Source: an uncultured delta proteobacterium
Lineage (GTDB): Bacteria; Desulfobacterota; Binatia; Binatales; Binataceae
Assembly: GCA_963842085.1 (NCBI GenBank)
Contig: CAWJET010000001.1
Span: 2,208,001 to 2,272,000 of the forward strand
DNA length: 64,000 bases
Direction: 5' to 3'
Below are positions 1 to 64,000 of this stretch, in pieces. Within the stretch, counting starts at the first letter, position 1. Each line of letters opens with the position of its first letter. The position numbers and the translations under genes were made by a program. The notes beneath the pieces were generated by a model. It made no database searches, was not told the DNA's origin, and worked only from the letters and a program-made list of their open reading frames with translations.

Positions 1-1465
1 CGGCGAACTGGGCGCGTGCTAGGTGGAACCAGAAACGCTCGGGGTGGTAGGGATTGAGGCGCATCGCCTTGCGGATCCATTCGATGCCGTCCTCTCCCTG
101 GCCGAGCCAGGTCATGATCTCGCCCTGCTGGACCACGATCAGATCGTCGTTCGGATTCAGGGCCAGCGCGCGCTGCTGGTGGTAGACGGCTTTATCGAAA
201 TCGTTGCGCATCACCGCCACAGCCGCGAGGATACGGTGCACGTCGCTGTCGTTCTCGTCCAGCCCGAGTGCGACTTGCAGCTCCCGTTCGATCTCTGATG
301 CGAGCGCCGCGACGTCGGCGCACCAGCCACTGCCCCACTGCTGGCCAAGAATGCACGCGTGCCACGCATGCGCGTGAGCGTACCGCGGGTCCAGTTCGAT
401 TGCGCGCCGGATGAGACTCAGCGCCCGCAGGTTGTCGTCGCGGTTCGAGCGGTGATGCAGGGTCTTGGCTTCTAGCACGCATTCATAGGAGACCATGTTC
501 GCCGGGGGCTTGCGCTCGGTGCGGCTGCGCGCGGCGGCCTCCATGCGCCCGGGAAGCGTGGCGACGATTGCCGAAGTCACCTCGTCCTGGATCGCGAAGA
601 TGTCCTCCAGATCCCGGTCGTAGCGCTCGGCCCAGATGTGGTGGTCGGATTCCGCGTCGATTAGCTGCACCGTGACACGCACCCGGTTGCCGGCCTTGCG
701 CACGCTCCCCTCGACGAGGTATTGAACGCCGACTTCGCGTGCGACCTTTTTCACATCCACCGCCTGTCCCTTGAACTTGAACGAGGTGTTGCGCGAAATC
801 ACGAACAGCTCTCGGAAGCGCGACAGGTCGGTCAGGATGTCCTCGGTCAAGCCGTCGGCGAAGTACTCCTGCTCCGGCGCGCCGCTCATGTTGGCAAAGG
901 GCAGCACAAGGATGGAGGGTTTCGCCGAGCCCGGTGCCGGGCCGGCGGCCACGCCGGTGCGAACCGTACGGACGCGGTACACCTTGACGCGCGCCGCGAT
1001 GTTCTTCAGCGGGGGTTCGCCGAGATCGTCGACCTCCAGCGTTATCTTGCCCGACGCGTCCTCCTTCACGCGGGACGAGATCACGATGCCGCCGTCTTCG
1101 GCCAGCGGTTCCAGCCGAGCCGCGACGATGACGCCGTCGCCGAACAAGTCGTCGCCCTCCGCCACCACCTCCCCCTGATGCACGCCGATTCGCAGGCGGA
1201 GGCCTTCAGCCTGGGCGTTCAAGACAGTTTGGATAGCGATGGCACAGCGCAATGCCTGCACCGCGCTGGGGAACTCCACCAGAAACCCATCGCCCATGGT
1301 TTTGAACAGGCGCCCACCGTGGGTGGCCGCCAAGGGCTCGATCACATCGGTGCGCAGCCGCCGAACGCGGGCCAGCGTGTCGGCTTCGTCGGCACCCATC
1401 TTGGCTGAGTAGCCGACAATGTCGGCCGCCAGGATGCCGGCGAGACGGCGATTGGCTTCGTCCAT
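1..1465 (-). CDS. Class III adenylate/guanylate cyclase with TolB-like and TPR domains (3' end runs off the window)
   Basis: Not in ORF track. Manual translation from ATG at 1465: MDEANRRLAGILAADIVGYS...FKTMGDGFLVEF...RIGVHQG...DLFGDGVIVAARLE, then KPSILVLPFANMSGAPEQEYFADGLTEDILTDLSRF (TolB-like) and TPR-like repeats (ALALNPND, AMRLNPYHP). Confidence 0.9.
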   Translation of the reverse strand, partial: MDEANRRLAGILAADIVGYSAKMGADEADTLARVRRLRTDVIEPLAATHGGRLFKTMGDGFLVEFPSAVQALRCAIAIQTVLNAQAEGLRLRIGVHQGEVVAEGDDLFGDGVIVAARLEPLAEDGGIVISSRVKEDASGKITLEVDDLGEPPLKNIAARVKVYRVRTVRTGVAAGPAPGSAKPSILVLPFANMSGAPEQEYFADGLTEDILTDLSRFRELFVISRNTSFKFKGQAVDVKKVAREVGVQYLVEGSVRKAGNRVRVTVQLIDAESDHHIWAERYDRDLEDIFAIQDEVTSAIVATLPGRMEAAARSRTERKPPANMVSYECVLEAKTLHHRSNRDDNLRALSLIRRAIELDPRYAHAHAWHACILGQQWGSGWCADVAALASEIERELQVALGLDENDSDVHRILAAVAVMRNDFDKAVYHQQRALALNPNDDLIVVQQGEIMTWLGQGEDGIEWIRKAMRLNPYHPERFWFHLARAQFA

Positions 1466-1587
1466 GCGTCAAACTCCGATGCGACGAGCTTAGATCAGCG
1501 GGCGCCTCGGGACAATCAACGCACATCAATGGGAGCGGCTCGGCGCCCGCGGAACGGGTCGACTGAGCTTCCCTTGTTATCTCCAGG

Positions 1588-1740
1588 AAATTCCCTGATC
1601 CCGCAAAATAATTCTCTGATAACATTTTGAAATTCCCTGATCCGTTGAGTAGGGAATTTCGACAAAAGCCACAGAGAACGCGCGGCTTTCTGAGCTGCCA
1701 AGTCGGTCTCGGGGGCCCGAAATCGCGAAAATTCCCTGTA
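1588..1740. repeat. Non-coding element with repeated AAATTCCCTG motifs and a 10-bp perfect hairpin
   Basis: AAATTCCCTG at about 1588, 1630 and 1729; GAAATTCCCT (1629-1638) is the exact reverse complement of AGGGAATTTC (1651-1660). Confidence 0.6.
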
Positions 1741-1744
1741 CCTT

Positions 1745-1960
1745 CGCTTTGGTTCCAAAATAGGGTCCGATCGAGATACTCGCGCCGCACTGTCCCGATC
1801 GGTCACTCAACGAAAGCGTGGGAACGAGGAGTACAGGGTTTCATCGCAGGCTTGCGAATCTGCGGGTACGCGAAGTCGATGAGATCAAAGTCATTCAGCG
1901 AAACAGTGGATCGTGATCTGATGAGAGGTACCGCGGCGCTCTTTGCTTGGCGAACGTTCT
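1745..1960 (-). pseudogene. Integrase-core (rve-type) transposase, degraded C-terminal fragment
   Basis: Minus-strand fragments FAKQRAPRYLSSDHDPLFR* and KPCTPRSHAFVE*PIGTVRREYLDRTLFWNQS resemble the DDE integrase-core region; internal stops present. Confidence 0.8.
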
Positions 1961-2027
1961 GCTGATCGCGATCTATGTGATTTATCCCGGTCGGCCGCAC
2001 CTATGGCATTCTGCGTCCTGAGTCGAA

Positions 2028-2705
2028 CTATCCTCGCGCGCTTGCAGTTCTGGAACGTTCGATACGGGATTGTAGTTGCTCGGCCATCGCGATCAGGCCG
2101 GTAGTGACGAGATCGAATGCCTCTTCGAAGTCGAGCCTGTCCGGCTCTATTTCCCGTGCGATGAACAGACCGTCCGCCACCGCCATTGATATCGTGGCTA
2201 GCGCCCGGATGCCTGCCCGATCGAGTCCTTTGAAGAACTGCCCGTATGACTCGAGCATTCGGCGATAAGCCTCCGCGCGAACCTGGAGAAAGAGCGTGCG
2301 CGCTGAAGCCTCCTTTGGGCGCCGCTCCAGCGCGAGCATCAGGCCGAGCCGCAGGAAATCCGGCGACTCGAGGAGCGCCCGCCCCGTGCGGCGCATGGCC
2401 AATCTAAAGCGTTCTTTACTCGCAACTCCTTCTTTCGGCAGCACCCAAGCGCTCATTCCTTCGAGCCATCGATTGAAGCTGCGCTCGATTACTCGGGCCA
2501 GCAGGTGATCCTTGTCCTCGAAGTGCCAGTAGATGGAACTCGCGGGAAGGCCCGAGCGCGCGCTGACAAGTGCGATGCTGGTGCCTTCGTAGCCGCGCTC
2601 GCTGGCGATCTCGGCGGCAGCGTCGAGGATCCGCTGGCGCGAGGCCTCGCCGTTTGCGCGCTTTTGGCGGGCGACGGCATGAATTCGCTTCTGTGGCCTT
2701 GACAT
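2028..2705 (-). CDS. TetR/AcrR family regulator, divergent from the aromatic dioxygenase operon
   Basis: HTH: RILDAAAEIASERGYEGTSIALVSARSGLPASSIYWHFEDKDHLL. Confidence 0.92.
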   Translation of the reverse strand: MSRPQKRIHAVARQKRANGEASRQRILDAAAEIASERGYEGTSIALVSARSGLPASSIYWHFEDKDHLLARVIERSFNRWLEGMSAWVLPKEGVASKERFRLAMRRTGRALLESPDFLRLGLMLALERRPKEASARTLFLQVRAEAYRRMLESYGQFFKGLDRAGIRALATISMAVADGLFIAREIEPDRLDFEEAFDLVTTGLIAMAEQLQSRIERSRTASARG

Positions 2706-2714
2706 GTTCGCGTG

Positions 2715-2742
2715 TTGAGCTTACCGTAGCGGTCGCTACAAT
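2715..2742 (+). promoter_or_regulatory. Putative sigma70 promoter with TetR operator
   Basis: TTGAGC (2715-2720)-N16-TACAAT (2737-2742); perfect inverted repeat GTAGCG-GT-CGCTAC (2726-2739) in the spacer, overlapping the -10. Confidence 0.6.
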
Positions 2743-2824
2743 TCAAATGCAGAGCGGATATTTCAATAGCATGCCGGTGTGGTAGCGTGGCCTCGGCGCA
2801 TACCACACCCAAGGAAGATTCCGA

Positions 2825-4195
2825 ATGACCCCGCAGAACGCAGAATTCGACGAGCTGGTTTCGCTCGAACGGGGCGAAATCGATCGGCGCATCTACAGCG
2901 ACCCCGCGCTTTTCGAGCTCGAGATGGAGCGAATCTTTGCGCGCTGCTGGCTTTTCCTCTGTCACGAGTCGCAGATTCCCCAGCCCGGCGATTTCTTCCA
3001 GTCGGTGATGGGCCGCGACAATGTGCTCGTCGTCCGCCAGAAAGACGGCTCGATCAAGGCGATGCTCAACACCTGTGCGCATCGCGGCAACGCCGTCTGC
3101 CGCGCCGAAGAAGGCAACGCGAAGAGCTTCCTCTGCACCTATCACGGATGGTCCTACGGCATCGACGGCCGCCTGAACGGTGTACCCGGGCTGAAAACCT
3201 TTTACAGAGGCGAGTTGGATAAATCGCGCCACGGGCTGGCTCAGGTGGCGCAGGTGGCCAATTACAAGGGATTCATATTCGGCACTGAGGATGCCTCCGC
3301 GCCGCCATTGAAAGAATACCTTGGCGCGACTGGCCGACTCGGCCTTGACCTGATTGCTTTGCGGGGCGACATGGAAGTCGTCCCCGGTATTCAGAAGTTT
3401 GTAATCGAGTGTAACTGGAAGATCGCCGTCGATAATCTCTTCGACTGGTATCATCCGCAGATATCCCACGCCTCCGCATTTCAGCCTGGTGTTCTTCCGG
3501 CAGGGCCGGAGCCCACGGGCGGCTTTGAACGAATCGACATGGGCGGGGTCAACATGCAGAGCGGTGCTGGTCTCGATCTTCCCGGAAACGGCATCGCCGG
3601 CACGAAGTTCGAGACACTCGTGGTGCTCGGCGAGTACGGGCACGCGATCGCCGGTCCGAGTACATCTTCGTCAGGCTATTTCGAATTCGACCCAAGTTGG
3701 CGAGGCAACCCGCAGGCGCAGGCTGGACTCGGCCCGGTCGGCAGCCGGGTAGCAGGCCATCCGAATATCTTTCCGACGAGTTGGGTATCTACCACTCTCC
3801 CTCAAATTTCGTTGCGAATCCCGCGCGATCCGACTCATACCGAGATTTGGTGGTTCACGTTCGTCGATCGCAACGCGCCGCGCGAGACTCGCGATTTCAT
3901 TGTGACCATGGCCAATCGGGTTTTTGGTCCGGCAGGCGTTCTCGAACAGGACGATGGGGAGAATTGGGCGCAGGCGACAGCCCAGAGCCGCGGAACTGCG
4001 AGCAAGCGGGTGAAACACTTGCTCAACATGGGCCTGGGCCACGGGAAAATCATCAAGGAAGGGGGCCTCTCGCGAATTCAGGGGCTTACGAACGAGTACG
4101 GACAACTGTGGACCTATCATTCGTGGGCACAATGGATGAAGTCCCTGAAATGGGACGAACTTAGAAAGGCGACCACGCCGGGCGATTGCATATGA
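2825..4195 (+). CDS. Rieske aromatic ring-hydroxylating dioxygenase alpha subunit (HcaE/BphA-like)
   Basis: Rieske motif CAHRG...CTYHGW; mononuclear Fe ligands DWYHPQISH and EQDD; NWK motif. Confidence 0.93.
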   Translation: MTPQNAEFDELVSLERGEIDRRIYSDPALFELEMERIFARCWLFLCHESQIPQPGDFFQSVMGRDNVLVVRQKDGSIKAMLNTCAHRGNAVCRAEEGNAKSFLCTYHGWSYGIDGRLNGVPGLKTFYRGELDKSRHGLAQVAQVANYKGFIFGTEDASAPPLKEYLGATGRLGLDLIALRGDMEVVPGIQKFVIECNWKIAVDNLFDWYHPQISHASAFQPGVLPAGPEPTGGFERIDMGGVNMQSGAGLDLPGNGIAGTKFETLVVLGEYGHAIAGPSTSSSGYFEFDPSWRGNPQAQAGLGPVGSRVAGHPNIFPTSWVSTTLPQISLRIPRDPTHTEIWWFTFVDRNAPRETRDFIVTMANRVFGPAGVLEQDDGENWAQATAQSRGTASKRVKHLLNMGLGHGKIIKEGGLSRIQGLTNEYGQLWTYHSWAQWMKSLKWDELRKATTPGDCI

Positions 4196-4743
4196 GTGAG
4201 CACGCGGGTACGGAATCGGCGCAGCGCGAGGATCGGATTGCGGCGATGCTGCTGCAATACGACGTCGAGCGCTTCTACTACGATGAAGCCGCTTTGCTCG
4301 ACGCACATCGCTACGAAGAATGGCTCGCGCTGTTCAGCGAGGACGCGCGGTACTTCATGCCGATTCGGCGCACGCGTACGCAGCGCGAGATGGACAAGGA
4401 ATTTACCCGGCCCGGCGAAATGGCATTCTTCGACGACACCAAGGAGTTGCTCGCTGGCCGGATTACCAAGCTGAAGACGGGCCGTTCCTGGGCCGAGGAT
4501 CCGCCGTCGCGCACGCGCCATCTGATTACCAATGTTCGCATCGTGCGCGACAACGGCCGCGAGCTCGAGGTCGAATCGAACTTCCACGTGTATCGCACGC
4601 GGCTCAACTCCGAAGAGACGTCGTGGATCGGATCGCGCAAAGATGTGCTGAGAAGGGCAGGGGAATCGTTCCAGATCGCCGATCGGCGGATCTACCTCGA
4701 ACAGACGGTGTTGCTCTCGCGCAATCTGAGTAACTTTTTCTGA
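4192..4743 (+). CDS. Aromatic ring-hydroxylating dioxygenase beta subunit (HcaF/BphE-like)
   Basis: EAALLD..YEEWL, WAEDPPSRTRHLITNVR, C-terminal NLSNFF; ATG overlaps the alpha stop (ATGA). Confidence 0.92.
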   Translation: MSEHAGTESAQREDRIAAMLLQYDVERFYYDEAALLDAHRYEEWLALFSEDARYFMPIRRTRTQREMDKEFTRPGEMAFFDDTKELLAGRITKLKTGRSWAEDPPSRTRHLITNVRIVRDNGRELEVESNFHVYRTRLNSEETSWIGSRKDVLRRAGESFQIADRRIYLEQTVLLSRNLSNFF

Positions 4744-4744
4744 T

Positions 4745-5557
4745 ATGGGCTGGCTCGAAAACAAGGTCGCGCTCGTCACCGGGGGCGCTTCGGGGCTCGG
4801 GCGCGCAATCGTCGAGCGCTTCGTGCAGGAGGGTGCGCGCGTAGGGATTCTCGATCGCGCGCGCGATCGCAGCGAGGATTTGGCGAAACGGCTCGGCGAC
4901 GAAGTGCTGGCAATTGTTGGCGAGGTCACGGTGCTCGCCGATAACCATCGCGCGGTCGCGGAAACAGTTGCCAGGTTCGGCCGGCTCGATTGTTTCGTCG
5001 GCAACGCTGGCATCTGGGATTTCGGGATGTCGCTCGCTGCGTTGCCCGAAGATCGAATCGACAAGGCATTCGACGAGCTATTCGGTGTGAACGTGAAAGG
5101 CTACATGCTGGGCGCGAAGGCGGCGTATCGCGAGCTCGCGAAGACGCGCGGCTCGATCATTTTTACCGTCTCCAACGCCGGCTTCTATCCGTGCGGCGGC
5201 GGGCCTCTGTACACGGCGTCGAAGCATGCAGTCGTCGGGCTGATCCGGCAGCTTGCGTACGAGCTCGCGCCGAAGATTCGGGTCAACGGTGTCGCGCCCG
5301 GCGCGATTCCGACCGATCTGCGCGGGCCGCGCTCGCTCGACATGGGCGAGCAATCGATCGCTGCGGTGCCGCTCAAAGAGATGGCGGAGCGCGGGATTCC
5401 GCTCGGCAAACTGCCCGAACCGCGCGACTATACCGGCTCGTACGTGCTGCTCGCGTCAGGAGAAAATTCGTCCACCGCAACCGGCGGTGTGATCATCTGC
5501 GAAGGTGGCATCGGCATCAGAGGTTTCGTCGACGCGGCGGGCGGCCGCGACCTATAG
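4745..5557 (+). CDS. cis-dihydrodiol dehydrogenase (HcaB/BphB-like SDR)
   Basis: TGGASGLG, GNAGIWD, SNAGFYP.GGGPLYTASKHA, typical of BphB/HcaB. Confidence 0.9.
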   Translation: MGWLENKVALVTGGASGLGRAIVERFVQEGARVGILDRARDRSEDLAKRLGDEVLAIVGEVTVLADNHRAVAETVARFGRLDCFVGNAGIWDFGMSLAALPEDRIDKAFDELFGVNVKGYMLGAKAAYRELAKTRGSIIFTVSNAGFYPCGGGPLYTASKHAVVGLIRQLAYELAPKIRVNGVAPGAIPTDLRGPRSLDMGEQSIAAVPLKEMAERGIPLGKLPEPRDYTGSYVLLASGENSSTATGGVIICEGGIGIRGFVDAAGGRDL

Positions 5558-5575
5558 CAAGGAGAGAATCGAACG

Positions 5576-6448
5576 ATGAGCGCAATCGAAAGCCTGGGCT
5601 ATGTAGGGCTCGGCGTGAAAGATCCCGCAGAATGGGAAAAGTTCGCGACGGATATCCTTGGGCTGCAGAGCAGCGCGTCCAACGGCCGCCGGGTGCTGCG
5701 GATGGACGACTACGCGTTTCGCTTCGCACTGGAGCAGGATGCCTCCGACGATATCGCGTACGCCGGATGGGAGGTCGCCGACGCGAGCGGCCTGCGCGAG
5801 GTGGCCGAGCGGCTGCGCGCTCTCGGCGTGGAAGTTCAAGCCGCGAGTGCCGACGATGCCGCCCGGCGGTGCGTCACTGAGATGATTCGCTTTGAAGACC
5901 CATTCGGCCTCAAGTGCGAGGCGTTCTACGGACCTTCGATCGAAGCGACGCCGTTTCGATCGCCGCGCCCGATCGACGGATTCGTCACCGGCCAGCAGGG
6001 CCTCGGGCACATTGTCGTCGGCGCTCCGGATATGCAGAAGAGCCTGCGCTTCTACACCGAGGGGCTCGGCTTTCGCCTGAGCGACACCATCGACATGAAG
6101 TTCGGCGACATGAAATTCACGATGGCTTTCATGCATTGCAACGCGCGCCATCACACCGTCGCGCTGATTCCGTTCCCCACGCCGAAGAAGCTGCATCACT
6201 TCATGATGCAACTGCGCTCGATCGACGACGTCGGCTCGACGATGTATCTGGTGCAGGATCGCAAGATCGAAATCACCGCGACACTCGGCCGTCACTCCAA
6301 CGATCACATGCTGTCGTTCTACCTGCGCACGCCGTCGGGCTTCGAGATCGAGTACGGATGGGGCGGGCGCGAGGTCGACGACGCGACCTGGCACGTGCAG
6401 AAGCATCACGCGCCCAGCATCTGGGGCCATCGCCGCGGCGGGATGTAA
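5576..6448 (+). CDS. Extradiol ring-cleavage dioxygenase (BphC/HsaC-like, VOC fold)
   Basis: IESLGYVG, GLGHIV, HCNARHH, LHHFMMQ, GRHSND.MLSFYLRTPSGFEIEYG, WGH. Confidence 0.92.
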   Translation: MSAIESLGYVGLGVKDPAEWEKFATDILGLQSSASNGRRVLRMDDYAFRFALEQDASDDIAYAGWEVADASGLREVAERLRALGVEVQAASADDAARRCVTEMIRFEDPFGLKCEAFYGPSIEATPFRSPRPIDGFVTGQQGLGHIVVGAPDMQKSLRFYTEGLGFRLSDTIDMKFGDMKFTMAFMHCNARHHTVALIPFPTPKKLHHFMMQLRSIDDVGSTMYLVQDRKIEITATLGRHSNDHMLSFYLRTPSGFEIEYGWGGREVDDATWHVQKHHAPSIWGHRRGGM

Positions 6449-6481
6449 CGGGCGATGGAACAGGCACAGCTCAAGGAAATC

Positions 6482-6963
6482 GCCCTGGTACCGGTCTGTA
6501 ACACCGGATGAGTATTGTGCCGGCCGGCATCCTTGTTGATCTCGATGCCGAATGCACTCGACAATTGCTCGGCAACTTTCCGGCAGCCGAAGCGTGGATT
6601 TCGCCGCTTCATCTCGACGACCGCGTCAATCGCTTCTTTTGAGGGACCTTTGGGTCCAGGGCGATGACGCTTTCTCGAGTTGTAGAGAAGATAATACTTG
6701 CGCTTCACCAGGGCGTGGTAAAATCTCAGAAGAGTGGAAGGCTTCAGTATCACGGCCATCTTGCTCAAGCGTTCGCGTGACACTCTCAGCGTCAGCCGAT
6801 CCGTTCAAGTCAGATTCGGAGCACGTTGCCGCGAGCGCTTCATGATGAGTAACTGGTGTTTGACCGCGAGTGATTCTGCCGCCACTGCCCGAAGACCGCC
6901 CCTCCTGGCAAGCCTCGCCAGCGTGACCAGCAGATGGGCGGTCAAGATGAACATTTCTCGCCC
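6482..6963 (-). pseudogene. Integrase-core transposase, degraded N-terminal half
   Basis: (G)REMFILTAHLLVTLARLARRGGLRAVAAESLAVKHQLLIMKRSRQRAPNLT*TDRL...KPSTLL...RPGPKGPSKEAIDAVVEMKRRNPRFGCRKVAEQL...; in-frame TGA at 6805-6807, frameshift near 6520 (then ILIRCYRPVPG). Confidence 0.85.
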
Positions 6964-7053
6964 GGAAGCGAACTTTAGCGGTAAGTGAAGGACCCACAAG
7001 AGTGCGTTTCGGAAGTGGTTTCTGCCAGAACTAGCAATTCGCCACAGACGGGT

Positions 7054-7746
7054 TCAGCTTTGTGAGTGCTGACGTTTAAGGAATTCGATCTCTTCCTTCG
7101 TCGATTGCCGTCCGAGCGCCTGGTTTCGGCCGGGAAACCTGCCGAATCGCCGAATTGTATCAAGATGCAAGTCGGCTGACTTCCGGATTGCCGTACTTTC
7201 CGGGGATTCGCCGTATTCGTCCGCGAGAGCGACGGCCAGGCGCACCGATTCCATTTGATCCTTTAGATGTTCACTGTGTTCGAAGGGCAGATACAAAAAC
7301 ATCCGCATGACTTGCGGCAATTCGCGATCGAATCCGGATGCAATTGCGTGACGGCTGACCTCGCGTGCTTTAGCGTCCGTCGCAAACGCTCGCGCGGTGT
7401 CGCGGAACATGTTGCGTGGAAATTGATCCAGCAATAATACCAGCGCGAGACAACTTCTGGGGGCTTTCTTCCAGCTGTCCAGGCGGCCAAACGCAGCGTC
7501 CAGGTAACTGTTGAGGAAAAGAGACTTACAAAGCCGGTCGAACTCGGGATCGGGCACGAACCATCGTGACCAAAGATGGACGGCATCCTCGGCGGCATGA
7601 CCGGGCGTCATCCAGAAATTGAGGATGCGCTCCGCTTGCGAAGCTGTGCGTCTGCTGTCCGGAGGGTCTTTAGAAGATACGCTTCGTCCGGCCTTTGATC
7701 CTGGTTTTTTCGCATCTTGGGCGATCTTTTGCTTGCGCCGCTCCAT
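7054..7746 (-). CDS. DUF924 family protein
   Basis: ILNFW...WF..DPEFD, LALVLLLDQFPRNMFR, FLYLPFEHSE, IRRFGRFPGRNQALGRQST.EE. Confidence 0.9.
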   Translation of the reverse strand: MERRKQKIAQDAKKPGSKAGRSVSSKDPPDSRRTASQAERILNFWMTPGHAAEDAVHLWSRWFVPDPEFDRLCKSLFLNSYLDAAFGRLDSWKKAPRSCLALVLLLDQFPRNMFRDTARAFATDAKAREVSRHAIASGFDRELPQVMRMFLYLPFEHSEHLKDQMESVRLAVALADEYGESPESTAIRKSADLHLDTIRRFGRFPGRNQALGRQSTKEEIEFLKRQHSQS

Positions 7747-7750
7747 CGCC

Positions 7751-10700
7751 CTATGCGTTTAGTTCCTGAAGGAGCGCCCTGGCATCTCTCAAGTCCGCGG
7801 TGTCGAAACCTTCAGTGAACGATCCGTAGACTTCGGCGAGCAGCGGGCGCGCCTCTTCGCGGCGATTCAAGTCTTGCAGCAGCCGCGCAAGGCTGGTGCT
7901 GGCGCGCAACTCCCACGATTTGGCTCGTTGCTTGCGTGAGATATCGAGCGCCGAGTGAAAGGACTGCTCGGCCGCGGCCGCATTCGCCTTGTCGTGGCCC
8001 AATAGCAGTTCACCCTTCAGGCGATGCAACTCCGCCTGATAGTACTGTTGGCCGGTCCTCTCGGTGAAAAGGAATGCCTCCTCTAGCGCGGCGAGCCCCT
8101 CTTCATACCGCCCTGCGCGGCCCAGGGCCGTGGCGACAAATGTAAGACACCGATCGGTTATATACTCGGAGCCGCCGGCCTTAAGCTGTGACATGTGGGC
8201 TTTCATCTTCGCGATGCCACCCTCCAGGTCGCCGTCGAGCACATCGGCCCATCCCAGATAGATTTCGCTGAGCGCCCTGCCCGTGAACAGACCGGAAGCG
8301 GTCGCTATTGCGAGTCTGGCCTCCGCTCTGGCTCGCATTTGCCGGGTTTCGCGCCGAAGCTCGCAAATGTAGGCCGCGAATCCATTCAAGTCGCCGATCA
8401 AGCTCTTTGACCTACGATTATCCGTTGCGGTCGCGCTATTCATTCGTTCCACCGCTCGATCGGGGTAACCGAGAAACCACAGGTTCCAACCTGAAATGAT
8501 GCGATTGTTTTCCAATGTGTAGAAAAGCTGGACCGCTGCCTGCGCCTGGGAAATCTGTGTTGCGCGTCCGTCCGTGAAACCTGATGCCGGTTTGGCGATC
8601 GATTCCAGAACTGTCCATGTTCGATCGAAAGCATCGGCGGCGGCTTCGAAATCCCCCGCGACCATTTTGGTGTAGGCCAGCCAATTGCCGGCTTCCGCGA
8701 GGAGTCCGTCGGCGCCGTGTTCTTCGGCGCGCGCGACCAATTCGGAAGCGATCGCTCCCGCTCTCCGCACGTCGGGACGCATCTGCTGCACGAAGTAAAT
8801 GCCGAAGAGCGCCCACCAGCTTTTTTCCCAGTTGACGCCGGGACGTTGACAAAGGGCTATTGCGCGCTCGGTCGAGCCTTCGACTTCTGGCGAAGCGAGT
8901 CCCTTTATATCTCCGAGGGCGCTATAGGCCGCGTTGCGCAGGTCCAACTCCCGGTCGGCGCGCGACTCGTCGTCGGGAAGCTTCTGTAGGAGATCGAGTC
9001 CGGTTTCGAAAAGCGCGACTGCCTCGGCGAGCGAGCCGCGCGCTTGGCTTTGCTCGATCGCAAGGAGGCAATATCCGACTGCTTTTTCGTGATTACCGCT
9101 GCGGGCGTAGTGGTACGTCAGCGCCGCAAGGTGATCGCCCAGGTTATCGCGATAGACCGATTCCAGGCCGTAGCCGATCCGTTCGTGCAGCAACCGCCGG
9201 CGTTCATTGAGAACCGAGTTATACGCAACGTCATGGGTGAGAGCATGCTTGAACGTGTACTCAAGGTCTCCTACCGCCGGCTGTTCGTAGATGAACTCAC
9301 CCAGCTGAAGCTCGGATAGCATCGACTCCAGGTCAGATGCTGCCGGGTCCGCATCTTTGCGCGACAGAGTCAGCGCCATCGTTGCCGCTTCGGGATTCGT
9401 GCTCGCAATCGCCGAGATGGTTGGCGGCTGCCATACCTGACGAACCAGACCGAGCTTGAACTCCATTCCGATGACGGCGAGCGTTTGCAGCAAATCTTTC
9501 TGGTCCGGCGGCAAGCGGTCGATGCGCGCGGCCAGGATTGCCTGAACCGTGGGTGGAATCTTCAGCTCGCGCAGCGGTTTGGTGAGCCTCGTAGTGCCGT
9601 TGCGCACCAGTGCCCCTTCGTCCAGGAGAACCTGTACAGTCTCTTCCATAAAGAAGGGGTTGCCCTCGGTCTTCTCTATGATGATCCGCTTGAGTGGTGC
9701 TAAATCCGGCTCGCTCCCAAGCAGAGCGGTCAGCATCTCATCCGCGCTTTCCTTACCAAGCGGGTCGAGCCGCAACTGCGTATAGTAGGTTTTGTTCCCC
9801 CATTCGTGGCGGTACTCCGGCCGATAGTTGACCAGGAGCAGGATCCGCGCGGTGCCGATAGAGTCCGCGAGCAAGTTCAGAAACGCCTGCGACTCACTAT
9901 CGATCCAGTGCAGGTCTTCGAATACGACGATGAGCGGCTGGTTCAGGCTTTCGCGCAGAAGTATCCGCTTGACCGCGTCGAGCGCGCGATGCTTTCGAGT
10001 TTGTGCCTTGATTTCCGCAATCTGATTGTCTTCATCGGCGATGCCGAGCAGGCCGTACAGGTACTGAAGCGTATCTTCCAGCGAACGATCGAGCGTCAGT
10101 ACCTTGCCGTTGATCTTCTCGCGCCGCTTGCGCGCATCATCTTCGGACGAAATCTCGAAGTACGAGTACAGCAGGTCGATCAGCGGAAAGAATGCTGAAG
10201 CCTGTCCGTGTGAGACCGAGAATGCTTCGAGCACCATCCAGCCCGATCGCGACGCAGCCTTGAACTCGAACAGGAGGCGTGACTTGCCGACCCCCGCCTC
10301 AGCCATCGCCGCGACGATCTGGCCGCGCCCCGCTTTCGCCTGCTCGGCGGCGCGTTTGATGGCTTGTATTTCATTCTGCCGCCCGACGAACTTGGTGTAG
10401 CCGCGCCCCGCCGATCGCTGCAGACGAGTGCGCAGAGGTCCCAGCCCTGTTACTTCGTACAGCTCAACCGGTTCGCTGACCCCCTTGATACGCGCGAGCC
10501 CCAGCCCGTTGAGCGTGAAGTAGCCCTCGACCAACCTGCTCACAGCGCGAGTGATCGCGATCGATCCCGGTGGCGCCAGCGCCTGCAATCGCGAGGCGAG
10601 GCTTATCGAGTGACCTATCGGCGAATACTCGGTGTCTGTCTCACCCTTTTTTATTGTTCGGACCACCACTTCGCCGACATTGACCCCAATTCGGATCGTG

Positions 10701-11230
10701 ACGGGTGGCTCTCCGCGCTCTCGCAGCCGATCCGAGTAACGCCTGAGGTCCTCCTGCATGCGCAACGCGGCATAAAGCGCGTGCTGCGGATGATCCTCGA
10801 GCGCAATTGGCGCGCCGAACACCGCGAAGATTCCGTCGCCCGTCGATTGGGCGACATAGCCGCCGTAACGGCGGACTGCCTCGATCATCAGCTGAAGGGC
10901 CGGATCAACGATCGCGCGCGCCTCTTCGGGATCGAGGTTCTCGATCATCTCCATCGACCCCTTGATATCGGCGAAGAGCGCGGTGACAGTCTTCCGCTCG
11001 CCTTCACTGGCGGCGGGATCATGCTGCTCCGGCACGGGCGCGGGCTCGCTCGCAGCCGGCTTCGTAGCACGCGCTTTCGCATCGAGTGGGGCGCCGCAAT
11101 CGCGGCAGAACTTCGCGGGAGGCGAATACTCCGCGCCGCACTTCGGACACTTGGCGGCAAAAGGATTCCCACACTCAGCGCAGAATCTGGTGCCGGGCGG
11201 ATTTTCGGAGCTGCAGTTTGAGCAGCGCAT
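7751..11230 (-). CDS. Double zinc ribbon + class III cyclase + AAA (STAND) ATPase + TPR protein
   Basis: Four CxxC at N-terminus; RKTVTALFADIKGS, STGDG; Walker A-like AEAGVGKS; Walker B VVFEDLHW; GNPFF; C-terminal TPR-like region ending WELRASTSLARL...EGFDTADL. Confidence 0.92.
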   Translation of the reverse strand: MRCSNCSSENPPGTRFCAECGNPFAAKCPKCGAEYSPPAKFCRDCGAPLDAKARATKPAASEPAPVPEQHDPAASEGERKTVTALFADIKGSMEMIENLDPEEARAIVDPALQLMIEAVRRYGGYVAQSTGDGIFAVFGAPIALEDHPQHALYAALRMQEDLRRYSDRLRERGEPPVTIRIGVNVGEVVVRTIKKGETDTEYSPIGHSISLASRLQALAPPGSIAITRAVSRLVEGYFTLNGLGLARIKGVSEPVELYEVTGLGPLRTRLQRSAGRGYTKFVGRQNEIQAIKRAAEQAKAGRGQIVAAMAEAGVGKSRLLFEFKAASRSGWMVLEAFSVSHGQASAFFPLIDLLYSYFEISSEDDARKRREKINGKVLTLDRSLEDTLQYLYGLLGIADEDNQIAEIKAQTRKHRALDAVKRILLRESLNQPLIVVFEDLHWIDSESQAFLNLLADSIGTARILLLVNYRPEYRHEWGNKTYYTQLRLDPLGKESADEMLTALLGSEPDLAPLKRIIIEKTEGNPFFMEETVQVLLDEGALVRNGTTRLTKPLRELKIPPTVQAILAARIDRLPPDQKDLLQTLAVIGMEFKLGLVRQVWQPPTISAIASTNPEAATMALTLSRKDADPAASDLESMLSELQLGEFIYEQPAVGDLEYTFKHALTHDVAYNSVLNERRRLLHERIGYGLESVYRDNLGDHLAALTYHYARSGNHEKAVGYCLLAIEQSQARGSLAEAVALFETGLDLLQKLPDDESRADRELDLRNAAYSALGDIKGLASPEVEGSTERAIALCQRPGVNWEKSWWALFGIYFVQQMRPDVRRAGAIASELVARAEEHGADGLLAEAGNWLAYTKMVAGDFEAAADAFDRTWTVLESIAKPASGFTDGRATQISQAQAAVQLFYTLENNRIISGWNLWFLGYPDRAVERMNSATATDNRRSKSLIGDLNGFAAYICELRRETRQMRARAEARLAIATASGLFTGRALSEIYLGWADVLDGDLEGGIAKMKAHMSQLKAGGSEYITDRCLTFVATALGRAGRYEEGLAALEEAFLFTERTGQQYYQAELHRLKGELLLGHDKANAAAAEQSFHSALDISRKQRAKSWELRASTSLARLLQDLNRREEARPLLAEVYGSFTEGFDTADLRDARALLQELNA

Positions 11231-11248
11231 CTGCCGATTCCGGGCCCG

Positions 11249-11950
11249 CTACGGCTTGACGACCTCGCCGCGATGATCCTTGTACATCCGGTCGCGCCAG
11301 GCGAATACTTCAGAGAACGCCGGATCGTCGCCGAGCTGGTCGCGGTAGACGAACCGCAGTTCCGGCGTAAAGACGAAAAACTTTTGGGGCGCCGCTTTCA
11401 ACACCATCAGCATCGCTGCGACGGTCACGTCGGCGCGAGTGAACGTATCGCCGACCAGATATTGACGCCCGCTCAGCGTGTCCCTGAGACTCGTCAAGAT
11501 CCTTGTGGCAGTGAGCCTGCTCTGCTCTTCCGCAAATTCTGAGTAGCCGTACTTTTCCGCGAAGTACTTTCCGCTCTTTTGCGCTTCGGGATCGTCGATG
11601 CGGAGCAGGCGCCCGGTGATCAATGTGCGACCATGGGGTCCCAGCGCGTTAAGCGCGATCTCCTCCCATAGCGTCACCATCGCGCGCTCTTTCGCCGACT
11701 TGGGTAACAGCGCCGGCTCCGGTCTCGTTTCCTCGAGCCAATCCAAAATTGCGCTGGAATCGGGAATCACCTTATCGCCAGTGATCAACACCGGCACCAT
11801 CGCCTGGCCGGTCAACTTCTTCACCGCGGCCTCGCCGACGCCGGGCTCGTAATTCTGCTTCTCGTAGGGCAATCGTTTGAATGCGAAGGCCCATCGGACC
11901 CGCTCCGACCAGGGCGATCCGTACATTGTGATCAGCTTGGTTGTGCCCAT
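11249..11950 (-). CDS. Glutathione S-transferase family protein
   Basis: SPWSERVRWA, VPVL, DSSAILDWLE, YLVGDTFTRADVTVA; GGAGG 7 nt before ATG at 11950. Confidence 0.88.
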   Translation of the reverse strand: MGTTKLITMYGSPWSERVRWAFAFKRLPYEKQNYEPGVGEAAVKKLTGQAMVPVLITGDKVIPDSSAILDWLEETRPEPALLPKSAKERAMVTLWEEIALNALGPHGRTLITGRLLRIDDPEAQKSGKYFAEKYGYSEFAEEQSRLTATRILTSLRDTLSGRQYLVGDTFTRADVTVAAMLMVLKAAPQKFFVFTPELRFVYRDQLGDDPAFSEVFAWRDRMYKDHRGEVVKP

Positions 11951-11996
11951 GATCAAACCTCCCCGAGGAATCCTTTCGATGTTTCACCCCCCGAGA

Positions 11997-12064
11997 ATCG
12001 TAAGGCGGTCGAAGCTGGCCGCCAATGCTTTTTGGCTGAACTTTGTCTGAACTCGATCTGAACT
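11997..12064 (-). promoter_or_regulatory. Putative promoter of the GST-cyclase-DUF924 operon with three phased heptamer direct repeats
   Basis: Minus strand TTGGCG (12020-12025)-N17-TACGAT (11997-12002); CTGAACT starts at 12036, 12047 and 12058 on the + strand (exact 11-bp period). Confidence 0.65.
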
Positions 12065-12136
12065 TTCGCGGAAAAAAGAATGCGTCGAGCCTATACGCTC
12101 GCCAGACGCGGAAGTAGAATCGGCGAAAGCCGCAAA

Positions 12137-15079
12137 ATGCCCAATGATCTCGTCCAGTTCGACGATTTTGTGTTGAATCGCTCCGCTTGCGAGCTCCGCC
12201 GTGGCGATGCGTTAGTGCCGCTACAGCGGGTTCCGCTCGAGCTTCTATCTTTCTTGCTCGAACGCCGCGGGAAGTTGGTTACGCGCAAGGAGATTCTGGA
12301 ACGCGTGTGGGGCAAAGGGGTTTTCGTCGATGGCGAGACCAGTATCAACACCGCGGTGCGAAAGCTCCGACGGGCGTTGTCAGACGATCCTCACGCGCCG
12401 CGATTCGTCGCGACGGTGCCGGCGAGAGGTTATCGATTCGTCGCGGAAATCCGCTCGCCGAAGCCGGGTATTATGGCGCGTCCCGCAGGCCCGCGATCGT
12501 CGGTAATGGTAGGGCGCGAGCACGAGCTGGCCTCATTGATTGGCGGACTCGACGATGCGGCGGCGCGGCGCGGGCGGTTGTTTCTGATTTGCGGCGAACC
12601 GGGCGTGGGCAAGACGCGGCTGGCAGACGAGGTGGCGACCGTTGCCGAGGCGAAGCGAATGGCGCTGATGGTCGGGCACTGCTCGGAACACGATGAAGCC
12701 ATCGCCTATCTGCCTTTCGTTGAAATCCTGGAAAACTTCGTGGAACGCTCCGAGCGTCCGGAGCGTTTGCGTGCCGCATTGGGAACCGACGGTCCGGAAC
12801 TCGCCCGCTTACTTCCCAAGCTGAAAAAAGTTGTACCGGAACTTCTTCCCCCGATAGCTTTGCCGCCTGCTCAGGCCCGACGCCACCTGCTCAACTGCTT
12901 CTTCGACTTCGCCGCTCGCGCTGCTTCCACTCGGCCGGTACTTATGATTCTCGAAGATCTTCATTGGGCCGACGATTCGACCTTGGCCCTGCTGGATCAC
13001 ATCGCGCAGCGGCTTTCGGATCAGCCGTTGATGGTTATCTGCACCTATCGCGATGCGGAGACGAACATCACACCGGTCCTGGCACGGACGCTCGAGGATC
13101 TCGTCCGCGGCCGACTCGCGACCGAAGTAAGGCTAAAGCGCCTGCCCCGCGGCGAAGTCGCCGCCATGCTGAGCAGCCTGAGCGGAAAGCCGCCGCCTCA
13201 GGGCATCGTTGCGGAAATATTCGCGGAGACCGAAGGTAATCCATTCTTCGTCGAAGAACTCTTTCATCATCTCGAAGATGAAGGTCGACTCTACGATGCG
13301 GAGGGACAATTCCGTTCAAAACTCCAGATCGGCGAGTTGGATGCGCCGCGCAGCGTTCGGCTTGTGGTCGCGAGACGACTGGCGCGGCTCGGCCGACTCA
13401 CCCGGGAGATACTGGCGGCCGCATCGGTGATTGGAAGATTTTTCAGCTTCGAAGTTCTTCAGGCTCTCTACGACGACGATGCCGATTCGATTCTGGAATG
13501 CCTCGAAGAAGCGGAGAAGGCAGGTCTACTGGTGTCGGTCGCGACCGGCTCACAGGCGCGGTTTGCCTTCTCACACGAGCTGATTCGTCAGGCGGTGCTC
13601 GGCGGTTTGTCGGCGATGCGGCGTCAGCGACTTCATTTGAAAATAGCTGACGCAATCGAGCAAATGGCTTCCACCATGTCCGAACAGACATCTGCCACGA
13701 GCCGCGACGAACTGGCCGCCCAGCTCGCGCATCACCACGCCCGGGGCGGAAATCCGGACAAGGCCGTCGAGTACTACCTAAGCGCCGTTCGGCAGCTTGC
13801 GGACCTCGGCTCCAACGTCGAGGCGATTGCGATGTTCAACGCAGGCCTTGAACTATTGGGGGAACTACCTGATGACGACCGGCGGACAAAGCTGGAGATC
13901 GACCTTCGATTCGCCGCCAACGAACCATTGGGAGACAGCAAGGGGCTGGCATCGGCGGAAATAGAGCAGTCGATCGACCGCGCGCTCGCGCTATGCAAAA
14001 GGCCGGGGATCAACTGGGAAAGAACCTGGTGGGCTTTGTACAACGCGTTTTGGGTTCACCATCTCCGTCCCGATACCCGCAGGGCGCGCGATATCGCTGC
14101 TGAGCTTGTCGCGGGAGCCGAGGGGAAGGGTACCGCCGCGCATATTGCGGAGGCCGAGACTTCGTTTGCTTGGGCGAGGATGTACTCGGGTGAGTTCGAG
14201 CTCGCTGATCAAGGCTTCGAGCGTGCGTGGGTGCATCTGGAATCGATTCAGAACCGCGCATCGACTTTACCGCCGCCCGATGGATCCGATCGCGAAGTGC
14301 GTACTATCTCGCAACTAGGCACTCCTCAGAACAACCGTGCGGTATCCGGGTGGAACCTGTGGTTCATGGGCTATCCGGATCGCGCGGTGGAGCGAATGAA
14401 TGTCGCCACGGCAATCGCGAATGCGGGGGTTAAGACGATGCTCGCTGACATCCACGGCTTCGCCAGTTACATTCACGAGCTTCGCCGCGAACCCGAGCTG
14501 ATGAAAGCGCGGGCCGAGGCAAGGCTGCAGCTTTCAATCGAATGGGGCTATCCCACCGGCAAGGCATTGAGCGAAATCTACCTCGGCTGGGCCGATGCGA
14601 TAGCAGGCGATTTGGAGCGCGGCATGGCGCGCATACGACAGTATCTGTCCGAAGTGAAGGCCAGCGGCTGCGAGTACGTGTATGACCGGTGCCTCTCGTT
14701 CATAGCAATCGCGCTCAGCCGAATGGGACGGTTCGATGAAGCGCTCAAAGCCATCGACGAGTCATTTTCCTTCACCGACAGAACCGGCCAGCACTACTAC
14801 GAGGCCGAACTGCATCGACTAAAGGGCGAGCTACTGCTAGCCCGCAATCCATCAGACGGCGCGCGCGCTGAGCGATGCTTTCGCTCCGCGATCGATATTG
14901 CGCGCGAGCAGCAAGCGCGTTCCTGGGAATTGCGCGCCGCGACAAGCCTCGCACGACTTGCGAGAGGCACGAAACGTGAGAGTGGGGCGCGAACTATTCT
15001 GTCGGCAGCCTACGGATGGTTCACGGAGGGTTTCGATACCCGGGATCTGAAAGATGCTAGGGTGCTACTCAACGACTAG
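12137..15079 (+). CDS. OmpR/CadC-type winged-helix + AAA (STAND) ATPase + TPR regulator
   Basis: N-terminal Trans_reg_C-like (LVTRKEILERVWG...SINTAVRKLRRALSDD...ATVPARGYRF); GEPGVGKT; ILEDLHWAD; GNPFF; TPR-like C-terminus. Confidence 0.92.
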   Translation: MPNDLVQFDDFVLNRSACELRRGDALVPLQRVPLELLSFLLERRGKLVTRKEILERVWGKGVFVDGETSINTAVRKLRRALSDDPHAPRFVATVPARGYRFVAEIRSPKPGIMARPAGPRSSVMVGREHELASLIGGLDDAAARRGRLFLICGEPGVGKTRLADEVATVAEAKRMALMVGHCSEHDEAIAYLPFVEILENFVERSERPERLRAALGTDGPELARLLPKLKKVVPELLPPIALPPAQARRHLLNCFFDFAARAASTRPVLMILEDLHWADDSTLALLDHIAQRLSDQPLMVICTYRDAETNITPVLARTLEDLVRGRLATEVRLKRLPRGEVAAMLSSLSGKPPPQGIVAEIFAETEGNPFFVEELFHHLEDEGRLYDAEGQFRSKLQIGELDAPRSVRLVVARRLARLGRLTREILAAASVIGRFFSFEVLQALYDDDADSILECLEEAEKAGLLVSVATGSQARFAFSHELIRQAVLGGLSAMRRQRLHLKIADAIEQMASTMSEQTSATSRDELAAQLAHHHARGGNPDKAVEYYLSAVRQLADLGSNVEAIAMFNAGLELLGELPDDDRRTKLEIDLRFAANEPLGDSKGLASAEIEQSIDRALALCKRPGINWERTWWALYNAFWVHHLRPDTRRARDIAAELVAGAEGKGTAAHIAEAETSFAWARMYSGEFELADQGFERAWVHLESIQNRASTLPPPDGSDREVRTISQLGTPQNNRAVSGWNLWFMGYPDRAVERMNVATAIANAGVKTMLADIHGFASYIHELRREPELMKARAEARLQLSIEWGYPTGKALSEIYLGWADAIAGDLERGMARIRQYLSEVKASGCEYVYDRCLSFIAIALSRMGRFDEALKAIDESFSFTDRTGQHYYEAELHRLKGELLLARNPSDGARAERCFRSAIDIAREQQARSWELRAATSLARLARGTKRESGARTILSAAYGWFTEGFDTRDLKDARVLLND

Positions 15080-15125
15080 CGCGATAACCAATTCGATCGC
15101 AGAACGTTAGAGTGCGCCGCTGTCC

Positions 15126-15173
15126 GAGATCCTTCACATGCGCTCTCGTCGCTCGCTTCGTTCAGGATGACAA
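15126..15173. repeat. REP-like element (GATCCTTC...TCAGGATGACA type)
   Basis: Resembles the arms of the inverted pair at 25261-25358; lies between convergent genes. Confidence 0.55.
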
Positions 15174-15219
15174 AATTCCTTGCGTTGCAGACGACGTGCG
15201 CGGCAGATTGGCCTAAGAA

Positions 15220-15642
15220 TCAGCGTGTCGCGGATTTCAGGGTGGCGGCTTCTACTCGGGCGCGGGCTAGTTGCAGGGCTTCCTGAGCTGGCTGGTAGGC
15301 TGGGTCGTAGAAGCTCAGAGTTGAGAATTGTTCGTCGGCTTGTTGTACTTCGGCGGTCGCGGCGCTTGCGTCGATGGTCTCGGGGGATTCGGCGCTGCTG
15401 GCTAACACTGTCATTACGCTGTCTTTCACTTCGGCCAGGCCGCCGGAGACTACCCAATGCATCCTGGTGCCATCGGGGAGGCGCGCTTCCAGGACGCCGG
15501 GGACTAGCGACGTTATGAAGTTGATGTGTTCGGGCAGGACACCGAATTCGCCTAGCGGTCCTATGGCTGAGACTTCTTCGGCGTCGCCTTCGAAGACTAT
15601 GCCGGTGGGCGTGACCAGTCTGAATGGGAACGTTGCGGCCAT
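15220..15642 (-). CDS. atpC: ATP synthase F1 epsilon subunit
   Basis: LVTPTG, GEFGVLPEH, VSGGLAEV; directly downstream of atpD. Confidence 0.95.
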   Translation of the reverse strand: MAATFPFRLVTPTGIVFEGDAEEVSAIGPLGEFGVLPEHINFITSLVPGVLEARLPDGTRMHWVVSGGLAEVKDSVMTVLASSAESPETIDASAATAEVQQADEQFSTLSFYDPAYQPAQEALQLARARVEAATLKSATR

Positions 15643-15654
15643 CGTGGGATTCCG

Positions 15655-17292
<1,638 letters not shown>

Positions 17293-17294
17293 GT

Positions 17295-18200
17295 TCATCC
17301 GCGCAACGCCTCGGCACCGCCGACTATGTCCATCAACTCGCGCGTGATTTGCGCCTGGCGGGCGCGGTTCATCTCAAGCGTGAGCGACGAGATCATGTCG
17401 TTGGCATTGTTGGTCGCACTATCCATCGCGGTCATGCGCGCGCCCTGCTCGCTGGCTTCGGCCTCGAGCAGAGCGTGAAAGACGGCGGCTTCGAGATATC
17501 CGCGCAGCACGACCGGCACCAGTTCCTCGCGCGAGGGCTCGATCAGGTAGTCGATTTTGGGCGCGTCGGACTTCGAGACAGACGCGTCAACTTCGGCGCC
17601 TGGCTTGATGCCCGCGTCGCCCGGCGGCTTGATCGGCAGCAGGCGCTCGTAAAGCGGCTTCTGCACGAGGGCGGACTGGAAATGAGTATAGACGATGCCG
17701 GCTTCGTCGATGGCGCCGGAGCTGTAGTCGGCAAGCATTTTGGCGGCGATATCGCGGGCGAGCGCGATGGTGGCGAGGCGCGGAAGATTGTCGACTCGCG
17801 AGAGCGCGACCGGCACGCCGGCGCGGCGGAAATGATCGACGGCCTTTTTACCGACCGCAAACAGTTCGATGTCGAGTCCGGCGCCGCGGATTTCGCGCTG
17901 CGTCGCTTCGGCCGCGCGGAACAGGTACGAGTTGTAGCCGCCGGCCAAGCCGCGATCCGACGCGACCACCACCAGCAGTGAGCGCTTTTGCGCGCCCTCG
18001 ACCGGGCCGACCGAGATTCCCTCCGAGGTGAGCAGGGTATCAGCTACGCGCACCAGCGCCTCGCTGTAAGGCAATGCGTTGACGAGTGCTTCCTGCGCTC
18101 GACGCAGGCGCGCGGCCGAGACCAGCTTGAGCGCGCGCGTTATCTGCTGCGTTGATTTGGCCGACGCGATCCGGCGCCGGATTGCCTTGAGCGATGCCAT
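17295..18200 (-). CDS. atpG: ATP synthase F1 gamma subunit
   Basis: QITRALKLVSAA, SDRGLAGGYN, ASEQGARMTAMDSATNNA, NRARQAQITREL. Confidence 0.97.
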   Translation of the reverse strand: MASLKAIRRRIASAKSTQQITRALKLVSAARLRRAQEALVNALPYSEALVRVADTLLTSEGISVGPVEGAQKRSLLVVVASDRGLAGGYNSYLFRAAEATQREIRGAGLDIELFAVGKKAVDHFRRAGVPVALSRVDNLPRLATIALARDIAAKMLADYSSGAIDEAGIVYTHFQSALVQKPLYERLLPIKPPGDAGIKPGAEVDASVSKSDAPKIDYLIEPSREELVPVVLRGYLEAAVFHALLEAEASEQGARMTAMDSATNNANDMISSLTLEMNRARQAQITRELMDIVGGAEALRG

Positions 18201-18218
18201 CGTCGAGCGCTATCGCGA

Positions 18219-19772
<1,554 letters not shown>

Positions 19773-19792
19773 AGTGATTCGTCTGTTCCCGC

Positions 19793-20326
19793 CTAGCCCG
19801 CGAGCCGGCGCTTTGCCTCCGCGAGGCGGGTTGCAAGGCTGCCGTCGTAGATTTTTCCGCCCAGCTCCGCCATCACGCCGCCGAGCAGCGCGGCGTCGAT
19901 TTTCACGGTCGGAATGATTTTCAATTGGGCGATCGCCTCGAGTCCGCCGACCACGCGCGCGACTTCGGCGTCGGACGGCTGAATCGCAAAGGTGAGCGTG
20001 GCTCGCTCACGGCCCATCGCCTGATCGAGCAGGTCGCGATACGACTCAGCGATGGCGCCGAGCTCGCGAATGCGCCCGTGGCGCGCGATGACAACTGCAA
20101 ACGAACGCAGCGGGAAGCTGAGATTGAGACGCTCGGCAATCTTCGCCATCGCTTCCTGCCGCGATTGCTCGGACAGCTCGGGCGACGCCAGGCGCTCGAG
20201 GAGCTCAGGCGACTCGACCATCGCGGCGAGCCGCTCGAGCTCGGCGCCCCACTTTTCCTCGGTGCCCTTGTCCGCCAGATCGAGCAGGGCGCGCGCGTAG
20301 CGCCTGGCGACTCGCGAACCTTTCAT
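19793..20326 (-). CDS. atpH: ATP synthase delta subunit
   Basis: [13 protein letters not shown]...IYDGSL; operon position. Confidence 0.93.
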
Positions 20327-20898
20327 TGGCGGCCACCCGGGGCGAGCTTGTCCATAAAGCCGTCGATAAGCCGGCCCTGGTCGGTCGGCTGAAAGTTGCG
20401 GCCGATCAGATCGCGCGCGAGGGTCGCGGCGGATTCGGCCAACTGCGCGCGCACGCGCCGTCGCGCCGCTTCCGACAGTGCAGAACTGCTCAGTGCGGTA
20501 TCGCGATGGATTCGATCGGCGGTCGATTTCGCCAGCTCGGCGACCTTGGCGACCTGGAAAGCAGTTTCATGCTCGAGCTCGTCCGCCAGTTTCTTCAACT
20601 CCGCCGCGAGTGCAGCCATCCGCGCCGCCGCCTTATTGGCGAGCTCCTCAGCCTCGGCGAATGCTTTTTCCGCGCGGGACAGGCCGGTGCGAATCGTTGC
20701 GGCGCGATCGGCAAAAAATTTCCGCGCAACCGGACCCGCGAAATGGACCAGCAGCCAGATGAACAGGATGAAATTGATCGTAAAGAACGTCAGCAGCAGC
20801 CATGAGCCATGCTCGGCGCCGGCGCCTTCGGCGGCATGGGCGGCACGCGGAAAAAGAGCGGCAGCGAAAATCGCCGCCGATGTGATCCACTTCTTCAT
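20323..20898 (-). CDS. atpF: ATP synthase Fo subunit b
   Basis: TM segment with INFILF followed by a coiled coil; operon position. Confidence 0.85.
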   Translation of the reverse strand: MKKWITSAAIFAAALFPRAAHAAEGAGAEHGSWLLLTFFTINFILFIWLLVHFAGPVARKFFADRAATIRTGLSRAEKAFAEAEELANKAAARMAALAAELKKLADELEHETAFQVAKVAELAKSTADRIHRDTALSSSALSEAARRRVRAQLAESAATLARDLIGRNFQPTDQGRLIDGFMDKLAPGGRQ

Positions 20899-20919
20899 CT
20901 GAGGTCGAGTCAGCCGCGC

Positions 20920-21381
20920 CTAGTTGTTTTTGCCCGTCGCCGCGCCGCCGTTCAGCGGCCGGCCCAGCACGCGCTCGGCCAGCTCGGACGCAAGGCTGTG
21001 TCCCATCTGCTCGAGTTCGCGCTCAGCCGCCTTCAGTTCCGTTTCTATTTTCACCCGCGCATCCTCGAGCGCCTGCCGCGCCTCGGCCTTGGCCGCTTCC
21101 ATCATCCGAGCGGCTTCCGCTTCGGCCTTGCGGCGCTCCGTCTCGCGCCGCGCGATTGCGTCCCGCCGAACCGCGGCGAGCCGCGCCTCGCGTTCCTCGT
21201 CGACGGCGCGCGCCTGCTTGATCAATTCCTCGGTGCGATCATTCAACTCCTTGAATCTGCGCTCGCGCTCGGACAACAGGTTCAAGAAGGGGCGAAAAAA
21301 TAATCGGCTGAATATAAACCAGAAAACCAGGAACGAAACAATCAGCGCAAAGAACGTCCCCCAGTTCGGCGGGATATGCAT
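20920..21381 (-). CDS. ATP synthase Fo subunit b'
   Basis: N-terminal TM, FFRPFL..LSERE, coiled coil, VLGR end. Confidence 0.85.
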   Translation of the reverse strand: MHIPPNWGTFFALIVSFLVFWFIFSRLFFRPFLNLLSERERRFKELNDRTEELIKQARAVDEEREARLAAVRRDAIARRETERRKAEAEAARMMEAAKAEARQALEDARVKIETELKAAERELEQMGHSLASELAERVLGRPLNGGAATGKNN

Positions 21382-21469
21382 TTTACGGCGTCTCCCCTGC
21401 GGGGACTTTCGGGATTCTCTCCATTATAGGAAGCCGGGAACGCGGACTTTCTGGACCGGCCAAGCCAAC

Positions 21470-22018
21470 TCAGGCCTGCTTCTGCCCTCCGGCGGCCTGC
21501 GCCACGCGCTCCTCCTTGGGGAATACGGTAACTTTGCGGTCGTCGCGGATGCCCTCGGGCTGCATCGAGCAATGTCCCTCGAACAGCGCGCCTTCCTGGA
21601 CCGCAAGCACGGGCGCCGTGATGTTGCCGCTGACCTTCGCCGACGGGCGGATTTCGATTCGCTGGGTCGCGACGATATCGCCGCTGACCTTGCCGGCGAC
21701 CGATACCGAGGCGGCGCGGATGTGCGCGGTGATCACGGCGGACTCGCCAATCGTCAGGCTGTCCTTCGCGTTGATCTCGCCATCGACCTCGCCGTCGATT
21801 CGCGCGGGGCCCTCGAACGAGATCTTGCCGGAGATTTTCGAGCCGCGATCGAGGTAGGCGCGCCCCTCGGATGCAGCGGGCTCGTTGGCTCTCGGAGCCG
21901 TCGCGGGCATCGGGGAAGAAGCCGATGCGGCGGCTGCGGGCGAGGTGGACGAGGCATGCGGCGACGTCACGGGTTGCAGTTTCGGATTCTTTTCGGGCTC
22001 TTTCGTAAACAGCGCCAT
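21470..22018 (-). CDS. Bactofilin (polymer-forming cytoskeletal protein)
   Basis: Likely start MALFTKE; beta-helix repeats ISGKISFEGPARIDGEVDGEI...VSGNI.AP.LAVQEGALFEGHCSM. Confidence 0.9.
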   Translation of the reverse strand: MALFTKEPEKNPKLQPVTSPHASSTSPAAAASASSPMPATAPRANEPAASEGRAYLDRGSKISGKISFEGPARIDGEVDGEINAKDSLTIGESAVITAHIRAASVSVAGKVSGDIVATQRIEIRPSAKVSGNITAPVLAVQEGALFEGHCSMQPEGIRDDRKVTVFPKEERVAQAAGGQKQA

Positions 22019-22233
22019 CGCAAAAACTCCTGGGCGCAATCGGGCAATCCCCCGCGCCGCATTCCAAGGTTCGAGCTTAGGCTTGGCTATTAACCGATGC
22101 AAACTTAGGTGTCAAATTTATCCGGCATCTCGGGGCGCGATCGGTTCTGCCGAGATCTCATCGCGACGGTTGCCTCAAGCGAGCGATCGTCTAATCTGAA
22201 ACGATACCGACACTAATCTAAGGAGCATCTCCG

Positions 22234-22638
22234 ATGGCATCGAACACGATCCCCGAGAAATTTCTCGACCTCCTGACTACCAAGAAGCCGCTCGCCAACA
22301 TCGCCACCATAATGCCCGACGGATCGCCGCAAGTGACCCCGGTCTGGTTCGACTACACCGACGGGAAAATCCGCATCAACACGGCGCGCGGACGGGTGAA
22401 GGCGAACAACATGAAGATCGGCTCGAAGGTTGCGCTGGCGATCGTCGATCCTGACAACGCTTACCGCTACATCGGAATCCGCGGACCCGTCATCAGCGAG
22501 AGCGAGACCGGCGCCGATGCGCATATCGACAGCCTCGCCAAGAAGTACCTGAACCAGGACAAGTATCCGTTCCGCACGCCGGGCGAGAAGCGCGTGACGT
22601 ACGTGATCGAGCCCGCATCCGTGCACGTTATGGGCTGA
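22234..22638 (+). CDS. PPOX-class F420-dependent oxidoreductase
   Basis: ATIMPDGSPQVTPVWF, NTARGRVKANN, DPDNAYRYI, HIDSLAKKY. Confidence 0.88.
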   Translation: MASNTIPEKFLDLLTTKKPLANIATIMPDGSPQVTPVWFDYTDGKIRINTARGRVKANNMKIGSKVALAIVDPDNAYRYIGIRGPVISESETGADAHIDSLAKKYLNQDKYPFRTPGEKRVTYVIEPASVHVMG

Positions 22639-22659
22639 CAGACCGCCCTCGGCGGCGTC

Positions 22660-24480
22660 TCATATGCTCGCCTGAGTGTTGTAGAGTCGCGCATACGCAC
22701 CGCCCGACGAGACCAGCTCGGAATGCGTGCCTTCTTCAGCGATCCCATCCTCGGTAAGCACCACGATTCTGCCCGCGTGCCGCACGGTCGACAGCCGATG
22801 CGCGATCACCAGCGTCGTGCGGTTGCTCGCGAGCCGGTGCAGAGACTCCTGCACCGCCCGTTCGCTTTCATTGTCGAGCGCGCTGGTCGCTTCATCGAAT
22901 ATCAGGATGGGCGGATTTTTCAGAAAGACGCGGGCGATGCTCAGCCGCTGCTTCTGTCCGCCGGACAGCTTGACGCCGCGTTCGCCGATCTCCGTGTCGT
23001 AGCCGCTCGGCAGCGCCATGATGAAATCGTGCGCATGGGCCAGTTTCGCCGACGCGATTATTTCGTCGATGCCGGCACCACGCTTGCCGTAGCGGAGATT
23101 CTCAGCGACCGTGCCCGCGAACAGATAAACGTCCTGCTGCACGATGCCAACATTTTGACGCAACGACTGCGGCCGGATGTCCCTGACATTCCTGCCATCT
23201 ATCAGGACGTCGCCCGCGGTCGCGTCGTAGAAACGCGGGATTAGCGAACAGAGCGTAGTCTTGCCCACGCCGGAAGCTCCTACCAGTGCGACGAACTCGC
23301 CCGCGCTTATCTCCAGCGATACGTGCTTCAGCACGAAAGGCGAGTCGTCGCCGTATCGGAAGCTCACGTCGCGAAACGCGATGTCTCCCCGCACATGGGC
23401 CAGCTCCGCCGCGCCGGCCTGGTCCGGCAATTCCGGCTCCATCTGCAGCATCTCGAAGAACCGATCGAAACCGGTGCTCCCTTCCTGGTATAGCCGTGCG
23501 AAATTCACCAGCCGGCGGATCGGATCGACGAGCACGGCGACGCACATCAAAAAGGTAAGCAGGTCAGCTAGATCGAGCGCCGACCGCGCGATGCCCGCCG
23601 CGCCGAACACGATCACGGCAATCGTGATGAGCTGTGTGAATGCGGCCATCCCGCCGGAGAACCATGCCTCGCTGCGATAGCCTTCGCTCCGGCTCGCGAG
23701 AAAGCGATCGTTCTCATGGTTGAAGCGCGCGCTCTCGAACGCCTCGTTGGTGAAGGACTTAACCACCCGTATCCCCGCTAACGAATCCTCGACGCGCGCG
23801 TTGATATCTCCGATGCGGTCTTTGCTCAACCTGAGCGCGGCAATCATGCGCCGGCTGAAATGCAGCGCGAAGACGAGCATCGCGGGGATGAAGCACAGCA
23901 CGATCAGCGTGAGGCTTGGGTCGATATGCGCAAGGATGACCATCACTCCGATGAGCTCCAGCGTCGAGATCGCGAGATCTTCCGGCCCGTGATGGTAGAG
24001 CTCAGCGAGCGAAAAGAGATCGTTGGTGATCCGCGCCATGAGCTGGCCGGTGCGCTGCCGGTCGTAAAAGCTGAACGAGAGTTTCTGGTAATACTCGAAC
24101 AGCTCCCGCCGCATGTCGCGCTCCATCTTCGCGCCCATCAAGTGTCCCTGGTAATCGACGAACAACGTGCACAGGGTCTGCACGGCGACCAGCGCGAGCA
24201 TCGCGCCGCCCAACGAATAAATCCTGTGGAGCGCGCGGGGCGCGCCCTCGGTCGCGAGCAGGTTCTTGGCGACGAAATTCGCGCAGACCGGCAGCAGCAG
24301 CGCCGCCGCCGATATGACGATCGCGCAAAGAAGGTCGGCGAGGAGCAACCTTCGATACGGTTTATAGTATGAGAGGAATTTTGTTACTCGAGGGCTCGCG
24401 AATCGAGTCGCGGCCCACTCGAGCAACCTTCTTTTACCGGCGCTTGCGCGCCCTTGACAAACGGAATGTAGCGTTCGCAT
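22660..24480 (-). CDS. ABC exporter, fused permease + ATPase (YwjA/MsbA-like)
   Basis: TM domain with ELYHHGPED; GASGVGKT, LSGGQKQR, ILIFDEATSALD, IAHRLST. Confidence 0.93.
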   Translation of the reverse strand: MRTLHSVCQGRASAGKRRLLEWAATRFASPRVTKFLSYYKPYRRLLLADLLCAIVISAAALLLPVCANFVAKNLLATEGAPRALHRIYSLGGAMLALVAVQTLCTLFVDYQGHLMGAKMERDMRRELFEYYQKLSFSFYDRQRTGQLMARITNDLFSLAELYHHGPEDLAISTLELIGVMVILAHIDPSLTLIVLCFIPAMLVFALHFSRRMIAALRLSKDRIGDINARVEDSLAGIRVVKSFTNEAFESARFNHENDRFLASRSEGYRSEAWFSGGMAAFTQLITIAVIVFGAAGIARSALDLADLLTFLMCVAVLVDPIRRLVNFARLYQEGSTGFDRFFEMLQMEPELPDQAGAAELAHVRGDIAFRDVSFRYGDDSPFVLKHVSLEISAGEFVALVGASGVGKTTLCSLIPRFYDATAGDVLIDGRNVRDIRPQSLRQNVGIVQQDVYLFAGTVAENLRYGKRGAGIDEIIASAKLAHAHDFIMALPSGYDTEIGERGVKLSGGQKQRLSIARVFLKNPPILIFDEATSALDNESERAVQESLHRLASNRTTLVIAHRLSTVRHAGRIVVLTEDGIAEEGTHSELVSSGGAYARLYNTQASI

Positions 24481-24541
24481 AAAACTCCATGTCCTTCTGA
24501 TGGGTGAATACCGCTCTCCGGATGGACATGGACGTTGTCAT
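24434..24541 (-). CDS. Putative leader peptide (35 aa) MTTSMSIRRAVFTHQKDMEFYANATFRLSRARKRR
   Basis: GGAGA ribosome-binding site upstream of ATG at 24541; overlaps the ABC start out of frame; contains a 9-bp stem that covers the ABC gene's Shine-Dalgarno. Confidence 0.55.
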   Translation of the reverse strand: MTTSMSIRRAVFTHQKDMEFYANATFRLSRARKRR

Positions 24542-24633
24542 TTCGCTTCTCCCGTGGTTGGGTTGCTCAGTCGGCAGGAACAATAACACACCAATAGCCG
24601 CGCAGCACGAGGTTCCTTTGTAAGCTGACCGAA

Positions 24634-24662
24634 TTGACTGGAGGTATATCGTACGATATAAC
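24634..24662 (+). promoter_or_regulatory. padR promoter with a perfect 16-bp palindromic operator
   Basis: TTGACT (24634-24639)-N17-TATAAC (24657-24662); TATATCGTACGATATA (24645-24660) is a perfect palindrome. Confidence 0.72.
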
Positions 24663-24698
24663 TTCCAGCATGTATTACGCTGTTACGGAGGACCACTC

Positions 24699-25244
24699 AT
24701 GATGGTTTGCGGAACTCGACGCTTTCAAAGACGCGGCCATTGGGGCGAATTCGGCATGATGGGCATGCGAGCGCGATTCTTCGGCCCGGGCGAAGTTCGG
24801 CTCGCGCTCCTGTCGTTAATCGCAGACGGACCCAAACACGGCTACGAGCTGATGCGCCAACTCGAGGAACGCTCGGGCGGAATCTACAGCGCCAGCGCCG
24901 GTACGGTTTATCCCACGCTGCAGCAACTCGAAGACGAGGGCCTGATTTCCTCGGACTCGAAGGAAGGCAAACGCGTTTACGCCATCACCGACGCGGGCGC
25001 CGCCGAACTCAAGCGCGAGGACGAGACCGTGCGCCGCATCTGGTGGCGGGCGCGGCGATGGGCCGGATGGCGTCACGCGAACGATCCGGACGCGGCCGAG
25101 ATTCGCGGTCCGGCTGAGCGCCTGGTCAAGGCAGCATTCCGCGCCGTGGCGGGCGAGACGGCGTCGCAGGAGCGAATCGACAAGGTGCGCGAAATTCTCG
25201 AGCGTGCGATGCGCGACCTCGACGGCATGCGCGACAAGCCGTAG
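24699..25244 (+). CDS. PadR family transcriptional regulator
   Basis: GEVRLALLSL..GPKHGYELM...SAGTVYPTLQQLEDEGLI...KRVYAITDAG. Confidence 0.93.
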   Translation: MMVCGTRRFQRRGHWGEFGMMGMRARFFGPGEVRLALLSLIADGPKHGYELMRQLEERSGGIYSASAGTVYPTLQQLEDEGLISSDSKEGKRVYAITDAGAAELKREDETVRRIWWRARRWAGWRHANDPDAAEIRGPAERLVKAAFRAVAGETASQERIDKVREILERAMRDLDGMRDKP

Positions 25245-25260
25245 CGCGAACTTCAAATGA

Positions 25261-25358
25261 TTGTCATTCAGAGCGAAGCGAAGAATCCCGGAAGCAGTGC
25301 GCAGATGAGCACCAAAACCGGGACTCTTCGCTGCGGCAGCCTTCGCTCTGAGTGACAA
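25261..25358. repeat. Inverted REP-like pair
   Basis: Left arm TTGTCATTCAGAGCGAAGCGAAGAATCCCGG, right arm CCGGGACTCTTCGC...CTTCGCTCTGAGTGACAA; between convergent genes. Confidence 0.7.
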
Positions 25359-25365
25359 TAGGTGA

Positions 25366-25563
25366 TCATCGCGCCACGGGCGGCGGCGTCTCGATCGTCT
25401 CGCCGCAGGTTGGGCCGCAATCGGGGCATACGTAGAGATATTTGTCGCCCTGCGGCAGGACGAGCAGCAGGTGCTTGCGCACCTTCACCGCGCGCTTGCA
25501 CTGCGGACACGCCAGCAGTGTGGCTTCCATCCGCTCGAACGATGGCCTGCGATTCTCTCGCAT
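25366..25563 (-). CDS. Small zinc-ribbon protein (CxxC...CxxC)
   Basis: CPQC...RKHLLLVLPQGDKYLYVCPDCG. Confidence 0.7.
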   Translation of the reverse strand: MRENRRPSFERMEATLLACPQCKRAVKVRKHLLLVLPQGDKYLYVCPDCGPTCGETIETPPPVAR

Positions 25564-25659
25564 GAGGGTCGTAGCAGAAACTTAAGTCTGGCGAGCATTT
25601 CCGGCAAGGCTTCACGTTGTGTCGATGTTGCGAGGTAGCCTAAGATTTCTTTTCGTCCG

Positions 25660-26985
25660 ATGAATGAGCGCGCTGCAATTCCGGCGCATCCGCGGGTTTA
25701 TCTCGAGACTTACGGATGCCAGATGAACGTCGCCGATTCGCAGACGGTCAGCGCCGTCTTGCGCCGCGCCGGTTACGTCAGCGCCGATCGTGTCGAGGAT
25801 GCCGACGTCGTCCTGCTCAACACTTGCGCCATTCGCGAGCATGCCGAAGAGAAGGTGCTGCACCGGCTCCGCGAGCTTGCGCGGCTCAAGCAATCGCGGC
25901 CGGAGGTGAAGCTCGGGCTGCTCGGATGCATGGCGCAACACAACCGCGTCGCGATCATGGAGAAGGCCGCGTTCCTCGACGTGGTCGCGGGGCCGGACAG
26001 TTACCGCCGCCTGCCCGAGATGATTGGCCGCGCCGGCTACGACGCCGCAATCGACGTGCGCCTCGATCGCGCCGAGACTTACGCCGACATCACTCCCGAC
26101 TATGGCGGCGGCGTGCGCGCCTACGTCACCGCGATGCGGGGATGCGACAAGTTCTGCGCGTTCTGCGTGGTGCCGTACGTGCGCGGCCGCGAGCGCTCGA
26201 TTCCTCCCGCCGACCTGATGCGCGAAATCGGCGAACTCGCCGCGCGCGGCGTGAAAGAGGTCGTGCTGCTCGGACAGACCGTCAACGCCTATCGCTCCGG
26301 CGACATCGGCTTCGGCGCGCTGCTCAGGATGATCGCGTCAATCGATGGGATCGAGCGGATTCGCTTCACGTCGCCGCATCCGAGCGACATGAGCGAGTCG
26401 GTAATCGAGGCGATGGCGACCGAGCCGAAAGTCCAGCCCTATCTGCATCTGCCGATCCAGTCGGGCGCGGACAGGATTCTGGCCGCGATGGAGCGCGGCT
26501 ACACGGTTGCGGAGTATCTCGACCTGGTCGCGCGCGTGCGCGCGGCAATTCCCGCGATTGCGCTCTCGACGGACATCATCGTCGGCTTTCACGGCGAGGA
26601 GGAGTCGGACTTCGAGGCGACAAGGGCGATCATGCGTGCAGTCGGCTACGACTCCGCCTTCATGTTCAAGTATTCGGTGCGCGAGCATACGCGCGCCTTC
26701 GGGCTGGGCGATTCCGTCGGCGAGGAAGAAAAGGGCCGCCGGCTTACGGCGCTGATCGCACTTCAGGAAGAGATGTCGCTGGCGCGCAATCGGGCGACGA
26801 TCGGCCACGAGTTCCCGGTGCTGGTCGAAGGACCGGCGCGCCGCGGCGGCGGCATGATGGCGGGCAAGACGCCGCAGTTCAAGACCGCAATTTTTGCCGG
26901 CGTAGAGGGAGTCCGCGCCGGCGATACCGTCAACCTGCGCGTCGATTCCGCTACCGGCCACTCGCTGATGTGTTCGATAGCGTGA
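25660..26985 (+). CDS. miaB: tRNA methylthiotransferase MiaB
   Basis: ETYGCQMN, NTCAIRE, LGCMAQ, radical SAM CDKFCAFC, RFTSPHP, C-terminal TRAM-like domain. Confidence 0.93.
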   Translation: MNERAAIPAHPRVYLETYGCQMNVADSQTVSAVLRRAGYVSADRVEDADVVLLNTCAIREHAEEKVLHRLRELARLKQSRPEVKLGLLGCMAQHNRVAIMEKAAFLDVVAGPDSYRRLPEMIGRAGYDAAIDVRLDRAETYADITPDYGGGVRAYVTAMRGCDKFCAFCVVPYVRGRERSIPPADLMREIGELAARGVKEVVLLGQTVNAYRSGDIGFGALLRMIASIDGIERIRFTSPHPSDMSESVIEAMATEPKVQPYLHLPIQSGADRILAAMERGYTVAEYLDLVARVRAAIPAIALSTDIIVGFHGEEESDFEATRAIMRAVGYDSAFMFKYSVREHTRAFGLGDSVGEEEKGRRLTALIALQEEMSLARNRATIGHEFPVLVEGPARRGGGMMAGKTPQFKTAIFAGVEGVRAGDTVNLRVDSATGHSLMCSIA

Positions 26986-27029
26986 CGGTCAAACGTTAAA
27001 TAGAAATTAACCTCGGAGGCAGACTCGTC

Positions 27030-27458
27030 ATGATCAAAGCCCGCGGTGTGAACCATGTTGCGCTCAGAATCAGCGATGTCGCGCGAGCATCCGAGTTTTA
27101 CGGCAAGTTGCTCGGTCTCGAGGTCGTGCCGTTTCCCAGGATGGACCGCGAGCAGGCCGCCAAATTCCGCGACGAGGTAGTATCAAGCAAGGGAGTACCC
27201 GGGCCTACCGGTGGGATTTGGTTCGCGGCGGGCCACACGCAGCTTCATCTGATTGCGAGTCCCGGACATACGGAACGCACCGGAAGCCCATTCGGACCGC
27301 ATTTCGCACTCGAGGTCGAAGATTTCGACGAGACGAAGCGAACGCTTCAGGAAGCCGGCGTCGAGTTCCTGGAGGCGCCGCCGCGGCAGGGTGCGGGGCG
27401 GCAAATCTGGATATCGGATCCTGACGGCAACACGGTGGAACTGAGAGCGGAAAAGTAA
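27030..27458 (+). CDS. VOC/glyoxalase family protein
   Basis: NHVALRISD...FYGKLLG, QLHLI, HFALEV, DPDGNTVEL. Confidence 0.88.
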   Translation: MIKARGVNHVALRISDVARASEFYGKLLGLEVVPFPRMDREQAAKFRDEVVSSKGVPGPTGGIWFAAGHTQLHLIASPGHTERTGSPFGPHFALEVEDFDETKRTLQEAGVEFLEAPPRQGAGRQIWISDPDGNTVELRAEK

Positions 27459-27624
27459 GGGCGCACCAGATTCCCGGCCCGACCGTAGCGAGCAACGCGA
27501 GCGGATGGAAGGAATCTCGGACAGCTTCGCGAAGTCCCGCATCCTTAGGTGCTGGGTGCAGGCGTGACCTCGGGGTCACCCTTGCCCACGGAAGCGTGAA
27601 ACCCAGGGCGGGTTTCAGATTCGA

Positions 27625-28071
27625 TTAAGTCTCCGGCGCGTCTGTGACCGGCGCGAGGCGTTTTACATAGATGAGTTCCGGGTCGCCCTCGTCGAGATTC
27701 TCGATGTAGCCGCTTTTAACGAAGCCTAGTCGATCGCACAGCCGCTGCATCGGCAGATTCGACTGGTTGGTCGAGGTGAAGAGCTTGCCGGTCTGACAAT
27801 CGAGCTCGGCCGCGCGCATCAGGGCGGTCGCGAGCCCGCGGCGGCGGAAGTCGGGATGCACGAGCAGCAGGCGCACGAAAAACTGATCGAAGAAACTCTC
27901 GTCGAAGATGACGAAGCCGCGGACGACGTCGTCGACGCGCGCCACTGCGATGCGGCCGTTGGCACAGGCCTCGCCTATAAGTCTGCGCCGCGACGCGCCG
28001 GCGTGGACAGTTTTGTCCAGCGCACAAATATGCTCAAAATCCCCACTGAAAGCCCGCTCGATTATCGTCAT
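27625..28071 (-). CDS. GNAT acetyltransferase
   Basis: Start MTIIERA; VHPDFRRRGLA motif A, TSTNQSNLPMQ, GF..SGYIENLDEGDPEL. The ORF track over-extends the 5' end. Confidence 0.88.
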   Translation of the reverse strand: MTIIERAFSGDFEHICALDKTVHAGASRRRLIGEACANGRIAVARVDDVVRGFVIFDESFFDQFFVRLLLVHPDFRRRGLATALMRAAELDCQTGKLFTSTNQSNLPMQRLCDRLGFVKSGYIENLDEGDPELIYVKRLAPVTDAPET

Positions 28072-28096
28072 AAAACTCGCCAGAGGCACGAAATCC

Positions 28097-28897
28097 GTGA
28101 AGGATGAAACTTCAGTCGACCCGTTGATAGTCAGCCGCGAGGCGCCGATTGGATGGCTGGTGCTCAACCGGCCGCAAGTTCGCAACGCGCTCAATCTTAG
28201 GACCTGGCAGCGGATTGCGGAAGGCGTCGCGGACCTGGCAAGCGACGACGCGGTTCGCGTGATCGTCATGCGCGGCGGCACGCCGCAGGCGTTTATCGCG
28301 GGCGCGGATATCTCGGAGTTCCCTGCGATGCGCGCCGACGCCGCGCAGGCGCGTGCGTATCGCGACGCGCCCAACCGAGCAATCGCGGCGATGGTCGAAT
28401 GCAGCAAGCCGGTCGTCGCGATGATAGCCGGCGTATGCATCGGCGGCGGCGTGCAGGTCGCGCTCGCCTGCGACATCCGGATAGCGGCGCGGGGCACGCG
28501 CTTCGGGGTTCCTGCCGCGCGGCTGGGACTGGCGTATCCGCTGGAAGGCGTCAACATGCTGGCGCATACAGTCGGTCCGGCCAACGCGCGCGATATCCTG
28601 CTGTCGGCGCGGCTGTTCGATGCGGAAGAGGCGCTGGAGATGGGGCTCGTCAACCGCATCGTCGATCCGGAAAAGCTCGAGGAGAACGTGCGCGACTACG
28701 TGCTCAAGATGGCGAGCAATGCACCGATGACAATGGCGGCCGCCAAGCTCGCGATTCGCGAGAGCCTGAAGGATCGCGAGGAGCGCGACGCCAAGGCGGT
28801 ATCCGCGATGGTCGCGCGTTGCTTCGACAGCGAGGACTATCGCGAGGGCGTGCGCGCGTTTCTGGAAAAACGCCGACCGGAGTTCAAGGGCCGCTGA
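28097..28897 (+). CDS. Enoyl-CoA hydratase/isomerase family protein
   Basis: LNRPQVRNAL, FIAGADISEF, CIGGG...CDIRIA, EDYREGVRAFLEKR; GTG start at 28097. Confidence 0.9.
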   Translation: MKDETSVDPLIVSREAPIGWLVLNRPQVRNALNLRTWQRIAEGVADLASDDAVRVIVMRGGTPQAFIAGADISEFPAMRADAAQARAYRDAPNRAIAAMVECSKPVVAMIAGVCIGGGVQVALACDIRIAARGTRFGVPAARLGLAYPLEGVNMLAHTVGPANARDILLSARLFDAEEALEMGLVNRIVDPEKLEENVRDYVLKMASNAPMTMAAAKLAIRESLKDREERDAKAVSAMVARCFDSEDYREGVRAFLEKRRPEFKGR

Positions 28898-28945
28898 GGC
28901 AAGATCAGCGAATTTCCAAATGAAAAAGTCTTCTCCGAGCGAGAA

Positions 28946-28982
28946 ACAGTCGTGCTTGCTTGTAACAATCATGCCTGTATGT
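28946..28982 (+). promoter_or_regulatory. Tandem putative TetR operators
   Basis: Two similar 18-mers, ACAGTCGTGCTTGCTTGT (28946-28963) and ACAATCATGCCTGTATGT (28965-28982), both ACA-N12-TGT, just upstream of tetR. Confidence 0.5.
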
Positions 28983-28998
28983 TTACCTGATAAAAATA

Positions 28999-29649
28999 AT
29001 GTCGTCTCTACGAGAAGAGCGGAGCGCCGAGACTCGGCGGCGGTTGCTTGATGCTACCGTGGCCTGCCTTTTCGAGCGTGGATACGCGGGCACGACAACG
29101 ACCGAGATAGCTATCCGCGCGGGAGTGTCGCGCGGCGCGCAGTTGCACCATTTTCCGAAGAAAGACGAGCTGGTGGTGAGCGCGCTCGAGCATGTGTTCG
29201 AGCTGCGGCTGAACGAGATGAGCGCCGCGATCGCGGAGCCGCCGCCGGGCAGCCGGGAGCATCGGCTGGCCGTTCTGATCGACGCGATGTGGCCGATGTT
29301 CAAAGGGCCGACATTCTATGCGTGGCTGGAACTGGTGGTCGCCAGCCGCACCGATCCTGCGTTGAACGACGCGGTGCGCGCGGCCAGCATGCGATTCGGC
29401 GAGGGATTTCGCGCCGGCCTCGGTGCACTGCTCGATTGGCCCGCCGATCGCGAAGACCAGCTTCACGACCTGGTCGGCATCGTCGCCGGACAACTCGAGG
29501 CGCTGGCACTCGAGCGGGTGTTGTTTGCGCCCGGCGAGATCGATCCGCCGGAGTTCGTGCGCGGCCTGGAGACGGTCAAACGGGTCGGGGCCGCGATAGT
29601 GCGCGAGCTGGATTCATCGGAACCAATCGAGAAACGAGAGGTGATCTGA
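28999..29649 (+). CDS. TetR/AcrR family regulator
   Basis: RRLLDATVACLFERGYAGTTTTEIAIRAGVSRGAQLHHFPKK. Confidence 0.92.
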   Translation: MSSLREERSAETRRRLLDATVACLFERGYAGTTTTEIAIRAGVSRGAQLHHFPKKDELVVSALEHVFELRLNEMSAAIAEPPPGSREHRLAVLIDAMWPMFKGPTFYAWLELVVASRTDPALNDAVRAASMRFGEGFRAGLGALLDWPADREDQLHDLVGIVAGQLEALALERVLFAPGEIDPPEFVRGLETVKRVGAAIVRELDSSEPIEKREVI

Positions 29650-29651
29650 CA

Positions 29652-30872
29652 ATGAGCGAGGCAATCGAGACTCAGGCGTCGCAGGATTTCTACTTCAATC
29701 CGTGGGACGAGAATTTCCGCGCCAATCCCTATCCGCATTATCGCCCGCTGCTGGCGGGACCGCCGCGAATTCTCGACATGGGCTACAAATTCGCACTCGC
29801 CGCGCGCTACGCCGATGTGCGGGCCGTCCTGATGGACCATGGAACATTTTCGAGCGTGCAACCCGCCGGTATGGGATTCGACGAGCAAGCGAAAGCGTTC
29901 GGCGATGCGCCGACGATGCTCGGTTCCGATCCGCCGACGCAAACCCGGCTGCGGCGGCTGGTCTCGCGCGATTTCACGCCGCGGCGAATCCGCGAGCTCG
30001 AACCGCGCATCCGCGAGATCGCGAAAAATCTCATCGACGCTGCAGAGCGCAAGGGCGAGTTCGACGTGATGGCGGACCTCGCCAATCCCCTGCCGGTGAT
30101 GGTGATCAGTGATTTGCTCGGCGTGCCGCCAACGGAATACCGCCAATTCAAGCAATGGTCGGACAAGATTGTAGAGGCGGACAACACGCTACCCGGGATG
30201 CCGATACCCGACGACATCAAAAGCGCGTTCACTGAATTGAAGGCATACTTTGCCGAAGAGATTGTCCGCCGCCGCAAGAATCCCGGCACTGACCTGGTGA
30301 GCGCTCTCGTCGCGGCGCACGACGAGGCCGAAGCGCTGAGCGCCGACGAGCTGCTGCAGTTCGTCGTGCTGTTGCTGCTCGCCGGCAACGAGACGACGAC
30401 AAACCTGATCGGCAACGGGATGCTCGCGCTGGGACGCAATCCCGGCGCGATGGCGACGCTGCGCTCGAAGCCCGAGCTGATGCGCGGTGCGATTGAGGAG
30501 ATGCTGCGGTACGACGGACCGGTGCAAGCTACGTTCCGCACGGCGACCAAGGACACGACGGTCGGCGGGACGCCGATAGGGTCGGGGACCGGCGTGTTCG
30601 TGATCATCGCGGCGGCCAATCGGGATCCGGCGCAGTTCAGGGAACCCGAGAAGTTCGACATCACGCGCGAACCGAACGAGCATCTGGCGTTCGGCGAGGG
30701 AATCCACTTTTGTATCGGTGCGCCGCTGGCGCGGCTGGAAGGATCGATCGCGATTGGCGCTGCGCTCGAACGATTCCCGCATCTTCGCCTGAAAAATCCC
30801 GACGCCGCACTGACCTACAAGGGCTCCTACTTCCTGCGCGGGCTCAGCCGTCTCGAGATGGCGCTCACGTGA
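29652..30872 (+). CDS. Cytochrome P450 (paralog 1)
   Basis: LLLAGNETT, EEMLRYDGPV, AANRDP, heme motif FGEGIHFCIG. Confidence 0.95.
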   Translation: MSEAIETQASQDFYFNPWDENFRANPYPHYRPLLAGPPRILDMGYKFALAARYADVRAVLMDHGTFSSVQPAGMGFDEQAKAFGDAPTMLGSDPPTQTRLRRLVSRDFTPRRIRELEPRIREIAKNLIDAAERKGEFDVMADLANPLPVMVISDLLGVPPTEYRQFKQWSDKIVEADNTLPGMPIPDDIKSAFTELKAYFAEEIVRRRKNPGTDLVSALVAAHDEAEALSADELLQFVVLLLLAGNETTTNLIGNGMLALGRNPGAMATLRSKPELMRGAIEEMLRYDGPVQATFRTATKDTTVGGTPIGSGTGVFVIIAAANRDPAQFREPEKFDITREPNEHLAFGEGIHFCIGAPLARLEGSIAIGAALERFPHLRLKNPDAALTYKGSYFLRGLSRLEMALT

Positions 30873-31032
30873 CATCGCTTGACTGCGTGCAGTCGCATCG
30901 ATGCATGTCCGCGGGGTGAAAACACGCGCGGTGGCATAGGCCCGTGCGGTGGCATTGCGATTGCATCGTAGTGCGCGCAGCGCGGGCGATGCGGCTTGGC
31001 AAACTAAAATCTACGAAAGAGGAGCTCTCACA

Positions 31033-32238
31033 ATGAACCAGGCCGCAGAAAATATCTACTTCAACCCGTGGGATCCCGCGTTTCGCGCCAATCCGTATCC
31101 GCATTACAAGCCACTGCTGGCCGGCCCGCCCCGTATCCTCGATTTGTTCGGGCCGACCGCGATGGTCACTCGCTATGCTGACGTCACGACGGTGCTGCGC
31201 GACCATGCGCACTTTTCAAGCGTGCGGCCGCGCGATCCTTCCGAGCCGCCGAACGAGGGACCGTTTGCCGGCGCGCGCACGGTACTGTTTTCCGATCCGC
31301 CAATGCATACGCGGCTGCGCCGCCTGATCTCGCGTGATTTCACGCCGCGGCGAATCCGCGACCTCGAGCCGCGCATCCGCGAGATCGCGAAAAATCTTAT
31401 CGACGCCGCGGAGCGCAAGGGCGAGCTGGAAGTGATGAGCGGGGTTGCCAACGCGCTGCCGGTGATGGTTATCGCGGAAATGCTTGGCGTGCCGCCGGAC
31501 CATTACGAACAGTTCAAGCACTGGTCCGATACGGTGGTCGCGGGCGACAACACTTTGCCCGGGACTCCGCTGCCGGATGAATTTCATGCGGCGACCAAAG
31601 CGCTGCGCAGCTATTTCGCCGGCGAGATCGAGCGGCGCCGGATGAATCCCGGCGGTGACCTGATAAGCGCGCTGGTCGCGGCGCACGACGACGCGGAAGC
31701 GATGAACGCCGACGAATTGCTCGCGTTCGTGCTGCTCCTGCTGCTGGCCGGCAACGAGACCACCACCAATCTGATCGGCAACGGGATGCTTGCGCTCGGG
31801 CGCAATCCAGCGCAGATGAATCTGCTCCGGCAGAGCCCCGAACTGATGCCGCGGGCGATCGAAGAGATCCTGCGTTACGACGGACCGGTGCAGTCCACCA
31901 TCCGCTTCACCAAGGAAGATATAAATCTCAGCGGGACCGAGCTGCCGGCCAATCTCGGATGCTTCATAATCCTCGCCGCGGCCAATCGCGACCCGGCGCA
32001 GTTCGAAGATCCCGATCGTTTCGACATCACGCGCACACCGCGCGACCACGTTGCATTCGGCGAGGGCATTCACTTCTGCATCGGCGCGCCGCTGGCGCGG
32101 CTGGAGGGTGCGATTGCGATCGGCGCGATGCTCGAGCGCTTCCCGCGGATGCGTTTGGAGGATCCCGCGGCGCCGGTGACTTACAAGGGTTCTTACTTCC
32201 TTCGGGGATTGGCGTCGCTCAAGATGGCGACTGACTGA
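31033..32238 (+). CDS. Cytochrome P450 (paralog 2)
   Basis: Same motifs (AGNETT, EEILRYD, FGEGIHFCIG); GAGGAG ribosome-binding site before ATG at 31033. Confidence 0.95.
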   Translation: MNQAAENIYFNPWDPAFRANPYPHYKPLLAGPPRILDLFGPTAMVTRYADVTTVLRDHAHFSSVRPRDPSEPPNEGPFAGARTVLFSDPPMHTRLRRLISRDFTPRRIRDLEPRIREIAKNLIDAAERKGELEVMSGVANALPVMVIAEMLGVPPDHYEQFKHWSDTVVAGDNTLPGTPLPDEFHAATKALRSYFAGEIERRRMNPGGDLISALVAAHDDAEAMNADELLAFVLLLLLAGNETTTNLIGNGMLALGRNPAQMNLLRQSPELMPRAIEEILRYDGPVQSTIRFTKEDINLSGTELPANLGCFIILAAANRDPAQFEDPDRFDITRTPRDHVAFGEGIHFCIGAPLARLEGAIAIGAMLERFPRMRLEDPAAPVTYKGSYFLRGLASLKMATD

Positions 32239-32251
32239 GCAGGGCTCATTC

Positions 32252-32458
32252 ATGGCCGCTGAAGTGCAATTCAACATTTGGGATCCCGAATTTCGCGCAA
32301 ATCCGCATCCGTACTATGGCCCGCCGCCCGAGCAGGTTTACGAAGGCCGGTTCAAAGGCTCGCGCAACATGCTGGGTTCCGATCCGCCGCAAAAACCGGC
32401 GTACAAGGGTTCGTGCTTCTTGCGCGGCCTCGAGTCATTGCCGGTGGCGATCGATTAG
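32252..32458 (+). pseudogene. Internally deleted P450 remnant (68-aa open frame)
   Basis: FNIWDPEFRANPHPYY (P450 N-terminus) + MLGSDPP + YKGSCFLRGL (C-terminus); I-helix and heme Cys are absent. Confidence 0.8.
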
Positions 32459-32464
32459 TTGCCG

Positions 32465-33787
32465 ATGACCGAACCCGCCGTCACGCTGGATTTGAAGCCC
32501 GAACCCGGCGCTGCGGTTGACGAAGCCGGCCGCAGGAGCACACACCTTGGGCTGCTGGGCAGGACGCCGCCGTTCACCAGGCGGCAACGCCGGGTATTCT
32601 GGATCGCATCGACCGCGGGATTTTTCGATCAGTACGATCGCGCGCTGCTGAGTCTCGCCCTCAAGCAAATCCAGGCGGGGCTCAAGATCGCGGAATCGCA
32701 CCTCGGCGCGATGCTCTCGGTGATCCGGCTCGGCTACCTGCTGACGCTGCTGATGACCCCGTTTGCCGACGTCTTCGGGCGCCGCCGGCTGCTGCTCTAC
32801 ACGGTGATGGGCTACACGGTCTTCACCGGGCTGAGTGCCATCGCGCCGGGAGAGCGGACATTCGTCATCTGCCAGATCGTCGCACGCGCATTCGCGGGCG
32901 CCGAAGCCGCGATCGCGATGGTGATAGTGGCGGAGGAAGTCGACGCCGCCCATCGCGGCTGGGCGATTGGGCTGCTGAGCGCGGTGTCGTCGGTGGGCTA
33001 CGGCCTGGCCGCGGTCGTGTTCGCGTTTATCAACGTGATTCCCTACGGCTGGCGCGGGCTCTACGCGATCGCGCTGGTGCCTCTCGTGCTGATCATTCCG
33101 CTGCGGCGCGTGCTGCCGGAAAGCGCGCGCTTCGAGAGGGAGAAACTCGAAGGGCTGCGGCCGGTGAAAGTCTGGGAGCCGCTCGGACAGTTATATAGCG
33201 CTTACCCGCGACGGCTCGTCATGATGCTGTCGATTGCGTTCCTGGGCTCGATGGGCGGCAACGCGTCGGGTTTTCTGTTTCCGAAGTTTCTGCAGGAGAC
33301 GCATCATTGGTCGCCGGGCAACGTCTCGTCGTTGTTTTTCTTTGGCGGTGCGCTCGGAATAATGGGCTCGATCGTCGCGGGCCGGATGAGCGATCGCCAC
33401 GGCCGGCGCGTGATGGGCGCGGCGTTCCTGTTGCTGGCGCCGCTGCTGACTATCTGGATGTACACGGCGCCGGGCTGGTCGATCGTACCGGCCTGGATAT
33501 TGGAAACATTTTTCGATATCGCGTCGGGCACGATCCTCAATGCCTACAGCGCGGAGTTGTTCCCGACCTCGTATCGTTCGACGGCGGGAAGCGCACTCGC
33601 GGTCGCGGGCACGACCGGCGGCGCGCTTGGCCTGTTCTTCGAGAGCGTGCTGTTCAACGTCACCGGCTCGCACGCGCACGCGATCTGCTACCTGACGGTG
33701 TTCTGGATTATCTCGCCGGCGATCATGTGGTTCCTTCCGGAGACCTCGGGACGTGAACTCGAGGAGATCTCGCCCGAAACAAAGTAA
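32465..33787 (+). CDS. MFS transporter
   Basis: ADVFGRRR and SDRHGRR motif-A copies, ELFPTSYRS, LPETSGRELEE. Confidence 0.92.
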   Translation: MTEPAVTLDLKPEPGAAVDEAGRRSTHLGLLGRTPPFTRRQRRVFWIASTAGFFDQYDRALLSLALKQIQAGLKIAESHLGAMLSVIRLGYLLTLLMTPFADVFGRRRLLLYTVMGYTVFTGLSAIAPGERTFVICQIVARAFAGAEAAIAMVIVAEEVDAAHRGWAIGLLSAVSSVGYGLAAVVFAFINVIPYGWRGLYAIALVPLVLIIPLRRVLPESARFEREKLEGLRPVKVWEPLGQLYSAYPRRLVMMLSIAFLGSMGGNASGFLFPKFLQETHHWSPGNVSSLFFFGGALGIMGSIVAGRMSDRHGRRVMGAAFLLLAPLLTIWMYTAPGWSIVPAWILETFFDIASGTILNAYSAELFPTSYRSTAGSALAVAGTTGGALGLFFESVLFNVTGSHAHAICYLTVFWIISPAIMWFLPETSGRELEEISPETK

Positions 33788-33833
33788 TCTGATTTCCCCG
33801 CGACTCATCGACGCGCTAGATTTGCGGCGACGC

Positions 33834-34316
33834 ATGGAAGCAGAGTTGCATCGCCGCTTGCGCGTCCGAATCGGCCCGTTTGCTCTGGTGGCCGTCCTGC
33901 TCGCGTTGCTCGGATGCGCGCGCGGTCCATGCGTCGCGATAGTCGGCCCTGACGACAAGCCGCGCGCCACCGTTACGGTCGAAGTCGCGAACACCGGGGC
34001 GCAGCGCGAGCTCGGCCTGATGTTTCGCAAGCATCTGGACGACAATGCGGGGATGATCTTTGTCTTCCCGGATGCGGCGCGCCGGAATTTCTGGATGCAC
34101 AATACGCCGATTCCCCTCGACATGATTTTCGCCGCCTCAAACGGCGTGGTGACGGGAATCGTCGCCAACGCGGAGCCCTACTCCGACAAGCTGCTCGGCG
34201 TCGAAGGCAACTCGGAGTATGTGCTCGAAGTGAACGGCGGCTTCTGCGCCAGGAACGGAATCAAGCCCGGCGACCGCTTGGACTTCTCGGGCTTTCCCAC
34301 CCATACATCGCAATAA
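33834..34316 (+). CDS. DUF192 family protein (possible lipoprotein)
   Basis: VEVANT..QRELGLMFR, GMIFVF, FWMHNTPIPLDMIF, YVLEVNGG; LLALLGC. Confidence 0.88.
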   Translation: MEAELHRRLRVRIGPFALVAVLLALLGCARGPCVAIVGPDDKPRATVTVEVANTGAQRELGLMFRKHLDDNAGMIFVFPDAARRNFWMHNTPIPLDMIFAASNGVVTGIVANAEPYSDKLLGVEGNSEYVLEVNGGFCARNGIKPGDRLDFSGFPTHTSQ

Positions 34317-34363
34317 TCAGGCGCTTTAACCGGCGGCGAACATGCGGTATCTATCTTGCCGGT

Positions 34364-34385
34364 GGCGCGCGACGGGCGCCTTTTT
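34364..34385 (+). terminator. Weak intrinsic terminator candidate
   Basis: GGCGC-N7-GCGCC followed by TTTTT. Confidence 0.3.
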
Positions 34386-34422
34386 GTTTGCCGTCTATCT
34401 CGCTTTATCGCGGTCGTGACAA

Positions 34423-35976
<1,554 letters not shown>

Positions 35977-36085
35977 AGAGCGCGACTGGCCGCCGCACGC
36001 AGTTAGCCCGCGCGCGCCGGATTCAGTATAGAATTTGGAGAGCGATGAGCCCGGCCTCAGAATGGCCGGAAGCCAGGGAAGATTG

Positions 36086-37600
36086 ATGTTCAAGCGGATA
36101 CTAATCGCCAACCGCGGCGAGATCGCGGTGCGGATCATCCGCGCCTGCCGCGACTTGGGAATCGAATCGGTCGCCGTCTACTCGGACGCCGATCGCGCCG
36201 CGCTGCACGTGCGCGAAGCCGATCATGCCTACCCGGTCGGTCCGGCGCCGGCGGCCGAGAGCTATCTCAACACCGCGAAAATTCTTGAAGCGGCAAAACA
36301 CACCAAGGCCGACGCCGTGCATCCGGGCTACGGCTTTTTCTCGGAACGCGCCGCGTTCGCACGCGCGGTGCAGAAAGCCGGCCTGACCTGGATCGGGCCG
36401 CCGGCCGAGGCGATCGAGCGGATGGGCGACAAGGTCGAGTCGCGCAAATTGATGTCGGCGGCGAAGGTGCCGGTCGTGCCGGGCTCGCCGGGAACGCTCG
36501 AGACCGAAGCCGAAGTGGCAGCGATCGCGAAAAAGCTCGGGTTTCCGATCATGGTGAAGGCGGCCGCCGGCGGCGGTGGCAAGGGACTGCGCTTCGTCGA
36601 GAACGCCAAAAACCTCGGCTCGGTGGTGCGCACCGTCTCGAGCGAGGCCAAGTCGTCGTTCGGCGACGGGCGCTTTTACGTCGAGAAATTTCTGAAGCAG
36701 CCGCGGCATATCGAAGTGCAGGTGCTCGCCGACGCGCACGGCAACATCGTCCACGTCTTCGAGCGCGAATGCTCGATCCAGCGCCGCCATCAGAAGGTCG
36801 TCGAGGAATCGCCGTCGCCGTTCATCACGCCCAAGATGCGGGCCGAGATGGGCGAAGTCGCGGTCCGCGCGGCCAGGGCGGTGAACTACGTAAGCGCCGG
36901 GACGATCGAGTTCCTGGTCGACGCGGAGCGCAACTTCTATTTTCTGGAGATGAACACGCGCATCCAGGTCGAGCATCCTGTCACCGAGCTGGTGACGGGC
37001 GTGGATTTGGTGCGCGCGCAAATCGAAATCGCCGCGGGGGCGAAGCTGCCGTTCAGGCAAACGGATCTCGCGCAGCGCGGATGGGCGATCGAGTGCCGAA
37101 TCTACGCGGAAGATCCGGCGGCCGGGTTTGCCCCGGCGCCCGGAAAAATCGAGACGCTCAGATTTCCCGACGGTCCGGGCGTGCGCAACGACGCGGGCGT
37201 CTACGCGGGCGCCGAAGTGCCGGTCTTTTACGACCCGATGATCTCCAAGCTGGCGGTGTGGGGCGCGAATCGCCAGCAGGCGATCGACCGGATGCGGCGC
37301 GCACTGGGCGAATTCGCAATTTCCGGCGATCTGCGCACCAACCTCGACTTTCATCGCTGGCTTGTGGCGCATCCCAGGTTTTTGAAGGGTGACTTCGATA
37401 CCAATTTCATCGACCACGAGTATCGTCCGAATGAGAACGGCGCCGCGCCGCGCGGTGCGGAGCTGGCGGCGATTTTTCTCGCGGCGATCGCAGCGCAGAG
37501 AAACACCAATCACAGCAATGGCGCCGGCGCGCAGCCGGTGGCCGCGCCGAATGCGTCCGCGTGGCGGATGCTCGGCCGGCTCGACATGCTGCGCAGATAG
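36086..37600 (+). CDS. Biotin carboxylase subunit of acyl-CoA carboxylase
   Basis: ILIANRGEIA, HPGYGF, GGGGKG, ERECSIQRRHQK, EMNTRIQVEHPVTE. Confidence 0.93.
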   Translation: MFKRILIANRGEIAVRIIRACRDLGIESVAVYSDADRAALHVREADHAYPVGPAPAAESYLNTAKILEAAKHTKADAVHPGYGFFSERAAFARAVQKAGLTWIGPPAEAIERMGDKVESRKLMSAAKVPVVPGSPGTLETEAEVAAIAKKLGFPIMVKAAAGGGGKGLRFVENAKNLGSVVRTVSSEAKSSFGDGRFYVEKFLKQPRHIEVQVLADAHGNIVHVFERECSIQRRHQKVVEESPSPFITPKMRAEMGEVAVRAARAVNYVSAGTIEFLVDAERNFYFLEMNTRIQVEHPVTELVTGVDLVRAQIEIAAGAKLPFRQTDLAQRGWAIECRIYAEDPAAGFAPAPGKIETLRFPDGPGVRNDAGVYAGAEVPVFYDPMISKLAVWGANRQQAIDRMRRALGEFAISGDLRTNLDFHRWLVAHPRFLKGDFDTNFIDHEYRPNENGAAPRGAELAAIFLAAIAAQRNTNHSNGAGAQPVAAPNASAWRMLGRLDMLRR

Positions 37601-37615
37601 GCGGGACTCCTGACG

Positions 37616-38119
37616 ATGCGATACCACGCGACCGTAGACGGCAAGGAACACGAAATCGAGGTTGAAGAGCTCACCTCGGACTCGTTCGCGATTCGTTTCG
37701 GCGAGAATAGCTTTGAAGCCGATTTGTGTAGGGTAGGACCGGCGTCCTTCTCGGTGATCGTCGGCAATCGCTCCTTCGATTTCGACGTCGCGCGCGACGG
37801 CGACGAGACTGTGGTCGCGTCGCGGAGCGGATCGACGCGGCTAACGGTCGCCGATGCGGCGCGGCGGACCAGGCGCGCCGCCGGCAGGCGGCGCGAGGTT
37901 ACCGGCCGGGTCGAGATAAAAGCCGCGATGCCCGGCCGAGTCGTCAACGTGCTGGTCGCGGCGGGAGACGAAGTCAAAGCGGAACAGGGAATCGTAATCG
38001 TCGAAGCCATGAAGATGGAGAACGAAGTCAAAGCGCCCAAGGCCGGCAAGATCGTCGAAGTGAAGGTGATCGCGGGCCAGACGGTCGAGAAGGGCCAGGT
38101 GATGATTGTTATCGAGTAG
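37616..38119 (+). CDS. Biotin carboxyl carrier protein
   Basis: AMPG...EAMKMENE biotinylation motif. Confidence 0.92.
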   Translation: MRYHATVDGKEHEIEVEELTSDSFAIRFGENSFEADLCRVGPASFSVIVGNRSFDFDVARDGDETVVASRSGSTRLTVADAARRTRRAAGRRREVTGRVEIKAAMPGRVVNVLVAAGDEVKAEQGIVIVEAMKMENEVKAPKAGKIVEVKVIAGQTVEKGQVMIVIE

Positions 38120-38157
38120 GTGAGCCAGCCGGATGCGGCCGGTAGAGGCAACTTGTC

Positions 38158-39831
<1,674 letters not shown>

Positions 39832-39969
39832 CGTTTGGCGGGCCGATTCGTATAAAAGAAAGCGCATCGGAAAGGGGCGGCGCGCGGCGGATTGCGCGAG
39901 CGTCGCAAGCCAGTCAGAGATGTGACGATCAGGCGCGGCGACTCGCGCGCTCGATCGGGGAGAAAATAA

Positions 39970-40533
39970 ATGGGGCCGATCCCGAAGGGGACATTTCTGA
40001 CGAAAGGCGTGGGGCGCCATCGCGAGAAGCTGACTTCTTTCGAGCTGGCGCTGCGTTCCGCGGGAATTGCCGAGTTCAACCTCGTGCGTGTCAAGTCGAT
40101 CTTCCCGCCCAACTGCAAACTGCTCAGCCAGCAGGAAGGCCTGAAGTACCTGACGCCGGGGCAGATCGTTTTTGCCGTGATGAGCGACAACGCCACCAAC
40201 GAACCGCATCGGCTGATCGCGTCGTCGGTGGGAGTGGCGCTGCCGAGCAATCCGGCGCAGTACGGCTACCTGTCCGAGCATCACAGCACGGGCGAGACGG
40301 ATCAGAAGGCGGGCGACTACGCGGAGGATCTGGCGGCGATGATGCTGGCGACAATTCTTGGCGTCGATTTCGATCCGAATCTGAGCTACGACGAACGTAA
40401 GGATCTGTGGCGCATGTCGGACAAGATCGTAACGACGCGCAACGTGACGCAGTCGGCGATTGGCGATCGCGACGGGTTGTGGTCGTCGGTGGTCGCGGCG
40501 GCGGTGTTCGTCGATATCCCCAACGGCAAATAG
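39970..40533 (+). CDS. pdaD: Pyruvoyl-dependent arginine decarboxylase
   Basis: SFELALRSAGIAEFNLVRVKSIFPP, GYLSEHH, A..MLATILG, VAAAVF. Confidence 0.85.
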   Translation: MGPIPKGTFLTKGVGRHREKLTSFELALRSAGIAEFNLVRVKSIFPPNCKLLSQQEGLKYLTPGQIVFAVMSDNATNEPHRLIASSVGVALPSNPAQYGYLSEHHSTGETDQKAGDYAEDLAAMMLATILGVDFDPNLSYDERKDLWRMSDKIVTTRNVTQSAIGDRDGLWSSVVAAAVFVDIPNGK

Positions 40534-40569
40534 TTTGTACGGCGTGAGCCAGCCGGGTAGGCTTTAGCT

Positions 40570-40869
40570 ATGGCGACAGAAATTCTCTACTGCTCGGCTT
40601 GAGGCTATAAGCCACGTGCGGCCAGTCTGGCCGCATCATTGGATTCCAGGTTCGGCGAGAAGGCTGAAATCACCGCCGGCAAGTCAGGTCAGTTCGACGT
40701 GATCGTGAACGGGCGGCTGGTGTTCTCGAAATCGAGCACCGGACGATTTCCGGTTGACGGCGAAGTCGAAGAGATCTTTGCGGCGCTCAAAGAAGGCCGC
40801 GAGCCTAGGCCGATCGAAAAGAAACCGGAAGGGTTCGTCGAGCGCATGCTCGGAAAGCTCAGAAACTGA
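40570..40869 (+). CDS. Rdx (SelT/SelW/SelH) family selenoprotein, CxxU
   Basis: MATEILYCSAU(TGA 40600-40602)GYKPRAASLA...GKSGQFDV...LVFSK...RFP..GEV, in frame with the track ORF at 40639; SECIS-like hairpin follows. Confidence 0.88.
40616..40636 (+). promoter_or_regulatory. Bacterial SECIS-like hairpin
   Basis: TGCGGCCA-GTC-TGGCCGCA starting 15 nt after the UGA, with G at the start of the apical loop. Confidence 0.75.
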
Positions 40870-40906
40870 GCCGACCGCGAACGACGCTGACAGAAAAAGA
40901 ACCTCG

Positions 40907-41998
40907 CTACGGGTGCATGTCGAGAAATTCCTTGAAGCCGCTTCGCTCGTGCGGCCCGAGGATCGCCATCTCGAGAATTCCCATCCCTTCGCGCGAGCCC
41001 ATTTTCGCCTGGCACACGGCCTGGATGTGCTGATGCATCAAGTCGCGCTCGTTGACGTCGGCAGTTCTGAACGACTCGTAGGTTGAGGCGTCGGGGCCGA
41101 CGTACATTCCGTGCCCCCACTTCGGATGAAAGTAGCCGATGCCCTGCATGTAGAAATTGTAAAGCGTCTTCAGTTCGATGCGGCTTTCTACGGCGCGCGG
41201 GGTGTGCAGAATTATCTCGGCGGTCCTCGCGTGGCGCGTCCCGGGTGCGTAGTCAATGTTGAAGTCGACGCCGGCCGCGAGATCGAGCGGGGCGCCGGGC
41301 TCCGCGCGCGTGATAGCGCCGAACTGGTGCCATCGCGAGCCGTCGGCGTTCTCATTGCAGTCGCAATGCGTACAGAGATCTTCGAAATTGGCCGGCGACC
41401 ACAGCCAGTAGAACTGCCCCATCGCGGCCGAGGGCACGCCGGCGGGGTCCTGCGGGCCGATTCCGCGCACGCCCCACGAGCGATCGCGCGACCCCCAGAC
41501 TCGCGACGGTTTTGCATCGTAAGTCTTGCCGGCGACGGTGAGGCTGCCGTTGTAACCGCCGTGCTGCGTGAACCGCGTCAAATCCATGACGAGCCGCGGG
41601 CCGGCGCGGCGGCTGAAGCGCGGTTCCTCGATTGCAGCGGCGCGAGCTTCGAACGTCAGGTCAGCCTTTACGGCTTCATGATCGACGCGAACGCGGATCG
41701 AGCGCATCGGGCGTACGATCTCGATTGAGATCGGGCCGACCCGCGTGTCCATCCGCTCGGCGCCGAGCACGCGCGACGCGCGCACGCAATGCTGCACGCC
41801 GCCGGCGACGACGCTGAATGCGCAATCGATGATTCCGACGTTCGGATAAATTCCCATCGCGGCGGCGAAGTAGGGCTCGCCCTCGCGGAAGTAGCCGTTG
41901 AAAAAAAATCGATCGTAGAAGTTGCGGTCGCTGGTGAAGACCTGCTGCACCGGCTCCGGCGTCTGATGAATCGGATAGTCGTCGCCCTGCGTGATCAT
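40907..41998 (-). CDS. Hypothetical protein, probably tocopherol-cyclase/AttH-like beta-barrel
   Basis: DDYPIHQTP, NFYDRFFFN, RDRSWGVR, FYWLW; codon usage matches neighbouring genes. Confidence 0.7.
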   Translation of the reverse strand: MITQGDDYPIHQTPEPVQQVFTSDRNFYDRFFFNGYFREGEPYFAAAMGIYPNVGIIDCAFSVVAGGVQHCVRASRVLGAERMDTRVGPISIEIVRPMRSIRVRVDHEAVKADLTFEARAAAIEEPRFSRRAGPRLVMDLTRFTQHGGYNGSLTVAGKTYDAKPSRVWGSRDRSWGVRGIGPQDPAGVPSAAMGQFYWLWSPANFEDLCTHCDCNENADGSRWHQFGAITRAEPGAPLDLAAGVDFNIDYAPGTRHARTAEIILHTPRAVESRIELKTLYNFYMQGIGYFHPKWGHGMYVGPDASTYESFRTADVNERDLMHQHIQAVCQAKMGSREGMGILEMAILGPHERSGFKEFLDMHP

Positions 41999-42037
41999 CG
42001 TCGTCTCCTGGCGCGAATCTGAAACCCGTCGTTTTGA

Positions 42038-42904
42038 TCAGGTCGAGAAGAGTTTGCCGAGGTCCGCCGTCTCCAGGCGGATGCCGACGTAAAAGGGGCC
42101 GAATTTCGCATACGACGCGCTGGCCTCGTCGAAGCGCATCTCGTAAACGAGCTTCTTGAACACGAGCGGATCGTCGGCGAAGAGATCGACGCCCCACTCC
42201 CAGTCGTCGAATCCAATCGAGCCCGAAATAATTTGCGTCACTTCGCCGGCGAAACGCCGCCCGACCAGGCCGTGGTCGTGCATGAGACGCTGGCGATCTT
42301 CGATCGGCAGGCGATACCAGTTGTCGGCGCCATCGCGCTTCTTGTCCATCGGATAGAAGCACAGGTAGCGCCGCGCGGGAATTTTCGGAAACAGGCGCGG
42401 CGAAATCTTCTCGCGCTGGCGCGCAAGCTCGGATTCGATTTCGGATTTCCAATTTGGCGAGTGCGGTCCGATGCCATTCTCGACGAGCCTGCGATAGAGC
42501 GCGACCGTCGCCTCGTAGAGGCCAATTTCAATCACCGACAAGTACGAGGTGATCGGCTCCAGGTAGTCGCTGAGTGCGAGCCCGGCGACGGCGAGCTCGG
42601 CGTGCCCGAGTTCCTCGAAGCTGCGGCGGAAGTGGACGATCATCAGATCGCCCTTGTGGCCCAGCTCGGAGAAGAGCGCGCTTTCACTATCTTCGCGCCG
42701 GGAGATTTCGCCGAACAGCTTCGCGGCGTCCTTGAGAGCCGCGTTGCGTTTCGCGGCGTCGAGTGTGCGCAATTCCCGGCGGCGCACGCGAAACATCTGG
42801 TGGAGAATGCTGTAACCTTCCAGCGTAAGGGGCGCGGCGGGAAAATCGGCGGGAATCTTTGTCCGGTCCTTGGCGCGATTTTGTTCTGCCCGGTCGGTGC
42901 TCAT
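42038..42904 (-). CDS. hemQ: Coproheme decarboxylase (ChdC/HemQ)
   Basis: TLEGYSILHQMF, GHKGDLM, FYPMDKKR..NWY.LP, LMHDHG..GR, GFDDWEWGVDLF, KKLVYEMRFDE. Confidence 0.85.
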   Translation of the reverse strand: MSTDRAEQNRAKDRTKIPADFPAAPLTLEGYSILHQMFRVRRRELRTLDAAKRNAALKDAAKLFGEISRREDSESALFSELGHKGDLMIVHFRRSFEELGHAELAVAGLALSDYLEPITSYLSVIEIGLYEATVALYRRLVENGIGPHSPNWKSEIESELARQREKISPRLFPKIPARRYLCFYPMDKKRDGADNWYRLPIEDRQRLMHDHGLVGRRFAGEVTQIISGSIGFDDWEWGVDLFADDPLVFKKLVYEMRFDEASASYAKFGPFYVGIRLETADLGKLFST

Positions 42905-42921
42905 GGTGGCAATTCTAGACG

Positions 42922-44328
42922 CTACGCGGCCGGTTGTCTTGAGACGCTTGACCGAATGCACGCGCCGACAAGAGCTTGCGCAACCGATGGATTCGATGCC
43001 CAGTGCGCGTGCACGTATGAGGCGAGGACGTTTCCGAGGCGATAGCCTTCGGCGAACGGCGCGCCGCCCCATCGCGGCGCCACAGTGTAAATGCGATCGA
43101 TCCGATCGGCACTATCGGCACCCTCGAGGGTCGAGTAGCGGAACTGATGGCCGCGAAAGCGCGTCTGCGCGGGACCGAGAATCGAGTCAGCCCGCGTCTC
43201 GACCTCGACGTAGCCAAGCGCCTGGAGCCTGTCGGACATCGCGGCTACGCCGGGAATGATCGCCGCCATCGGCCATCGCGCGCCGTCGAGTGTCCGGATG
43301 GCGTCCGCCAGGTACATCAGGCCGCCGCATTCAGCGTAAATCACGCCGCCGCACAGCGCGAAGGCACGAATGGCCGCGAGCATCGCGCCGTTGAAAGATA
43401 GTTCGCGCGCAAACGCCTCGGGATATCCGCCGCCGAAGTAGAGCCCATCCGCTTCGGGCAATTCGCGATCGCGGATCGGTGAGAAGTTGATGAGCTCGGC
43501 GCCGAGCGAGCGGAGCCGATTCAGATTGTCTTCGTAGTAGAAATGAAACGCGGCGTCGTCGGCGATGCCGATTCGGCACCGAGGCCGCGAAGCCATGCTG
43601 CTCGTGCCGGGTTCCGGACCAACTCCCAGAGCGGGGGCAGAGCGCGCAATCTCGATGATAGCGTCGAGGTCCAGCCAATCGGCCGCGAGCCGGCTCCATC
43701 CGTCGAGCAACCGTTGCGGCACGCTCGATTCATCGGCCATCAGCAGGCCGAGATGGCGTTCGGGAAAAGCGAGATCGGGACTGGCGGGAAATCCACCGAC
43801 GATGGGAACCTCGGGCTGTGCGGCGCGCAACAAATCGAGATGCCCGCGCGAACCGACGCGGTTGCAAATCATGCCGGCTACGCGAACGGCTGGATCGAAA
43901 CGCGCGAAACCCAACGCCACCGCGGCGATCGTGCGCGCGACGCCCGAGGCGTCGGCAACGAGGAACACGGGCGCGTCGAGCCATTTCGCGAGCTGGGCAG
44001 TCGAGCCTTCATCGCCGGTTGGCGTCGCGGAATCGAACAATCCCATCATCCCTTCGATCACCGCGATGTCGGCACCGGCCGAAGCGCGCGCAAAAGTCGC
44101 GATCACCGAAGCGCGATCCATCATCCAGCTGTCGAGGTTGTGCGAGCGGACCGCCGCGGCGCGTTCGTGATAGGTGGGATCGAGATAGTCGGGCCCACAC
44201 TTGAACGGTGTGACCTTGAGTCCGCGCGCGCGCATCGCACCCATCAGTGCGACAGTCGCAGTAGTCTTGCCCACGCCGCTGGCAGTCGCCGCGATAATGA
44301 CGCGAGGAATCTTACCCGAAGGAATCAT
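42922..44328 (-). CDS. cbiA: Cobyrinate a,c-diamide synthase
   Basis: SGVGKTT, FKCGPDYLDP, IEGMMGLFD, PERHLGL, AFHFYY, GGGYPE, YAECGGLMYL. Confidence 0.92.
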   Translation of the reverse strand: MIPSGKIPRVIIAATASGVGKTTATVALMGAMRARGLKVTPFKCGPDYLDPTYHERAAAVRSHNLDSWMMDRASVIATFARASAGADIAVIEGMMGLFDSATPTGDEGSTAQLAKWLDAPVFLVADASGVARTIAAVALGFARFDPAVRVAGMICNRVGSRGHLDLLRAAQPEVPIVGGFPASPDLAFPERHLGLLMADESSVPQRLLDGWSRLAADWLDLDAIIEIARSAPALGVGPEPGTSSMASRPRCRIGIADDAAFHFYYEDNLNRLRSLGAELINFSPIRDRELPEADGLYFGGGYPEAFARELSFNGAMLAAIRAFALCGGVIYAECGGLMYLADAIRTLDGARWPMAAIIPGVAAMSDRLQALGYVEVETRADSILGPAQTRFRGHQFRYSTLEGADSADRIDRIYTVAPRWGGAPFAEGYRLGNVLASYVHAHWASNPSVAQALVGACIRSSVSRQPAA

Positions 44329-44342
44329 TGCGAGTTGCGATA

Positions 44343-45128
44343 CTAGTATAACGCGATCAGGCGATCCTTACGCGGGCGCCCTTGCAGGAGTGCGGGATCC
44401 AGCGTCGTCGCTCCGGTGCGCGCGCTGGCGAGGACGACCTCGAAGGGCGATTGACCGCGCTCGCGAGTCCACTGTGCCAGTGGTCCATTTTCGCTTTTCG
44501 ACGCGAGCAACTGCAATTCGTTCGGACCGATTGTGAATGCGACACCCGAGGCTCCGTGCTCGGCCCGCTCGACGGGCGCGCCGGGGCGTCCGAGCACGCG
44601 CGCATAGTAGCGGCTGGTTGCTCCAGGGTCGTCGACAGCGATCGTAAGTGAGCGGACGCCGGTCGCACCGTTGCGATGCGAACGTTCTCGCGGTACGCGC
44701 TCGTCGCGGGGAGTATCATCCTTGATCAGAAATGGCAGCTGACCGTTGAAGGGAGGCTCGGGAACCGCGAGCACCCAACTGAGGCGATAGCCGTCGGGCC
44801 GCTCGCGCGTGAGCGGATAAGGCTCGCCGATCTTTGCACCCGCGCGGCGCATCGACTCGAGGTCCGCCGCGAGATCGTCGGTGCGCATGCAGAAGTCGAT
44901 TATACCGCCGCCCTTGTCGAGCGCCGTTTGCCAGGGATGCCCGGGGTTCGGTTTCAGGAATGCGATCAGTTCGAAATAGCTGCCGTCGGCGAATGCGATA
45001 AGCGCGTTGTGAGTACCGATTGGATGTCTTCCGCCGCGAACGACTGTGAATCCCGCGCGCGAATAGCTGGCAATCGCGGGGTCGAGTTCGTCGACAACGA
45101 TCACAACGTGGTCGATACCGGTGAACAT
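44343..45128 (-). CDS. VOC family (Glyoxalase_3-like) protein
   Basis: IDHVVIVV, GGRH..GTHNALIAFADGSYFELI, RPDG..LSW, LPFLI.D.TPR. Confidence 0.85.
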   Translation of the reverse strand: MFTGIDHVVIVVDELDPAIASYSRAGFTVVRGGRHPIGTHNALIAFADGSYFELIAFLKPNPGHPWQTALDKGGGIIDFCMRTDDLAADLESMRRAGAKIGEPYPLTRERPDGYRLSWVLAVPEPPFNGQLPFLIKDDTPRDERVPRERSHRNGATGVRSLTIAVDDPGATSRYYARVLGRPGAPVERAEHGASGVAFTIGPNELQLLASKSENGPLAQWTRERGQSPFEVVLASARTGATTLDPALLQGRPRKDRLIALY

Positions 45129-45161
45129 GCGGGCCTCCAGGCGAGCGCGCTGCGATGCGCG

Positions 45162-45803
45162 CTAGCGGCGGGGAAAATCGCCTTTCAGGTACATCGCGCC
45201 ACTCGGCTTCTCGATTCCGCCGCGCGGCTCGAGAGTGATCTCGGTGGAGAGCACGACTTCTCCTTCAGGCGGCAGGTCGAGCGAAACGATCGTAGCGCCC
45301 TGACTCAACGGTTCAAATGAGCCGGCCTTCTGCGGGCCCTGCTTTTCGCCGATCCACCAGACCGCGTACTCCTTTTCGTCGGGCGTTGGCGGAAGGCCGC
45401 TGACCTCGAGCATAGCGGCGCCCTCTGTGCGGTTAAGCGCGACGTTGCCGGCCGCAGAAGGGGCTGCAGGAAGGGCGGCGAGATGGGCCACTCGCGCGTC
45501 GGGGCCGAGGGTCGCGAGGGTCAAGTCGGTGGTCTGTGCGAGCCTGGCCTGAAGCGTGGCGACTTGGTCGCCGGTGGTGTCGACGTTGCGCTGGACCTCG
45601 ATGATGCGCGCGGTGAGCGCCGCGATATCGTTTGAGGCGTCGGAAGGTGTGCTGCGCACCCGCGAAGAGAAAAACGCGTAGCTGACCGCGATCGAGACGA
45701 CCGCGGCTACGGCGGCTGAAGCAAGCATCGCGAAACCACGAGCACCCGAGGATTCGCGCGCCGATCGATCGGGCGCCGGATCGATACCGCTAGCCGAGGG
45801 CAC
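45162..45803 (-). CDS. RskA-like anti-sigma factor domain protein
   Basis: One TM helix, coiled coil, then GLPPTP.EKEYAVWWI...AGSF...ITLEPRGG.EKPSG; start is uncertain (GTG 45803 or ATG 45728). Confidence 0.75.
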   Translation of the reverse strand: MPSASGIDPAPDRSARESSGARGFAMLASAAVAAVVSIAVSYAFFSSRVRSTPSDASNDIAALTARIIEVQRNVDTTGDQVATLQARLAQTTDLTLATLGPDARVAHLAALPAAPSAAGNVALNRTEGAAMLEVSGLPPTPDEKEYAVWWIGEKQGPQKAGSFEPLSQGATIVSLDLPPEGEVVLSTEITLEPRGGIEKPSGAMYLKGDFPRR

Positions 45804-47007
45804 CGGACGCCACCAATTCGCCGATCCGCGTTTCGTCGTAACCGAGGATGCTTTCGAGGACGTGTTGATTGTGCTGGCCCAGCGACGGAGCAGCGGCGCG
45901 TACACTGGCTGGAGTGCGCGACAGTTTCGCCCGAGGACCCTCGACTGTGAATTTGCCGAGGCTCGGATGATCGAGCGCGACGAAATGGCCGCGATACGCG
46001 AGCTGTGGATCGGCGTACGCGTCGGCGCTGTTCTGCACCTGATGGGCGGGAACGCCATGCGACTGCAGGCGCGATTCGATCGCGGCGCGATCGAGTGTGC
46101 GGCTCCAGGCGGCGATTACCGAATCAATAGCGTCGCGATGCTCGAGTCGGCCGGCGGCGGACGCGTAACGCGAGTCGCGCGCCAGACCCTCATTTTCCAT
46201 TGCGGCGCACAGGCGGCGCCAGTCGTCATCGTTGCGGCATGCGATCGCAACCCATTGGTCGTCGCCCGCGGCCGGATAGACGCCGTGGGGCGCGAGGGCG
46301 GCGTCGGAATTTCCGACGCGTCCGTCGACGCGGCCGTTCACCGTGTAGTCGAGAATCGCAGGGCCTAGAAAATGAATCGCGCACTCAGCCTGCGACTGGT
46401 CGATATATTGGCCTTGACCCGTGCGGCGCCGATGATCGAGCGCCGCCAGAATCGCCATCGCAGTGTAACGCGGCGCCACATAATCCGTGTACGCGCCGAA
46501 AACTCCCGAGGGAGGACGGTCGGGCCATCCGGTCAGATTGTGAAATCCCGAAATCGCGGCCGCCATATTGCCGAAGCCGGCGATTTTCGCCAGCGGCCCC
46601 GACTGTCCCATCAGGCACGAGCTCACCATGATGAGATCGGGGTTAACCTTGCGCAGCGATTCATAGTCGAAACCCCACGCACGCATCGCCTTGGGAGAGA
46701 ACGACTCGGTGACGACGTCGGCCCATCGCACGAGATCGTGCACGACCGCGCGCGCGGCGCGATTGCCTAGATCGAGCGAGATTCCGAGTTTGCCGACGTT
46801 GCAATTGGCGAACAGGCCCGAGCTGTCGGGGCCAAGCTGGTTGCCGAGATAAGGCTGGAGCGTGCGCGCGGTATCGACCCGGGTGGGCGATTCGATTCGC
46901 ACGACGGTCGCGCCATAGTCGGCAAGAATCCGCGTCGAAGCCGGACCGGCCATCACCCACATGAAGTCGCAGATCTTGACGTCTTTGAGCGGCAGGTCGT
47001 TCGGCAT
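45790..47007 (-). CDS. Class III CoA-transferase (CaiB/BaiF), catalytic-type subunit
   Basis: DFMWVMAGP..TRILADYGA.VVRIES, ADVVTESF, AYTDY (catalytic Asp), APHGVYP. Confidence 0.9.
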   Translation of the reverse strand: MPNDLPLKDVKICDFMWVMAGPASTRILADYGATVVRIESPTRVDTARTLQPYLGNQLGPDSSGLFANCNVGKLGISLDLGNRAARAVVHDLVRWADVVTESFSPKAMRAWGFDYESLRKVNPDLIMVSSCLMGQSGPLAKIAGFGNMAAAISGFHNLTGWPDRPPSGVFGAYTDYVAPRYTAMAILAALDHRRRTGQGQYIDQSQAECAIHFLGPAILDYTVNGRVDGRVGNSDAALAPHGVYPAAGDDQWVAIACRNDDDWRRLCAAMENEGLARDSRYASAAGRLEHRDAIDSVIAAWSRTLDRAAIESRLQSHGVPAHQVQNSADAYADPQLAYRGHFVALDHPSLGKFTVEGPRAKLSRTPASVRAAAPSLGQHNQHVLESILGYDETRIGELVASGALG

Positions 47008-48254
47008 CACACGATCCCCGCTCGACTTAGTTCGGCTATCTCGCGTTCACTCAAGCCGAGTTCGTCCCGGTAGATGTCGGAATTGTGCTCGCCGACGGTC
47101 GGCGGCCTGCGTCGATATTCGATCGGCGTCGCGCTGAATTTCGCAAACGGTCCCGGATAGCGGAATGACTCGCCGATTTCGGGATGCGCGACGTTCTGGA
47201 AGTAGCCGCGCGAAGCGAATTGCGGGCTCTCAACCACTTCGGCTACGGTAGCGACCGGCGTGATCAGGAATCCGCGCTCGACTGCCAGCTCGAGCAACTC
47301 GGCCTTGGTCTGGCTGCGCGTGAATTTCCTGACGACCTCCTTGACGCGCTCGAACTCCGAGAGCGGTTCGGCGCCGCTGAACAGCTGCTCGGCGTACGCA
47401 ATCCAATCCTTGTCGCGCGTGGCTTCGTCACAAAATCCCCGCTCGCAGAGGAAGTGCATGAGCCTGGCAGTGAAGACGCCGAGCGCCGAGCCGAACAGAA
47501 AAGTCATCGCGACGTAGCCGTCACTGGCGGGCCAGACCAGCGGAATTTCGAGCGGGCCGAATTTCACACCGCCTGACATCCGCCGCGCTTCGGGCGAACC
47601 GAGCGGAGCCGCGAGGATGTACGATTGCGTCGCCATCGCGACCGATTGCTGCGCCGCGACGTCGACCTGTTGCCCGAGGCCGGAGCGTGTGCGCTCATGA
47701 TGGGCCGCGAGTGCTGCCACTGCCGCGTCGGCGGATGCGTGCAGATAAGCCTGCGGAACACACAGGCGCACGGGCGGGCGATCCGCGTCGCCGGCCAGGA
47801 TTAAGGGTCCGCCGGCGGCCATCAGAATCAAATCACTGTCGGCATATGTAGCCTTGGGCCCGTCCTGTCCGAACGGCGTGATCGAAACGTAAATCAGAGC
47901 GGGATTGATCCTGGCGAGGTCGGTATAGCCGAGACTGCGTTGCGACAGATAGCCGGGATTGTGCGACTCGATCAGAAAGTCGGCGCGCACCACGAGGCGG
48001 CGCAGAAGATCGCGGCCGGCGTCGAGTTCGATGTCGAGCGTGATGGCGCGCTTGTTGCGATTGTACGCCCACCAGTACAGCGAGCGGTCGAGATGCGGCG
48101 TGTCCTTGTAGAACGGCCCGATGCCGCGCGCAGAGCATCCGCCCGGCGGCTCGACCTTGATTACGTCGGCGCCCATGTCGGCGAGCATCTGGCCGCACAG
48201 AAGACCGCGCTCAGTCGTGAGATCGAGCACGCGATATGGACTGAGCATCGACAT
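47007..48254 (-). CDS. Class III CoA-transferase, BbsE-like subunit
   Basis: RVLDLT..GLLCGQMLADMGADVIKVEPP, NRNKR, SITPFGQDGP; PQAYLH where the catalytic Asp is expected. Confidence 0.88.
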   Translation of the reverse strand: MSMLSPYRVLDLTTERGLLCGQMLADMGADVIKVEPPGGCSARGIGPFYKDTPHLDRSLYWWAYNRNKRAITLDIELDAGRDLLRRLVVRADFLIESHNPGYLSQRSLGYTDLARINPALIYVSITPFGQDGPKATYADSDLILMAAGGPLILAGDADRPPVRLCVPQAYLHASADAAVAALAAHHERTRSGLGQQVDVAAQQSVAMATQSYILAAPLGSPEARRMSGGVKFGPLEIPLVWPASDGYVAMTFLFGSALGVFTARLMHFLCERGFCDEATRDKDWIAYAEQLFSGAEPLSEFERVKEVVRKFTRSQTKAELLELAVERGFLITPVATVAEVVESPQFASRGYFQNVAHPEIGESFRYPGPFAKFSATPIEYRRRPPTVGEHNSDIYRDELGLSEREIAELSRAGIV

Positions 48255-48301
48255 GTAACTTCAGCGCCGCCCGATTCTTACCACTGTCGGACGGGCTGGC
48301 G

Positions 48302-50708
48302 TCAACGGGCTATGCGGTGGCGGCCGGGACCGAATTCGCCGCCGGTGAGAGGCGCGTCGTCGAACCGCACGACGGTAGTGACGCCGTCCGGTATCGTGAC
48401 TTCGCCGCCGGCTTCGCGATCCAGGTTCACCTCGATAAGCCCGTGTGGAGTCGGCACGCGCCCTTCGAGATGCCTGAGCGGTCCGAATCGCGGCGCGATT
48501 TCCGCTCGCGCGTAGCCAGGCGCAGCCGGCCTAACGCCGAGAACCCAGGTAGTCAAATCGTAGGTTGGCGTCGCCGACCATGCGTGACATCGGCTCCCAG
48601 TGCCGGCGCGCGCGTCCCAGTATTCCTCGAACGCGGTGTTGCCACGTTCGATCTGCGCCCACCATTTCATGCATCGCGCGGGAATCAGTTCGCGGCGCCC
48701 CGCGCGGACGATCGCGTCGTGGAGGAGGTGCGAAAAAAATGGTTGCGCCGCGACGACGTCATGCTCGACATCGAACTTCATGTGCTCGGCGGGATCCGTC
48801 TGTTGCCTCAGGTACGCGGCCAGGTTGTCGGAAATCGTGGGTGTGATGACGACGCGCGATTCATCGAGGATGTATTTGAGCATCTGCGGCCAGCGGTGTC
48901 GCGGAGCGCATCCAGCTACGATCGCGATCGCATTGGTTTGCTGGCTGACTCGCCGGCGAGGACCGTTGCGATCGGCGGCGTCCACGTAAACGCCCGGGGC
49001 CTCCTCCCACAGCAACTCGAATGCGCGCCGGGTCCGCTGAGCACGTGCACGAGCATCGGCGGCAGCGTGCGAATCCGCGATGACAGTCTCGGCAAGCGAC
49101 GCGAAGTCATCGAGGGCCGCAGCGTAAAGCGCATCGAGCGCGCCGGTTACTTCCGATCGCTCGGTCATCGCCCAGTCTATGAAAATCCATCCCGGCATGC
49201 CGCGAATCAGTCCGTCGGGTGCGCGGTAGCGCTCGAAGGCCGACAGCACGCCGGCCGCGGTCGGCATCAGCTCGCGAACCGTCGCGGTGTCGCCGGAATA
49301 TTCGAAGTAGCGCGCGAGCGCGCGAATCCAATGCAACGAGTAGTCGGGAATCGTGGTCGAAGAAATCGAGAAGTCGCACGCCGCGGCCATCGCCAGCAGA
49401 CCATCGCCGCGGCGCGAATGCGCGCAGATTCGCAGATGACGCCGCACGAGGCGCCAATCGGTGTTGGTCACGTACGTCAACAGGGCGTGGATGTAGGAAT
49501 CGCCGAGCCACGCGCGCTGCTCGCGGCCGGGGCAGTCGATAAAGGCGTCGGTCGAGCAGAGTTCCAACGTGCGCGCTCCGACGCGCCAGATCTTGTTGAG
49601 CGCCGGATCGTCGCATTCGAAGTACGCATCGTCACCGCGCGGATAGCGCCGCTCGATCGCGCCTGCCGATTCGATCTGCGCACCGCCGCGCGCGACGATC
49701 GACAGATAACGGAAGCCTACCGACTCGTACGACTCGAACCGTTCCGCCGCGCCGCCGCGCAGGATATAGCGCATCGCAAATTGGCGTGGATTCGTTTCCG
49801 CGCTGCCGTCGGCGCGCGCGTCCTCGCCGCAGTACACGTCGACGGTCGATCCGGCCGGACCGCGCACCACGGCCCACGGCGTGGCGAGCGTGATCATTCC
49901 CGCGTTGAAAGGTGTCGGGGCCATCCCCAGCCTGCTCCGCCGTTGGATACGCGCTGCGTGGATCATCGCCATTGAGGGGCGCGACACCTCGCCGGGAGAC
50001 TTCGTTCAGCGTGATTGGAATCGAAGTCAGCGGCGCTATCTCGTCGGGCTCAGGCGCAGTGAAAGGCTCCAGCGGGATTCGCGTGCGATTGGGCGAAAAA
50101 GTGCCGGCCGACAATTCGACTGCGGGCTGCCAATCGGAATCATCGAACGCTTCATCGGTCCATCCCACGGGAATTGCGGCGCCGTCGAGTATTTCGATCG
50201 GCGGCACCGGCAGCGCGGCGGTCCGCACCACATCCTGGCGATACGGCGCGGCGCGTCCTTTCCACGTGGCGTCCGAAATCACGCGGATGGCCGGCGCTTC
50301 AAACGCGAACGAGCCAAAGCCGAGCAGGAAGCTCGGCGTCGCCGGCCGCCACCACGGTCCCGGCAATCCATAGAATCGCACCAGTGACGCAATTGCGTTT
50401 CGGCCCGCGCGAAGGTACGGCGCGAGATCGATCTCCGTCCACGCCAGACGCTCGGGTATCGAACGCGCCGGTCCGCGCGCGACCTCGACGCCGTTGACGA
50501 ACATCACGAACCGAGAATCGGCCGTCACTCGCGCGGGAACCGATGCGGGAATCGCGTCGAGTTGAACCGTCCGCCGCAAGTAACAGAATCGATTCCAGGT
50601 TTCCTTCGGCGGAATTGCGGCGGCGCCGATCGGCGAAGCCGGCAAGGGCGCAGGCCCGGCCCAAATCCATCGCGCATCCCAGGTTATCGGCCATTTCGTT
50701 CCAGCCAT
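48302..50708 (-). pseudogene. GH78 alpha-L-rhamnosidase-like gene split by a frameshift near 49910
   Basis: N-part (ARWIW, TADSRF.MFVNG..V.RGP) and C-part (GFRY, DCPGREQRAWLGD, FIDW, EYW, SRCHAWS) are in different frames; removing one T from ACC TTT CAA CGC joins them as T-F-N-A-G. Confidence 0.8.
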
Positions 50709-50721
50709 CTGACGCCACCGC

Positions 50722-51876
50722 CTAGTACGGGCGAGCAGTCTTGCCGATGATCTCGCGCGCGACGATCGACTTCATGATCTGCGCGGTGCCGTCGCCAATC
50801 TCGAGTCCGATCACGTCGCGCATTCGCTGCTGATGCGGCAGGTCGAGGCTGAACCCCAGATGCCCGTGAAGGAGCAGGCATTGATGCAGCACGTCGGCCG
50901 CCAGTTCCGGCGCGAGCCACTTTGCTCCGGCCGCGAGCCATCCGTGCGGCTCTCCGCGATCCTTCAGCCACAGCGCCTCGTAACACAGCAGACGCGCGGC
51001 GCGGAGCCGAACCGCCGCCTCTGCGAGCGGAAACGATACCCCTTCGAACCGCGCGAGCGGCCCGCCGAATGCCTGGCGTTCGGCAACATAAGCACAAGTC
51101 TCCTCGACGCTTTGCTGGGCCGCGCCGATGCACATCAGGCCGATCAACGAGCGACTAAAGTCGAATCCCTGCATCACTTCGACGAAGCCCGCGCCTTCCG
51201 CGCCGATGCGAGCGGTGGCGGGTACGCGGACGCCGTCGAAAAAAAGCTGGCCGCGACCGATTGCGCGCGAGCCCATGTCGCGAAAGCGCGTGCGCGATAC
51301 ACCCGGTGAGTTGAGGTCGACGTAAAATGCGCTGACGCCGCGAGCGGACTGTTCCGCTGTGCCGGTTCGGGCGAGGACGAGAGCCGCGCCGGCCGACGAT
51401 GAAAACGAGATGGAGGTTTTTTCGCCGCTCAGGACGTAGTTGTCGCCGTCGCGACGCGCTTGCATCATGATATGTGCGGCATCGGAGCCGCCGCCGGGCT
51501 CGGTCACCGCCAGCGCCGCGATGATTTCTCCCCGGCAAATCGGCGGAAGAAACGCGGCCTGCTGATGGGCATCCGCACTGCGCGAGATTATCGCGCCGAC
51601 GAGCGCCGCGAGCAGCAGCAGGTACGCAGCGTTGAAATCGCCGCGCGCGATTTCCTCATGCGCGATGCCAAGCGACACGTAGTCGAGCTTCGAACCGCCA
51701 AGTTGCGCATCGGCCATCGGCGCTAGCAGGCCCAGCTCGCCGAGTTTCCTCGCCAACGCTGGCGGCAGATCTTTGTCTGCGTCGCGCGACGCGTAATTCG
51801 GAAGCAGCTCGCGCCGCGCGAAGTCGCGCAGAGTTTCCCGCAGCAACTTCTGCTCGGCTGTCAGGGCAAACTCCAT
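50722..51876 (-). CDS. Acyl-CoA dehydrogenase (cyclohexanecarboxyl-CoA dehydrogenase AliB-like)
   Basis: AVTEPGGGSDAA, GEKTSIS, MQGFDFSR, FEGVSFPLAE, RDVIGLEIGDGTAQIMK. Confidence 0.85.
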   Translation of the reverse strand: MEFALTAEQKLLRETLRDFARRELLPNYASRDADKDLPPALARKLGELGLLAPMADAQLGGSKLDYVSLGIAHEEIARGDFNAAYLLLLAALVGAIISRSADAHQQAAFLPPICRGEIIAALAVTEPGGGSDAAHIMMQARRDGDNYVLSGEKTSISFSSSAGAALVLARTGTAEQSARGVSAFYVDLNSPGVSRTRFRDMGSRAIGRGQLFFDGVRVPATARIGAEGAGFVEVMQGFDFSRSLIGLMCIGAAQQSVEETCAYVAERQAFGGPLARFEGVSFPLAEAAVRLRAARLLCYEALWLKDRGEPHGWLAAGAKWLAPELAADVLHQCLLLHGHLGFSLDLPHQQRMRDVIGLEIGDGTAQIMKSIVAREIIGKTARPY

Positions 51877-51885
51877 CGTCGCAAC

Positions 51886-52296
51886 TCAGTTGGATGGCGC
51901 GGTCTGCGCCGGCACTGTGACGGATTGCGGCGGTGCGCCCGACGGGCCCACCCACTCGGGCAGGCTCTCCAGTCCGCCGAGATGAACATTGGGGGTCGGC
52001 TTTTCGACCGCCTCCCCGCTATCTTCATTGCCGCCCATTTCGTCCTGGTAGTGTTGCGTCACCTGCTTCTTCACATCGTCGGGCGACATGTTCGGCTGCA
52101 TCCCCTGGTTGTGCGCAAAGTCCTGCCGGCTCTTGGCGTCCATGTGGAGCCAGATCTGGCTGGCCTGTGCGCTATTGCCGTGATTCATCGCTTCGACAAA
52201 CTTCTGCTGCTGCGTTTCCTGGTGCCAGCATCCCGCGAGCGCGATTGCACACGCGGTCATCGATGTTACGATCGCGCGCTTGATCTTTCCCCGCAT
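51886..52296 (-). CDS. Hypothetical lipoprotein
   Basis: Signal peptide with lipobox LAGC. Confidence 0.65.
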   Translation of the reverse strand: MRGKIKRAIVTSMTACAIALAGCWHQETQQQKFVEAMNHGNSAQASQIWLHMDAKSRQDFAHNQGMQPNMSPDDVKKQVTQHYQDEMGGNEDSGEAVEKPTPNVHLGGLESLPEWVGPSGAPPQSVTVPAQTAPSN

Positions 52297-52313
52297 GATA
52301 TTTGCGACGCCGG

Positions 52314-53423
52314 CTAAAATGTCACCACGCTTCGAATCGACTTGCCTTCGTGCATCAGGTGGAAGGCGTCGTTTATTTTATCGAGCGGCATCGCGTGCGT
52401 GATCAGGTCGTCGATATTGATCCTGCCTTCCATATACCAATCGACGATTTTCGGTACGTCGCGGCGTCCGCGCGCGCCGCCAAAGGCCGTGCCCTTCCAC
52501 GTCCGTCCCGTAACGAGCTGAAAAGGCCGCGTCGATATCTCCTGCCCCGCGCCGGCGACGCCGATGATCACGCTGGTGCCCCATCCGCGCTGACAGCATT
52601 CCAGCGCCTGGCGCATCAGCTTCACGTTGCCGACGCATTCGAACGAAAAATCCGCGCCGCCGCGCGTCAGATTCACGATATGCGGGACGAGCTCGCCCTC
52701 GACCTCCGCGGGATTTACGAAATGCGTCATCCCGAATTTCTCGGCGATCGCCTTGCGCGCGGGATTGAGATCGATGCCGACGATCATCGATGCGCCCGCC
52801 AGCCGCGCGCCCTGCACGACATTGAGGCCGATTCCCCCGAGCCCGAAAACCACCACCCTGTCTCCGGCCTGCACTTTGGCCGTGTTCAGTACGGCGCCAA
52901 TCCCGGTCGTGACGCCGCATCCGATGTAGCAAATCTTTTCGAACGGCGCGTCGCCGCGGACCGTGGCCAGCGCGATCTCGGGCACCACGGTAAAATTCGC
53001 GAACGTCGAAGTGCCCATGTAGTGATGAATCGGCTTCCCGCCGCGCGAGAATCTGCTGGTGCCGTCGGGCATCACGCCGCGGCCCTGCGTCTCGCGGATC
53101 GCCGTGCACAGATTGGTCTTGCCCGAGAGGCACGCCGCGCAGTTGCGGCATTCGGGAATGTAGAGCGGGATGACGTGGTCGCCGCGTTTCAGCGTCGCTA
53201 CGCCGGCCCCCGTTTCAACCACGACGCCTGCGCCCTCATGTCCGAGGATCGCAGGGAAGAGACCCTCGGGATCGGCGCCCGACAACGTGTAGGCGTCGGT
53301 GTGGCAGACGCCGGTGGCCTTGATTTCGACCAACACTTCGCCGGCCCTTGGCCCTTCGAGGTCAACGCTCGCGACTTCGAGCGGTTCGCCGGCCTTGTTC
53401 GCGATTGCTGCTTTTACTTTCAC
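52314..53423 (-). CDS. frmA: S-(hydroxymethyl)glutathione dehydrogenase / class III ADH
   Basis: GVCHTDAYTLSG.DPEG.FP.ILGHEG, CRNCAAC..KTNLC, TRPFQLVTGR; GTG start at 53423. Confidence 0.93.
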   Translation of the reverse strand: MKVKAAIANKAGEPLEVASVDLEGPRAGEVLVEIKATGVCHTDAYTLSGADPEGLFPAILGHEGAGVVVETGAGVATLKRGDHVIPLYIPECRNCAACLSGKTNLCTAIRETQGRGVMPDGTSRFSRGGKPIHHYMGTSTFANFTVVPEIALATVRGDAPFEKICYIGCGVTTGIGAVLNTAKVQAGDRVVVFGLGGIGLNVVQGARLAGASMIVGIDLNPARKAIAEKFGMTHFVNPAEVEGELVPHIVNLTRGGADFSFECVGNVKLMRQALECCQRGWGTSVIIGVAGAGQEISTRPFQLVTGRTWKGTAFGGARGRRDVPKIVDWYMEGRINIDDLITHAMPLDKINDAFHLMHEGKSIRSVVTF

Positions 53424-53605
53424 GATTCCAGCGCGTCGTTCGCAATATAATACGCTGGTGCATCGCGCGGCGAACACACCTAGTGCCGCACGCTTGATGG
53501 CAATCGCAAATGGTGCCAAACATCCTTAGACCGTCGATGACATCCTGCTAGAGAGATTCGCGAATCCTGACCCCTCGAAATAATCGTATCGATAGAGGAC
53601 AAAAG

Positions 53606-53983
53606 ATGGCCGACAAAGCATTGACGCCGGACCAGCTGATCGCATCGCTGCTCGAAGGCAAATCGCGCCGCGAGGTCATGGTGATCCTGGCGCGGCTCGA
53701 GCACGGCGGCGCCGGCATCTATCAGTCGCTCGCGGCTAACGAACGCAATGCGAAGGCGCGCGCGGCATTGCTTGCCGGCGCCGAGCGCGAGGAGCAGAAT
53801 TCCGCGCTGCTCAAGACGATGACCGCCGTCAAGGAAGAGTGCGAAAAGTGCGGCAAGGCGCTGGCGCCCCCTGCCCCTGCTCTGTGTTGTTCATTTCAAT
53901 GCACCTTCTGCCCCGACTGCGCGGACGAATACAAGCACATGTGTCCGAACTGTTCGGGAGAGCTGTCGGCGCGTACCATTTGA
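53606..53983 (+). CDS. DUF1272 Cys-rich domain fused to an N-terminal helical (ferritin-like half) segment
   Basis: C-terminal CEKC...CSFQCTFCPDC...CPNCSGEL; GAGGA ribosome-binding site. Confidence 0.75.
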   Translation: MADKALTPDQLIASLLEGKSRREVMVILARLEHGGAGIYQSLAANERNAKARAALLAGAEREEQNSALLKTMTAVKEECEKCGKALAPPAPALCCSFQCTFCPDCADEYKHMCPNCSGELSARTI

Positions 53984-53999
53984 GGTCGCGGGATTTGCA

Positions 54000-54863
54000 A
54001 TGCAAGTAATCGGCACGGTCAAGGAAATCTGGCGATACCCGGTCAAGTCGATGGCCGGCGAACGCCTGCAGCGTGCCAACCTCGGCGCGCTTGGAATCTA
54101 TGGCGACCGCGGGTGGGCGATTCGCGATGAAAAGGCCGGCGAGATCCGTAATGCGCGCAAGCTGCCCAGGCTGCTGCATTGCACCGCCGTGTATCTGCGC
54201 GAGCCATCCGGAAACGAAGTACCCCCAGCGCAAATCACGACGCCCAACGGGACGACCTTTCGCTCCGACTCCGCCGAGGCGAACGCACGGCTCTCCGAGC
54301 TGCTCGGCCGACCCGTCTCGATCTGGCCGATCCAGCCGCCAACCGAGCGCGACTTCCTTCGCCGCGCCGCACCCGACAATCCCGATATGATGGCCGAGAT
54401 GCGCGAGGTCTTCGGCCGGCTCGAAAACGAGCCGCTGCCGGACTTTTCCACGCTGCCGCCGCAGATTCTCGAGTTCACGTCGCCGTTCGGCACCTTCTTC
54501 GACGCGTTTCCCTTTCACCTGCTCACCACCGCGTCGTTGAACGCGCTCGCCAGCCGCAATCCTGCCGCCGATTTCGACTCGCGCCGGTTTCGTCCCAACG
54601 TCGTGGTCGAGACCAGCAACGGAATCGAAGGATTGGTCGAAGCCGAATGGTCGGGACGAACGATCCGAATCGGCGCCACGCGCATCAAGCTCGAGATGCC
54701 GTGTGTGCGATGCGTAATACCGACGCTCGATCAGCCGGGGGTGAAGAAGGATCCTTCGGTCCTGCGCACCATCGTGCGCGATGGGGCGCAGAATCTCGGC
54801 GCCTACGCGACGATTGCCACCGGTGGAACGATCGCGCTCGGCGACCAGGTCGAGCTCGAATAA
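54000..54863 (+). CDS. MOSC domain protein
   Basis: IWRYPVKSMAGE, GDRGWA, FFDAFP, RRFRPNVV, PCVRCV. Confidence 0.92.
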   Translation: MQVIGTVKEIWRYPVKSMAGERLQRANLGALGIYGDRGWAIRDEKAGEIRNARKLPRLLHCTAVYLREPSGNEVPPAQITTPNGTTFRSDSAEANARLSELLGRPVSIWPIQPPTERDFLRRAAPDNPDMMAEMREVFGRLENEPLPDFSTLPPQILEFTSPFGTFFDAFPFHLLTTASLNALASRNPAADFDSRRFRPNVVVETSNGIEGLVEAEWSGRTIRIGATRIKLEMPCVRCVIPTLDQPGVKKDPSVLRTIVRDGAQNLGAYATIATGGTIALGDQVELE

Positions 54864-54985
54864 ACAGCCCTCAACGACTTCATACCGGAGGCTCGCCACC
54901 AACCGTCATTTGGTCGCCACCCGCGTTAGGCACGAGGTCACGCCCGTCGATCGCAGGCAGGCATCAACTTGAGCGAGGATCGTTC

Positions 54986-56779
54986 CTACGGGTTGCCTTT
55001 GTTGGAGATAGTCGCTGTCGTCCCGTCGAACTTGGTGAGACTGACGGTGAACGGCTCGTTGTAGGTCCGCGCCTTATCCCTCAGGAAACTTAGCGCGACG
55101 GCCTCACCCAGCAACATCGAGGTATCCGTGTCGCTGCGCCAGTGGATGCCGGCGTGGATCCCGTGACCGAAACTGACGTTGTGTCCGAGCTTGTTGAGCT
55201 CGCCATTGACGGTCAGGTGGCCCGCATCCGAGCCGGTGTAATCCGTCAGCGAAAGCCCGTCGTCCGAAGGCACCTGCGGATTTGGAATCACGAAGGTGCC
55301 GTCGAAGAAGAACTTCAGGATTGTGATGCAAGCGCCGCCGACGGTGCCGTGTCCGGTCGGGTAAGAGGGATGCGTCGGCGAGCCCTCAGGAAACGCTTGC
55401 GACAGCAGCCACGAATTATACTTGTTGAAACTCTGCTGCAGTCCAATGGAGTTCAGGATAACATTGCTCAGAGTGACGTCAGTGTCGCCGCCTTGTCCAG
55501 TCTTTATCAACTGGACGATGCCTCCGATGGCCTCGGGACGGGGACGGAGATGGACAAACCATTTCTGGTACCAGACACCATTGAGGGCCCTGACGGCGAC
55601 TTCGGCGAGGGTCGCCGCGAAATCGGGCCCGCCGAACGTGCCGAAGCCGTTTTCCGTGTGCGAGCCTATATAGGGGTTGCCGGGATTCAGCGGCGCGCCA
55701 ATTGAGTTGAGCACGAGGAACGCCGTGAAGTAGGCCTGGTAAAGCACGTCAACGTGGGTAAACGCGGCGAGATCACGACCATTATGCCGGTAGCGAAGGT
55801 CCGGATCGATCTGATTCTGATCGCCGGTGACATTGCCATTCTGCACAGTCAGCCAATCGGCGAAACTGGTCATGTAGTCGATGTCCGGCAGATAGCTCAC
55901 CATCTGCTGGCTTATCGGTTGGGCACCCAGGTTCGTCGGCGTAATGAAGAATTGCGAGATGTAAGGCCCCAGCGTCTCGCCCGGGAAGGCGCCCCGGAAC
56001 AGCAAGTTCGGTGTCATCTGGCCGCTGCCGTTCCTCGGCCCGAAATAGGTAGGTTGCGCTCCTAATTCCGCTGCTGCGTGAGCGGCCAGCCGGCTCGTGC
56101 CATAGTCGGTGAAGGCCACATCGCGAAGGAGAGAAGCCCAGTAATGTTCGAGCAGCTCGGTGGCCGTCTGGTCGCTTGCTGTTTTAGGGGCGGGAGGCAC
56201 CTGAGGCTGGCCGAACTGCACGTTGTCGAGCGCTTCCAGATCGAAGGCCAGGCCACCTTGCGGGTCGTTTTGCGTGCGCGTGCCACCCACGATGATCTTT
56301 TCGAAATCCGAAAACTCTCCCGTGTTCAACGCATGCGTGAAGGAGGCGAACGCGGTCAGATCCACCCGTCCGAAGTTGTCGTGCGGAAGACCCTTGGTGT
56401 ACGTGCCGCCCTTGTCGGCGTATAGCGCAGTATCGCCGTTGTTGACGTTGACCGCGGGCGGAACGAGTGCATCCTGAGTCGCTTCACTGACCCGCAGCGA
56501 GTAAGCCTGAATCACCCTGCCGTTGGTGACGCTTGACGGCAGTGCAGTGCTAGTCGTGCCGGAGGAGGACTGCGTCGACGCATTGGCGGACGATGCGGCG
56601 ACGAGCGGAGCCAGGACTCCAGTGGATACGGCAGCGGTCGCCGCGCCGAGCCCTGCGATAAAGCGCCGGCGTCCCGGAGACTTCGGTGCTCCGTTCGATT
56701 CGAGAGTTTCCTCAGAACGGTTTGCGCAGTTCGCCGCTTGGCTCCTAGCGGAAGGATCATCATCAGCCATAAATCCCAC
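54986..56779 (-). CDS. Tat-exported vanadium-dependent haloperoxidase (PAP2 superfamily)
   Basis: Tat motif GRRRFI; ELLEHYW..LLRDVAF; WYQKWFVHLRPRPE; AFPEGSPTHPSYPTGH; GELNKL; GIHWRSD. Confidence 0.88.
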   Translation of the reverse strand: MGFMADDDPSARSQAANCANRSEETLESNGAPKSPGRRRFIAGLGAATAAVSTGVLAPLVAASSANASTQSSSGTTSTALPSSVTNGRVIQAYSLRVSEATQDALVPPAVNVNNGDTALYADKGGTYTKGLPHDNFGRVDLTAFASFTHALNTGEFSDFEKIIVGGTRTQNDPQGGLAFDLEALDNVQFGQPQVPPAPKTASDQTATELLEHYWASLLRDVAFTDYGTSRLAAHAAAELGAQPTYFGPRNGSGQMTPNLLFRGAFPGETLGPYISQFFITPTNLGAQPISQQMVSYLPDIDYMTSFADWLTVQNGNVTGDQNQIDPDLRYRHNGRDLAAFTHVDVLYQAYFTAFLVLNSIGAPLNPGNPYIGSHTENGFGTFGGPDFAATLAEVAVRALNGVWYQKWFVHLRPRPEAIGGIVQLIKTGQGGDTDVTLSNVILNSIGLQQSFNKYNSWLLSQAFPEGSPTHPSYPTGHGTVGGACITILKFFFDGTFVIPNPQVPSDDGLSLTDYTGSDAGHLTVNGELNKLGHNVSFGHGIHAGIHWRSDTDTSMLLGEAVALSFLRDKARTYNEPFTVSLTKFDGTTATISNKGNP

Positions 56780-56866
56780 CCCATGGCTGCTGCGGAGGAT
56801 CTACCCGCAGGCTCTTGACGTTGCCCGCTTGTAGCAATTTGAAGGCTTGGAAGCTACCCGGGTGAG

Positions 56867-57469
56867 TTAAAATTTACCGCGATTGCGGTTAACCATGATT
56901 TTTGTGGGCATGGCCGACAGACCCGCGAGCAGGGCCGACACGAGCCAGTCGAAGCTCTTGTCGACATCGAGCGGAATGCCGAATCCGCCCGCGATTTCGA
57001 GCGCGGCGAACCCATGCACGGCGCTGCGCACGGCGCGGATGGCGTGAAGGCCCTCGCGGCGATCGAGTCCGTAGCCGCTCAGCGCGGACAGGCAGGTCTC
57101 GACGATCTGGCCGGCGGCCGCTTCGAGGGCGGGGTCGTTTTTCGGCGCCGTCACCATCGTGGCTGCGTAGGTTCCGCGATGGCGCTTAACGAAGGCGCGA
57201 TAGGCGGCGGCGAGAGCGCGGACGGCGTCGTCGCGCGATTTGCCAATCGTCGCGCGGCCGAGAGCCGTGTTGAGGTCGCGCATCACGATCAATTTGAGCT
57301 CGTGGCGCACTCCCTCGAGACCGCCGACGTGATTGTAAAGCGACGGCGGACGGACGCGCAGTTTTTTGGCGAGGCGGGCAAGCGTCAGCGCGTCCCATCC
57401 GAGGTCGTCGGCGATTTTCGCGGCTGCGCGGACGACCGCCTCCTTGTTAATTCCGACGCGCTTCGCCAT
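56867..57469 (-). CDS. TetR family regulator (WHG-type C-terminal domain)
   Basis: LTLARLAKKLRVRPPSLYNHV; RSAVHGFAALE..GGFG. Confidence 0.9.
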   Translation of the reverse strand: MAKRVGINKEAVVRAAAKIADDLGWDALTLARLAKKLRVRPPSLYNHVGGLEGVRHELKLIVMRDLNTALGRATIGKSRDDAVRALAAAYRAFVKRHRGTYAATMVTAPKNDPALEAAAGQIVETCLSALSGYGLDRREGLHAIRAVRSAVHGFAALEIAGGFGIPLDVDKSFDWLVSALLAGLSAMPTKIMVNRNRGKF

Positions 57470-58373
57470 CCTGAGCGTCCTTCATGAAACCGATGATGGC
57501 CGGCGTGACGACCTCGGGATACTCGACGTGCGGGTAATGCCCGGCGCCATCGACCATCAGTTTCTTTCCGTGAAGATGAGTCGCGACCCAGTCGGCTTCG
57601 GCGGCAGGATCGTCGAAGTCCGAGTCGCGCGTGCCCATCACCACCAGCACCGGAGCGTGAACACTGGAAATGCGCGCCTCGCACGGAGCTTGCGAGGCGA
57701 AGATCAGCGCCTTGGTAGCCTCGATTCGTCCGGGCTCTTTCAGATTGGCGACCAGCGCCGCGCGATACGAAGCCAGGTCGGCGGGCGGTGCGGTCTTGTA
57801 CAGTGAGCTGTAGTATATCGACCAGAAATACGGGCCCCACGGACGCATCATCGCGACTTTGAGAAACGCCAGCAGAAATGACGAGGTCGGCATCTCGCGC
57901 GTGAACGGATCGATGAGCACGATTCCGGCGATGCGATCGGGAATCTCGGCGGCTGCCCATACTGCCGAGCCACCGGCCATCGAGTTGCCGACGATGAACG
58001 CCTTGCGCGCGCCGAGATGACGAACCATCGCGACGATGTCGGCGCCGACCAGCGCGGGCGAGTAGTCCGGCCAATCGACGCTCGATTCGCCGTGACCCGG
58101 AAGGTCCATCGTCACCACGCGGAAGCCGGCAGCGACAAGTCGAGGTGCCAGAAAGCGATATTGCTGGCGCATGTCGCCGAGGCCGGGGACGCAGATGACG
58201 AGCGGGCCGCTGCCGCCGGAGTCGTCGTAGGCGATCTGGCCACCGGGCAGTTGCAGGAACTCGGTGGCGGCGGGTCCGGGTGTTCGATCCGCGCGCACCG
58301 GACTGGCGGCGGCTATGCTCAGGACGGCGGCTGCGAGAAGGAGATGGGCTGTATAGCTAATCATCATAGACAT
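57447..58373 (-). CDS. Alpha/beta hydrolase with predicted signal peptide
   Basis: DLPGHGES, nucleophile elbow GNSMAG, GAGHYPH; hydrophobic N-terminus ending VRA. Confidence 0.88.
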   Translation of the reverse strand: MSMMISYTAHLLLAAAVLSIAAASPVRADRTPGPAATEFLQLPGGQIAYDDSGGSGPLVICVPGLGDMRQQYRFLAPRLVAAGFRVVTMDLPGHGESSVDWPDYSPALVGADIVAMVRHLGARKAFIVGNSMAGGSAVWAAAEIPDRIAGIVLIDPFTREMPTSSFLLAFLKVAMMRPWGPYFWSIYYSSLYKTAPPADLASYRAALVANLKEPGRIEATKALIFASQAPCEARISSVHAPVLVVMGTRDSDFDDPAAEADWVATHLHGKKLMVDGAGHYPHVEYPEVVTPAIIGFMKDAQDGEARRN

Positions 58374-58376
58374 CTA

Positions 58377-58391
58377 ACTAATATCATTAGT
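58377..58391. promoter_or_regulatory. Putative TetR operator
   Basis: ACTAAT-ATC-ATTAGT inverted repeat immediately upstream of the hydrolase-tetR pair. Confidence 0.6.
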
Positions 58392-58649
58392 CTCACGATG
58401 CAAGAGGGGAAGTTGTGCCGGATGCACGGCCGGCCCTTTTGTTCAGGGATGAACTGTTCAGCCTGACGCCGGCGCCGTCTGGCGTGTTACGCGTACTGGA
58501 TGGATGACACTCGTGATGCTCGCAACAGGCACGGGTTCTTCGCGCGCGTCTTCGTAAATCCGAAAACCAATTCTGACGGAACGAACCCACCCTTGGTAGT
58601 TGGGCCGCCCCTGCACCACAAGATATGGTAGAAAACGAGAGATGGCTCG

Positions 58650-60227
58650 TTAAGCGGGAGCGTCCACCGTCAGTTGCGGCGTGCGTGCGGGCGGAAGATT
58701 GGCGTAGAGGTCCGCGATCAGATCAGATTTCAGCTTGGCGTAGCCGGCGTCGCTCCAAAGATTGCGCCATTGGAGGGGATCCTCCCGCAAATCGTAGAGT
58801 TCGCCCTCGGTTCCGTCGTAGCGGATGTCGGGGAGCGGCGTCTCGATTCGAAGCACTCTGTAGGCGAGCGAGAGATCGTAGCCGACGTTGCGGGTCGAGG
58901 GCTCGTAAGCGGTGCATACGAAACCGTCGCGATAAATGGACCGCAGATGCATCCCGAGCTGCGCAAATTGACTGTCCCATTCTGTGATGGCGCGCACGCG
59001 CGGCGAGCCGGCCGCGATGGGCAGCGCGGAACCCTGCATCCATCCGGGGATGGGCGCGCCGGCGATCGCGCAGAAGGTCGGCGCCAGATCCAGATGACCG
59101 ACGGGCGCGGAGATTTCGGCGGCGGGCACTTTTGCCGACGGCGCGGGACGCCAGATGAGCGGCACGCGCATCAGCGCGTCGACGTGATAGGGACCTTTGA
59201 AGAGCAGGCCGAAGTCGCCCTGCAACTCGCCGTGATCGGTGGTGAAGAAGACGTCGGTGTCGGCGTCCCATCCGCGCGCGGCGACGGCGGTGAGCACGCG
59301 GCCGCAGGCCTGGTCGATCAATTCGTTCTCGACGTGGACCAGCGCGTTGATCTCGCGCACCTGATCGTGAGTCACCTGGCACGGCACGAAGTTCCACGCG
59401 CCGCCTTCCTCGTTGCGGAAGCGGCCCTGGTACCAATCGAGCCAATGGCGCGGCTTCTGCGCCAGAATCTTTTCGATCTTCTCGCGCGAGCCGGGATGGC
59501 CGGCCGGAAGATCGAGGTCGCGCCAATTGATTCGACGCGCCTCGGACGCGGGCGGATCCCATGGATGATGCGGATCGGGGAAGCTCATCCACACGAACCA
59601 GTCGTCGTTGGGGGAAAGGGTGTTGAGATAGGCGATGGTGCGGTCGGCGATCCAGTCGGTGTGATAGTGCTCGCGCGGAATCGGATTGTAGGCGACCTCG
59701 GGCGCGCCGCTGTCGCCGCCGGCGCTGCCGGAGAGCATCGTGGCAAAGCCGCCGACCTCATCGGGATAGTTCTCGCGCAGCCAGCTCGAGTAGTGGAAGT
59801 AGGCCATCGGCCCGTGCATCGCCAGTTCCATCCAGTCGAAGCCGCGATGCGGCCCGTGCGAGCCTTCGCGGCCCATGCGGTTCTCAGGCCATCGCCCGGC
59901 GGGATCGAACATCGGCTCGAAGTGCGCCTTGCCGATGAGCGCCGTGCGATAGCCGGCGCGGTCATGCAGCCATGCGGCGACGCTGGGCGCGTCGAGGGGA
60001 AGCGGCACCCCGTTGGCGAACACGCCGTGGGTGCGGACGTACTGGCCGGTGATCATGGTCGACCGCGCGGGCATGCAGACCGTGTTCTGATTGTAGGCGC
60101 GGCGATAGTTGATGCCGGCGGCGGCGAGCGAGTCGGCGACCGGGGTGCGCGCGATGCGGCCGCCGTTGCATCCGAGCGAATCGTAACGCTGCTGATCGGT
60201 GGTGATGAAAAGAATCTTGCGGCCCAT
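58650..60227 (-). CDS. Formylglycine-dependent sulfatase
   Basis: ILFITTDQQR, CMPAR (CxPxR), GKAH, SFPDPHHP, TDHGE, ELYDL..DP. Confidence 0.92.
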   Translation of the reverse strand: MGRKILFITTDQQRYDSLGCNGGRIARTPVADSLAAAGINYRRAYNQNTVCMPARSTMITGQYVRTHGVFANGVPLPLDAPSVAAWLHDRAGYRTALIGKAHFEPMFDPAGRWPENRMGREGSHGPHRGFDWMELAMHGPMAYFHYSSWLRENYPDEVGGFATMLSGSAGGDSGAPEVAYNPIPREHYHTDWIADRTIAYLNTLSPNDDWFVWMSFPDPHHPWDPPASEARRINWRDLDLPAGHPGSREKIEKILAQKPRHWLDWYQGRFRNEEGGAWNFVPCQVTHDQVREINALVHVENELIDQACGRVLTAVAARGWDADTDVFFTTDHGELQGDFGLLFKGPYHVDALMRVPLIWRPAPSAKVPAAEISAPVGHLDLAPTFCAIAGAPIPGWMQGSALPIAAGSPRVRAITEWDSQFAQLGMHLRSIYRDGFVCTAYEPSTRNVGYDLSLAYRVLRIETPLPDIRYDGTEGELYDLREDPLQWRNLWSDAGYAKLKSDLIADLYANLPPARTPQLTVDAPA

Positions 60228-60355
60228 CGTGCTTTCCCGCGGACAGATTACCGTTACACTGAAAATACGATCAACCGAGGAAAGAACCGCGGACGCGGGA
60301 CTTTACGCGCGATGCAGCAACCCTGCTAGAGTAGCGGGAGGTAAGGAGAAAAATC

Positions 60356-61441
60356 ATGCGCGCAGCCGTAATGCGAGGCAAAAAGCTCGTCGTTGATAAC
60401 ATTCCCACACCGGCTCCTGGAGCGGGCGAGGCGCTGGTCAAAACGCTCGCGTGCGGGATATGCGGGTCCGATCTGCACGCGCTCAAGCATGCCGAGAAGA
60501 TGGTCGAGGGGTCGCGCAAGGCCGGCGCGCCGTTCGTGATGGATCTGAATCGCGACATCGTGATGGGCCACGAGTTCTGCGCGGAAGTGGTCGATTACGG
60601 GCCGCAGACGCAAAAGCGACTGAAGCCGGGGACCCGCGTGTGCGCGATGCCGGTGCTGATCAGTGCTCGCGGCGTCGAGGCGGTTGGCTACTCGAACGAA
60701 AATCCGGGCGGCTACGGCGAACTGATGCGGCTGACGGAATTTCTGCTGCTCGAGGTGCCCAACGGGCTTTCCACCGAGCGCGCTGCCCTGACGGAACCGA
60801 TGGCGGTGGGATATCACGCGGTGCAGAAAGCGCGGCTGGCCAAGGATGACGCGCCGCTGGTCATCGGATGCGGGCCGGTGGGCCTGGCGGTGATTGCGGC
60901 GCTCAAGCTCGGCGGAGTGCATCCGATCGTGGCGGCGGATTTTTCGCCGCGACGGCGCGAGCTGGCGCGGCAGATGGGCGCGGATTTCGTCGTCGATCCA
61001 AAAGAGCAGTCACCGTACGCGAGTTGGCGGGAGATGGCCGTGTACACCGACCCGTCGAAGGCGCCGATGCTGCCGCCGTGGATGCCGGGGCCGGCGGTCA
61101 GGCCCGCGGTGATCTTCGAATGCGTGGGGGTGCCGGGTGTGATCGAAGGGATCATGTCGGCGGCCCCGGGCAACGCGCGAATCGTGGTGGTGGGGGTGTG
61201 CATGGAGCGCGACCAGATCGAGCCGCTGATGGGAATCAGCAAGGAGCTGAACATTCAGTTCGTGCTCGGCTACGCGCCCGAAGAGTTCGCGGCGACGCTG
61301 AGCAATCTCGCGGAGGGACGCGTCAACGGCGACCCGCTGATCACGGGCAAGGTGGGCGTGGAAGGAGTGGCGCAGGCGTTCGAGGACCTCGCCTCGCCGG
61401 AGACGCACGCGAAGATCCTCGTGGAGCCGTGGCATAGCTGA
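60356..61441 (+). CDS. Zinc-binding alcohol dehydrogenase family protein
   Basis: CGICGSDLH, GHEF, LTEP, GCGPVG. Confidence 0.9.
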   Translation: MRAAVMRGKKLVVDNIPTPAPGAGEALVKTLACGICGSDLHALKHAEKMVEGSRKAGAPFVMDLNRDIVMGHEFCAEVVDYGPQTQKRLKPGTRVCAMPVLISARGVEAVGYSNENPGGYGELMRLTEFLLLEVPNGLSTERAALTEPMAVGYHAVQKARLAKDDAPLVIGCGPVGLAVIAALKLGGVHPIVAADFSPRRRELARQMGADFVVDPKEQSPYASWREMAVYTDPSKAPMLPPWMPGPAVRPAVIFECVGVPGVIEGIMSAAPGNARIVVVGVCMERDQIEPLMGISKELNIQFVLGYAPEEFAATLSNLAEGRVNGDPLITGKVGVEGVAQAFEDLASPETHAKILVEPWHS

Positions 61442-61463
61442 GGAGCGGCGCCTCCCGCACGCT

Positions 61464-62627
61464 TCAATGAAACAGGCGATGCGAGGCAAGATCGGCACCG
61501 GCACGCATCGCGCGCAACTTTGCCCATACAACTTCCTCGGCGACTTCGCCGAGTCCGGCCGAAGTCTCGAAGCCGCAGTCAGTCCCGGCCATCACGCGGC
61601 GCGGATCACCGATCGCAGTGGCCGCGCGCTCGAGCCGGTCAGCGACGACCTCGTGGTGTTCGACATAGTTGGTCTTGGTGTCGATCACGCCGGTGACCAG
61701 GTCCATGTGCTCGGGTAGCGGGAATTCCTTGAAGCAGCGATATTCGTGCTGGTGGCGCGGGTTGGCGGCTTCCAGGACCAGTGCGCCGACGTTGGCGTGG
61801 TAGAGCAGCGGCAGAATCTGCGCAAGCGGGACGTCGAGGTCGTGCGGCGCTTCGTAGTTTCCCCAGCATACGTGCATGCGGACGCGGTCGCGCGCGATTC
61901 CGTGCAGCGCGCGGTTCAGCGCGTCGATGTTCAGCTCGACGTAGTCGAGGAATTCGGTAAGCGAACGGTCTGCATAGGACGTGTGGCGTTCCATCGCGAG
62001 ATCCGGACAATCGACCTGCAGAACGAATCCCTGCGATACTATGTACGCATACTCAGTATGTAATGCTTTGGCGACCGCGATTACGTACTTTTCATAGTTT
62101 TCATAATACTCATTGAGCATTGCCGATGCGATTATTCCCGGCGACGGCGCAGTCATAAACGCCTCACCGAATTTGGTCGGTTGGTCGTCAAGGATGCGCA
62201 GCGTGTCGGCGCATTCGAGATCGACGGCGGCGCGGTCCCGGTACTCGACCTCGCCAATCGCTTTAGGCGCATGCAGCAGATCGACCATCGAGCGCTGAAA
62301 CATCGGCGCCATCATCTTGAGGAAGCTGGGGTAGCGGACGAGATCGCGCATGATGGGACGCTCGCTTCGTCCGCCAAAGCCGGTCATTCGATGCTGCACG
62401 TAGGTGAAGAAGCTTTCGCGCGATTGCTCGCCGTTGTTGCCGACATCGATTCCCGCTTCCAGCTGCTTCTGCACGACGTAGCGGGTCGATTCTTCGATCT
62501 CACGGAGCATCGCGGCGCGGTCCACGTCTTCACCGCGGCTCGTCTTCACAAGCATCGCGGTCAGAGCTTCCCGCCGCGGCAGGCTGCCTGCGTGCGTGGT
62601 TAGAATACGGTCCTCGCTCCGAAGCAT
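61464..62627 (-). CDS. Cobalamin-independent methionine synthase II family protein
   Basis: TTHAGSLPR, HVCWGNY, E.ANPRHQHE, GVID, TDCGF; GGGAGG ribosome-binding site. Confidence 0.88.
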   Translation of the reverse strand: MLRSEDRILTTHAGSLPRREALTAMLVKTSRGEDVDRAAMLREIEESTRYVVQKQLEAGIDVGNNGEQSRESFFTYVQHRMTGFGGRSERPIMRDLVRYPSFLKMMAPMFQRSMVDLLHAPKAIGEVEYRDRAAVDLECADTLRILDDQPTKFGEAFMTAPSPGIIASAMLNEYYENYEKYVIAVAKALHTEYAYIVSQGFVLQVDCPDLAMERHTSYADRSLTEFLDYVELNIDALNRALHGIARDRVRMHVCWGNYEAPHDLDVPLAQILPLLYHANVGALVLEAANPRHQHEYRCFKEFPLPEHMDLVTGVIDTKTNYVEHHEVVADRLERAATAIGDPRRVMAGTDCGFETSAGLGEVAEEVVWAKLRAMRAGADLASHRLFH

Positions 62628-62726
62628 AGCAGTCCCTCCCGGACTCGTTCGCTGGTTCACGCTGCAACATATTGGTAGATCACGAGCGACGGTGCCACAA
62701 TCGCGGCAAAGTCGGGAGATAGTTCA

Positions 62727-63488
62727 ATGGCGTTACTTGCTGGCAAGAGCGCACTGATAACAGGCGCGGCGTCCGGAATCGGCAGAGCGGCGGCGATCGT
62801 TTTTGCGCGCGAAGGCGCGCGCGTGATCGTCGCCGATGTAGCCGAAGAGGGCGGAGAACAAACGGTGCGTGCGATCCGCGACGCCGGCGGTGAGGCGCGC
62901 TTCGTGCCTTGTGACGTGTCACGCGCCGCAGACGTCGAAGCCCTGGTCACGGCGGCAGTCAAGGCATTCGGGCGACTCGACTGCGCGTTCAACAACGCCG
63001 GAATCGCCGGCAGTCAACGCAAGACGGCGGACTACGACGAACTCGAGTTCGACAAAATCATCGCCGTCGACCTGAAGGGCGTGTGGCTGTGTATGCGCGC
63101 CGAAATTCGTCAATTCATAGCACAGAAAAGTCCGGGAGCGATCGTCAACACCGCGTCGGCCGCGGGCCTCGTAGCATCGCATTCGATGCCCGCGTACACG
63201 GCGGCCAAGCACGGGGTCATCGGCCTGACCAAATGCGCGGCGCTCGAATACGCGCGCTCGGGAATCAGGATCAACGACGTATGCCCGGGAGTCGTCGATA
63301 CTCCGCTGATCGAAGGGATGGTCGCGGGACGGCCGAAGCTGGCCGCACGACTGGATGAAGTCGAACCGATTGGACGCAAGGCGCGACCCGAGGAAATCGC
63401 CGAAGCCGTCGTGTGGCTATGCTCAGATGCTGCCTCATTCGTCACTGGATGCTCAATGTCGGTGGACGGCGGGTTAACGGCGCAATAG
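62727..63488 (+). CDS. SDR family oxidoreductase
   Basis: TGAASGIG, NNAG, YTAAKHG. Confidence 0.92.
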   Translation: MALLAGKSALITGAASGIGRAAAIVFAREGARVIVADVAEEGGEQTVRAIRDAGGEARFVPCDVSRAADVEALVTAAVKAFGRLDCAFNNAGIAGSQRKTADYDELEFDKIIAVDLKGVWLCMRAEIRQFIAQKSPGAIVNTASAAGLVASHSMPAYTAAKHGVIGLTKCAALEYARSGIRINDVCPGVVDTPLIEGMVAGRPKLAARLDEVEPIGRKARPEEIAEAVVWLCSDAASFVTGCSMSVDGGLTAQ

Positions 63489-63512
63489 TCAGTAGCTATA
63501 CGAGTAACTACC

Positions 63513-64000
63513 ATGTTCGATCCGTTCATCGAAGCGTGGCAACTGCGCGACTTGGTAATGAAGGGCGAGCTACGTCCGCGCGAGGTCGCGGAGTCTTACC
63601 TGGCGCGAATCGAACGGCTCAATCCCGCGCTGGGGTCGTACATGACGATCACCGCCGACCGCGCGCTCGCCGACGCCGCGCAGCTGGAGGCGTCTCGGGC
63701 GGATGCGGCGTCCATGCGCTTGTATGGCGTTGCGTACTCGCTGAAGGATCTCACGCCGACGGCGGGGATTCGCACCACGCTCGGATCGCGCAACTACGCC
63801 GACTCGGTCCCGCCGCAGGATGCCGTCATCGCGCAGCGCCTGCAGAAGGCGGGCGGAATGCTGCTCGGTAAAACCACCACGCCGGAATTCGGCGGGCGTC
63901 CCACGACTGAAGGCGGCCTTTGCCCGACCGCCCGCAATCCGTGGAATCGCGACTACAACGCCGGCGGATCCAGCGGCGGCGCGGCGGCTGCCGTAGCAGC
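63513..64000 (+). CDS. Amidase signature family protein (truncated by the window end)
   Basis: Manual translation MFDPFIEAW...SLKDL...GKTTTPEFG...NPW...AGGSSGGAAAAVA; not in ORF track. Confidence 0.9.
   Translation, partial: MFDPFIEAWQLRDLVMKGELRPREVAESYLARIERLNPALGSYMTITADRALADAAQLEASRADAASMRLYGVAYSLKDLTPTAGIRTTLGSRNYADSVPPQDAVIAQRLQKAGGMLLGKTTTPEFGGRPTTEGGLCPTARNPWNRDYNAGGSSGGAAAAVA

Follow-up and report, generated by a model that had tools for sequence, protein, structure and literature searches.

Do two neighboring STAND proteins with different outputs, one a cyclase and one a transcriptional regulator, listen to related signals? The locus that raises this question is a four-gene signaling unit of 8 kb (the cassette), found at positions 7054 to 15079 of the window, the whole 64,000-nucleotide stretch of DNA that was analyzed. 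It comes from an uncultured soil genus, and its relatives are labeled "delta proteobacterium" or Candidatus Binatus/Binataceae. The minus strand carries DUF924, the cyclase-STAND gene and GST, and the wHTH-STAND regulator diverges from them on the plus strand (Table 1). Read from its promoter, the operon runs from GST through cyclase-STAND to DUF924. Only 18 nt separate GST from the cyclase gene, and 4 nt separate the latter from DUF924, which bears out the tight operon of the original prediction. The open reading frames and the domain make-up that it gave for the two large proteins were confirmed by ORF coordinates and Pfam.

Table 1. Features of the cassette and its border, in window coordinates
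Feature	Position	Strand	Evidence
IS-like remnant adjoining cassette	6484..7049		Similar DNA beside cassette in G049, G061
DUF924 protein, 230 aa, last operon gene	7054..7746	-	Pfam PF06041, 200.5 bits
Cyclase-STAND, 1159 aa: DZR, Guanylate_cyc, AAA_16, TPR_12	7751..11230	-	Pfam
TPR sensor of cyclase protein, aa 707-1159	7754..9112	-	AlphaFold model, MalT domain III match
NOD/ATPase of cyclase protein, aa 280-706, cyclase-clade type	9113..10393	-	Identity, NOD tree
Class III cyclase catalytic domain, aa 79-258	10457..10996	-	Alignments to 2w01, 3r5g
Double zinc ribbon, aa 3-49	11084..11224	-	Pfam PF12773, PF13240
GST family protein, first operon gene	11249..11956	-	Pfam GST_N_3, GST_N_2, GST_C
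Divergent control region, 180 bp	11957..12136
Three CTGAACT heptads, 4-nt spacers, candidate wHTH operator	12036..12064	+	Single site in genome
TAGAAT, -10-like hexamer, 16 nt 5' of regulator ATG	12115..12120	+	Kept in orthologous promoters
wHTH-STAND regulator, 980 aa: Trans_reg_C, AAA_16, TPR_12	12137..15079	+	Pfam
Winged-helix DNA-binding domain	12218..12439	+	Pfam PF00486, 63.8 bits
Regulator NOD/ATPase, aa 125-532, wHTH-clade type	12509..13732	+	Identity, NOD tree
Regulator TPR sensor, aa 533-980, cassette-cyclase sensor lineage	13733..15076	+	Breakpoint, trees, AU tests

The regulator starts at ATG 12137; ortholog alignments do not cover the in-frame ATG at 12080 upstream. The PDB matches of its winged helix were solely the DNA-binding domains of KdpE, RstA, PhoB, OmpR and CadC. 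Its Walker motifs are intact: GVGKT (A, aa 156) and MILEDLHW (B, aa 270). By BLASTP, the two large proteins were 40% identical over 915 aa, and this identity was very unevenly spread: 26% in the NOD regions and 54% in the last ~435 aa. A sliding-window breakpoint analysis placed the best breakpoint after regulator residue 532 and cyclase residue 706. To its left, the regulator matched the NOD-sister paralog L003 at 235/377 positions (62%) and the cyclase protein at 86/377 (23%). To its right, the 448-residue regulator sensor matched the cyclase protein at 233/425 positions (55%) and L003 at 133/425 (31%). The regulator NOD as a whole was 65% identical to that of L003. The junction falls at LAHH|ARGGN, a conserved motif where the TPR superhelix begins, and a second conserved motif ends the sensor cassette at the C-terminus. 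DNA similarity of the regulator gene to the cyclase sensors of relatives starts at 13728-13733. Independent soil-metagenome contigs from 4 runs in 2 studies span both the intergenic region and the junction of the chimera, which excludes an assembly artifact. None of the RNA runs searched contains the cassette locus. Judged by these comparisons, the regulator is a recombinant, with the wHTH and NOD of a wHTH-STAND lineage and a ~450-aa sensor from the adjacent cyclase-STAND lineage.

The trees agree with this origin. A sensor tree with 57 rows united 17 sensors of cassette cyclases and 14 of regulators in one clade (SH-aLRT 100), which leaves out the unlinked paralogs. A careful tree of 44 rows retrieved the same clade (UFBoot 100/SH-aLRT 99). 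The NOD tree placed the cyclase protein and the regulator in two deep clades (98/98) with long branches between them, and the regulator NOD lay within an 18-row clade (SH-aLRT 99) of wHTH-STANDs having other sensors. With groups defined only after the tree was inspected, AU tests rejected two alternatives: a position of the regulator sensors away from the cyclase-sensor group (dlnL 67.7, p 0.0071) and a union of the two proteins' NODs (dlnL 797, p 5e-44). The check proposed with the original prediction, whether the sensors group as sisters and the AAA domains do not, was thus positive. Its claim of a close C-terminal match also held. In the four peptide blocks that it quoted, regulator and cyclase protein were equal at 25/36, 21/24, 20/21 and 7/10 positions, and the closest unlinked paralogs (L001, L004 and L007) scored lower in every block (17-20/36, 13-16/24, 15-18/21 and 0-3/10). 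The further claim of "one sensor domain" was overstated. The sensors are related, but they are 54% identical in the window and 54-75% identical across genomes, and concerted evolution was not found, within-genome pairs being no closer than between-genome ones. Their specificities may have diverged, and for these reasons a shared ligand specificity is something we infer.

The cyclase protein has intact Walker motifs, GVGKS (A, aa 313) and VVFEDLHW (B, aa 435). Its NOD is 71-75% identical to those of the unlinked paralogs L004, L001 and L007. The catalytic domain keeps both metal-binding Asp residues (D88, D132) plus Arg214. In a residue table of 30 family members, its substrate-defining pair was Gln128/Ser203, which is atypical, and the transition-state Asn position held Ser210. 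With this Ser, the domain may have little activity or serve another function. From residues alone, the atypical Gln/Ser(Thr) pair gives no reading of which cyclic nucleotide is made. The genome has 10 cNMP_binding matches above the cut-off, and cyclic-nucleotide receptors therefore exist. The AlphaFold model of the sensor (aa 721-1159) has a pLDDT of 93.3, a pTM of 0.91 and 22 helices.

The likely GST start is ATG 11950, with GGAGG 7 nt upstream. The N-terminal SPWS motif aligned with the SPFS motif of GST 7dwf. The presence of this gene is the sole pointer to an electrophile or glutathione-conjugate ligand. DUF924 matched PDB entry 2i6h (Atu0120, E 4e-29), and the cassette gene is the only copy in the window's genome, G000. 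It is fused in frame to the cyclase-STAND gene at 3/18 cassette loci, and among the top 120 sensor homolog clusters, 7 contain PF00211+PF06041 fusions. DUF924 probably works as a physical accessory at the sensor end of the cyclase, the place where some genomes have it fused.

The phased repeats of the original prediction are present in the control region. CTGAACT copies start at 12036, 12047 and 12058, an 11-bp phasing. Against 0.01 expected, the window contained one exact match and a second, overlapping one with 2 mismatches, and the 4.93-Mb genome contained one triple phased CTGAA site (0.0086 expected). A CTGAA heptad triplet at 11-bp spacing occurred in 14/14 intergenic regions examined. 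The heptad variant goes together with the wHTH sequence variant. Homology of G009 to the window stops at 12068, directly after the third heptad. The heptads lie upstream of the -10-like hexamer, with 50 bp between them. In the intergenic regions, AGTAGAAT or CTAGA is kept; a consensus promoter scan did not call the hexamer itself. Heptads are also found upstream of all wHTH-clade paralogs, whatever the neighbor or sensor, and for this reason they may serve autoregulation only.

The gene arrangement recurs, as predicted. Fourteen genomes, including that of the window, have the divergent wHTH-STAND/GST-cyclase-DUF924 order, and adjoining regulator-cyclase pairs were found by coordinates in 12/47 genus genomes searched. 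Three relatives match the window at the DNA level over exactly 7047-15092 (88-91% identity), between unrelated flanks. The IS-like remnant beside the cassette contains an ORF (6406-6783, minus strand) with a weak Pfam HTH_32 match of 22.7 bits, which is under the cut-off. All four genes are single open frames in only 7/14 cassettes; some of the broken frames may be long-read assembly errors. The operon occurs without the regulator in G009, G012, G007 and a second G004 locus, and the regulator occurs without the operon in G007 and G019. The original prediction named two outcomes that would speak against it, sensors no closer than unlinked paralogs and an arrangement absent elsewhere, and neither was found.

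We give about an even chance to the following reading. In this 8-kb accessory unit, the two STAND (MalT/AfsR-like) switches, with their different outputs and related sensors, would form a feed-forward circuit. At rest, both proteins would be closed and ADP bound. Ligand in the MalT-domain-III-like sensor would open the NOD and lead to ATP-dependent oligomerization. The regulator oligomer would dock its winged helices onto consecutive heptads and activate the divergent promoters, that of the operon and probably also its own. The cyclase-protein oligomer would pair catalytic domains into active dimers that make a cyclic nucleotide. Given their recent common ancestry, the two sensors most likely bind one ligand or chemically related ligands, and the two outputs probably listen to related signals. 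Feed-forward would be coherent, as the signal would both induce the cyclase and be required to turn it on. The GST might act on the ligand or a related metabolite. The "same ligand, feed-forward" circuit of the original prediction is plausible on this evidence.

The sensor likeness could also be an evolutionary by-product, in which the regulator acquired the sensor of the nearest donor and the two have since diverged to other ligands with no shared sensing. This is possible but somewhat doubtful. So is its corollary, that the sole functional link is the regulator controlling the adjacent operon, or just its own gene. Its setting is a family of ~10-30 STAND paralogs per genome whose sensors often recombine at conserved junction motifs. 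Swaps are frequent, as the G061 and G055 regulators illustrate. The sensor of the G055 regulator, at the same position, is unrelated (identity ~30% for aa 541-930, with 87% nucleotide identity upstream), so matched sensors are not obligatory. A second sensor type is common to a G000 cyclase-STAND and a G004 wHTH-STAND (82% identity), which reside in different genomes, and wHTH-clade NODs that are ~70% identical bear at least four sensor types. By these comparisons, sensor cassettes are commonly exchanged within the STAND family of the genus. The divergence of the pair sensors, the heptads at all wHTH-clade paralogs and the often broken or incomplete regulator-operon pairs fit a by-product as well. 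Yet the matched pair is kept in 12 genomes over genus divergence despite easy swaps, the complete 8-kb unit changes context as one, and the quoted blocks put the regulator much nearer to the cyclase protein than they put unlinked paralogs.

An anti-phage or conflict system, in which the sensors detect a foreign protein (Avs, NLR-like) and the cyclase makes an alarm nucleotide (Pycsar), appears improbable. The STAND architecture, the atypical specificity residues and the occurrence as a discrete unit whose context varies and which has IS remnants alongside would suit it. The cyclase domain matches PADLOC PycC models (best 57 bits, E 4e-16), but not above the generic Pfam cyclase match (66 bits). 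The ORFs and Pfam matches of the cassette include no cyclic-nucleotide-binding effector, and the regulator, GST and DUF924 have no PADLOC match save one weak mad8. Many STAND paralogs lie among ordinary genes in each genome. The sensor also aligns along the entire small-molecule-binding domain III of MalT, although generic TPR scaffolds score equally high. The original prediction offered a hetero-oligomer like that of paired NLRs. In it, both proteins would co-assemble through their similar sensors, for which sensor similarity and gene adjacency speak and nothing else. STAND proteins oligomerize through the NOD. Because these modules belong to two deeply separated clades and are 26% identical, we consider co-assembly very unlikely; either protein is also found without the other in several genomes.

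Several known systems come closest to the cassette. MalT of Escherichia coli resembles both proteins in its order of modules, a NOD ATPase and then a TPR-like superhelical sensor. The modeled cyclase sensor aligned with MalT domain III (1hz4) at Z 26.6 and rmsd 4.1 over 359/366 residues, with a Foldseek TM of 0.66/0.78. This fold match is generic, because eukaryotic TPR scaffolds (APC subunits, APPBP2) match the model as well as MalT does. A PDB sequence search did not match MalT. Inducer-driven opening and oligomerization is a working model borrowed from MalT (PMC4381067). The DNA-binding domain of MalT is a C-terminal LuxR HTH, whereas that of the regulator is an N-terminal OmpR-type winged helix.

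AfsR and PimR, large SARPs of Streptomyces, are like the regulator in running from an N-terminal OmpR-type DNA-binding domain through NOD to TPR. The PimR (SARP-LAL) operator consists of three heptameric direct repeats with 4-nt spacers (PMC5930380), and SARP repeats have 11 or 22 bp spacing (PMC10936776). The cassette operator resembles them in its heptameric direct repeats and 11-bp periodicity. SARP repeats end 8 bp from the -10, unlike the distant heptads here. AfsR and PimR contain a BTAD, whereas the regulator has no Pfam match to one and only ~24 residues from wHTH to NOD. They also belong to another phylum, and the regulator's sensor, unlike theirs, is common to a cyclase protein.

Mycobacterial Rv0386, Rv1358 and Rv2488c contain a class IIIc cyclase, a MalT-type ATPase, TPR and a LuxR HTH. 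Like the cassette, this group fuses a class III cyclase to a STAND ATPase and TPR, and it places cyclase and DNA-binding outputs beneath one sensor type. Rv0386 contains Gln57/Asn106. The group shares with the cyclase protein a Gln at the substrate-defining Lys position; its second specificity residue is Asn, whereas the cassette cyclases have Thr or Ser. A glutamine-asparagine dependence of the guanylyl cyclase side activity is noted in 10.1101/2024.03.06.583649. Unlike the Rv0386 group, the cassette has its outputs in two genes with separate NODs from different clades, and the cyclase protein, with a double zinc ribbon at its N-terminus, lacks the C-terminal HTH. The cyclase-ATPase-TPR portion is also like NCBIfam TIGR03903 (TOMM system kinase/cyclase fusion protein). 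The cyclase protein scored 351 bits and the regulator 261 bits, both far under the cut-off of 705.75 bits, and the cassette, unlike that family, has neither a kinase domain nor a TOMM neighborhood.

In NLR/STAND families such as fungal NLRs, sharp module exchange among paralogs gives many effector/NOD/sensor combinations (PMC4986451). Such module shuffling, which the cassette shares, also shows in the variable effectors of antiviral STANDs. Here, unlike there, the exchanged module is the sensor, it passed between transcription-factor and cyclase lineages, and one product stays beside its donor in a conserved cassette. Overall, the sister sensors, conserved arrangement and repeats of the original interpretation stand; its single sensor domain is an overstatement and its hetero-oligomer is unlikely. 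Its "undescribed system" applies to the arrangement but not to the parts, all of known types (MalT/AfsR-like, Rv0386-like); what is new is that the outputs are split over two genes, together with a cassette-like sensor exchange.

The cassette comprises four genes at window positions 7054 to 15079, three on the minus strand and one on the plus strand (see the table). The minus-strand genes encode a glutathione S-transferase (GST) family protein, a zinc-ribbon/class III cyclase/STAND ATPase/TPR protein (cyc) and a DUF924 protein; successive genes are 18 and 4 nt apart. A spacer of 180 bp separates them from the plus-strand gene, which encodes a winged-helix (wHTH)/STAND ATPase/TPR regulator (reg). 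An in-frame ATG upstream, at 12080, is not the start of reg, since alignment with orthologs extends upstream no further than the ATG at 12137. Both STAND proteins contain an AAA_16 domain (69.8 and 93.9 bits in Pfam) with intact Walker A (GVGKS/GVGKT) and Walker B (hhhhEDLHW) motifs. The N terminus of reg is an OmpR-type winged helix (Trans_reg_C, 63.8 bits) that matches OmpR-family DNA-binding domains in the PDB. The winged helix ends at residue 120 and AAA_16 starts at residue 144 (999-aa numbering). No BTAD domain was present in reg among Pfam hits at an E value of ≤0.01. The PDB sequence search at the same threshold returned no AfsR or MalT match to reg, and only its wHTH domain was matched. 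Annotation of both protein types is generic ("class 3 adenylate cyclase" and "DNA-binding wHTH protein/predicted ATPase"), and both are known architectures. Independently assembled contigs from four other soil runs (two studies) span the intergenic region and the whole of reg. The runs listed for the locus include none of RNA. An assembly artifact was ruled out by these contigs and by the same arrangement in other genomes.

Coordinates of the cassette genes, the candidate operator and related features (window positions unless a locus or contig is named)
Feature	Position	Strand	Details
GST-family gene	11249-11956	minus	likely start ATG at 11950, preceded by GGAGG
cyc gene	7751-11230	minus	1159 aa; Pfam DZR, Guanylate_cyc, AAA_16 and TPR
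DUF924 gene	7054-7746	minus	Pfam
reg gene	12137-15079	plus	980 aa; Pfam Trans_reg_C, AAA_16 and TPR
CTGAACT heptads (candidate operator)	12036, 12047, 12058		three heptads; 4-nt spacers, 11-bp spacing
Cyclase-STAND/DUF924 fusions	L124 4539-8591; L127 4886-8890; L128 2750-6691		1314-1351 aa
L012	G000 contig 2, 1273614-1277148		split cyclase-STAND in the window's genome
~180-aa gene	L117 8752-9321; L123 10256-10795		also in L124, L125 and L127; upstream of L027, L031 and L032

The reg protein is a chimera. Its BLASTP alignment with cyc spans 915 aa at 40% identity but is split into regions of unequal similarity. The STAND ATPase modules (NODs) of the two are 26% identical, whereas the last ~435 residues, which form the TPR sensors, are 54% identical. 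Among paralogs, L003 has a NOD 65% identical to that of reg, and the unlinked L004, L001 and L007 have NODs 71 to 75% identical to that of cyc. The sensor of reg is only 28 to 30% identical to those of its NOD relatives L003 and L005. Sliding-window and change-point analyses placed the junction after reg residue 532 and cyc residue 706, at LAHH|ARGGN, with a near-optimal range of residues 507 to 564. To the left of the junction reg is identical to L003 at 235 of 377 positions and to cyc at 86; to the right it is identical to L003 at 133 of 425 positions and to cyc at 233. At the DNA level, likeness of the window reg sensor to the cyclase sensors of relatives begins at 13728 to 13733. Sensor identity within a locus is not above that between genomes, and the DNA of the two sensors is ~64% identical; these values ruled out concerted evolution and recent gene conversion in the pairs.

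The original prediction was that reg and cyc carry matching sensors on dissimilar ATPase regions. The genome contains at least 14 STAND paralogs of the cyc/reg kind. Raw identity leaves the kinship of the sensors unsettled because three unlinked sensors (L001, L004 and L007) are 46 to 54% identical to the pair. Trees were built from the window, 12 paralog loci of its genome and 32 loci from 20 further genomes of the genus. Only pieces aligned over at least 380 aa were kept, so broken or truncated copies were lost, among them a split cyclase sensor (G051), a regulator cut by a contig end (G056) and a 173-aa fragment (L011). One clade of the 57-row sensor tree (SH-aLRT 100) united all 17 sensors of cassette cyclases with 14 sensors of regulators and left every unlinked paralog outside. 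A careful tree of 44 rows, from which 13 long-branch rows were omitted, gave the same clade with UFBoot 100 and SH-aLRT 99. In the 60-row NOD tree, reg and cyc fell in two deep clades (support 98 and 98), and reg was inside an 18-row clade (99) with wHTH-STAND proteins bearing other sensors. With groups defined after the trees were known, AU tests rejected joining the cassette-cyclase sensors to 10 unlinked cyclase-clade sensors without the regulators (ΔlnL 67.7; P = 0.0071); forcing the regulator and cassette-cyclase NODs together cost 797 log-likelihood units (P = 5e-44). The sensors of the pair therefore group together to the exclusion of unlinked paralogs while the NODs do not, as predicted. 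Regulator sensors were not monophyletic in the free trees. They split into three groups, and those of G019, G004 and G046 were nested in the cyclase group (support 95/98 in the 44-row tree). A single origin of the regulator sensors was not rejected by the AU test (P = 0.142).

Exchange of sensors is visible elsewhere in the family. G061 and G055 have regulators at the same position that are ~87% identical in nucleotide sequence over residues 1 to 540 and ~30% identical in protein sequence over residues 541 to 930, and the last ~50 residues are similar again (77% and more). This pattern reads as an internal cassette replacement with two breakpoints. L012, a cyclase-STAND protein of the window's genome, and L035, a wHTH-STAND protein of G004, have another sensor type in common (82% identity over 448 aa) on NODs that are ~25% identical. 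Their junction is the same AELAHHY motif, and the two proteins are not coresident. Within the wHTH clade, NODs ~70% identical to one another bear at least four sensor types. Across 44 sensors the end motifs (N-terminal HHYAR and C-terminal SWELRA...TEGFDT..DL) are near invariant, and they plausibly serve as homology handles for exchange. Swapping of sensors is thus common in the family at large.

Two further observations concern paralogs in the window's genome. L011 contains an orphan piece of 173 aa from the C terminus of a cassette-type sensor (5001 to 5519; contig 2, 808857 to 809375) that is ~50% identical to cyc and reg and lies just upstream of another cyclase-STAND gene. It is probably the leftover of a recombination event. 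L004 and L007 look like cyclase-clade paralogs without an effector domain. Zinc-ribbon/cyclase coding sequence lies just upstream of each, outside the main frame, and they were rejected as a distinct architecture; they are frameshifted genes or assembly errors.

The predicted wHTH-STAND/GST-cyclase-STAND-DUF924 neighborhood recurs in other genomes. When the cyc sensor was searched against 47 genomes of the genus, 25 gave matches at an E value of ≤1e-60, a count that takes in the unpublished genome G023. In 12 of those searched, cyclase-type and regulator-type genes lie ~6 kb apart on opposite strands. Locus annotation recovered the divergent arrangement in 14 genomes including the window, 12 of them with matching sensors. 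In G056 a contig end truncates the arrangement, and in G055 the regulator has an unrelated sensor. Seven of the 14 (the window, G016, G003, G013, G061, G049 and G046) have four single open frames and matching sensors, and G055 likewise has four single frames. At least one gene is split in the remaining six, and these splits may reflect genuine decay or errors of long-read assembly. G009, G012, G007 and a second locus of G004 have the operon but no regulator, and G007 and G019 have a regulator that stands apart from any operon. The window is homologous in DNA to G016, G049 and G059 from 7047 to 15092, at 88 to 91% identity. This homology ends within ~13 nt of the outer stop codons, and the flanks are unrelated; the cassette is therefore a discrete and probably mobile unit of 8 kb.

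The surroundings of the cassette in the window are as follows. An IS-like remnant lies beside its DUF924 end (6406 to 7049; homologous stretch 6484 to 7049) and contains an ORF with a weak HTH_32 match under the cutoff. Similar DNA (70 to 82% identity) is found beside the cassette in G049 (twice) and G061. Directly upstream, at 2825 to 6448, is a biphenyl-type aromatic degradation cluster that encodes Rieske ring-hydroxylating dioxygenase alpha and beta subunits, a short-chain dehydrogenase and a BphC-like extradiol dioxygenase. No such cluster was found next to the cassette in other genomes. Genes for ATP synthase F1 (epsilon, beta, gamma and alpha; 15220 to 19772) converge on the 3' end of reg and are ordinary.

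The spacer between GST and reg contains the only triple heptad site in the 4.93-Mb genome, where 0.0086 were expected. Three heptads with a CTGAA core and 11-bp spacing were present in all 14 intergenic regions examined, ~90 to 100 nt upstream of the regulator start. Eight regions have three exact CTGAAC copies, three have one variant heptad and three have three CTGAAG copies. The heptads are followed by a conserved CTATRCGCT and then an AGTAGAAT. The same module lies 5' of wHTH-clade paralogs with other sensors and neighbors (L026, L027, L031, L032, L036 and the second copy in L126). In two diverged wHTH variants the repeats have diverged too, and heptad type follows wHTH sequence type. This covariation is only consistent with binding and is no proof of it because heptads and wHTH are linked. 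Homology between the window and G009, a genome without the regulator at this site, stops at 12068, just beyond the third heptad. A -10-like hexamer, TAGAAT, lies 50 bp downstream of the heptads. A sigma-70 consensus scan of the control region called no promoter, and counts were not above those of shuffled sequences.

Between the GST start and the heptads is a GC-rich hairpin with a T-run (12004 to 12023) that is terminator-like on the plus strand; the GCCAATG part 3' of the hairpin is conserved in relatives. Several genomes contain a gene of ~180 aa between the regulator and GST, or opposite other wHTH-clade regulators. Its product, which has no Pfam match, begins with a signal-peptide-like sequence, and its C-terminal H...CC.H..M pattern resembles a cupredoxin copper site. 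It may be the ancestral divergent target of the reg lineage.

The cyclase domain of cyc contains both metal-binding Asp residues (D88 and D132) and the transition-state Arg (R214). The transition-state Asn is replaced by Ser210, as in the six closest cassette orthologs; among 30 family members this position is Asn in 20, Ser in 9 and Val in 1. The activity of cyc may be reduced. Its substrate pair is Gln128/Ser203, which is neither the canonical Lys/Asp (ATP) nor Glu/Cys-Ser-Gly (GTP). Across the family, Gln occupies the Lys position in 28 of 30 and Thr the Asp position in 26 of 30. The specificity residues allow no prediction of the product. The AlphaFold model of the sensor (pLDDT 93.3, pTM 0.91) is all helical with 22 helices, and in structure it is most similar to TPR superhelices. 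Its alignment takes in nearly the whole of MalT domain III (Z 26.6); Z is slightly higher for eukaryotic APC/APPBP2 scaffolds (~28) and is 20 to 24 for the peptide-binding proteins Rap, NprR and AimR.

The GST has a thioredoxin-like N domain (GST_N_3, 66.5 bits) and a helical C domain (GST_C, 25.2 bits), and its N-terminal motif is of the Ser type. Its nearest structures are tau- and zeta-class GSTs and maleylpyruvate isomerase, with alignment of the N domain only, and no NCBIfam equivalog matched at the cutoff. DUF924 (PF06041; 200.5 bits, profile positions 1 to 178 of 180) has a structural homolog in Atu0120 (2i6h). It is single copy in the window's genome and was found in 3 of 81 genomes sampled across the phylum. 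In 3 of 18 cassette loci (G048, G007 and G004) it is fused in frame to the C terminus of the cyclase-STAND protein. PF00211-PF06041 fusions also occur in 7 of the top 120 metagenome protein clusters having the sensor, with a partial fusion in an eighth. These natural fusions are Rosetta-stone evidence which suggests that DUF924 works with the sensor end of cyc.

The evidence is strong for the architecture, the chimerism and the conservation of the heptads and of the probably mobile cassette. For both switches, MalT, AfsR and Rv0386 suggest a mechanism by analogy. A ligand would bind the TPR sensor, and the ligand-bound STAND protein would oligomerize in an ATP-dependent manner. Oligomerized reg would then bind the heptads, and in oligomerized cyc the cyclase domains would dimerize. 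It is plausible that both sensors read the same ligand, since each is the nearest lineage to the other and the genus has kept the pair despite easy swaps. Counting against this, the sensors are 54 to 75% identical with no concerted evolution, one regulator at the cassette position has an unrelated sensor, and each unit is also found without the other.

The original prediction also proposed a feed-forward circuit or, alternatively, a hetero-oligomer of cyc and reg like paired NLRs. Hetero-oligomerization of the two proteins is unlikely because their NODs are unrelated. A defense role for the cassette is conceivable but has no specific support: the only PADLOC matches of the cyclase, to PycC models, are generic, and none of the 10 cNMP_binding matches above the cutoff in the genome lies in the cassette. 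A fuller version of the feed-forward reading is possible, though less likely than not. In it the cassette would be a two-protein Rv0386 design in which one ligand acts through two homologous sensors to drive transcription and cyclic-nucleotide synthesis. More generally, TPR sensors in this lineage would be exchangeable cassettes between LAHHYAR and SWELRA...TEGFDT recombination handles, moved between transcription-factor and cyclase STAND chassis, so that any signal could be wired to either output. If this is true, reg and its heptad operator are a ready-made reporter for ligands of the large cyclase-STAND-TPR family.

Relatives of Rv0386 with the cyclase-STAND-TPR architecture abound in soil bacteria and mycobacteria, but the role of their TPR regions is not known, a point made for Rv0386 in 10.1101/2024.03.06.583649. 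As a transcription factor, reg has a candidate operator that is defined and unique, and it has a sensor lineage in common with a cyclase; a simple promoter-reporter screen could therefore show what this sensor type detects. The organism is uncultured and several copies are broken, so practical value depends on heterologous expression. The locus is also an unusually clean case of sensor-module exchange between two STAND output classes, with sharp breakpoints and recurrent events, and bears on the diversification of NLR-like receptors.

The literature found, including the accessible text of PMC13581612, contained no description of a conserved cyclase-STAND/wHTH-STAND pair with a shared sensor lineage or of sensor-cassette exchange between cyclase and wHTH output classes; supplements could list such cases. 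Both cassette proteins contain the P-loop NOD and C-terminal TPR-like sensor of MalT-like STAND NTPases of the AAA_16 type. The reg protein shares the N-terminal OmpR-type winged helix of SARPs (AfsR/PimR) but not their BTAD domain. The operator of PimR, a SARP-LAL regulator, is described as three heptamers with 4-nt spacers (PMC5930380), and SARP repeats have a periodicity of 11 or 22 bp (PMC10936776). The last repeat of SARP boxes is 8 bp from the -10 element, whereas the heptads of reg end 50 bp upstream of the -10-like hexamer. Pycsar consists of the PycC cyclase and an adjacent effector gene, whereas the neighbors of the cassette cyclase are GST, DUF924 and the regulator. Mycobacterial Rv0386-type proteins carry cyclase and HTH on one STAND-TPR chassis (10.1101/2024.03.06.583649). 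They have a C-terminal LuxR-type HTH after the TPR region, whereas in cyc the TPR sensor is the last domain and the Pfam hits include no HTH family. The cassette is a split, two-gene counterpart of these proteins.
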